Counted from the first letter of the stretch, positions 1 to 64,000 are shown. The stretch is DNA of 64,000 nt from Salpingoeca rosetta (GCA_033442325.1 JAWQFM010000005.1:1212329-1276328), one strand, 5' to 3'. Made by a program: numbers and translations. Notes: generated by a model not told the origin, from the letters alone.

Positions 1-19
1 GTGTGTGTGTGTGTGTGTG

Positions 20-120
<101 letters not shown>

Positions 121-189
121 ATGTATATATGTGTGTGTGTGTGAGTGAATACGCATCAGTTCTTGAATTTGTGTGCCTGCGCGCTTACC

Positions 190-1243
190 CGCTCGCGAAG
201 GACGAGCTGGATCGAGTCCATGGCCTGCTTCACCTGCAGCGTAACAATTATCAGTGCAACCCGAGTAAGCGGGCGTGCACAAAGAGCGTGTAAGGCATGT
301 CATGGCATATTTTGGGCATGTCATGGCATTGCGTGGTATTGCGTGTGCTAACCTTCTTGAGGCGGAGGGGTCCCGGCATCTCTTCGCCAATCCGCCTTGC
401 TTCCAACTTGACGGTGAGCAGCTTGTTGCGCTCAATCAACAAAATGTACCTGCGCGCATGTCACGCGATGAGCGAAGTGAAATAAACAGCGAGAAAGAAA
501 AGGGTGCGGAACCAGCGTGTCTCGCGCCGTAACAAAAACACACACAGACACACATGCGCGCGCGCACACACAGACACAGACACAGACACACAGACACACA
601 CACACACACACCCTACCAGAGCTTGTGGAGGTCTTCGTTGCTCTTCACGCGTAGTTCACGAGTCTTCCACCGACGGCCTGAACACAGCATGGTCGCAAGA
701 ATGATTTCGTGGCACACAATATCAGTCACACAGCCGCAGCACTTTCATCTTCTTCACACACACACACGCATCTGCACGTGTGCACATCCAACCACACACG
801 CACACATACACGTGTGCGCATTCAATTACACACGCACAAACAGATATGTGTGCATTTTTACTTCAAACACACTCTGTCACATACGTACCAACGTCCACTT
901 CATCCCAGGCAGCGCCCTCTGGAAAAAACTTCTTCAGGCCCTCCGGCATGACAAACGCTTCATCTGCCGCTGCCGATGTCGCGCCACTGCTGGTTGTGTC
1001 GGATGCCCACCGCACAGTCTGCGCATGCAGCACTGGCACCGCACGCTGTCCCTGCTGCAGTTGGCGGGGCTGCACACGCAGCCGGGACGCTGTGGTTGTC
1101 GAGCACAAACGGCACGCATACGCCCTGGACATAGCACCAGCAACACCACCACCACCACGAACAGCAAGCGTCGCCATCGCTCTGCTGCCCATCGCCACTG
1201 CTGTTGCACCCACGCCACCCACCACGCGCTGCAGCAGCATCAT
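190..1243 (-). CDS. MRPL47: Mitochondrial ribosomal protein L47 (uL29m); 3' end lies beyond the window start
   Basis: Exons ~1243-889, ~677-618, ~448-353 and ~234-190 give an Arg/Ala-rich presequence, then [33 protein letters not shown]...MPGPLRLKKVKQAMDSIQLVLRER, matching the MRP-L47 signature. Confidence 0.92.
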
Positions 1244-1293
1244 CGTGCTCTTCTTCTTCTTCTCTTCAGCTGTCGAGGTTATGGAGTATTTGT

Positions 1294-1314
1294 GAAAGAT
1301 TCCAAACAACTTTC
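1294..1314. promoter_or_regulatory. Spaced palindrome GAAA-N13-TTTC in the 118-bp bidirectional MRPL47/MPST promoter
   Basis: GAAAGATTCCAAACAACTTTC lies about 50 bp from each ATG. A near-identical copy is at 4517-4537. Confidence 0.6.
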
Positions 1315-1361
1315 GCGGCCTGAAGGACAAGACGACAACTTCGAACAACACGCAGGCGGTC

Positions 1362-2568
1362 ATGGCTGGGAGTGTGCGGGTGTTGGTGAGCACGGCGTGG
1401 CTGGCACGTCAACTGGTGGCGAAGAACAGCACCGTCAAGGTCATCGATGCGTCGTTTAACATGCCAGCGGTACGCCATCGCACCAGTTCGTGCGCGCGTG
1501 TATGTGTGTGTGTGTGTGCATGTGTGTGTGTCTGTGCGTATTTATGTGTGTGTGTGTCTGTGCGTATTTATGTGTGTGTGTGTGTGTGCATGTGTGTGTG
1601 CGCCAATGAGTGAATGTGCACGCCAATGAGAGAGTACGCATGCCAATGAGCCAGTGTGAGGAGCGGCAGTAGCATGGATAACACGATTAGCTGACGTGGC
1701 GTGTGCTTGTTTTCTCCCATTGTTTCAGTGGAACAGGGACGCGCTGCAAGAGTATGAGGCAAGCCACATCCCAACAGCAACTTTCTTTGACGTTGACAAG
1801 ATCAAGGACGAGACGAGTGACCTGCCACACATGCTCCCTCCCGCAAACGTCTTCCAAGAAGGTATGCCACTGCCGAACTAACACACGCGCAGAGTCGTGT
1901 ACCATGTCGCAAATGTCCCATCACCGTCTTGCTTTTGTGACATTGTTGGGTGGATCTGTGTGCGTGCGTGTGTATTTGAGACACAGCCAAGGTGTCCTGC
2001 TCTGCAACTAGTCCCTTTTGAATGAACTCACGTGTGCCACTCCGCCACAATGTGTCCTGGGCACAGCAATGCGTGATCGCGGCATCTACAACAACGACCA
2101 CGTTGTTATCTATGATTGCAGTGACTTTGGCATCTTCAGTGCTCCGCGCCTGTGGTGGATGTTCCGCATGTTTGGCCATGACCGCGTGTCTGTGCTCAAT
2201 GGCGGCTTCACGGCCTGGACGAAAGAGGAGCGGCCCGTCGAATCTGCACCACTGAAGGTAAGGAAATGAAAAGAGGTGTGTGTGTGTGGGGGGGGGGTTG
2301 GAAACGGGAAGGGGGATGGTGGGGCCAAGCGGATTAGTGTCCGTTGGAGCATAGACACACGCCCTCACCTGTCGGGTATTGCTGATCGGTATCCGATTGA
2401 ATGGCACTGCGCAGTTGCCTGTGGAGCCGAGAAGTGACTATGTCGTTCAAGATGAGAAGACGGAGCTTGTGCGCACGCGGCAGGATGTTCTTGACAACCT
2501 CGCACACAAGAAAGAACACGTTCTCGATGCACGCTCGCGCGAAAGGTGCACGCGTGGGGTTATGAGAT

Positions 2569-2629
<61 letters not shown>

Positions 2630-2801
2630 GTTTGGGTGGGTGGATGGGTGTGGACATGTGTTTACGCACTTGTGCTTGGAGTTGGAGCACACCCTACACT
2701 AACACGCGAACATACATATTCACATGCACTTACATATGCCCACTCTCATGCACTGTGCTGTTTGTGTGTGTGTGTGCGTGTTTGTGTGTGTGTGTGTGTC
2801 T

Positions 2802-2837
<36 letters not shown>

Positions 2838-3555
2838 CTGTGTGGGTGGATGGGTTTGGACATGTATTTACGCACTTGTGCTTGGAGTTGGAACACACCC
2901 ATACACTCACACACGAACATACATACACATACGCACTTACATATGCCCACTCTCATGCACTGTGCTGCCGTGTGTGCCAGGTTTAACGGCACAGCACCGG
3001 AGCCGCGCCCGGGTCTCTCGTCTGGCCATGTCCCCGGCAGCACGTGCCTTCCATTCACCGACTTTCTCGCAGACAAGGTAGTGCGCTTGTGTGTGTGTGT
3101 GTGTGTGTGTGTGCTTGTGTGTGTGTGTGTGTCTTGTGTGTGTGTGTNNNNNNNNNNNNNNNNNNNNNNNNNNNNNNNNNNNNNNNNNNNNNNNNNNNNN
3201 NNNNNNNNNNNNNNNNNNNNNNNNNNNNNNNNNNNNNNNNNNNNNNNNNNNNNNNNNNNNNNNNNNNNNNNNNNNNNNNTGTGCTCGGAGCTGGAGTCCA
3301 CACTGTCTTTACACTGGACATCTACATATACGCGGTTTCATTAAACACACTCTCAACACATATGTTGTGCGCGTGTCAGGTTTTGCGGCACAGCCCTGCA
3401 GCCACACCGTATCTTCTCATTGTGACAATTAACAGGACAGCACGTGCCATACAAACTCAGACATTCTTACTCACAAGTTTATTCCGCTTTTAACACACCT
3501 GAGTCTTTGTGTGTGCTAGTGTGTGTGTGTGTGTGTCGTCGTGTGTGTGTGTGTG

Positions 3556-3614
<59 letters not shown>

Positions 3615-4233
3615 TCTCTCTCTCTCTGTGTGTGTGTGTGTCCGTGCATGAAATGAGACCACGAGGTTCCTCGGACTGGAACCACAGCTTTTCTTGGATT
3701 AATGTAATGCCATTCACAGAACATCACAACTCATCACCGCACCACTATTTTGCGTTTCATGACAGCGCATGAAGGAGCGTGGGGAGCTGGAGACAATCTT
3801 CAAGGTGGCAGACACGGATCTGCAGAGCCGGCGGTGCATTGCGTCATGCGGGTCCGGCGTGTCCGCATGCGTGATTGCCATGGCCGCACACATCGTCACA
3901 GCCCCGCTGGACCCAGAAGGAGGTGCGCGCATAAGTGCGTTCGTGTGTGTGTGTGTGTGCTTTCGTGCATAACGGTGGGTGTTGCTGTTGGGTGTGACAG
4001 CAGCATCAAGATACAACGTTGTGCCATCGTGTCGTCTGTGCCACAGCACGTCGCAATACGCAGCCATCCTTTTCTGACCCCTTTCCTTGGCTCGTATTGT
4101 TTGTTGCGTCGCCTGTCTGTGCATGTACGCAGGCGCCCTGAACCACGACCAGGTCATGCCCATCTACGACGGCGCGTGGACGGAATGGGCCTCCTCCGGC
4201 TGCCCCATCGAGAAGCACCAGGACGCACAATAG
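1362..4233 (+). CDS. MPST: 3-mercaptopyruvate sulfurtransferase (tandem rhodanese domains)
   Basis: Exons encode [60 protein letters not shown], active-site loop CGSGVS and C-terminal YDGAWTEW. Stop TAG at 4231-4233. Confidence 0.93.
2637..2968 (+). repeat. Duplicated ~125-bp intronic segment separated by (GT)n
   Basis: ~2637-2760 and ~2844-2968 are near-identical (gggtggatggg...cactctcatgcactgtgctg). Confidence 0.85.
3148..3279. other. Assembly gap (N run) in an MPST intron
   Basis: Run of N. Confidence 1.
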
Positions 4234-4404
4234 GCGCGTGATGGGGTCGCTCTATGTGCGTGTGTGCATGAGATCGGGTGTGTGACTAAGACAGAGAGAG
4301 AGAGAGAGATGGGTGTGTGATGGATGTGTGTGAGCGAATAAAGGAGTGGCAGAAGGTAGGATAAACATACACACAATACTCACACAATACACACGCACAC
4401 ACAG

Positions 4405-4435
<31 letters not shown>

Positions 4436-4495
4436 GACACACACACGCAGACACACAGAGCAGTCGTAGCGCATTTTGTGCCGTTTGAAACTGCT

Positions 4496-4537
4496 TGACA
4501 ACCAATGGCGAATTGTGAAAGATTTCAATAAACTTTC
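4496..4537 (+). promoter_or_regulatory. DRC7 promoter: RFX-like half-site (TGACAAC), CCAAT and GAAA-N13-TTTC palindrome
   Basis: TGACAAC at 4496-4502 (reverse complement GTTGTCA), CCAAT at 4502-4506 and GAAAGATTTCAATAAACTTTC at 4517-4537, all 110-150 bp upstream of the ATG. Confidence 0.5.
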
Positions 4538-4647
4538 AGCAGCCGATATCAACCCCACAAAGCAAACAGAGACAGAGAGGAAGACCGACCAAACCACACG
4601 ACGCAGCAAGCACAACCACAACAGCACCGCTATCAGACCAGCCAGCG

Positions 4648-12540
<7,893 letters not shown>

Positions 12541-13277
12541 CGTGACGTGATGTGGTGTGATGATGGCTGATGGGGTGACCATTGATGGTGTTGGTTGGTG
12601 CTGCCGCTGGTACTCGTGTTGAGTGGTGACATGGTTCAATTGTGACGTGATGCAGTCATCATGAAGTCATGGCGTGTGCGCAATGGACGGGTGATTGCCC
12701 TTGTCGCCACATCAAACATTGCGTTCATCTGTGTCGACGTGCGTGCGTGCGTGTGCGTGCGTGCGTGTGTGTGTGTGTGCGTACGTATTCTCTTGGTTAT
12801 GGCGTTTTTCTTTTTTGCAAGCTCACGCGCCATGTTGACTTGGCTGGCGCTGATGTACACATTTTTCACATGCTGCTGTTTGTTGCTTGCTGCCATGATT
12901 GTTGTTCCGCCTCTCCACATGCCCCCCCCCCCACACACACACACACAATACGCGCTTGCCTTCACTCAAGGGGCATAAGTACAGTCTAATGAGAACGAAC
13001 AGTTTGAAGGCACGCTGAAATTGGTTGACATTCAGTTGTGCGTTGCGGCACAACGAACAATGTGAAACCACCTTGTATGCACACACATGAAATCTTGCGT
13101 AAGCTCACTGCTAGGACGATCCAAGACAAGAGGAAGCTAACCTTGCCAGCCACACGGGACGAGCAAAGTTGATAGTTACAGTGCACTCGTCTCAACAGAA
13201 CACACACACACACACACAAGTATGCACACGCACACGCACACGCACACACACACACACGCACACACACACGATCAGAC

Positions 13278-16200
13278 TCAATGCCAGGCGTCCTGCGCGG
13301 CGAGGGCGACGGCGTCCTGCAGAGCACTGGCAGACAATCGCCCTGATGCGTCCGTTGCGTGCACAAACAGCGTCGAGTTGACAGCACTCAAACACACGGA
13401 AGGGCCAGCACACCCCGCATCCTGCACATACATGTCCACATCTGACGCGAGCGTCTGTGTCGACATGGTTGCTGGCACACAGAGTGGCGGAAGGACGTGG
13501 AGACTGATGTCTGCACATGTGTTTGCACGCACGCCAGCACACAGCGAGAGGGAACGAGAAACAAGCCGCAACAACGCCTCGCTGGCCGCAAAACATGATG
13601 TCCTAATGGACAGTGGCGATGACGACGACGACGACGACGACGACGATGATGATGATGATGATGACGATGATGATGATGATGATGAGGAGGCGGAGGAGGT
13701 TGCAAGGAGGGCAGCCAGCATGTGGGGTGTGCGCGTGGCCGTGCGAAGCGCTGCTGCGGTCGTGAGAAACCGCAGTGGCGACTGCGACGCCGTCATGTAC
13801 ACAGAGAGGGCGACAACGAGATTCCGCCGTGGTTGCTGCTGTGCCTTGCCACCACCACACAGTGGGCCGTTCAGAAGGGCATGTATGGCACTGGCAAGCG
13901 CACTGACACACGAATGCATATCGGATGAGCCTGCAGAAGTTGGTGGCGGCGGCGGTGGCCCCGTTACCGCTGAGCGAGCAAAGATGACAGGCGCTGCGTT
14001 TGATGTTCGACGCGACTTTCCGCCCACAGCCCATGCCGATGACGATGATGATGCTGAGGATGAGGATGGGTGTGGCATGGACAAGGCTTGCGAGGACTGG
14101 CGGTGTTCGTGCTTGTTGTGTTTGCTGTGCTTGCGCTTTGCCGCCTTCTTCTGCGCGTTTTTGGTCGTGTTGTGTATGCCGCCGCCGCTGCTGCTGTTGT
14201 TGTCGACCAACGGCACATTCCCACCACCGCTGATGCGTGCCCACAGGTGATGGAAGATGGTCACGAGGAGGAAGCGCGCTAGCATCGCGACAGCCACAGC
14301 GCCGCCAGCCACCGCATGCAAGTGTGCGCTCACGCCGGTGCCCTTGGACTGTCCTGAGGGGCGCACGCGTTGCTGCTGCTGACCCAGGTGCAGCAGCAGC
14401 GTACCCAGCACGTTGGCTGCCTCCACCCGGGGAAGCACTGTAACCACAAACGAACGGGGAAACTTCACCGATGACGACGATGATGATGATGATGGCGACG
14501 ACGGTGGTGATGCTGTCTGAAGCAGGCTGGCATCAACCAGTGTTGCCTGTGCACAGACGGTGGATGGCGATGGGACAGCAGCCAATGCTGTGTTGTAGAA
14601 GCCATCGCGTGTCGTAGGCGAGGCGAGCTGGCGTGTGAGGCGCTTTATGTGGTGGCTGCTGCGATCACCGCGCCACACGCAGCGAACCTCCACGCCAGAC
14701 AACGTGGCGGCATCCACGCTGGCGAGAGGGAAGAAGTTGACAAGGGACAGACGTGGCATCATGGCGTGCGCGTGAGCGTCTTGAGCATGTCGTGGTTGAG
14801 GCAGCCCCAGCAAAGGCACACATACAGGCAAACATGTACACATTTACACAAAATGCATTCACTTGCACACGCATGCACACATGTGTGTGCAAACATACGT
14901 ATGCACGCACACGCGCGCTCGCGAATCCATGAGTGCAAAATCGTGGCAACTCACGTGTTGAAGAGTTGATAACGGAGTTCGTCTGTGTGCGTCGCGTCGA
15001 GCGCAGACGGTAGTGTGCTGCCGCAAGATGTACAGCCACGGAAAGCGTGCGTGTCCAGGTGAATGCAGGTGAACATGATGACATCGCGAACAAAACAACC
15101 CTCAAGGGCATGGTTGTGAACGTGCATGAAACTAGCGCTGGCACAAACCACAATCACAACCAACCCCACAATCACAACCAACCTCAACCCCCACAACCAC
15201 ACAACCACACAATCAAATCACACACAAACATGGATATGGGCAAACCTGCAGAGGGTGACGAGGGGCTGAGATGTGCTGTTCTCTCCACGCGTCTTCTTCC
15301 CCAGGCGCGCAAGGGATTTCAACAGCCACGACGGCGCCGATGACGGGGATGTGACGAGCAACCAGATGAGCGAGGCAAGTCCAGCCAGCAGCGACCACAG
15401 CAGCGCGGCGCCGCGACCAACACCGCCCAGTGCCATCATCATCCACGCTACAGCAACAGCAACCAGGGTCAGCTGCTGCTGGTGGATGGCCGCACGGGAC
15501 TGCCGCCTCTCCTCCCGCACAGCGCGAAGTGCATCCTCTGCGAGCGAGTCAATGCTCCACGACGAGCGCACAGACGCCCGGCGGCTGTCGGGGTTGCCTG
15601 CAAGCACGCACAGGGCATGTTTGCCCTTGTTCGCGGCGGCCTCTGCGCTCTCCACGAGCACACAGTTGTCATCATGCTCGTCCCCACCACCACCAACAGT
15701 GCCTTCGCCATCGCTCCGGCCGTGGCGGGTGCGCGGAGCACGGCGTGGGAGGCGGTCAGCTGCCCACGTCTGCAGTTTGATCAGCGCCGCAGGTGCAACC
15801 CACGTGTGGCGTCGGATGATGCGCGTGCGTGCCCGCGCCCTCGATGCAGTGGACTTGGAGGCGGTGGTGGTGGTGTGAGATGCACTATGACCAGTAGCGG
15901 CACCACCATCAGGGTTGGCAGCGCCTGGCTCAGTGGGTGCAGAAGCGTGACTATCGTGCCCGGCATCGCCTCTGCCGCTGTTGCCAGCATCACCACCATC
16001 ACAACCGCTGCTGTTGACGGCTGTCGCTTGAATTGATGCTGATGTTGTTGGTAAGGGCTGGGCATTCACAAGGGCCCAGCTCAGCTCCTCGTAATGCCTG
16101 ATTGTTTCCTTTGCGTCGTTCAGTTTGGCAATCAGCGCATCAACGCTTTCACCACCCAGCAAACTGTCGCTGTGATCGGCACCACTGCCACTGCCAGGCA

Positions 16201-17779
16201 GAGCAATGCTGGTCGTGCTTGCGCTGCGACTCGTCTTCTTGCTGCGACGACCCAAGCCATCAGCATCGGGTTTGCTGGATGCGTGCTTTGCCCTTACAGA
16301 TGATGCAGATGATGATGACGATGAGGACGGCGGCTTGTTCTTGTCTTTGTCGTTGTTGCTAGTGTCACCGGCAGCATCGCCGTGCGCCGGTGTTGCTGTG
16401 GCCTCCGACTGCCGCGACTTGTGGAAGGCACTGTCACTTCTGCTGCTGCCTGTCTTGCTGCCGTTGGCACGCTCATTGCGGCTGACACCACCACCCTCCT
16501 CCTCCTCGTCATCATCATCATCGTCACCATGATCACCACTGCCACAGCTGCTAGCATCCTTGTCGTCGTAATGGTCATCACCACTTTCGCCACCATTGGC
16601 AGCCGCGGCCGCACTGGAGGCGGTGTTTTCGCGGGCGACGGTGACGCTTGCTGTGAGTTCGGCGAGCTCTCTCTTCTTCTCCGCAATTGTGCGCATGAGA
16701 CGCGCCAGTTTTCCCGCAGCACCGCTGATGTCCATCTCATAATCGCGCATCAAATCAGCAATGACGTCGTCTTTGGTCACCACGCCAGCTACGCAGTCGC
16801 TGCTGCTGTGCGCGCGCATGTGGCGGCTGCCTTGCAGCATGCCCGCGAGTGTGCCTGCAGGCAACGATGGCCGCTCGTTCGCACGGGATGCGCTGATGCT
16901 TGCATGCAGCTGGCTGGGCGACACAACTCGACTGCCATCACCGGCGCGGGCTGCGGGCGGCGTCTCCACCAGCAGCGCAGACGCTGTTGTGGTTGCTGTT
17001 GCGGTGGGTGATGTGGGGATGGAGGCCGTGGAGTGGCGAGAGCGTGATCGCAGCCGCATTAGACTGGATTCAGTCTCCATAAGCCGCTTCTGCACGTGCC
17101 GCAGCTCGCGCCGTGCAGAGCGCAGCCGCTTGTTCTTCGTCTCACGCCACCGGTCCACTGTCGCAAACAGCGTGCTTGCTTCCGGCACTTCCTTCCACGG
17201 ACTCCCCATGGTAGTGGCCTGGTCCTCGCTCGGTTCTGGTGAGTGCGGGCGACTTGCATCGTCACCATGATGATGGTGCATCGTCGTCTCATCTTGCGTT
17301 GTTGTTGCTGCTGCAGCTGATGTGACGGGTGCGGCTGGTGGTGGATATTCTTTGCTCGCCGGTTGCTGCGAAACACGTGCTTCAGTGTTGTGTCCTTGAT
17401 GTTGTTGTTGGTGTGTGCGTGCATCTGTTCCCTCGAGCATGTCGGAGGGTGACGATGGGGTGGTGGTTGGCGACGCGGCAAAGGAGGTGCGCGAGAAGCG
17501 CGGCGTCTCTGTGTGTTCGTCAAGCAGCAATCGCTCCTGCACACCCGTGATGGTGGACTCGAATTCCAACTCCACGGTCTCTGCACGTGCCACGGCCTCG
17601 TTCAGCTCTGCGGACGTTGCTTCCAGCGCCTTTTGAAGCATCATAGCCATTGTCATCGTGATGGTGGTGGTGGTGGTGGTGGTGGTGGCACATGCGTGAG
17701 GCGTTCAAAGGGGGAGGCAGCGAGCTGCAGACTGCTTGTATGTGCTTGTGCTTGTGCTTGTGCTTGTGTGTGTGTGTGT

Positions 17780-17822
<43 letters not shown>

Positions 17823-20295
17823 TGGGTGCGGGTGGGTGGGTGTGCGGCCTTTGTGCAGTCCTCACAGTCGCTAGGATTGTGTGAAGCATCACACAAATCC
17901 GATCCCCAACACGCACACGCACAACGAACCAATCGCACGCACACACACACACACACACGCACATCATCATCAACATATACACGGTGCTGACCTCTCTGTA
18001 GTCGTCGAGCTCGAGCTTTGTCTGCTCAATCTCTGTTCTGTATGCCATCTCCAGGCCCTGCAGCTCTTCGCGCAGACTGGCATTTGTTTCCCGCTCCGTC
18101 GCAAGCATCTCCCCAAGCAGCGCCACGTGCTTGTGATAGTCCTGTGTCTCTTCGGCAAGGAAGGTTCGCAGGCGGTCTTGTTCGGCCTGGGCATCCACCA
18201 GCTTCGCCTGCAGCTCGTCAATAAACTCTTTCTCTTCGTCCTCGTCTGTGCTGCTGCCGTCGCGACCGCTACTACCAGCCCTTCTCTCGCCCTCGTCCAC
18301 ACGGGACAGCGAGGCGTTGAAGGCGGCAGCAGTTGAGCGGCGTGCGCGGCGCTGGCTCTTCTTGCCGCTGCTGGCAGAGGATGCGTCTTGCGTCATGTCT
18401 TCCAAGCGATGACGCAATGACGTGTACTTGTCGCGTTCTGCATTGAGTTCGGACAGCAGTTCCGATTTGTCCGCCTGCAGCGCTTCCACCGTATCGTGCT
18501 ACCCGTGATGCCATGAGGGTGTCGGGAGAGGGAGGGGGTATGGGGATTTGCGCACGTGTGTGCATGCGTGAGTGATTGAGTGAGTGTGTGTGTGATTGAG
18601 AGAGAGAGTGTGTGTGTGTGTGTGTGATTGAGTGAGTGTGTGTGTGTGTGAGTGATTGAGCGAGTGATTGAGTGAGAGAGTGTGTGAGTGATTGAGTGAG
18701 TGTGTGTGTGTGAGTGTGTGTGTGTGTGTGTGTGTGAGTGTATGTGAGTAAGTGTGTGATTGTGTGTGTGTTCATGTATGAGTGTGTGAGGCGAGCTGCA
18801 GTCGAGGACATGTGCGACCCACCGCTTGCGATGCCTCTGCCTGCGCATTCTTCAGGCGCTGCCGGAGCGAGTCATTCTCCTCCTCAAGCTCTTCTGCCTG
18901 TGCTTCAAGTTGCATCTGTCACAGTTGTGGCAGCACGTGTGCGTGAGAGGAAAATGTGTGAGGCGTTGCAAAGGACCACACAGTGTACACATTCACAAGT
19001 ATCACCACACAAAACACACATTCACAAGTTTTTACCACACAAAACAAACAAACACACAAACAAACAAAGAAACAAGCAAGCAAGCAAACAAGCAAGCAAA
19101 CAAACAAACAAGCAAACAAGCAAACAAGCAAACAAATACTCATGCACACGCACATGCACACAAGGAAACAAGTTGACAAACCAGCATGTCGCGGTCTTGG
19201 GCGATTTTGGCCTTGCATGCCTCAACAACGGCCATGGACCTGTCCAGGTCGAGCTGAAGGTTCATGCGGAGTTGCCGCTGCGCCTCGTACTCCTCCAGAA
19301 ACGACTGCACGCACTCCATTGGACTGCGCGACCCGAGCTCCGAGAGCCCTGTCGCGGACATGGTTTGGATAAATGCCTGCCCAACAGCCTCCACCTGCGC
19401 AGCGAGCGTGGCGTTCTGCGTTTCGAGCCTGTGGATGAGCGAGTTGGCCTCTGCAAGCTGCGTCTGCAATGCGGCCTGGTCGTGTGTTTGCCGTGCGTCC
19501 TTGGCGCGCTGCTCTGCTTCGGCCAGCTGCTTCTTTGCCATGTCGCGCTGCGTCTCCGCCGCCTGTGTTGCGGTTTCCAGCTTCTTTGCGCGGTCGTTTG
19601 CCATCTCCAGCTCCTGCTGCAAGGCCAGCTTCTCCGAGCTGAGGATCTTCAGCCGCCGATCCTGCTGGTGCACGAGCTTCTCCAGCCGGAACCGGTCCAG
19701 CGGCGTTCGCAGCAGCGTTGGCGTCGCCGCCATGCTTGCTGTCCTCAGCTCCTCACACAGCTCAGCATGGCGTGGATTCCTCGGCTGTGCGTGCGTGTGT
19801 GCGCGTGCGTGTGTGCGTGCGTGTGTGCGCGTGCGTGTGTGCGTGCGTGTGCGTCATCTGGTTGTGAGAGGAATCACCTGTGTTGCTCTCTGTTAGCACA
19901 CACACGCACACATACACATACACACACGCACACGCACACATGCATGCACGATAGAGTGTGGTCCACAGCATCGCGTGAGCAGCAGTCAGCTGCCACAGTG
20001 CAGGCAGCTCGACTCACCGTGGACATGGACCGCGCACGAAGCCCATTCTCGTCGTTCTACATAGCGTTAGCATGACGACAAAAATCACGGGCCGAACACG
20101 GACGACCAATGATAATGAATGAGTGGTGACGGTTCACATGCACACAAACATATGCACACACATGCACACACACACACAAGACATGCACACAGACATGCAC
20201 ACAGACATGCACACAGACATGCATACACATGCACACACACACGCACACAACACAACACAACAACACCAAACCTCGCCGCCAACGTCAGCCATCAT
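13278..20295 (-). CDS. Large uncharacterised protein: N-terminal coiled coils, low-complexity middle, hydrophobic segments and an unknown C-terminal domain
   Basis: Phase-compatible GT-AG exons: 20295-20272 (MMADVGGE), ~20056-20018, ~19784-19182, ~18916-18822, ~18499-17992, ~17630-15246, 15137-14955 and 14718-13278. Heptad-rich E/L/Q/R segments; hydrophobic stretch ~15470-15350. Confidence 0.65.
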
Positions 20296-20399
20296 GGATG
20301 GTGTGCAACATCACAAAAAGTGGTACGGCATCGATGAAGCGGTCCATTTAATTTCGCATGGAATCATCATGACTCTGCGCTTCATCCTCTGTTAAAGCC

Positions 20400-20464
20400 C
20401 AAAGATTCGATGCACTTTTCCTGAATTGCTCCGACAACCTACCGAAATCATTGCGAACATTTTC
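20400..20464. promoter_or_regulatory. Two SAAA-N13-TTTC elements in a divergent promoter
   Basis: CAAAGATTCGATGCACTTTTC (20400-20420) and GAAATCATTGCGAACATTTTC (20444-20464) lie between the - strand ATG at 20295 and a probable 5'UTR intron (~20506-20858) of the + strand receptor gene. Confidence 0.55.
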
Positions 20465-20921
20465 CACGCCCTTTGTTGTGTTGCGCTGCTGCAAAAGCAA
20501 AGCGAGGTGAGGCGAGGAGGAGGAGGGTGGGCGTGGAAAGGCGGCGGTGATGTGGGCGGCATGCGCAGCCGTCCTGTGCTGATGGTGTCCTGTGCTGATG
20601 GTGTGCCTGCCACGCTGGCCTGTCACCACACCTCGACCCCTGTCTGTGTTGTATCGCTGTCACCCACGTGTATGCGCATGTATGCGCATGTGTGTGTGTG
20701 TGTATGAATGTGCACGCGCGTTGTGCGTTGTGCAACAAAGCATTGCATCCTACACCAACGGGATCGCGCGTGAATCACTGCTTGCTCACATGGCATTGTT
20801 CCCCACCCATGGTGTGCATGTGTTGTCCTGTGTTCCCTTGTTGCTCTTCGCTTTGCAGAACTGCGGCGCCAGGAGAGTTGCACCACAAGGTTCCACAGCA
20901 AGCCAGTGCTTTCTTTGGGGC

Positions 20922-23900
20922 ATGAGAGGCTCAGGCACGCCTGGCCGGGCATGCGCGTGTCGCACTGCTGAGAGCCCAGGCAGCACCGCTTCTCACAACC
21001 GCAAACAACAACAAAGGCGGCCGGACAGGCCGAGAATACCACAACCACTGGCCTCACCGACCTCATGGCGCGTTGCTGTCGTGGTCATGACGCTGTGTGC
21101 TGCGGCGTGTGTGCCAAGAACCGCGGCACAAGCCCCATGCTCTTTTGCTTCCTCCAGCGAGACACCGCTCACCATCTTGCTGCGCCACAACAATGCACCC
21201 GTTGGTGCTTCCGGCCAGCTGTACCTGCCGGAGAGCCCCGTCACGTTCTCGTTCTCTGCTCCGACCTCAAACCCGGGCATCGCCATCTCCGCGGACGCAG
21301 TGGACACAGACGACTTCCTGATCCTCAACACAACCAACTTGAACGAACCTATTGACAACAATGCGTTTGAGCGGTGCGCGTTTAACTCCGTCACATACAT
21401 TGTCATCAATGGCACCACCGCCGCCCTGCGTACGCCGCCAGCAGCGGCTGCAAATGCCACCATCAAGTACCTGGCCTTTTCAGACGGCGCCGTCTCGCTT
21501 GAGCGCACTGTCACCTACAGCTGCGGGTGCCCCACTGCACAGTGTGCGCCGTGCACAGCGTGCACCATTTCGTGCCCCGTGGAGCATGTGCTGGTGAACC
21601 AGACCTGCCACAACGCCATCATTCCCGACAGCGCGTGTGAGCCGACGCCGGAGCGCGCGGCCATGCTTGATCTTCGGGCGCTCTCCCCTGTGCTCACAGC
21701 TGCATGGGATGACGTTGACCACCAGTGCAACTGGGACGGCATCACGTGCGATACAACGCAGTCTGTGACCGGCATCTCGCTGACGTCGTTTGCGGGCACC
21801 ATTTCTCTCAGCATGCTGCCCTCCTCGCTCGCCAACCTGCAGAACTTGGCGACGCTAGAGGCCCCGTCTGCAAACCTGACGGCTGTGTCGCCTGTGCTGG
21901 CGCAGCTGCCCGCGCTGCGGGTGCTCAACCTCGCCAGCAACCCGCTTGGCCCCGGCCCGCTGCCGGCCTTTGTGTGGTCACTGCCACTGCGGCAGCTGGG
22001 CGTCCCCTCCACGGGTCTGCGAGGCAACCTGTCTGCGACCGGCCAGCAGGTGCGCCTGCGCGCGACGCTGGACAAGATCGACGTGAGCGGCAACTTCCTC
22101 ACAGGCCCGCCACCGGTAGCAGCCAACGCCTCGCACACGGTGCAACTCACGCTGCAGCAGAGCGGGCCGTATCTGTTTGACTGTAACGGCGCCAACGCCA
22201 CGCTTGATGTGGGCGCATCCGCAGATCTCACGGACATCACCAGCACCACCTGCACGCTGTGCGGTGCACCCTATGCGCTGGCCAACCTCTCGCCCTCTGT
22301 GTTCCCTGCACCAGCAACTGCCGACAACGAAGGCGTGCTCTTCACTTGCGCACCGGGCTTTCTCACATCCACTACCGCAACCGCCTTCAACCTCACCTGC
22401 CAACTTGGTGCGCTGTCCACGCGGCATGTGTTTGCATGTGCATGTGCATGTGTGTATGCTTTATGGTTGTGTGAGTGACTATGTGTGTGAGAGAGTGACT
22501 ATGTGTGTGTGTGTGTGCATTGGTTGCGCGACGCACCACTCCTGTGTGTATCTTTGTCCTTGCTTCACCAATCCACACTGCCGCCATCCCTCATGTCTCC
22601 CTCCCTCTCCCATCACCACCATCCCACAAACAAATCCCAACAACAACATCATCATCATCATCATCAACAACAACACCATCATCACTTGAAGACGGGTCCG
22701 GTCTGCCCGGGTATTACGAGTGCAGCGCACCCACACCGGGCGAGTGCAGATGCATCGAGGTGGTGGATGTTGTGCTATTTCGCGACATCACTTTTACCTT
22801 TTCATCCTCGCACCCGCCCCTCTCCTCCTTCAACACCACCCTCTTTGTCACCACCCTCGCCGCTGCCATCGGTGCCTCCCCTGCCAGCATCGTGCTGCGC
22901 ATCCCACCAGCGAGCACATCCGACCAGACCATCGCCGCCCGCGTCGCAGTCACAACGCAGACGGTGTCGGGCTTCACCACTGACCCGCTTGCCGCTGTCG
23001 ACGCTGCATTGCAGGACGCAACTGCTCTCCAAACCGCCTTCAGTGCACACGCCTACTTCTCCGCCCTCTCTGGCGTGACTGTGGAGGTCGTGGTGACGAC
23101 GAGCACCACCACGCTTGCGCCCGCCTCAACCACAACAGCACCAACGACTGCGGCACCAAACTCCGACTCGTCCTCCCTGCCCATCCCCATCATTGCCGGT
23201 GTCGCCGGCGGTGTTGCCTTCCTTGCGCTGCTCTTCCTCGTCATCTGCCTCATTTCCCGCCGCCGCCGCGCCAAGACCAACCCCGACATTGTGACGATGG
23301 TCGACACGGGCGTGCTCCCGGGCGGCAGCAGCACAGGCAGCTCCACGCCGATTCAGGGCCGTGGCGACAGGCAGGTCATGAATCCGCTCTTTGACGACAG
23401 CACGGCTGCAGAGGGGATTGACGGCTCGTCGACAGATGGCGGCGGCGGAGGGGTTGCGCTCAACCAGAAGCGCCGCATGGTGCTGGGCAACACGATGGGC
23501 GCCTCATCCGATACGGGCGCGCAGGTGCTGCAGTTTGACGACCTCGGCGACGCGGACGTGGCGACGGAGACGGATGACGCAGCAGCAAAGAACGCGCAGC
23601 AGCGGGCGAGCCTGGTGATGGAGAAGGTGGCTGGGTTTGGGTTTGACATGGGGGAGACGTCAGACGGAGAGACATTTAACCTTGATGATGGCGGGTTTGG
23701 TGACGATGAGGACGTGGATGTGGACGCTTTTGACCTGGACGCAATTGCCGACGCAGAGACGCAGGCAGCAGCATCGGCAACCAAGACGCCCCCGCGAAAG
23801 AGGAGGAGCAGTGTTGGCCGTGGTGGTGGTGGTGCCAGCGGCGACGAGGACATGGAGGACCTCACTGGGTTTGGTGACAAGAGCCTGGTGCACAGCAACC

Positions 23901-24878
23901 CGTTTATCACGGGCCTGTTCCCGCAGCAGCCGACCGATGTCGACGATGACGATGAACGGCTGGGCGCGGGCGAGAACGAAGCGACCCACGGCTTTGCAGA
24001 CCAAAGTGGTGCGGAGGTGCCGCCACTGCCGGCGAAGCACGAGCCGCACTCCGCTGCGTCTGTGGAGACCACATCGACCGTCGCCACGACAGCTACGACA
24101 GCCACGCCACTCCAGCCACCGCCACAGCTGCCAAAGGAGGAGGAGGAGGAGGAGGAAGCCGGACCACCGCCTCCGCCCCCCGCCAAATCACACACGCCGC
24201 AAGACACGGTTGCGCCGCAGCCCGCCGCGACAACAACAACAGCAGCAGCACCGCCACCTGCACTGCCTGCCAAGTCCACCCCTGCACCTGCTGCCAAGGC
24301 GAAGGACTCGCCATACTCGAGCCTGCCGCCACGCAGCAAGACGGCGTCAACAAGCGCCATGGACGGGCGGGCCAGCGCCGCGAGTGTGAGCTCCGTTGGC
24401 TCGCCAAAGCCAGGCCTCTCACGCAACACGTCCGCATCAAGTCAGTGTTGTTGGTTGCGCGCGTTTGATTCCCTGGAATTGCGTTGTTGAGTGTTGTGTA
24501 ATTGAGTGTGCAGCTGTGCAGTTGTGCTAGGTGTGGGGCTATGGCATGTGCCCTGTTGTGCGGCGGTGTTGCACACAACCATAGCTACACCACGTGAATG
24601 CACATCCAACTTGCACTACCTGCCTTTTGTTCTTACCCTGCATTCCTCACCTTCTGACACACACACACACGCACGCACGCACGCACGCACCATGACCCCC
24701 GCTCGTCCTTCCCTGGGTGTCAGGTCGGCTGTCGATCAAGCGCAGCGAGGAGGACCGTCGCGCCGCCCGCGAGGCGCGCATCAACGCCCTCAAGGCCGCA
24801 AAGGAGGAGGTGCGCTGCTGACTGCGGATGATTCGTGTGCTGGTGTTGTTGTTGTTGTTGTTTGAGTTGTTGTTTGAG

Positions 24879-24915
<37 letters not shown>

Positions 24916-24956
24916 AGTTGTTGTTGTTGTTGTTTAAGTTGTTGTTGTTGTTTGAG

Positions 24957-25013
<57 letters not shown>

Positions 25014-26701
25014 GAGTTGTTGTTGTTGTTTAAGTTGTTGTTGTTTAAGTTGTTGTTGTTGTAGTGCTGGTGCTGGTGCTGGTGCTGGTGCTGGGACGAT
25101 GAACCAATCGGTGCTGGTTCGGTAGCATGTTGTGCGACTTGAGCCATGGTTGTGGTGATGCCGCGATCTGGTATACCATCTTGTTCCATCCTGTACACGA
25201 TTCATACATCCCCTTTCCTCACCCCACTTTCCCTCCCTTTGCCTCTCTCTCTCTCTCTCACACACTCACACCCCCCCCCCCACACACACACACACTCACA
25301 CACACACACTCTCTCTCGCGCATCCATACCACCGTATTTTGATGGCTCTGGTGTGCAGGCAAAGCGCTCGCAGATGCGGCACCCGTCGCAGTGGTCGTTC
25401 AACGAGTGCGTGGCCTGGCTCCGACACCACGATTTCAAGGAGTTTGTGGACGTGTTTTACAACAACGGGTTTGAGGGCAAACACCTAGTGGCGCTGCAGG
25501 CGCGATCGTTTACGGGCGTGCGCTCTGTGTCGCAGGACCGCGTGCTTGCTCTCATTGACGCCATTGCCCGACTCAAGGAGGTGCGTACTTTGTACATGGC
25601 CCCAGCCGTGGTGGCGGTTGGTTGTGAAACGAACGTGCACTGATGCTGGCATGGACCGTGCACTGAAGCTGGTGTAACTGTGCTGATTGGTTGTTTGCCC
25701 CCCCCCCACCACACACACACACACATACAAAAAAAACACAAACACAAACACACACGCACACACATGCACATACTCACACACACACACACACGCACACACA
25801 CACACATGCTCACACACACACACACACATGCTCACACACATACACACACACAACACAACACAACGCACCCCCTCCCCCTAGGTTGGGTACTGGGTGCCGC
25901 CGGACATTGATGACGACGATGTGGACACATTGGCGCCGCTCGAGGAAGAAGAAGCGCCGAGCGGCCCGCCGCTGCCCACAACACCTGCACCGCCATCCAC
26001 CTTGCCCCCATCGCTTGCGACACCGGCAGCACCATCCTCATCGACAGCAGCACCGCCGCCGCCATCAAGCCTGCCACCCTCACTGGCACAGATGACGCCA
26101 CCAGCACCGCCCCCCACCACCACGCTGCCACCACGCTCGGGCCCCTTGCCACCGGTGCCTGCACCAGGTCCGTCAGCACCAGACAACGGTGTCGTCGGCA
26201 GCAGCGGCAGTGCTATTGGTGGTGGTGGTGTCGTGGGCGGCGCAGTTGACACCTCAGATGCAATGGAGACGGCACGAATTGACTACATTCTCTCGCAACA
26301 CCTGACGCGCGATGATGCGAAGGCGCTGCTCAAGTTTGGACACGGTGACGAGGGCGAGTACCTGTTCCGTGCGAGCCAGTCGTCTCCCGGCGCCGTCGTG
26401 CTGTCCATGTGTCATGCAAACACGCTACACAACTTTCAGATCAAGCGGCAAGGCCCGCTCTATGTCACACCGAACGGCCTCACCTTCAGCAGCCTTCCCG
26501 TACGCCACTCGAATTGGGGGGGGGGGGAGACGTACGGGAGATGGAGAGGGGTTGGACGAGAGATAAGGGGGGGGGGGAGTTCCGGAAGGGGAAGAGAGGC
26601 TAAGTCAAGAGGTGAGTGAGGGGTTGTACGCAGGCATTTGTACACATCCACAACAAGCTGTCACTCCCACTCACCACTCCATTGTCGTTTGCGTTTGCAT
26701 G

Positions 26702-26787
<86 letters not shown>

Positions 26788-26923
26788 ACAGGAGCTCGTT
26801 GGCCACTTTAAGCAGCACGACAACGCAGGCTTGCCCTGCCGCCTGTCGCACGCGTGTACACACTACGACCACCTCATCCCCAAGCCAGCCAACGACTCGT
26901 TTGGCTTTGGAGGTATGTGAATG

Positions 26924-26958
<35 letters not shown>

Positions 26959-27168
26959 GTGTTCGTCATCGTTTGCACCAATACCGCTGTCGTCACTTCT
27001 TACCTCCAAGCACCACATTTACACACATGCACGCACGCAGACGACGTCACGTATGACGATCTGGACAGCGTACAGAAGCAAGTGCCCGCTGAGGATGAGT
27101 ATGAGGTGTTGGAAGCGACACAGACGCAGAGGGCGCAGTTTGCCGCCATGCGCGCCTCCGTGCAGGTT

Positions 27169-27240
<72 letters not shown>

Positions 27241-27424
27241 TGTGCGTGTGTGTCTATGTGTCGATGTGTCTGCGTGTGTATACATGTGTTTTTGTGTGTG
27301 TACATGTGTGCGTGTGTTTCACAACCCATCTCTTATTTCCTTGTGCACCTCTCATATTTCACTGTCGCCCAACACCCCCCACACTCCGCCGCTTCAACTC
27401 TCCTGCGTACTGTTGCAGCCGTGA
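20922..27424 (+). CDS. Single-pass receptor: signal peptide, possible Reeler-like domain, plant-type LRRNT+LRR, sushi-like region, TM, acidic/Pro-rich tail, SAM, SH2 and pTyr motifs
   Basis: Signal [21 protein letters not shown]; [13 protein letters not shown]; LRRs such as [11 protein letters not shown] and [16 protein letters not shown]; [24 protein letters not shown] followed by RRRR; [25 protein letters not shown] (25359-25580); SH2 [27 protein letters not shown] (~26280-26860); final exon CCG TGA at 27419-27424. Confidence 0.88.
24845..25094. repeat. Interrupted (TTG)n tract followed by (GCTGGT)n
   Basis: Intronic; periodic TTTGAG/TTTAAG interruptions. Confidence 0.9.
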
Positions 27425-27760
27425 TGTGGTTGATGAGTGCTCTCAGTTGTTAGTAGGTTGCTTTTTGTTTCCCTTGCGTGCAGGGGCACGAGCACAAGCA
27501 TCTATATGCGTGAACGTGTCTTCCCCATGCACTCTCTTTGCTTCGCTTCTTTGTTTGCTTCCCCGTCGTTTATACTTTGCTTCTGCAATTGTCGTCCTTG
27601 TCGTTAACTTTGCCTCTGTATGTGTGTGAGTGTGTGTATGTGTGAGTGTGTGTGTGTGTATCGACCAAATCGAACCTGTGTGAACATGAATGGCGGCACG
27701 AAGGACATGTGTGCATGACGTGAGTGTGTGCGCGTGAGTGTGTGCATGACGTGAGTGTGT

Positions 27761-32511
<4,751 letters not shown>

Positions 32512-32849
32512 TACTGTGTGTCGGCGTATGGACGTATGTCTGTATGTATGTGTGTGTGTGAGTGTCTGTGTGTGTATGTGTATGTATGTGTGTGTGAGTG
32601 TCTGGTGTCCGGAAGTGCGAACACATGTGCCTCCTGCAATGCGGTTGTAAACGTCATTTATTATCGCCCTCAAAAGGCGCGGCTCAATTACACACCCATG
32701 TGCACTCTCGCAAGCATACTCTGCTATCCCAATTAGATCAGCAATCGCACAAGCACACAGATGTACACACGACCACACACGCGCGCGCGCACACGCAGAC
32801 AAGCAAATGTGCATGCGCTCAACGCACGAAACACACGACCACGCAAGGG

Positions 32850-34543
<1,694 letters not shown>

Positions 34544-34590
34544 GTGCTGCATCCAACTTTGTCTTTGGCAGCAGACTGTCGATTGTTAAC

Positions 34591-34611
34591 GAAAGACAGC
34601 GTGCAGTTTTC
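34591..34611. promoter_or_regulatory. GAAA-N13-TTTC palindrome in the SLX1/STRN bidirectional promoter
   Basis: GAAAGACAGCGTGCAGTTTTC, flanked by two GTTAAC hexamers. Confidence 0.55.
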
Positions 34612-34911
34612 GTCAATCGTTAACTTCCAAACCGTCAAAGCTTGCTTGTGTGTGTCGACTCTTGAGGCGAGGTGCTGGGCTGGCTGCTTCAACCCATCAC
34701 CACCATCACCACCACCACCACCACCACCAGCGCAACAGACGAAGCAACAGTTGTCTCGCTAGCACAGAGACAGAGGCAGAGAGGAAGACAGAGGCAGAGA
34801 CAGAGAGATTGGTAGACAAGGCAGTAGGCTGCTTTGGGTTCCGCGCCAACGACAGCAACAACAGCAGACGCAGAAAGAAGACTGGCGACGTGTACGCAAG
34901 GCAACAACAGA

Positions 34912-35478
34912 ATGCCAAACTGGGATCAGCGGGCGCCGCCAGACCAGCTGCCGGCACCACCGCAGTCCATTGCTGAAGTGCTGCACTTTGTGCAGCGGGA
35001 GTGGGCCAACTTTACGCGGGAACGATCGAAATGGCAGGAGGAGCGTGCTGCAATGCAGGTACAGTGAATGCTGCACAGCAACCATGTGTGGTCGAACAGA
35101 GGATTTGGCTTGACATGCCACTGCAAACACCCCATTGGTTTGCAAATACCGCACCCCTTCCATGCTCTTCACACTGCTCCCTAACACCCAAACAACCTGC
35201 ACACACACACACACGTATACGTACACGCACACACACATGCGCGCGCACACACACACACACACAAACATACACGCACACACATGCAGCACCGCATCAACAG
35301 CCTGGAAGGCGAGCTTGATGCGAACCGGCGGCTGAGGCGCGACCTCGTGCGACGCATCAAGATGCTGGAACTCGTCATCCAACAAGAGAGGTGCACACTC
35401 ACCACGTGCTGCCGATGTGAACCACCAAGCGTGTGTTGTGATTGCCCCTTCTGCTGTTGCTACTGCTGCTGCTGTTGA

Positions 35479-35511
<33 letters not shown>

Positions 35512-35940
35512 GTTCGAAAGCCAATACTCACAATGACGACCCGTGGTGGAACGCGACCCATCGCATGTTGCATCTCGTGGTGTATCAGGGCGAAATCCAA
35601 GGGGGAGCCTGTGCCAACTCAGTCCTCCGTGAAGAAAGATCCTGCCGAGGACATTGCTCTTCCTGAGCGCCAATCCCTGCAAGGTGTGTGTGTGTGTGTG
35701 AAATAGATGGGCTGTCGGTGCTTTGTGTTGACGTTTGTGATGGCTCACCTGCGTCTCTGTGCTGTGTGCTTGGCTCAATCGCCAGCGCGCCTGTCCAAGG
35801 TGAAGGAGGGCCGGGAGGTGCTGATGGGCTATCTGCGCGAGGTTGGCATCACCAAGAACCTCATCGAGCTCCAGGTACGCTCATCCTGTTCGATGTGCGT
35901 GCGTGTGTGCGTGTGTGTGTGAATGTGTGTGCGTGTGTGC

Positions 35941-35985
<45 letters not shown>

Positions 35986-36492
35986 TGTGTGTGCGTGTGT
36001 GCGTGCGTGTGTGTGTGTGTGCGCGCGTGCATGTAGCGTGCACGCTGTGCCTCCTCTGCTGCCGTCATGGTGTTCTCACAGCGTTGCGCCTGTTGTTGCG
36101 GGATTGTCATAACTGCCTGTAGGCACAGCGCTTGAAGGAGGAGGTTCCAGACTACATGTCTCTCTTCGTCACTCCTCAGCGGTGTGTATGTGTGTGTGTG
36201 TGTGTGTGTCTTCTTGCATGCGTGTGTTCATGGCGATGGTGTTAGCCGTTGTCCCTAACCCCTCGGGCGCCTCTCACTGCGCACTCGCGTGTTGCCCACT
36301 GCGTGCGGTGCAGGTCTGAGGCGAGTGCAAACCAGTCATCCGACCTCGAATTTGGTCAGTCGCCACCTGCGTTGAATACGATATGGTGCTGCAGCTCATT
36401 CTACCACACACATACACGCGTGCGCACACATGCACGCATTCACGCACGAATGTACTCCAAGCGGTCCATTCTCGCTCCTCACACTCACAGTT

Positions 36493-36567
<75 letters not shown>

Positions 36568-36643
36568 TCCCCGCTTCGCGTGCCTGTTCACCATTCTGCC
36601 GATTGCTGTTACAGCGAACGCGATGGGCGACAGCGACGATGAG

Positions 36644-36676
<33 letters not shown>

Positions 36677-37777
36677 AGCAACACCAAAGGCGGCGTGCGC
36701 ACGTACGCGTGGCAGAGCAAGACCGTGAAGCTTGGCGGCAGTGGCGGTGCTGCTGCCGACGATGATGAGGACGACAGTGGCAACACGGCGGGCAGCGGTA
36801 ATGTTCCTGGTGTTGCTGACGCCATGGCCGAGTTTGCATTCCTGGACGAGAACGACGAGGAAATTGTCGAGGAGGAAGCCAGCCAGGACTTTGGTGTGTG
36901 TGTGCGTGTGCGTGCGTGTGTGCGTCTCTGTCTGTTTGTCTGTCTCTCTGTCTGTCTGTCTGTTGTGCGTGTGTGCGTCTCTGTCTTTTTGTCTGTCTCT
37001 CTGTCTGCCTGTCTGTCTCTCTGTCTGTCTGTCTCTCTGTCAGTGTGTGTGTGTGCGTGTGCGTGTGCGTGTGTGCGTCTCTGTCTGTCTGTCTGTTGTG
37101 CGTGTGTGTGTGTGTGTGTTTGATTTCCAGTCCGCATGTCGCTGTAGCTGCTGTGGGGCGTCTGTGTGTGCACCGCCAACGTTCCCACAACCACGCAAAC
37201 ATAGTCGAACTCATCGCTCATGCTCACACACACACACCACTACATCTGTCGTCATGAACGCTTGACCATGACCAGAGCGCCACATTGTGAAGAAGGGCGG
37301 TGAGCGCGTGCTTGCGCCGGCTGTGGAGTCCGATGACTCAGCACTCGGTGCTGCTGCCCACCATGACAACGACGATGACGATGAGACCCATGATCCCTTT
37401 AAGAAGCTCGACGACAAGCAGCTACAGGTCATTGCCGTCTGTCTTACTGTTGCTTTTGGGTTTGGGTTTGTACGTGTGCACGGATGCAGTTGTGCGTGTG
37501 CTTGGCACTCCCTTGTGATTTCGTGTTTGAGCTCCTACCCCATGCCAGTGCTCACCTCTCGTCTTCTCCCCCCCCTCCCCCTTCATTCTCGTCGCGTCTT
37601 GACACCATCGCAGGCAATGATGAGCAAGAAGTTTGGCAAAGCCGGCCGCAAGATGTTCAACCGCTCCGGCCGTCGTGGCCGCCGCGGTGGTGGGGGTGGC
37701 GACGGTGGTGACGTCCGCAACCTCTTTGGCATGGACAAGGACGAAGGTGGGGAAGATTGCCTGCTGCGTTGGGCGAT

Positions 37778-37826
<49 letters not shown>

Positions 37827-38440
37827 TTTCCTTCGTTTTCCCCCACATTTCGCCTCATTCGTCTCCTTTCACACACACACCCTGCTGGTTGTGCCTTCCT
37901 GGTCAGACCTCGGCGAGCTTGCGAACGTGACGGTTGACGACGAGCCCGTGCACGACGACGAGAAGATCCCCGTTGCCAGCCCGACCGCCACAGGCACACT
38001 CAAGGCCCGCAGGGACTGGAAGACAAAGTTCATCCTCAGAAGGTGCTGCTGTTGCCCTTGTTTCTTGCTGTTGTTTCTTGCTGCTGCTCCTGTGAACTGG
38101 CGATGAAGTGTAAAACACCTGAGCATCGGTGCTTACCTCATTGGCATTCGCTCATTCCACTCTCATCTTCATCCGCTCCCATCACGTTCTCTCCCACCAC
38201 CATACACCTCTACGCACCACTGCGGCAGCCACCTTCGCGCTGTGAACTGCGTGACCGCCCACTCTGAGGACCCGATGATCGTCACGGGCTCTGCAGACAA
38301 CACAATCAAAGTCTGGTGGCTGCCGAAGCCAAACCCAAAGTCAGTCGGCACCCGCTTCTTTGGCAGTCGCGCTTTGTTTTTGGTGCACCGTGCCGTGTGC
38401 CCTGCTGTGTGTGTTTGTGTGTATGTGCTGCTGCTGCTGC

Positions 38441-38523
<83 letters not shown>

Positions 38524-38683
38524 TGACTGGACAATATTGCTGCTGTTGCCCTTCCATTCACCGCGTTTGGCATTTGTTTCATTTTGCACTGCACATAATT
38601 CTCGACCATTCAACACAGGAAAACCATTTCCGACATCACGCCCGTCGTCACCTTCCGCGGCCACCTGTACGTTTGCACTCACT

Positions 38684-38726
<43 letters not shown>

Positions 38727-38992
38727 ACTCACACTCATACAGAGAACGATGCACTTGTAACCCCATGTGACGACTGATGATTGATGTGCGTGTTCGTGTG
38801 CGCGTGCGTCTATGACGACAGGGCGCCCGTGCGCGCGCTCACGCTGATGGAGCACGAGAATCACTGCTTCTCCGCATCCGACGACGGCACAATTCGTGAG
38901 CTTTAATGCATGCAATCACCGCCATAATATTTGTTTGCATGCGTGTGTATGATGTTTCCACCAGCCCATCTGACCAATCACACACATGCATG

Positions 38993-39036
<44 letters not shown>

Positions 39037-39175
39037 TTGAGTGCAGGGTGCTGGATGCTGCCCGAGGAGGACTACGATGCAACGCAGGCCTATGAGTCAT
39101 CAGAGGTGCGTGTCGAACGAGCGTCGTTGGGTGTCGATGGGAGCTCACACACGATGGTGTAACACCCACATTCAA

Positions 39176-39259
<84 letters not shown>

Positions 39260-39675
39260 ACACACCATGACTGCGACTGCGCAGATGTACCGGCTCGAGG
39301 GCCACCGTGGACCTGTGACGTCGCTCTCCCACCGCCGCGGGCCACACATCCTCTCCGCCAGCCAGGATGGAACGTGCAGGTCCGCACAACACGCTCGTGT
39401 TTGGTTGCTTGCTGTCATCGTGCCGGTTGGCTGTTGTGTCGGAGTCTCTGTTCACGTTTCGCTCATGCGCGAAGCCACATGGTGGCCCTGTTTCGATTGG
39501 GCAATGTGCACACGCTCACGTGTGTGTTCACGCTCAACAACGCCGCCGCCATCACGCCTCGTCTGCCTCTTTCCTCATTGGTCGTGTGGTCAATACTGGA
39601 TGTAGGGTGTGGAATGCAGAGACGCGGGAGTGTGAACACACGTGGAAGTGTCCCAATAACGACGTGCCCGTCAGG

Positions 39676-39724
<49 letters not shown>

Positions 39725-40129
39725 ATACCATCTTTCTCTCGAAGCTGCCATGTTCAGAGCCCCCTTCAACTCACAAGGGCACACCCGACACACACACACA
39801 CACACACGCACACACTCACTCACTCACTCACTCACTCGCTCGCTCGCTCGCTCACCCACTCACTCACTCACCCACTCACTCACTCACTCACTCACTCACT
39901 CACTCACTCGGCAGGGTGCATGTGCTGAACCACGACCCAACAAAGGCGGCGGTTGTGACGCAGAACGCGTTCATTTATCTCCTCAACATTGAGACCATGA
40001 CCACCATCCGTGCCCTCGGTACGCATGCGCTGTGTAGCTGTGAACGATGGCAGGGCTTGTGTGGTTGGCAACACAAGTGGCATCAACCGTCCGAAAATCT
40101 CAACCATCGCCGCCATTGCAACTAACACG

Positions 40130-40205
<76 letters not shown>

Positions 40206-40333
40206 GCTGCATTTCATCCGCCACAACAGATCCTGCTGATTTTGTGAAGGAGGACAGCAACAACGACCTCAACTTTGCGGCCTTTGAGTCAAACGACGAT
40301 GACAATGATGACGACGACGACGACGATGATGAC

Positions 40334-40371
<38 letters not shown>

Positions 40372-40847
40372 GAGCGGAGACGGAGAGAAGAAGGACAAGA
40401 AGAAGAAGAAGAAGAAGGGCAAGAAGCGAACGCTGACAGCGACATGCGTCACGTCCCACTCGTCCTCCCCGCTCGTTGCTGTCGGCTTCTCCGACCACCA
40501 CGTCCGCGTCTTTGATACAGAATCAGGTCCGGTGCACACACACGCGCGCGCACTCATGCAAGCTGCATACAGATATGCAATGGTAGTGGTATGGCCAGAT
40601 GTCACTCGCACGTACTAACTCCCTGCTTCACACATGCACGCGCACACACACACATGCACAAACACACACGCGCGCACACAGGTGATGTTGCGTCAGACTT
40701 TTGTGCGCACACGTGTGCGGTGACGAGCCTCAACTTCTCCGCTGGCGAGCCCCTTCTCCTCACAACAGGTGCTGGCATTGTTGCTGTTGCGACTGCAGTT
40801 CACAACAACGCACAAATAATGCCGAGACGAGAGAGAGAGAGAGAGAG

Positions 40848-40878
<31 letters not shown>

Positions 40879-41463
40879 CTGCATTCATGTGTGTCGTTGC
40901 GTTGGCACCTCATCACCTGCACCTGCCCACCATACACGCCCCCCCCCCGCTGCAGGTACGGATCGCAACATCCGGTTGTGGAACTCTGAGACATTCAACT
41001 GTGTTGCGGACTACAACGCGCACCGCAGCGGGCCCCACGGCGCCGTGCTCGATAGCTGCTTCAACCGCGCCGGGTCGCAGTTTGTTACGTGAGTCGTCGC
41101 GATGGTGGTGATGATGGTGATGCTCTTGTTGTTAGTCTTGTTGTTGTTCTTGTTGTTTTTGTTGTTCCTGTTGTTCTTGTTCTTGTTCTTGTTGTTTTTG
41201 TTCTTGGCATTGGTCCCTGGCTCTGTCTTCACTCTTTTGTCGACACCCCACCCCCCATCCCCTTGCCCTTGGCGTTGTCCTGCTGCTGCTCTCTGTCTGT
41301 CTGTCTATCTGTCTGTCTGTCTGCAACACGTGACTCACCTTCAATCATCCTTGCTTCCACTTGTCGCTGCACCAATACCACGATGTCATCCCCCCCCCCT
41401 CAACACACACACACACACATCCACAGCGTTGGCGCCGAGGGCACTGCGCGTGTGTACCAGTAG
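34912..41463 (+). CDS. STRN: Striatin (STRIPAK scaffold, PP2A B''' subunit) with WD40 repeats
   Basis: SIAEVLHFVQREWANFTRERSKWQEERAAMQHRINSLEGE..DLVRRIKMLE..QQER; LGELANVTV; WKTKFILR; WD40 repeats such as VTGSADNTIKVW and LEGHRGPV; terminal SVGAEGTARVYQ. Confidence 0.95.
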
Positions 41464-42136
41464 TGCACGCGCTGTTTCTCGCTCTCTCTCTCTCTCCCAT
41501 CATGTTCACATGTCATTGGTTCGTGGTCGCACTTGACTGCTGTCCCCACCTCTCTCGTTCTTCTTTGCTGCCTACCTGCGACCTGCGCATGCAACCCCAT
41601 AATGTCTTTGGTTTCTTGTCCCTGCTTGGTTGTCCTGTCTCCATTTGTTAATCGTTTTGTTGTGTTGCTTGTTATCACAGCACATGCATGTGTTCGTCTG
41701 CTTTGTGCCGTGGCTGGTGTTGAAGGTGCCCTGGCCCTGTGCCCATGGTGCTGCAGGTGATAATGGTGGTGTTTAGGTGATCTGCTGTGTTTTGCTTGTC
41801 CATTGGTTGCGGCTTTCTGCCTGCAAGTGACCATGCATGCATGGTCACACCAGCTGCGCTTTGCCCACCCCCGTCTGGTTTCCTCATCGTGTCTTGTCTG
41901 TGTCAACCATCACATGAACTGTCAACACGTGCTCGGCACGGTGGAAACTTAGTTTCTTTGGGGTGGTCAGTGACACTTTATTTTGCTGATCGGAGAGGAA
42001 AATATGCAGAAGAAAGAACACCACACCGACCAGCACACGCGCACACGTGGTTGTGCACACTCACTTTTCTCGCATACACACACAAACACACAGACCTAAC
42101 AACGCACGTCAACTCACGCCCAGTCCCATGCTTGAA

Positions 42137-42862
42137 TCACTTGCGCGCTGGCTTTGATGCCACTGAAATATCCTTCAACAACTGGGACACCCTCGCCTGC
42201 AACAGGCAGCATGCATCACGGGTGAGCAACGAGTGTCAGGAGTGGCTGTACCTGCACCGACTGTGGTGGTCACTTGACGTAAATTGATACACAGGCCACA
42301 CGACACGCGACGCAACGCAACACAACGCAACGCAAGTCGGACCTGTCTGCGTTGTGCGTCACGCTTTCGCTTGAGCTGTGCCGCCGTCATGGGTGCAGGC
42401 GCCTGGTCACCATCTACAGTGGCATGGTTGTGGGTAGGTTGTGGTAGGTTGTGGTTGGTTGTGGTAGGTTGTGGTTGGTTGTGGTTGGTTGTGATTGGTT
42501 GTGGTTGGTTGTGGTTGGTTGTGGTTGGTTGTGGTTGATTGTGGTTGGTTGCAATCATACGGAGTCGTGTATGAGCACATGAGGTGTTGAAGAAGCACAA
42601 CTTCAAGCACATGCACGCACACGCGCACACGCTAACCTGCGTAGCTCCAGTCTGGCAGATCTGTGAGAGGGCCAAACTCGTTGCCGCTACGACCCTTGCC
42701 GCGTCTGTACGCAAAAAGGCAAACAAAGATAACAATAACATGAAGCATTGTATGAGTGTACGTAGTGGTCACATGGCTTTCAGCTTTAAACTTGTCGCAG
42801 AAGGCGTCTTACACCCTGTCCTCTCCCCTTGTGCTCTCCACTTCTCCTCCACCCCCTCCCCG

Positions 42863-42950
<88 letters not shown>

Positions 42951-43163
42951 TCACATCACACACACACATAGCAGCAGCAACACAATGAACATCGAAAGCT
43001 CCACTCCAATGACAAGCACCCCTTACTTGAGGCGCGACTTCTCGCCGGCAGCGCAGGGGCTCGCGGTGTGCAGGCTGGCCCGTGTCACTGGCCGAACAAC
43101 AGCAGCGGAAGAAGCAGCGACAGCGCGTTGCCACACCACAGCCCTCGCCAACGCATGCATCAT
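42137..43163 (-). CDS. MRPL52: Mitochondrial ribosomal protein L52 (mL52)
   Basis: Exons 43163-43027, ~42704-42637, ~42413-42343 and ~42196-42137 give presequence + [48 protein letters not shown], matching the GPLTELPDWSYADG signature. Not present as a single ORF in the track. Confidence 0.88.
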
Positions 43164-43197
43164 CGTCGCGGATCGTGGTGGTTGTGGAGGATTTGTC

Positions 43198-43217
43198 GAA
43201 AATACCACGCACTTTTC
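43198..43217. promoter_or_regulatory. GAAA-N12-TTTC variant in the 170-bp MRPL52/FAM241 bidirectional promoter
   Basis: GAAAATACCACGCACTTTTC; spacer one base shorter than in the other copies. Confidence 0.45.
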
Positions 43218-43333
43218 CGCAGTGTCGGAAGCAAGGCAAGCAAGACGACGACAAACCTCGCAGACCACAACAGGCAGCTCCCACTCACAAGCACCTCAAC
43301 CTGCCTTCCCTGCATCACGCCCACAACGCCAAC

Positions 43334-44273
43334 ATGTTGATTATTGATGGCGAGGTGATCCCGGATGACGATCCTCGGGCAGTTGCCTTCCGCTCGGGCC
43401 AGGAGAGGCGGCGCCCGCGGCGCCAGCCAGCACAACAGCAGCCAGGCGAAGCAGGCGCAGGCAGCAGACGAGGGCAGCAAGCGGAGCGTGTGGTTCCGCG
43501 GCGAGGACAACCACCCGGCCCATTTGGGAACACGAGCGCAAACAATAGGTGCTCTGTTTTGTACAACAATGAACACGTACACACGCACACACATAAGAGT
43601 GCTTGAACTCTTCCCAGGGAAGACTGTGTGTGTGTGTGTTGTTACTGTTGCCTGTGCTGTTGGCCCGCGTCTTCAGCTAACGTTCGTGTGTGCCATATGT
43701 CCATGTGTTCATGTGTGCCTGCATGTCTGTGCATGAACAATGCATGCATGAAACAGACCAGCACCACCGCGACCTCGGAATGCAAACAACGCTGCGCTTC
43801 CGCAGTGGCTGCATCCAGACACGCCGCTTGGCAAGATCAACCAGCAGCTCACAGAATACTTTGACGTGAGTCTGCCGTCTGTGATCATGTTTGTCGACAT
43901 TTAGCCTTGAGCCATCATCCATCCACACTTCATCACTCACACACTCGCTCACTGACACACACGCACTCACTCACTCACTCACTCACTCGCACACTCGCGC
44001 ACTCACTCACGCACGCACGCGCACTCACTCACTCACTCACTCACTCACTCACTCACTCACTCACTCACTCACTCACTCACTCACTCACTCACTCACTCAC
44101 TCACTCACTCACTCACTCACTCACTCACTCGCACTTACACTGTGCAGCCGGTGCAAATCGGATCGGTTGTGCTGCAGCCGATTATGATTGTCATTCTTGT
44201 GTCCTCGTACCTGATCATTGGACCAGGTGGCCTCATCATTGCCGCGCTGCTGCTGTACGCAACCCGCGCTTGA
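43334..44273 (+). CDS. FAM241 (DUF4605)-like small membrane protein
   Basis: MLIIDGEVIPDDDPRA..TPLGKINQQL..PVQIGSVVLQPIMIVILVSSYLIIGPGGLIIAALLLY parallels the recalled FAM241B sequence NGEIVQDDDPR..SPFNDLNRQL..EPVTSILLLFLL..GVRGLLLV. Confidence 0.75.
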
Positions 44274-44810
44274 GATGCGCGAGCGCGCTGTTTCGCTCTT
44301 GCAGTATGTCTACTGTGCTGTTGTTATGTTACCCTTCACTGAAACCGTTCGCTTCACTTGAGCCCTCTCTGTTCCCTTTCATCTACTTGCCATCCTCTCG
44401 CAGGGCTGCATCACGTGGCCCGTGTGTATAAAGGACATCACACACGCACCATGGTCAACAAATGCAAAGAGCAAATGGATGAACACTGACAAGACAGTCA
44501 GACATGACACAAGCGCGCACACGCGGCAGTTGCGAATCATTGGAGCGCGCGGTTCAGAACATCCACAGACAAGGAAAAAAAAAAACTAAAAAAAGGCACA
44601 GGCAAAGCTGCTGCAGTCGCTGGGACTGTGCAGGTCAGAAGACAAGGTGTGAGCAAAACATGACACAGACAGAAGAACAAGACATCGACGACGAAACGTC
44701 ACAAGAATAACATGTTTGTAATGTGTGTGTGTGTATGGGGTGGGGCAGTGTGTTATTACTGAGAACACAAAGCAAGGCGACAGACGACGCCACAGCAGCA
44801 CCGCGACTCA

Positions 44811-47800
44811 TCAAGCGAGGTCTGTCTGGAGGTACCAGAGGCGATCGTAGTCGCCGGCCGCGCACGCGCCGGACGAGCACGGCTGGCAGCACACCTGCAA
44901 GCAACGCGGAAAAGGGAGTGGAAGGTGGAGGGGCAGAGGGGTTAGAAGGGGGTGTCGTGTTACACGACAATAGACAAGTGTCAGTGATGGTTGTTGAGAA
45001 CATATGTAGGCGAGGGTGCATGCAAGCAAAGTTGGCAAAGAGGCCTGTGGGAGCAAAGGGGGAAAATGAACAAAGATTGCAACTGTGCTGGGTTCAAACA
45101 ACGTGTACATGAATGAATGCATGTACACGCACCTGCAACCACCAACTCCACCAAAACCACCAAAACCACCAAAGCCGACGAAACAACACGCACGCACCTC
45201 TGATTCACAGCAGACGTCTGGCAGTGACGAAAGAAGACTGCGCAGGCGAACAGGATCGGCGCCAGCGATGGCGGTGAAGTCCACCTCATCGTCACGGATC
45301 AACTCTGCAACGTCTGGCAAGTGCAAAAGTGCAAAGGCGGGCAACCAGATACACAGACGAACACGCACGTGCGCAACGAGAGGGCACACAAGCAGACGAA
45401 ATCGTGAGTGGTGGTGCTGGTGCTTGTGCTGGTAGCGGTGATGTTGTGTTGCTGTGGGCTGCACGCACGCGGGGGCTGAACTGAAACACTGCAACACAAG
45501 TTTTCTCCAGTAACACACCACAAGTACACTGTAACACATAACTGCTTCAACAAGCCCGCAAGCCCGCAACACCGGCGCATGTGCTGTGTTGCAAATGCAT
45601 TGGCACGCACCTGTTCCTTGGCAGTTGCCGACGGCATCGCAAATGTCAAACACGGTCGTCTGTCGCACACGCAGGTAGGGTTACATGGTCAAATCAAGGC
45701 AACAAGCGGGGTCTGTGCACAGCATCCACCAAGGGGGCAACAAAGTAACAAAGGCCAACAGGCACAGCAACGAAGAGAGGACTCGCAAGATTCGCAGGTG
45801 GTGCAGTGCCTGCAAGCAAGTGAACGTGCAAGGAAATGCGACGGAGCAAACCAGCAAGCAACCGCCACCGACAAACAAACGTTGACACAAGAAATGCCGT
45901 CATCGCTCACGTCATCCATGTCGTCGCAGTACTCGCCGGCCGCCTTGAGTGTGGAGGGGGAGCAGGCGCCCAGATTTGGGATGCAAACACCAGCGTTGTG
46001 ACATGTGGACAGTGGCTCGCACACCACCCCAAGGCACTTTGATGTGCCCACACACACGCCCTGGCTGGTGCAGGTATCGTCTGGGAGAGCGAAGTGCAAT
46101 CACGCACCGGTGAATGGAAACAGCACGTACAAATCAAAACGTAAGCGACGACCAAGCATGACAGCAGGCCCATCAAAGCCTACAGAAGAAACAATGGAAT
46201 GGCACAGTGTCACAACATAGCCCAGCACAGTCACACCACGCACCACGCGCCACGCACACTCGCACAGCCCTGCTTCACGCACCACGTGTGGTGTCGTCGC
46301 CGTCGTCGCATGCCTGGCCGGTTTTGGGCACCTGGTCAAGGCACGTGCCCGTTCCAGAATCACAAATGGATGCTTGCAGGCACTGCGTTTCACTCGCGCA
46401 TGTCACGCCGTCACACTTGTCTGGTGGAGGTAACGACAAGGAGGGGAAGAGGTCAGCGGGCGCAGGGAAGAAAGCAAGCAAACGAATGGGCAAACAAGCC
46501 AAACAAAACAACACAACGCAAATCAAATCTAACCAACACAACGCAAATCAAATCAAAACACCACACGCAAATCAAATCAACACAACACACCACAACACAA
46601 CACAAATTAGCAAATAAGCAAGCAAAGTGTGCTGGGACTGTACCTGGCATGAATAGAGTGACAATCCCTTCGGAAACGCCCTGCCGTGCAAAGACAAACG
46701 GGAGCGCATCAGCGGCATCCGTCGTCACTCCGACAGCACCCGTGGACGTGACGGATGAGCCAACTTCCACTGTCACGTCAGCGCTTGTGGTGACCTGCTT
46801 TTGCCCACAACCGTACAGCAGCCAGACCAGCCATGTGTGAGTTGTTGAAATGCACATGCACAGAACAACAGAGACACCAAACGAGTGCCAGCTGACAGTG
46901 ATCCGCATTTCCAAAACCAGCCACGGAGCCAGCAAGGAGGTGTAGGCAGGCGAAAGAGTGAAGATGGTTCACTGGCAAGACAGCAGTCAACCAAGACAAC
47001 ACAGTCGCAGTGCACGCACGTCCTGCCAATCTGTGACGGTGAGCGTAATCCTGCAGCGGCGCGAGACGCCGGACCCCGATGGCTGGAACGTGCCTGTGAA
47101 CACACGAGCAGCGGGACCAAGACTCGACACGCTACCGGCCAGTGGGTGCCCATTGTCCAGTGTCAACCAGCCCGAGCTGCACATGCTGCCGCCGCCAGCC
47201 GTGATGACGGTGCCAGAGGCGTCGACGTGGTCGATGGTGAACGCATATGCGAGCGCCTCGTCGCTGGCAGAGACGTTGCTCACATCAAAGTCGAGGAAGC
47301 TGTTTGGGGTTTTGGCGCGTGCAGAAGGGACAAAATGGCAAAGTATCCGTGAGAAGAAGCAGAGACGATGACAAACAGTGGAAAAGCAACATATCAGGCA
47401 TGAGGCGACAAAGTAAAGGACAGTGGTTCAAGGACATTGAAGATGGCGAGATGATAGTGGTGGGAAGGCGCTACAGAGGCGAGGGACAATCAGCGAGGAA
47501 TACATGGTTACGTGCACCTGGTGGCCCACCTTGCAGTCAGCGTGATGGAGGTGCCAAACGTCACAGCGGACTGGTCAAACCCAAGACGCGTGATAACGGG
47601 CTCCTGGTTAAACGCGCCGTGGAAATTGCCTGCAAGCAGCGCGGTCTTGTCGCCAGTCACATGGGCACTGTAGCCCGTGTTTTGCTCCGTCTGTTGAGTG
47701 GCAAGATAGGTGGCGTGTGGTGTGAGCACGACAAACACAACTTCACAAGGCTGGGAAGTTGGAAGGAGACATGAATAACACCACAAGCAAAGCACACAAC

Positions 47801-48246
47801 AAAGCACATAACGATGATGCACACGACACCGAACACTACAAGAGATACAGCACAACAAAGCATGACATCGCAACACAGTATTACAATCTGCGCGACACAC
47901 AGAACGAACCGCTGTGACCGCGAAGATGATGGGCTCGTCGCTGCTGGGATATGTGGCGTCGCACGCATCTGACGTGGCGCTGCACTGCTGTGGCGTGAGT
48001 GGTGCCAGTGACGACGAGATGGCTTGCATCGCGTACTCAAATTCGTTGCCCAAGAACGACCGAGCAAGCACTGCATGTGGTGGTGGTCAGTTGACAATTT
48101 TGAGGCGCGTGAGCGTGAGCGTGAGCGTGAGCGTGAGCGTGAAAAGGGGGGGGGGGGTGTTGTGTGAGCAATATCACATCAGACATGGCAGCCTCACGCG
48201 CGAAGGACGGCGAACATCACAACATGGAAGTGTTCCGCACATGTAC

Positions 48247-48279
<33 letters not shown>

Positions 48280-49674
48280 TGTGTGTGTGTGTGTGTTGGT
48301 GTGTTGGTGTGTGTTTGTGTATGTCTCGCCCACCTTCAGCACGGGCTTCAGAGGGTGACTCCGCGAGCGCAAATCTGGAAAAGAAGGGCACATGTGCAGA
48401 TTGCCCATCCGTTGGTTCTGGTGTTGATGGAAACGGGCGAGCCGAGGAACAACAGGGAAAGAATGAGCACTTCGGAGCGAAGCAAAGCAAAGCAAGCAAG
48501 GTGGCGTGGAAGATCGTGATCGCTCCCGTGCCGTTACTGTGTATGCAAAGCAACCACAAGCCAAAGACGTTGATGCCCGCTGCTGCTGCTGTTTTCGTCT
48601 TGTGAGTGCAGGGAGGGCTCACCGAGGTTGGCAAGCACGGCTTCTTGAGACAGCGAGCTGCCTTCATACATGAACGATGTCTCGTACAACACCGCAGACG
48701 AGGAGTCCTGATTTGAGGTGGATGAAGGAAAACAGTTGGGGGGGGGGTTGTACGGAAGGGAGACCCAAGAAAGTGAGCATACGCAGAACACAAGCACATG
48801 GGTGCGGCGCGTGCGTATTTGACCGTGTGGTTGAATGTGTGCGTGTGCGTGTGTAGGTTGGGTGTTGAAGGATGGAATTGAGAAGTGCATGTGACAGGCA
48901 CTGGCATATCCATACGCCAGAGGGTACGCACACACCACGCACGCACGCACAAACACACACGCATACAAAAGCACTCGCACGCACACGCACACACACACAC
49001 ACGCACGCACACACACGCCCAAGCACCCACGCGTCGTACACACACCATGCACTGAACCGTCGCTGTCACCGTCCCAGACAACACGTTCGTGAAGGACATC
49101 TGTCAGGTAAGAAGGCAGCGCAAAGGAGACCCGAATGCGTTGTTGTGATGTGAACAAGACTCAACGGACCCAAGGCACACTATGCACAAGAAGTACAAGT
49201 GCGCCCCCAGCAAGGTTGCATGCAGCAAAGGTCGTACTGCGCATTGTGATTGCTCACCTGCAATGCGTTTGACAAGAGCTGAGGGTTGAGGTTGAAAGCT
49301 GTGCTTGTGATGTCGTTTGCCATCTCAAAGCGGCATCGCGCAATCTAGCACGGTGGCAGTGAGAGGGATTGGTCGTGAGTGAGGAGTGGTGGAGGCGTAT
49401 CATAACACAAGCATGCATCAGCTGCCCAATGCGATGAGCACAGTTGCTTGCAGGCAACACCACACGGTGCAGCAAAGCCCACACACACAAACAAGAACAA
49501 AACAGCAGAAAAACGAGTCTTCTCTTGTCTTCTGTGTGGCATAACTGGTCACTGAACGTAGGAACGCGCACGCACAACAAGACGAACCTGGAGAGCATCG
49601 TGTTGGGCATGCACTTGTGCCGTGCTAAGCACGACAACCCAACAAGCAAAGACAACAACAACACCCTTCCTCAT
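44811..49674 (-). CDS. Secreted protein with a beta-rich region and tandem cysteine-rich repeats (CxGVxC..C..C..G.C..G..CDD)
   Basis: Signal MRKGVVVVFACWVVVLSTAQVHA; about 13 exons; repeats DKCDGVTCASETQCLQASICDSGTGTC..GQACDDGDDTT and KCLGVVCEPLSTCHNAGVCIPNLGAC..GEYCDDMDDTT; Cys-rich C-terminus. Confidence 0.75.
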
Positions 49675-50255
49675 CTTTGCAGGAGGTGTGTTTGTTTGTG
49701 TCGTGTTGTGTTGTTGTGTGATTGGTGCCCGAAAATTAGCAAAGCTTCCCGTGAAACTTCCACCGTGTGCCTGATCGTTCTGTGCGTGAGTTTGGTTTGC
49801 TTCTTTGCTGCAGCACTTTCCTCCCACTGTGTCTTCCTTCCACTTGTGTTCCTTCACGCCATCTCCCTCCTCCCCCCCCCCCAACACACACACGCATCCA
49901 CACTGTGCCCTTCAGATCAGTTCGTTCATTTGGTGAAACCCCCGTGCAGGGAACAGCACACAGATCACACAAATCACACACACACACACATACACAAGCG
50001 TAGGAAGATGCGTAGTTCGACCATTCGGCTGAATGACAATACACACACAAAACCACACACACACGCGCGCGCGCGCACGCAAACAAAGCTTTTTGCTTTC
50101 TGGAAAGGCAAGACAAGGCGATCATAGGAGGGGGACAACACAGCACATCCACAACGCAACATATCCAACCACACCGAGCAGGGAAGCACAACGCTGGCTT
50201 GCTAGGCTGGCGCTGTAACCTGTTGTTTGTGCGCAGAGAACGGCAATGGCGAACC

Positions 50256-53200
50256 TCAGTAGCTGGAGGTGTTGTCTGTTGGGTCGTACTCTTCCTCATC
50301 AGCGGTGGTGGTGGTGGTGGTGGTGGTGGTGGTGGGGTTGAAGGGCCCACCACTGCGTGGAGGGCTGGTCACAACCAACGCATCCTCCTCCGTGTCCTCG
50401 TTCATCAGCAACGGTCCCTGTCATCATAATAAAGATGGGAAACGGTGGTGAGTTGTGGGCAGAAGTGAGCTATCGGCAAAAGGGCCTGAAAAGTCAGCAA
50501 CATTGCGGTTTTGAAGATGCACACACACACACGCACACACACACACGCGCGCGCGCACACACACACACGCACACACACACGCGCACGCACACACCAATGG
50601 GTCTGGGATGTCGTCGGTGTCCTTCATGGCTGTGTCAAACCCAAGGCTCAGGTCAATCAGCTGGCCACCACCAGTGCCAGCAGCGTGGCGTGGCGTGCTG
50701 GACACAATGCCCTGATCACGGCCATCGTCATCGTCGTCGTTGTTGTTGTGGCTGTCGTGCACGTCAGCAAGTAGCTGCGACAGGGACGGGTTGCCCTTCT
50801 TGCTGTTGTCTGTGTCTTCTTTGCTCGTAAAAAAGGAGCTGCCAAACAGCCCGCCCGTCTTCTCCTTCTTCTGCTCCTCGTCTTGGGTGTCTGCTGTGCT
50901 CGCTGTGCTCGGCGCGCCAAAAGCCTTCCCCATTTTGTACTTGGACGGCACAAAGGGCGGCTTCTTGGCAGACTCTGGCGAAATCTTGATGGTCGCGCGC
51001 ACCCTCGCATCGGCGGGCGTCGACGACGCTGTCGGCGTCTTGTCGCCGTCATCATCGTCGCCCTTGTTCTTGTCGCCAAGAATGCCCCTGTCCACCGCGC
51101 TCAAGGGCCCAGTGCTGGTGCCACTGGCGCGTGTTCCTTCCTCAGCCTCCGTCTTGCGGTTCAAGGAGAACTTGAAGCCATACCCGGTCGTGCCTGCAGG
51201 CTTGCTCGCTGTGGACGCCATGCTCGATCTGGTTTGGGCAGCTGTTGTGGTGGGGGCGGTTGTGGCAGTGGTGGAAGGCTCTGGCTTCTTTCCATAGAAG
51301 AACGTGGGCTTCTTGTACTCGGACTTGGTGGCGTTCTTGCCGCTGCTGTCTTCAAGGTCCCTCATCTTGGGGATGCCGCTGCTGAACTTGGGCACGGTGC
51401 CAAAGGGCTTCTTCGACTTGTCGCTGTCCTCCTCCTTCTTCCCGCCAAACACAATCTCGCTGCACACGGGCGCCTTGGTATTGGTAGTGGTGCCCTCCTC
51501 GCCCTTGCTTGCTGCCTTCTCATTCGATGCCTCCTTGGTCGTCGCCGTTGTTTCCGTTGTTTCCGCTGGCTTCTTCTCATCATCCTTCGACGACGAGGAA
51601 GAGCCACCCATTCCAAACAACATGCTTCCAAACGTGCTCACTACACCGGAGCTCGCCTTCTTGGTCGCTGGCTGCGCCGGTGTGGCTGTGGGCTTGCTTG
51701 TCGTGGCTGCTGTACGTGCCATTGCCGCTGCCGTTGGCCCCGCTGTTGTCTTTGTGGTTGCCGTCGTGGAGGACGAAGAAGAGGAGGAGGACGAAGAGAA
51801 AGGCTTGGTCGTGTCTGGCTTGCGCGTGAACGCGGGCTGCGATGTAAACTTGGTTGCAGCAAACGGAAACGGCTGCGTCTTGGACTCCGTGGCCGCTGCC
51901 CTTGCCGTATCGGTCATGGCAGTTGTACTGGTAGTCGTCGATGGCTTGGCTGAGGTTGTCCGCTTCTCGGCAACAGGTTCGTCATCCCCAAACGCCCTCT
52001 TCGCAGCCTTCAGTTCCTCCATCAGGTTCATACCGCTCTCGTCCTTGTCCTTGTCCACGCTGTCGTCCTGCGTCTTGCTCGCCTTGTCCGCGGCGCCGCT
52101 CGCCGTGGTTGCTGCTGCCTTTGTCCCAGTCTCCTTCGCTGTTGCCTTGGTCGTTGTCGTCATCGGCTTGGTTGTCGTGGCTGTCGATGGCTTGGATGGC
52201 GCACCGAATGTGCCAAGGGATCCAGCCTTGGTCCCTGGTGCCGCTGCATCTGCTGTCATCGCTGGCGTCGTCTCGCTGCCCGGCCGCGGGCGCGACCGGC
52301 GCGTCGTCACGCTCGACGGCAAAGTAGATGAAGCAGGGAAGGACGAGGGAGCAGAGGGGAAGGACGAGGGAGCAGAGGGGAATGCCGCCGGTGCAGGCTT
52401 CGTCGCTGCAGGTGCAGCCGGTGCAGTGGGTGCATCTTGTGCCTGGGTTGCGCTTGAGGTGCTGCGGCGCTGTGTTGTGGCGCGAGCAGAGGGGTCACGG
52501 CGGGCCGTGGTCCGCGTGTCGCCGCCATCGGGGTGCACGGGGATGGGCTCCACGCGCGCGTTCGGGTCATCTGGGAGCGAGCAATGCGATGGCAAGAAAG
52601 ATGATGTGGGGGGGGGAGGGGGTTGATAGCGGTGGTGAGGAGGAGGGGGTGATCAAGAAGCAAAAATGCAGCACGTATACTCATGCAGGTTGTAAGCAGG
52701 GAGCTAGCACTGGTTGCACCAAAATATACTGCACATACCCCATACATTGTCAACAGCACCACCCACATCAGACCACAACACACCACAGTATGAACCACCA
52801 CAACACAGTATTAACCACCACAACACAGTATGAACCACCACTAAATCCGGGATGCGCGTACAGACGAGCACTCACAGACGATGCCTCGGGCGGGGAGGCG
52901 GCTGAGGATGTAGGCAACGGCGGCAGCCAGGCGCCCGAAGACATTATGGGAGACGGTGCAGACGAGCGGCCAGTGGCGGTGCACGGCATACACACGCTCC
53001 ACAAACGGCGCCCACACAACCGTGGACACTGCAAGGGGAGGGAAGGGGCAGCGGAGTGATGAAGGGAAGGAGTGTGAGGGAGGCATGTGCATGGTGAGAG
53101 AACACCAGTGTGGAGAGAAGAAGACGGAATAGACGGTAGAAGCGGTGATGAAGGTAGAGAGCACGGGGCAAGAGGACGTACCAAGGAAGAACAGGTAGGT

Positions 53201-53397
53201 GGTGTCGGAGAAGAGGGAGAATGCCCACGCGAGGAACAGCGACGACATCACCACCACAAAGGTGAACTGTTTGAGGCGTTTTGGTGCAAGGCAGAGGCAA
53301 ACAATATGAGTGTGTCGGAAGGAGAGGAGGGACTCCGTGTGAGTGAGGAGAAGCAAGCAAGTGGGGGGGCACTTCGATGAGCACGTGATAGAATGCA

Positions 53398-53438
<41 letters not shown>

Positions 53439-53684
53439 CACGGTGACTCACGGTGCCGAGGCGGTTGCGCTGGACGGATGCGACGTGTTGAATGGTGCCC
53501 TCCTTCCACTGCTGCGCGTGTGCAAGTAGACTGGCCAGCTCCTGCACAGACCGCAGTGGCAGTTGCCTGTGATGATGATATTTGTCCCAGGGTAGATGGG
53601 CAGGGAATATGTGAGCGGCTAAACCGAGTAAGAGAAATGAAGCTTCTGCTTGTAGCACAGGGACAGAGGGAGGGGAGAGAGGGG

Positions 53685-53715
<31 letters not shown>

Positions 53716-54339
53716 ACACACACACATTTACACACAAGCACATATGTCTGGGCATGATCAGGTGAAGTGTGTGTGCGTGTGCGTGTGTACTTCAAAACTG
53801 ACCATGGCTGGCGCTCGACGAGCGGGGAGATGGACTGGAGGCGCTGCACGGCCGTCTGCTGCGGAAGACGCGATGAGATGAACATCAGCATCATCTCGCT
53901 CAGCGCACCCGTCGTCGCCGCAAGCACAAGCTGCAGGCAGTGGGAAGGGCATTGGAGGGGGGAATACACAAAGGGTGGAGTGGTGGTGAGAAGAAGAAGA
54001 AGAAGAAGAAGAGGAAAAGTGTGGCTGTGGCGAGATGTATGGAGAGAAAGAGAGAAGGGGGGGGCAGAGGAGACAATGCACCGACACGTGAGACGGGTCG
54101 AGAAAGATGATACTGTGACATAGGATGGGGCCGCTGCTGTAGTACCTTTGTCATGATGGAGAAGTTTGTGAGGGTGAAGAGCGCCCAGACGGAATACCAC
54201 GCCGACACATAGACCACCGATCTGTAGAGTGAGGGGGGGGGGGAGGAGGTGACGGGATAAAATGGTGAGAAGAAAGTCGGGTGGTGAAAAGAGATGTGAA
54301 AGGGTGTGATGTGATGAATCTCGCATACGATGCAAAACA

Positions 54340-54390
<51 letters not shown>

Positions 54391-54494
54391 GCCATGAAGC
54401 TTACAGGACGGGGCGGCGGAGGCAGGCGACCTCCTGCAGGAAGATGACGACATCCTTGCGGCGATCGAGGTACGCTTGCCACTACAAGCAATGG

Positions 54495-54539
<45 letters not shown>

Positions 54540-54941
54540 CACACACACACACACATATCACACACATCACAAGCATACATGTGCGTGAGAGGGAGAAGGA
54601 TGTATGGTGGCAACAAACCACAAAACGAAGCGAAACAAGAGGAGGCAGATGTGTCAAGTGGCTCAATGGTGGTTGGTGCCTACCTCTGCGACGCGCTGCA
54701 TGAACTGCATGTCCTCACTGCAAATGATGGGCGCACCGCAAGCACAGCAAACAGGTGAGATTGGAGGGGTGGTTATCGCGTGATTGCACACCCAAGGGCC
54801 AGAAATTGTGTCACGATTCGCATGACAACAAGCCAGCAGCAACCGTCAAAGAAACGGTGGGCACAGACATGCAATGGTCCCCGTGACAAGGGCGGGCGCC
54901 CGCGTGGTACCATCTTCTTACCCGGCCACTTGTTGTGTCAT
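50256..54941 (-). CDS. FAM134/RETREG- or ARL6IP1-like reticulon-homology protein with a ~700-aa disordered Thr/Ala/Ser/Lys-rich tail
   Basis: Small exons give LRRPVLSVVYVSAWYSVWALF..(hairpin 1)..LRSVQELASLLAHAQQW..RNRLGTFTFVVVMSSLFLAWAFSLF..LVSTVVWAP (hairpin 2), then large exon 52571-50597 and last exon ~50418-50256. Start codon uncertain. Confidence 0.65.
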
Positions 54942-56095
54942 GGTGAGAGGCTGAGACTTGGCGGATCTTGGAACGAGAGAGTTGACGAGAGTTGAAGAGG
55001 GGGAAAGAGGCGAAGCCGCAATCAATCAATCAATCAATCGATCCAGACTGGGGTGGATGCCTGTGGCAAGGTCGACAAACGCGCCACCGAGATCGAGAGA
55101 TGGATGTGCGAGTTTGGTGGGTGTGTGCGCGTGAGAGAGTGAGAGAGAAAGAACAAGAGATGTGCGTGAAGGAGAGGGAAGGGAAGGGTGATGAGAGAAG
55201 GGCGGATGCAAATGAAGCGGTCGAAGGAGGATATGGGCAAAGATGGTGTGCTGTGATGTGACATGGAAACCCCCACGGCAAGAAAAGACAAGAATGTGTC
55301 GGCGTGGAGGAGAAATACAAACAACGAGAGGCCCATTCGTTGCCTCCAAACCAGCCACACCGCACTCCACGGAAGCAGAAACACAAACAAACAAACCAAC
55401 CAACCAAGCACAACCGCACGAGCAGCTGAACAACCGAACAACCAAAACACCAAGCACCCCGTTCCAGCTCAGCATGATCGACCCAATTGACGGGGTGTGT
55501 GGGGGGGGGAGGCGGGTGGCGGGCGGTAGGGATCCAGGTGGGGTGTTTGGGGTTGGATCCGTCACCACCGTCACCACCGACGCCACCCACCACCACCGAC
55601 ATCAACAACAACAAACACCAACACCAACAACCGAACGCCAGATAGGTTGCATGACACGACATGACATGGCATCAATCTGGTCGACAGCGACCAAACCAAG
55701 CACACCAAACCCACCTGATGGATGTTGGGGAGCGGCAATGGATGGATGAATGGCGAAAAGGATGCATCCAACAAACGAGCCACAGATCCGAGACTGTGGT
55801 GTCGCGCTGCTTGCTGGCTTGCTTGCTGGCTGGGTGGTGGTGATGCTTTCCAACGTGGACAATCACCGCGATGGGTGAAGGCGATGACGCAGCAAAAAGC
55901 AAAGAAGTTGTTGTCGGGTGGTTTGCTTGCTTGCTTGTTGACATCAACAAAAACTGTCGTGTCCCCACCCCAACAACAAACAAACAAACAAACGTGGGTG
56001 CTGCTCGCTGTCGTCTGCTTCTTTGCTTGCTTGGTGCGTGTGTGCTTCTTGGTGGACGCAGGTGCAACCGTTTCGTGGTCTTTGACCTTTTTTGG

Positions 56096-56166
<71 letters not shown>

Positions 56167-56272
56167 CGAAAATTTCGTTGCTGCTGACTCATCAATTACA
56201 CATACATATTGTCAAGAATACAACCCTAACTTCAGGGTGAGCAAGAGCCAAACAAGACGCAAAAGAAGCGAG

Positions 56273-56790
56273 ATGCTGCAGGAGACAGATCAGGAGGTTT
56301 GTTTGGTTTGGAGGAGGAGGGCAGTGCTGCACTGCTGTGTATGTGTGTATGTGTGTGTATGTGTGTGTATGTGTGTATGTGTGTATGTGTATGTGTGTGT
56401 GTGTGTGCGTGTGGTGTGTATGTGTGTGTGTGTGTGTGTGCGTGTGGTGTGTGCAGTGTATGTGTGTGTGTGTGTGTGCAGTGTATGTTTCTCTCTTCTT
56501 CTCTCCTTTTCTCCTTTTCTCCTTCTCTCCTTCTCTCCTTCTCTCCCCTGCCCCAGCCATCTCCTTCGTACCCAACCTCCCCTCACTGCACAATCCCCGT
56601 CCCTGGACGCCACAGGATAGCAGCCATGTTGCTGCGCCACAGGGCGACGATGTGCTCAACGTCAAGATCGCAGATGCACTCAACGAGCAGAACAAAGTCA
56701 AGTTCTACGTCCACACAACGGTGCGTGAATGTGTGTGTGTGTGTGTGTGTGTGTCTGTGTGTGTCTGTGTCTGTGTGTGCGTGCGTGTGT

Positions 56791-56846
<56 letters not shown>

Positions 56847-59800
56847 TCTGTCTGTGCACTCTTTGGTGTGCGATGCAATTTGCACCAACACCAACAACAC
56901 AGCACCGTTGTGGAACATTGCAGAGCTCACCATGGATACTGATCCTGTCATGCACTGTGCTTGCATTTCTGGTTGCCTCCTGTTCCTGCCGGCTAGACGA
57001 CCCTGCCGCGGTTCCAGAAGAAGGACATCCAAGTCGTTCGCGAACACGCCGAGTTTGTGTGGCTGCACGATCGCTTTGTCGAGTCTCCAACCTACGCTGG
57101 GCTGCTGGTGTGTTTCCGCTCGCGGTGTGTGTGTGTGTGTGTAATCTGTGGTCTGTGTCTGTGTCTGTGTCTGTGTCTCTACGTGTCTGTGTCTCTATGT
57201 GTCTGTGTCTCTATGTGTCTGTGTCTGTGTCTGTGTGTGATTCATGTGGCAAGAGTATTGAAGCCCTCACTCGAAACACGTGCATTGGCTTTGCAGATTC
57301 CACCGTGTCCTCCAAAGCCAGACTTCCAGCAGTCGCAGCAGAAGCTGGCCAAGCTGCAGGCGCACGACTCAAACATGACGCCCGAAGAAGTCGAGAAGCT
57401 CAAGCAGGAGATCCAGAGGTGTGTGCGCGTGTACGTGTGTGTGCATGTGCTTGTGTGCACTAGTGTGCGTGTGCGTGTGCTTGTGTGCACCAGTGTGCGT
57501 GAAGTGAATCTGTTTGAGCATGCACCGTATGGCGCATGTTGCGTTGGTTCTCACCTGCACACACTGGCTTTTTCACGTTGCCTACCCTCAAATTCCCTGG
57601 CTCACCATGCAAACGCCACGCCGCTCCCCATGTACACTTTTTGCGTTGCATGGCAGCGAGTATCTGGCGGCCTTCCAGAAGACGGTGGCCATGCACGAGG
57701 TGTTTCTCAAGCGCCTCGTATCCCACCCCAAGTTCAGGGACGACCACACCCTCCAAGTCTTCCTCGAGTACGAGCAGGACGTGAGTCGAAACAGCCGCTC
57801 TACGTGTGTATATGTGTGTATGTGTGTGTGTGTGTATGTGTGTATGTGCGTGCAACAGTGTGTGTGCGTGTGCGTATGTGTGCAACAGTGTGTGTGTGTG
57901 TATGTGTGTACGTGTGTGTAAGTGTTGTGGACAGGCTGTACACTTGGTCCGTGGTTATTGCTGGCTGTATGTGGTGGTGGCAATGACATGTCACACATAC
58001 GCACCACACTACAACGCTGCCAGCTGGACTGCAAGCTCAAGTCGACGCGCGAGAAAGCGCTTGATTTCCTGCGCAGCAAAGCAAAGACATTTGACTCGTC
58101 CTTTTCCTCCTTCAAGGTTTGTGGCCCTTGCAGTCACACGCACACAAGGATGCGCACACGTGGCACACACACACACACACACACATGCACGCATATACAC
58201 ATGGCGCACGCACACACACACACGCATGTACACATGGCGCACACACACACACACATGGTACACGCCAGACACAGTCGCTGATTTTCACACATTGCGCTGC
58301 TGGCTGTTTGGTGGCAGGATGCCGACGAGTTTTTTGACGATCAGCGCTCCTTCATCACCCGCTATCTTCTCGCGTGAGTCCACACGCTGCACATACACAC
58401 ACGCTGCACATACACACACACTCGCTCACACTCACTCTCACTCACACACACACATTCACACACACGCATACACCTGTTGTGTATTGCGCTCACGCGTGCG
58501 CTTGGTGTTTCGCTGGTGATGCTTCCAGGATAAAGGAGGCTCGCAGCAAGGCTGCGCAGAAGGTAACGCTGTCGACCCACACCCATGTTGTTGCTGTCGC
58601 TCCTGCTAAGATATGCAGCAGCGCAACGTGTCGCTTGTCCAATACACACACGCGCGCGCACACGCGCGCACACACGCACGCACACACACACACGCACACG
58701 CACACGTCAACACAGCACACTCTATGCCTCGCCTCCTCGACCCCTCTCACACAACTCCCAACACCACCACCGCCACTGCCACGTGCCCACCCCTGAAAAC
58801 ACGTGCACTAGACGGAGAAGAGGATGCAGCTCTCTGTGTCGTTCAACCGCGCAGGCACAGAGCTTGTGCACTACGGAAACCTCTACGACACAGACCACCC
58901 CGTTGGCGAACGTGCGTGCACATGGCGTGGAACTGATAGTGCATGATGTGTGATGGTGCATGCCAGTGTGATCGTGGGTGTGGTCGATTGGTGCTATGGT
59001 GCTATGTGTGTGGTGAGTGGTTGTTGTTACTAACTTCCGCCACTTGAACGGATGAACACGTGTTTACGTTGTCTGCTGCACGTGTGTGTGTGTGTGTTTG
59101 TGTGCGAGCAGTGATTCGCCTTGTGGGCAACGTGCTGCGCAAGTGCCAGACGATTGAGAAGCGCCTCGCCACCAAGGAGGACCTCAAACTCACTGTACGT
59201 CGCGTCGCGCCCAAACTCGCCATGTGCTTGATTTGCTTCGCATGTGCTTGCTTCGCATGTGCTTGCTTTGCGCGTGTGCATGCGTGAGTGGCCAACTCAC
59301 TGTGCGTGTGCATGCTTTGTCAGGATTTGCTGCGCTACTACGAAGCGGACGCCAACGCCGCCAAGGACCTCATGGTCCGGCGTATCAAGGTGTGCAAGCA
59401 ACCCGCAGAGGGAAAGCCGAGGGTGTTGGGTTGTGTTCCAAGTGGGCAGATGAGGTTGCAGGCGATCAAGAAGAGGGTGTAAGCGAGTGAGCGAGGGAGA
59501 TGGTGATACAGCCACAGGGAGTGTGCGTGAGAATATACTCGCACAGATACACTTGTAGATGCAGGCGGACACACCACATCAAGTCCGTCAGCACACGCCA
59601 TCGACTCATGACCCGTGTGCATGTGCGTGTGCAGTGTCTGCAAGACAAGGAGCGTGCGGACAAGGCGCTTGTCAAGGCGCAGCAGACACAGAAGAAGGTG
59701 GACGAGTGTCAGCAGGCGGCAACAGAGGCCGAGGAGCGCTCCATCAGCATCACAGACACCGCCCGTGACGGTATGTACACCCTGCTGCTGCTGCTGCTGC

Positions 59801-60089
59801 TGCTGCGTGGGCATGACTTGCTCCACCTCCTTGTTTGTTTCTGACTCTTATTGGGATGCAGTGTTGCGTGTTGCTCACCGACCACCGCGACCACCACCTC
59901 ACCATCACCATCACCACCGCCATCGCCATCATGGCTACGATCGCCACCAACTCAGAGCTGGGTGCGTTCCAGCGCCGGCGGGTGGCCGCGTTCCGCAAGG
60001 GCATCATGCAGTACACCCAATATCAGATCCGCCAGGCACGCGAGAAGCAGCATGTCTGGCGCCAAGTCATTGACGCGTTAGAACAGTGA
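56273..60089 (+). CDS. SNX6: SNX5/6/32-type SNX-BAR sorting nexin
   Basis: PX domain [38 protein letters not shown] with the helical hairpin [18 protein letters not shown], then [20 protein letters not shown] domain [31 protein letters not shown]. Confidence 0.93.
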
Positions 60090-60322
60090 CCATACACACA
60101 CGCACACGCGCGCGCGCACACATGCTTGACTGTTGTTATGCGCTCTCCCTCCCCCTCCTGTCTTCCACCTATCCTCCCGACCACTCCGTTCGTTCCCCGC
60201 ACACATGTCTTGCCTTGCCTTGCTTGTGTTCACACGTGACGACATGACACACGATTGAACTGTTTGCGTTTCCATTGTCAGTCCTCCCAAGCACGAAAAC
60301 AACAAAGCAGTCCAGTGCCGAT

Positions 60323-61728
60323 ATGAGGGTGTGTGTGGTGGGTGGTGGGTCGTATGTTGGGCGGCAGACTGTGAAGCTGCTGAGCCCCATTGTAGAGCAT
60401 GTGAGGGCACTCGATGTGGCCTTTCGTGTCAACCACCAGTATGGTGAGTGACGCGTGCGGGCCGCTGTGCCGTGTGCTGATGCTGCGATGCTGCGTTGGG
60501 CGTGCACTGCCAAGGCTGATGCATACACACACACACACACACTCACTCACACTCACACGCACTCACACTCACACACACACTCACACACACACGCACTCAC
60601 ACACACACACTCTCTCTCACTCACACACGCACTCACACACACACACACACACACTCACACACACACGCACTCACACACACACACACATCACGCTGTGCTG
60701 TCACTGTGGTTGCAGGGAACGAGGAGCGGGTCATCGTCGACATCACAGAGTACCGTCGCGTACGTGATGCGCTCAAGGTACGAGCTCAAGTGCAAGCGTG
60801 TGTATGTAGGTTCAGCGGGGATGGCTGACGTGTGGGCACATTCATCTCACCGTGCACACTGCTTCACCCCGCTGCACATGGCAGGATGCCGACGTGTGTG
60901 TGCACGTGGCCTCATACGGCATGTCTGGTGCGGAGCAGCTGAACAAGGCCCGAGTGCACGCCGTCAACGTCAATGGCACCAGCAACGTACGTAGGCAAGG
61001 AACAGTTGGATGCGTGCTGGTGCTCCGGTAGCGCTTCAATGTCGCGTGTGCAGAGGACACGCACACGGACATGGGCATGGGCATGAACATGGACACCTCT
61101 CTCTTTGTATCTTAAGCGGTGGTACACTCATTCATTGTTCTCGCCAACACGTACGCACACATCAGGTGATCAAAGCGTGCCGCGAGTGCAACGTGCGCGC
61201 TCTTGTGTACATCTCCACGTACAACGTCGTCTTCAACGGAACGGTGCGTGCTTGTGTATGTTGCGTATGGTGTGCGTTGTGTGTGTGTGTTGTGTATGTG
61301 CGTGTGTGTGTGAATGAACAGGGTGTCCTCCATGCTCTTGTCGCTGCATGCTTCTCAAATGCTCACATCCCTGTGGACATCCCGCTTCCCCCCGTACACA
61401 CCACAGCCCTTTGAAGAAGGCGACGAAGAAGCTCTTGACTACATCCCAGATGACCAGCACACCGACGAATACAGCCGGTAAGCTGTGCAGCACACAAACA
61501 TCATACACACACGCATGCGTGGCCTGTTGCTCACCCCCCCCCCCTTCCACCTCCCAAACCATGCCTGCCCCGTCGTCGTCACCAGGACAAAAGGGCAGGC
61601 AGAGCGACTGGTGCTTGCTGCCAACTGCGACACGCTGCGCACGTGCGCCCTCCGCCCCGCCGCCATCTACGGCGACGGCGAGTACCGCCACCTCCCGCGC
61701 ATCATCCGCCTCGTCAACAAAGGTGCCG

Positions 61729-61777
<49 letters not shown>

Positions 61778-61839
61778 TGTGTCTGTGTCTGTGTCTGTGT
61801 CTGTGTCTGTGTCTGTGTCTGTGTCTGTCTGTATGTGTG

Positions 61840-61872
<33 letters not shown>

Positions 61873-62738
61873 CTGTGTCTGTGTGTGTGTCTGTGTGTCT
61901 GTGTGTGTGTCTGTGTGTGTTTGTGTGTGTGTGTGTTTGTGTGTTGTGTGTCTGTGTCTGTTCACTTGTCTATGTGCATCCGTGCTGGCCTGCTTCCCTT
62001 CCCCCCTTACCACAACTTGTCCATTCCAACAACCTTTTCGTTGCCCCTCCGCCCCACCTCTCAATGCATGGAGTGCAGGCCTTGGGTTCATGGCGATTGG
62101 GCGGCGGGATGTGCTGTGTGACTGGGTCTACGGCGAAAACCTCGCCCACGCCATCGCCCTCGCAGTGCAGCGGCTCACAGCCGACGACAGCGCTCCTACT
62201 GGTCGGTGGTGTGTGTGCGTGTTGTTGTGGATGTTTTCGTGGACCCACGCGACTCACTTGTATTCACGAATACATTCACACACATGTACATACATGCACA
62301 CACGCAGTGTCTGGGCGAGCGCTGTTCATATCAGACCAGCAGCCGGTGAACAACTTCACGTTCCTGGCCACCATCCTCGGTGACACCTCCCTGTTCAGCG
62401 TGTACGTCCCAACACCAGCCATGCTGGCGCTGGCGCACGTGATTGAGCGCGCACACGCCATCATCGCCCCCATCGTTCCGTTCGAGCCGTTCTTGACGGT
62501 GGCGGAGGTGTGCAAGGTCGGCGTCACTCATTATGCCAGCCCGCGCCTTGCACGGCATGCCCTCGGCTACACCCCACGCGTCACACAGGACGAGGCAATA
62601 CAGCGCACACGCGCGTGGTGTGAGCAGCAGGTTGCGCCTGCGTGGCAGCGCTCTCTTGTGCTTCGCGGCACCATCGCTGCTGCGGTCGGTTACATCGCCT
62701 TCGCTCTTGCCCGCAGGTCGTGGCGAGCCTGCTTATAG
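60323..62738 (+). CDS. SDR42E1: SDR42E1-like extended short-chain dehydrogenase (3-beta-HSD family)
   Basis: Rossmann motif VVGGGSYVG; HVASYGMSGAEQL; STYNVVF; catalytic YSRTK; LRPAAIYGDGEYRHLPRI; EVCKVGVTHY; C-terminal hydrophobic anchor. Confidence 0.92.
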
Positions 62739-62742
62739 CAGC

Positions 62743-62801
<59 letters not shown>

Positions 62802-63032
62802 TGTCGATACGCTGTCTTGTATTGTTGCACGCGCTACTCCCCCCCCCCCCTCTCATGCACTCCCATCGTTACAACAATGCCCTTTTTGACACAAGTAGAC
62901 ATGTTAACTACTGAAGATGAAAAGAAGGTTTGTTTAACGGGTGGAGGGCTTGGGTGGCTGTTGTGGAGAGGTAATGTGACACGTGACGCATTATCAGTGC
63001 ATTGCGATCAGCTTGCACACATTCTTATGACG

Positions 63033-63084
<52 letters not shown>

Positions 63085-63180
63085 ACGCACAGCTTGCGCA
63101 GTCGTCACACATGCAGGCATGTGCCGACACGTGAGCGGTGCGTATGTGTGTGCGCATGCGAACGGTGGCTGTGCCCGTCT

Positions 63181-63389
63181 TCACTTGGCGACGGTGTCGT
63201 TTGCGAGCGCAGGAAGAATCTCGCAGTAGATGTCGATGCCACGGAGATAGATGTCCTCATGCAGGAACTCGTTGTGGTCGTGCAGCAGCACGGGTGTGTT
63301 GTTCATTGGCGAGAATCCAATGGCAGGGACGCCCGTCGCCCGGATGTAGCGGCTGGTTTGGTCGTTGTGCGGAGGCAGGTGTTTTAAGA

Positions 63390-63479
<90 letters not shown>

Positions 63480-64000
63480 GCATAAATGAGTGTTGTATAG
63501 ATATCGCGAAATATAGACACACACTCGCTCACCACACCCAAACACGTTCTTTTTGTAGAACAGAGAAAAGAGTGTGTGCACGCGAGAGTGTGTGANNNNN
63601 NNNNNNNNNNNNNNNNNNNNNNNNNNNNNNNNNNNNNNNNNNNNNNNNNNNNNNNNNNNNNNNNNNNNNNNNNNNNNNNNNNNNNNNNNNNNNNNTTCTT
63701 GCAGGCGTTGGTGAAGGCTGTCCAGTAGATGTTCTTGTCCGACGTGTCTGTGACGGGGTTGATGTAGCGAACCTGCACAAACTTGTACGTCACGCCCTGC
63801 ACGCAACCCCAAATGTTACGTGATTTGATGTAACATCAATGTATCTGCGTCAGAACGGCGTCGCAAAGAACATAGAGTTTGCCACGTGACAATAACGAGA
63901 TGCAACCAGGGTGGCAGGCAGAGAATGGCATGGTGAACGTGAGTTCAACTTTACTCGCACATCCCAAATCATCCAAGCCGCGGCTGTGCTCACCTCCTCC
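63181..64000 (-). CDS. ACY1: Aminoacylase-1 (M20 family), 3' part
   Basis: [27 protein letters not shown] and [38 protein letters not shown]. 5' part lies outside the window. Confidence 0.93.
63596..63695. other. Assembly gap (100 N) truncating an ACY1 exon
   Basis: N run. The conserved ..PAATD segment expected before SRY is not visible. Confidence 1.

What the first reader, a model, noticed from the sequence alone, without database searches (positions are those of the whole stretch)
20922..27424. Kinase-less LRR receptor fused to an SLP-76-like SAM/acidic/Pro-rich/SH2 signalling module
Seen: one phase-consistent gene encodes a signal peptide, an LRR ectodomain, one TM helix, then SAM, an acidic stretch ([16 protein letters not shown]), a long PxxP region and a C-terminal SH2 retaining the FLVR arginine (YLFRASQS). 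No catalytic domain is present. Known: SAM-acidic-Pro-SH2 is the domain order of the cytosolic immune adaptors SLP-76/LCP2 and CLNK, and choanoflagellates have unusual TM-SH2 proteins. Inference: this may be a receptor-adaptor fusion that senses an external, possibly bacterial, ligand, clusters through SAM and signals through cytoplasmic tyrosine kinases.
Basis: partly seen in the sequence, partly recalled or inferred. Interest (0 to 1): 0.9.

Follow-up and report, generated by a model that had tools for sequence, protein, structure and literature searches.

The report
Kinase-less choanoflagellate receptor with SAM and SH2
This is one real, expressed Salpingoeca rosetta gene for a membrane-spanning receptor-like protein that has no enzyme domain but carries a SAM and a phosphotyrosine-binding SH2 domain inside the cell. 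It belongs to an undescribed choanoflagellate family, and it resembles the immune adaptor SLP-76 only in the order of its domains.

Summary
RNA reads and a 5,077-nt transcript contig join eight GT-AG exons (20922-27424, + strand) into one mRNA. Its translation equals the annotated 1,470-aa protein PTSG_01845 of Salpingoeca rosetta, named only "hypothetical / SH2 domain-containing protein". The protein has:
- a signal-peptide-like segment;
- a short plant-type LRR solenoid;
- one transmembrane helix;
- about 420 aa of acidic, disordered sequence;
- a SAM domain;
- a tyrosine-free acidic and proline-rich linker;
- an SH2 domain with its phosphotyrosine-binding residues intact;
- a tail with two YxxL motifs.

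No catalytic domain is found.

It is not a one-off fusion. Codosiga hollandica, Salpingoeca kvevrii, Monosiga brevicollis and environmental relatives keep the same TM-SAM-SH2 core. Their ectodomains vary, with or without LRR. Their cytoplasmic tyrosine motifs also vary (YxN, YxxM, YEDV), and some carry a B-box between SAM and SH2.

The SLP-76 reading is only partly supported. The SH2 is closest to Syk/ZAP-70/Shark, Grb7/10/14 and SHP SH2 domains. The SAM is closest to the polymer-forming TEL and DGK-delta type. The acidic stretch has no tyrosine and there is no RxxK motif. Only a language-model feature search on the whole module points to BLNK-like proteins, and that signal disappears with the SH2 alone.

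Most likely function (inferred): a kinase-less transmembrane docking receptor. Sensing of bacteria is untested.

The parts
20922..22407 (+). Exon 1 (aa 1-495 plus 1 nt). It holds the start ATG; a long basic N-region followed by a hydrophobic signal-like segment (aa 48-63, then AQA before the conserved Cys); an N-terminal domain of unassigned fold (aa ~70-200); a Cys-rich stretch; the LRRNT_2 cap (aa 244-277); and an LRR solenoid (aa ~240-432).
   Evidence: RNA contigs X4 and X6 cover 21500-22406 and join to 22691. Pfam LRRNT_2 scores 21.9 bits. LRR fold: VIA Z 13.6. The translation matches P0001.
22692..24440 (+). Exon 2 (aa 496-1078). It holds a Cys-rich sushi-like segment; a juxtamembrane beta-alpha-beta-beta-alpha-beta module (aa ~517-634, nt 22754-23107); the transmembrane helix (aa 657-686, nt ~23174-23263); and a long acidic, Ser/Thr/Pro-rich disordered cytoplasmic region with a single tyrosine (Y1037).
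   Evidence: Hydropathy scan finds one TM segment. TM_ErbB1-like match of 24 bits, below the cut-off. AF2 pLDDT 70-82 for the juxtamembrane module. Composition: D+E 16%, one Tyr. RNA depth 10-39.
24724..24809 (+). Exon 3, an 86-nt mini-exon. It encodes a charged helix ([28 protein letters not shown]) just before the SAM domain. It links the receptor part to the SAM/SH2 part in frame.
   Evidence: Raw RNA junction reads: 24440>24724 (13 reads) and 24809>25359 (10 reads), both GT..AG. Helix in the AF2 model. A similar segment is present in the M. brevicollis orthologue.
25359..25580 (+). Exon 4 (aa 1108-1181): the SAM domain. Its core is highly conserved across the family (W..EC..WL...GF..F.D.FY.NGFEG..LV).
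   Evidence: Pfam SAM_2 scores 21.9-22.1 bits against a cut-off of 20.5 and matches in 6 of 10 relatives. Five-helix bundle at pLDDT 80-93. The alignment has 15 invariant columns.
25882..26499 (+). Exon 5 (aa 1182-1387). It holds the conserved GYW motif; an acidic stretch without tyrosine; a Pro-rich disordered linker (aa 1187-1304; 11 PxxP and one class I RSGPLPP); an N-terminal helix; and most of the SH2 domain (from nt ~26251).
   Evidence: Pfam SH2. Linker statistics. AF2: linker pLDDT below 50, SH2 above 90.
26792..26912 (+). Exon 6 (aa 1388-1427 plus 1 nt): the C-terminal part of the SH2 domain with the family motif GLPCRL..AC..YDH, and the start of the tail.
   Evidence: RNA contigs and the loose ends at 26500 agree. 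Pfam SH2 runs to aa 1393. The motif is conserved in orthologues. The intron position after F.SL(P/E) is shared by environmental relatives.
27041..27165 (+). Exon 7 (aa 1428-1469): an acidic tail with two YxxL motifs, Y1432 (YDDL, nt 27052) and Y1448 (YEVL, nt 27100), 12 residues apart. A predicted helix follows.
   Evidence: Sequence and motif scan. The YE(V/A)(L/I) motif is conserved in 4 of 5 full-length relatives. Tail helix at pLDDT ~77-80.
27419..27424 (+). Exon 8: the last codon (Pro) and the TGA stop. The 3' UTR continues beyond 27499.
   Evidence: The X6 contig joins 27160>27414 and runs on to 27499, with about 490 nt more. The CDS closes in frame.

Best explanation
Window 20922-27424 (+) is Salpingoeca rosetta gene PTSG_01845. 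It is a single eight-exon gene for a 1,470-aa type I membrane protein.

Shown:
- It is transcribed and spliced as one mRNA.
- It has a short LRR-containing ectodomain, one transmembrane helix and no catalytic domain.
- Its cytoplasmic side holds a SAM domain, a disordered acidic and Pro-rich linker, and an SH2 domain.
- The SH2 keeps the alpha-A2 Arg, beta-B5 Arg and beta-D4 His, which in canonical SH2 domains bind phosphotyrosine.
- It is the S. rosetta member of a family found so far only in choanoflagellates. The conserved core is a juxtamembrane module, a TM helix, SAM, SH2 and a YE(V/A)(L/I) tail. The ectodomains and the cytoplasmic tyrosine motifs vary between species.
- The SH2 is of the Syk/ZAP-70/Shark, Grb7/10/14 and SHP kind. 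It is not of the SLP-76/BLNK kind.

Inferred mechanism: it acts as a kinase-less receptor and transmembrane docking protein.
1. The ectodomain binds an unknown ligand or a neighbouring surface and brings molecules together. The SAM domain, whose closest solved relatives form polymers, may add self-association.
2. Separate cytoplasmic or receptor tyrosine kinases phosphorylate the acidic YxxL tail. In orthologues the extra YxN, YxxM and YEDV repeats would be phosphorylated too.
3. The SH2 then either holds the protein on a phosphorylated partner, or binds the phosphorylated tail of a neighbouring copy (or its own tail, as an off-switch). The phosphorylated motifs recruit other SH2 proteins.

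Functionally this combines what vertebrates split between a receptor, a LAT-type transmembrane adaptor and a SAM-SH2 adaptor. That is an analogy, not shown ancestry.
For: - One mRNA: junction reads and a single contig across all exons, with zero depth in the flanking intron bins. The CDS equals P0001 exactly. The protein is annotated as PTSG_01845 / XP_004997824.1 / F2TZ44.
- Domains.
- Family: P0006 (C. hollandica: TNFR_c6 + LRR + TM + SAM + B-box + SH2), P0009 (S. kvevrii), P0017 (M. brevicollis) and P0018, plus environmental fragments. Identity over the SAM-SH2 module is 31-49%, with 44 invariant columns including the SH2 arginines and histidine.
- Single copy in its own genome.
- SH2 affinity.
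- SAM affinity to polymerising SAM domains.
- Tyrosine motifs: the two tail YxxL motifs here, and 3x EEEYVTM, 4x YED(V/I) and many YxN in relatives.
- No catalytic domain.
Against: - Nothing here shows ligand binding, phosphorylation of the tail, SH2 specificity or SAM self-association. The SAM-SAM complex prediction gave no verdict.
- Outside its domains the S. rosetta protein has only three tyrosines. That is far fewer than its relatives, so a docking role is weaker for this member than for the family.
- LRR HMM scores are marginal, and the ectodomain model is poor overall (mean pLDDT 47).
- The signal peptide is atypical: a 47-aa basic region precedes it.
- The first YxxL (Y1432) is not conserved.
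Confidence: 0.6

Rival explanations
1. One reading: the cytoplasmic SAM-acidic-Pro-SH2 module is a true homologue of the metazoan SLP-76/BLNK/CLNK adaptor family, here fused to a receptor. Both lineages would then descend from one ancestral SAM-SH2 adaptor.
For: The domain order is the same. A language-model feature search with residues 1100-1470 ranked SAM+SH2 'B-cell linker protein-like' clusters of arthropods, molluscs and chordates first, at 0.83, 0.83, 0.77 and 0.77.
Against: - Those scores lie below the tool's 0.9 line, and the signal is lost with the SH2 alone.
- The nearest SH2 domains by exhaustive phmmer are Shark, Syk-type and SHP. The only SAM+SH2 protein among the 30 of 36 hits checked for domains is a family member.
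- PDB sequence, profile and fold rankings show ZAP-70/SYK, GRB7/10/14, SHP-2 and PLC-gamma, with no LCP2 or BLNK in the top 50-60.
- The SAM is nearest to TEL and DGK-delta.
- The acidic region has no tyrosine and there is no RxxK motif.
- The linker is not conserved and is replaced by a B-box in several relatives.
- No formal tree including SLP-76 could be built here.
Confidence: 0.12
2. It is not a primary sensor. It is an accessory subunit or regulator of receptor tyrosine kinases. The SH2 docks on an autophosphorylated RTK, and the LRR ectodomain modulates that receptor, in the manner of LRR transmembrane regulators such as LRIG or Kekkon (comparison from general knowledge).
For: - It has no kinase of its own but an intact phosphotyrosine pocket.
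- The M. brevicollis phosphotyrosine toolkit is very large, with 123 SH2 proteins (PMC4342544). This genome has 92 SH2 matches.
- The ectodomain varies between species while the SH2 stays conserved.
Against: No partner has been identified. The conserved tail tyrosine and the SAM domain are not explained by a pure accessory role. Nothing here distinguishes this view from the main explanation, and the two overlap.
Confidence: 0.2
3. Two neighbouring genes, an LRR-TM protein and a cytosolic SAM-SH2 adaptor, are joined only by read-through or by an assembly artefact.
For: After exon 2 the open frame would reach a stop at 24490. Exon 4 contains an in-frame ATG (the Met in ..RSQMRHP..). RNA depth is somewhat higher over the 3' exons.
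Against: - Spliced raw reads leave exon 2 at 24440 and enter the mini-exon and then exon 4, in frame.
- Depth is zero in the intron bins upstream of exon 4.
- The same TM+SAM+SH2 single ORF appears in transcriptomes and genomes of at least three other species.
Confidence: 0.02

Closest known systems
SLP-76 (LCP2) / BLNK / CLNK cytosolic adaptors
   Same: SAM, then an acidic and Pro-rich disordered region, then a C-terminal SH2. No catalytic domain. The module-level language-model features are nearest to BLNK-like SAM+SH2 clusters (below the tool's confidence line).
   Different: This protein spans the membrane and has an ectodomain. Its SAM lies about 420 aa after the TM helix rather than at the N-terminus. 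The acidic stretch has no tyrosine (SLP-76's YxxP sites are a feature I recall from general knowledge). There is no RxxK motif. The SH2 and SAM sequence affinities lie with other families.
Syk / ZAP-70 / Shark tandem-SH2 kinases and SHP phosphatases (SH2 domains only)
   Same: These are the closest SH2 sequences. ZAP-70/SYK score E ~1e-7 with the single sequence and ~1e-27 with the family profile (two domains summed). Shark, Syk-type and SHP proteins are the nearest hits outside the family in 1.84 billion representatives. The family consensus VHHFQIE resembles ZAP-70's FHHFPIE.
   Different: There is one SH2, not a tandem pair. There is no kinase or phosphatase domain, and the protein is membrane-anchored. 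GRB10/14 give the best single-domain profile score (70 bits), so the affinity is to a broad SH2 group rather than to one family.
Transmembrane adaptor proteins and (hem)ITAM receptors (LAT, PAG, Draper, CLEC-2; from general knowledge)
   Same: Kinase-less membrane proteins whose cytoplasmic tyrosine motifs are phosphorylated by separate kinases and then recruit SH2 proteins. This protein has an acidic ..EDEYEVL tail motif and a second YxxL 12 residues upstream. Relatives carry repeated YxN, YxxM and YEDV motifs.
   Different: Those proteins have no SH2 or SAM of their own. There is no sequence homology, and motif function is untested here. Only the second YxxL is conserved.
Plant-type LRR receptor ectodomains (LRR-RK/RLP: SOBIR1, BIR2, ERL1)
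   Same: An LRRNT_2 cap followed by a short LRR solenoid. Structural matches at Z ~12.
   Different: Only about 6-7 degenerate repeats. The intracellular part is unrelated. Bacterial and animal LRR proteins match equally well, so the fold says nothing about the ligand.

Membership tests
SLP-76/BLNK/CLNK adaptor family | SH2 domain that groups with SLP-76/BLNK SH2 domains | tested here: not met
   Similarity rankings only, not a tree. The nearest SH2 domains outside the family are Shark, Syk-type and SHP. PDB sequence, profile and fold searches list ZAP-70/SYK, GRB7/10/14, SHP-2 and PLC-gamma, with no LCP2/BLNK in the top 50-60.
SLP-76/BLNK/CLNK adaptor family | Acidic region carrying the phosphorylated tyrosines (YxxP type) that recruit Vav, Nck and Itk (feature from general knowledge) | tested here: not met
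   Residues 1187-1304 contain no tyrosine.
SLP-76/BLNK/CLNK adaptor family | Pro-rich region with an RxxK motif that binds the Gads SH3 domain (feature from general knowledge) | tested here: not met
   No RxxK. The linker has one Arg and no Lys. It has 11 PxxP and one class I RSGPLPP. The linker is not conserved and is replaced by a B-box in relatives.
SLP-76/BLNK/CLNK adaptor family | Soluble cytosolic protein with an N-terminal SAM and a C-terminal SH2 | tested here: not met
   The SAM-before-SH2 order is kept, but the protein has a signal-like segment, an ectodomain and a TM helix at aa 657-686. The SAM starts at aa ~1113.
SH2 domain (Pfam PF00017), phosphotyrosine-binding competent | HMM above the gathering score, the SH2 fold, and conserved alpha-A2 Arg, beta-B5 Arg and beta-D4 His | tested here: met
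   44.1 bits against 21. pLDDT above 90, and Foldseek probability 1.00 to many SH2 structures. R1324, R1344 and H1364 are invariant in the six-species alignment. Their role in phosphotyrosine binding is general SH2 knowledge, not tested here.
SAM domain (PF07647/PF00536) | HMM above the gathering score and a five-helix bundle | tested here: met
   SAM_2 scores 21.9-22.1 bits against 20.5 when the domain is scanned alone, and 16.3 inside the full-length protein. It matches 6 of 10 relatives, best E 1.3e-5. The AF2 model has five helices at pLDDT 80-93. The family profile hits TEL, Sfmbt and DGK-delta SAM domains.
SAM polymer formers (TEL, DGK-delta, Shank type) | Head-to-tail self-association | tested here: inconclusive
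   These are the nearest solved SAM domains, but the two-copy complex prediction gave no verdict.
LRR receptor ectodomain | LRR HMMs above their cut-offs and a solenoid fold | tested here: met
   Only LRRNT_2 passes its cut-off (21.9 against 20.7); LRR_4/8/1 fall below theirs. The fold is met: Z 13.6, 166 residues aligned, rmsd 2.9, from a model with pLDDT 72-82 in that region. The C. hollandica relative has LRR_1 at 50 bits and LRR_4 at 41 bits.
ITAM / hemITAM | YxxL/I-x(6-12)-YxxL/I, or a single acidic-preceded YxxL, that is phosphorylated and read by tandem-SH2 kinases | tested here: inconclusive
   The pattern is present: YDDL-x12-YEVL, with EDE before the second Tyr. Only the second motif is conserved. 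Phosphorylation and binding cannot be tested with these tools. A search of this genome with a Shark-type kinase returned only kinase-domain matches at E<=1e-10.
Receptor tyrosine kinase / receptor PTP | Cytoplasmic catalytic domain | tested here: not met
   No kinase or phosphatase family at E<=0.1 in P0001 or in the five longest relatives.

The most novel reading that the evidence does not exclude
The family is a pre-animal 'immunoreceptor in one chain'. An LRR or otherwise variable ectodomain senses bacterial or prey-derived cues. SAM-driven clustering then allows phosphorylation of a hemITAM-like acidic YxxL tail. The protein's own Syk-type SH2 reads neighbouring tails to build a signalling lattice. 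On this reading, the receptor/adaptor/ITAM logic of animal immune signalling already existed, in fused form, in the unicellular relatives of animals.
Probability: 0.1. Interest if true: 0.85.

Novelty: new variant of a known kind. Interest (0 to 1): 0.5.

Why it matters
Choanoflagellates are already known to have very large and unusual phosphotyrosine toolkits. M. brevicollis has 123 SH2 proteins combined with 53 other domain types (PMC4342544). Almost none of the lineage-specific architectures has a proposed role. This work turns one "hypothetical protein" into a defined family, so far found only in choanoflagellates. It is a family of kinase-less membrane receptors with a strongly conserved SAM-SH2 core and fast-changing ectodomains and tyrosine motifs.

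That gives a concrete, genetically tractable candidate in S. rosetta for asking how tyrosine-kinase signals were coupled to the cell surface before animals. It also shows that the receptor-plus-adaptor logic of animal immune and growth-factor signalling can arise by a different assembly of the same parts.

For a specialist this is interesting but not startling. No function has been shown, and the attractive SLP-76 link does not survive sequence tests.

Tried and rejected
- Two-gene or read-through model: rejected by junction reads and by orthologues.
- SLP-76 kinship by sequence: not found.
- SAM-SAM complex prediction (two copies of aa 1108-1186): no verdict, so it counts neither for nor against.
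- The search for homologous proteins with the module alignment found only seven environmental or choanoflagellate relatives. With the S. kvevrii SH2 region it found only the query itself. The word index did not reach other SH2 families, so these searches say nothing about SLP-76.
- Ectodomain AF2 model from a five-sequence alignment: mean pLDDT 47. The N-terminal domain (aa ~70-240) and the sushi-like segment stay unassigned. An Atlas feature search on aa 70-250 gave no usable hit.
- Atlas shape search with the cytoplasmic model returned only generic SH2 proteins.
- Literature:
  - No paper in the held library names PTSG_01845, F2TZ44, A9V1L3 or MONBRDRAFT_37412.
  - No paper combined S. rosetta, SH2, transmembrane and SAM.
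  - The Manning 2008 and Liu 2011 surveys were not held.
  - The supplements of a recent S. rosetta kinase and phosphoproteome paper do not mention the gene.
- The Shark-type kinase search in this genome gave only kinase-domain hits. The best tandem-SH2 locus I inspected looks like PLC-gamma from reading its ORFs. No reader for the YxxL tail was identified.
- I could not obtain an SLP-76/BLNK sequence by reference, and I did not type one from memory. No tree including that family was built.

Full report
**1. What is in the sequence**

The region is eukaryotic, with CA/TG-rich introns. Working from open frames and splice signals, I found that the exon ending at 24440 (phase 1) cannot join the SAM exon at 25359 (phase 0) directly. 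An 86-nt mini-exon at 24724-24809 restores the frame.

RNA evidence settles the model.
- In two stranded raw-read RNA runs, spliced reads cross 24440>24724 (9 and 4 reads) and 24809>25359 (8 and 2 reads), both GT..AG.
- One 5,077-nt assembled contig (run X6) carries, in order, 21500-22406, 22691-24440, 24724-24807, 25357-25578, 25880-26500, 26796-26909, 27039-27160 and 27414-27499.
- Depth is zero in 24500-24699 and 24900-25099. The raw RNA runs are also zero in 25100-25299, where only contig pieces lie.

The exons are 20922-22407, 22692-24440, 24724-24809, 25359-25580, 25882-26499, 26792-26912, 27041-27165 and 27419-27424. Together they give a 4,413-nt CDS with GT-AG at every intron. Its translation is letter-for-letter the database protein P0001. 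P0001 is Salpingoeca rosetta PTSG_01845 (XP_004997824.1, UniProt F2TZ44), named only "hypothetical protein / SH2 domain-containing protein". So the gene model was already annotated. Its make-up and its family were not described in any paper I could search.

**2. Domains**

*Ectodomain.*
- A hydrophobic segment at aa 48-63 followed by AQA sits behind a 47-aa basic stretch. The M. brevicollis and S. kvevrii relatives have ordinary N-terminal signal peptides, and the C. hollandica relative shows the same delayed pattern.
- Pfam gives LRRNT_2 at aa 244-277 (21.9 bits, cut-off 20.7). The LRR_4/8/1 models fall below their cut-offs.
- The AF2 model of aa 64-662 is poor overall (mean pLDDT 47). It reaches pLDDT 72-82 over an alternating strand/helix solenoid.
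- That solenoid aligns to LRR proteins at Z up to 13.6 (166 residues, rmsd 2.9). The matches include plant LRR receptor ectodomains, but bacterial and animal LRR proteins match equally well.
- A juxtamembrane beta-alpha-beta-beta-alpha-beta module (aa ~517-634, pLDDT 70-82) and a Cys-rich sushi-like segment are shared with relatives. Their folds were not tested.

*Membrane and cytoplasmic region.*
- There is one TM helix, aa 657-686.
- About 420 aa follow that are acidic (16% D+E), rich in Ser, Thr and Pro, and contain a single tyrosine.

*SAM.*
- Pfam SAM_2 scores 21.9-22.1 bits (cut-off 20.5) on the isolated domain and matches in 6 of 10 relatives.
- AF2 gives a five-helix bundle at pLDDT 80-93.
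- Fifteen columns are invariant across ten sequences.

*Linker.* Residues 1187-1304 are modelled as disordered. They contain no Tyr and no Lys, one Arg, 29% Pro, 11 PxxP and one class I motif, RSGPLPP.

*SH2.*
- Pfam scores 44.1 bits (cut-off 21), and AF2 pLDDT is above 90.
- Foldseek gives probability 1.00 to many SH2 structures.
- The alpha-A2 Arg, beta-B5 Arg and beta-D4 His are invariant in the family. In canonical SH2 domains these bind phosphotyrosine.

*Tail.* It carries YDDL (Y1432) and, 12 residues later, EDEYEVL (Y1448), followed by a predicted helix.

*No catalytic domain.* No Pfam catalytic family appears at E<=0.1.

**3. It is a family, not a one-off fusion**

I ran an exhaustive phmmer search of 1.84 billion cluster representatives with the SH2 N-terminal part. 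It found the protein itself and a graded series of relatives.
- A 78%-identical fragment, and fragments at 45-55% identity.
- Full-length proteins: P0006 (Codosiga hollandica, 1,514 aa), P0009 (Salpingoeca kvevrii, 802 aa), P0017 (Monosiga brevicollis MONBRDRAFT_37412, 970 aa) and P0018 (unnamed, 1,179 aa).
- A profile search added five more environmental members.

All share the same SAM core, a G(Y/G/A/S)W motif after it, the SH2 with DGEY(L/I)xR, and a GLPCRL..AC..YDH ending. Identity to the S. rosetta module is 31-49%.

What varies:
- *Ectodomain.* C. hollandica has TNFR_c6 plus strong LRR. P0018 has LRR. M. brevicollis and S. kvevrii have no LRR.
- *SAM-SH2 linker.* It is Pro-rich in some members and a B-box zinc finger in others.
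- *Tyrosine motifs between TM and SAM and in the tail.* M. brevicollis has three (E/D)EYVTM repeats. S. kvevrii has four YED(V/I). C. hollandica, P0018 and the environmental members have many YxN.

A YE(V/A)(L/I) tail motif is kept in four of five full-length proteins. Environmental gene fragments all run into an intron at the same point of the SH2 as S. rosetta exon 5/6.

In its own 55.4-Mb genome the gene is single-copy. That genome has 92 SH2 matches.

All named members are choanoflagellates. None of the hits I checked outside the family has this architecture.

**4. Is it SLP-76-like?**

In domain order, yes. In ancestry, the tests say no.

*Sequence and fold evidence against kinship.*
- The nearest SH2 domains outside the family in the exhaustive search are in Shark-type kinases (SH2-Ank-SH2-kinase), Syk-type kinases, SHP-type phosphatases and multi-SH2 proteins. 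The only SAM+SH2 protein among the 30 of the 36 hits whose domains I checked is a family member, P0017.
- Against the PDB, the single sequence hits ZAP-70 and SYK first (E ~1e-7), then SHP-2 and GRB10/14.
- The family profile hits SYK/ZAP-70 at E ~1e-27 (two domains summed), GRB10/14 at 70 bits, then SHP-2, GRB7 and PLC-gamma.
- Foldseek ranks Grb10/7, ZAP-70, Syk, SH2D1B and RasGAP highest.
- No LCP2 or BLNK entry appears in any top list. I could not confirm which of their domains are in the PDB, so the exhaustive search is the stronger argument.
- The SAM profile is nearest to TEL/ETV6, Sfmbt, DGK-delta and Shank.
- The functional hallmarks of SLP-76 that I know from the literature are tyrosines in the acidic region and an RxxK Gads site. 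Both are absent.

*One lead the other way.* The language-model feature search with the whole module (aa 1100-1470) listed SAM+SH2 "B-cell linker protein-like" clusters first, at 0.83 and 0.77. These scores are under the tool's 0.9 line. With the SH2 alone only generic SH2 clusters appear. The shape search is equally generic. I read the result as recognition of the shared architecture.

*Limit.* I could not build a tree that includes SLP-76/BLNK, because no sequence of theirs was available by reference. That is the decisive missing computation.

**5. How it most likely works**

Shown: a membrane protein with an extracellular binding-type domain, no enzyme, an SH2 that keeps the canonical phosphotyrosine-binding residues, a SAM, and acidic tyrosine motifs. 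The intracellular core is under strong conservation while the outside changes.

Inferred:
- It is a kinase-less receptor and transmembrane docking protein that depends on separate tyrosine kinases.
- Its SH2 either parks it on phosphorylated partners such as RTKs, or binds the phosphorylated YE(V/A)(L/I) tail of a neighbour or of itself. The Syk/SHP-like SH2 type fits a pYxxL/I ligand, which is a statement from general knowledge.
- The SAM may add self-association. Its nearest solved relatives form polymers, but the two-copy complex prediction gave no verdict.
- The relatives' YxN, YxxM and YEDV repeats look like docking sites for other SH2 proteins.
- The S. rosetta member has few such sites, so the docking role is weaker for it than for the family.
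- A role in sensing bacteria is pure conjecture. The LRR fold does not indicate a ligand, and two orthologues lack LRR.

**6. Verdict**

- Novelty: a new variant of a known kind (kinase-less receptors and transmembrane adaptors). It is a family found so far only in choanoflagellates, and the literature I could search does not describe it.
- It sits against a known background of exotic choanoflagellate SH2 architectures (PMC4342544).
- Interest is moderate.

Two other first-stage notes of this scan cover the same gene: tail tyrosine motifs (s1-440485) and mosaic ectodomain (s1-440682). My results agree with the parts I tested.

Noticed in passing
window 24230-24258: RNA reads, mostly from run X22 (9 reads; 1 in X21), show a 29-nt step back with 16 extra letters. 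This amounts to a 45-nt in-frame expansion of the Thr/Ala-rich repeat of exon 2 relative to the reference. It is probably a strain or allele length polymorphism in a low-complexity coding tract.
   Followed up: no
window 24830-25060 (intron 3) and introns generally: Intron 3 holds a ~230-nt (TTG)n tract interrupted by TTTGAG/TTTAAG units. The other introns are dominated by (CA)n/(TG)n microsatellites. These repeats made the read tool skip parts of introns 1 and 3.
   Followed up: no
P0006, P0007, P0038, P0040, P0042 (relatives, between SAM and SH2): Several family members carry a B-box/ZZ-like zinc finger (C..C...C..C...C..C..H pattern) in place of the Pro-rich linker. Pfam ANCHR-like_BBOX and CEBP_ZZ match below their cut-offs.
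   Followed up: partly
P0002-P0005, P0010 (environmental fragments): All these predicted ORFs read out of the SH2 into non-coding sequence just after the F.SL(P/E) motif. That is the position of the S. rosetta exon 5/6 boundary (26499/26792), so the intron position seems conserved across the family.
   Followed up: partly
window 27724-28839 (+): The next open frame downstream has a very long poly-Thr run, a basic Ser/Thr/Ala-rich region and, after a CA-repeat intron, an IQ-like motif (..[16 protein letters not shown]..). It is probably a separate gene.
   Followed up: no
L001 (G000:C1:977000-984000) and L002 (G000:C7:1972000-1981000): The closest SH2 paralogue in this genome is 46% identical over 51 aa. 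It lies in an unrelated gene on contig 1. The best-scoring tandem-SH2 locus on contig 7 looks like PLC-gamma (PLC-X-like, SH2-SH2 and SH3-like stretches in the ORFs), but no domain scan was run on it.
   Followed up: partly
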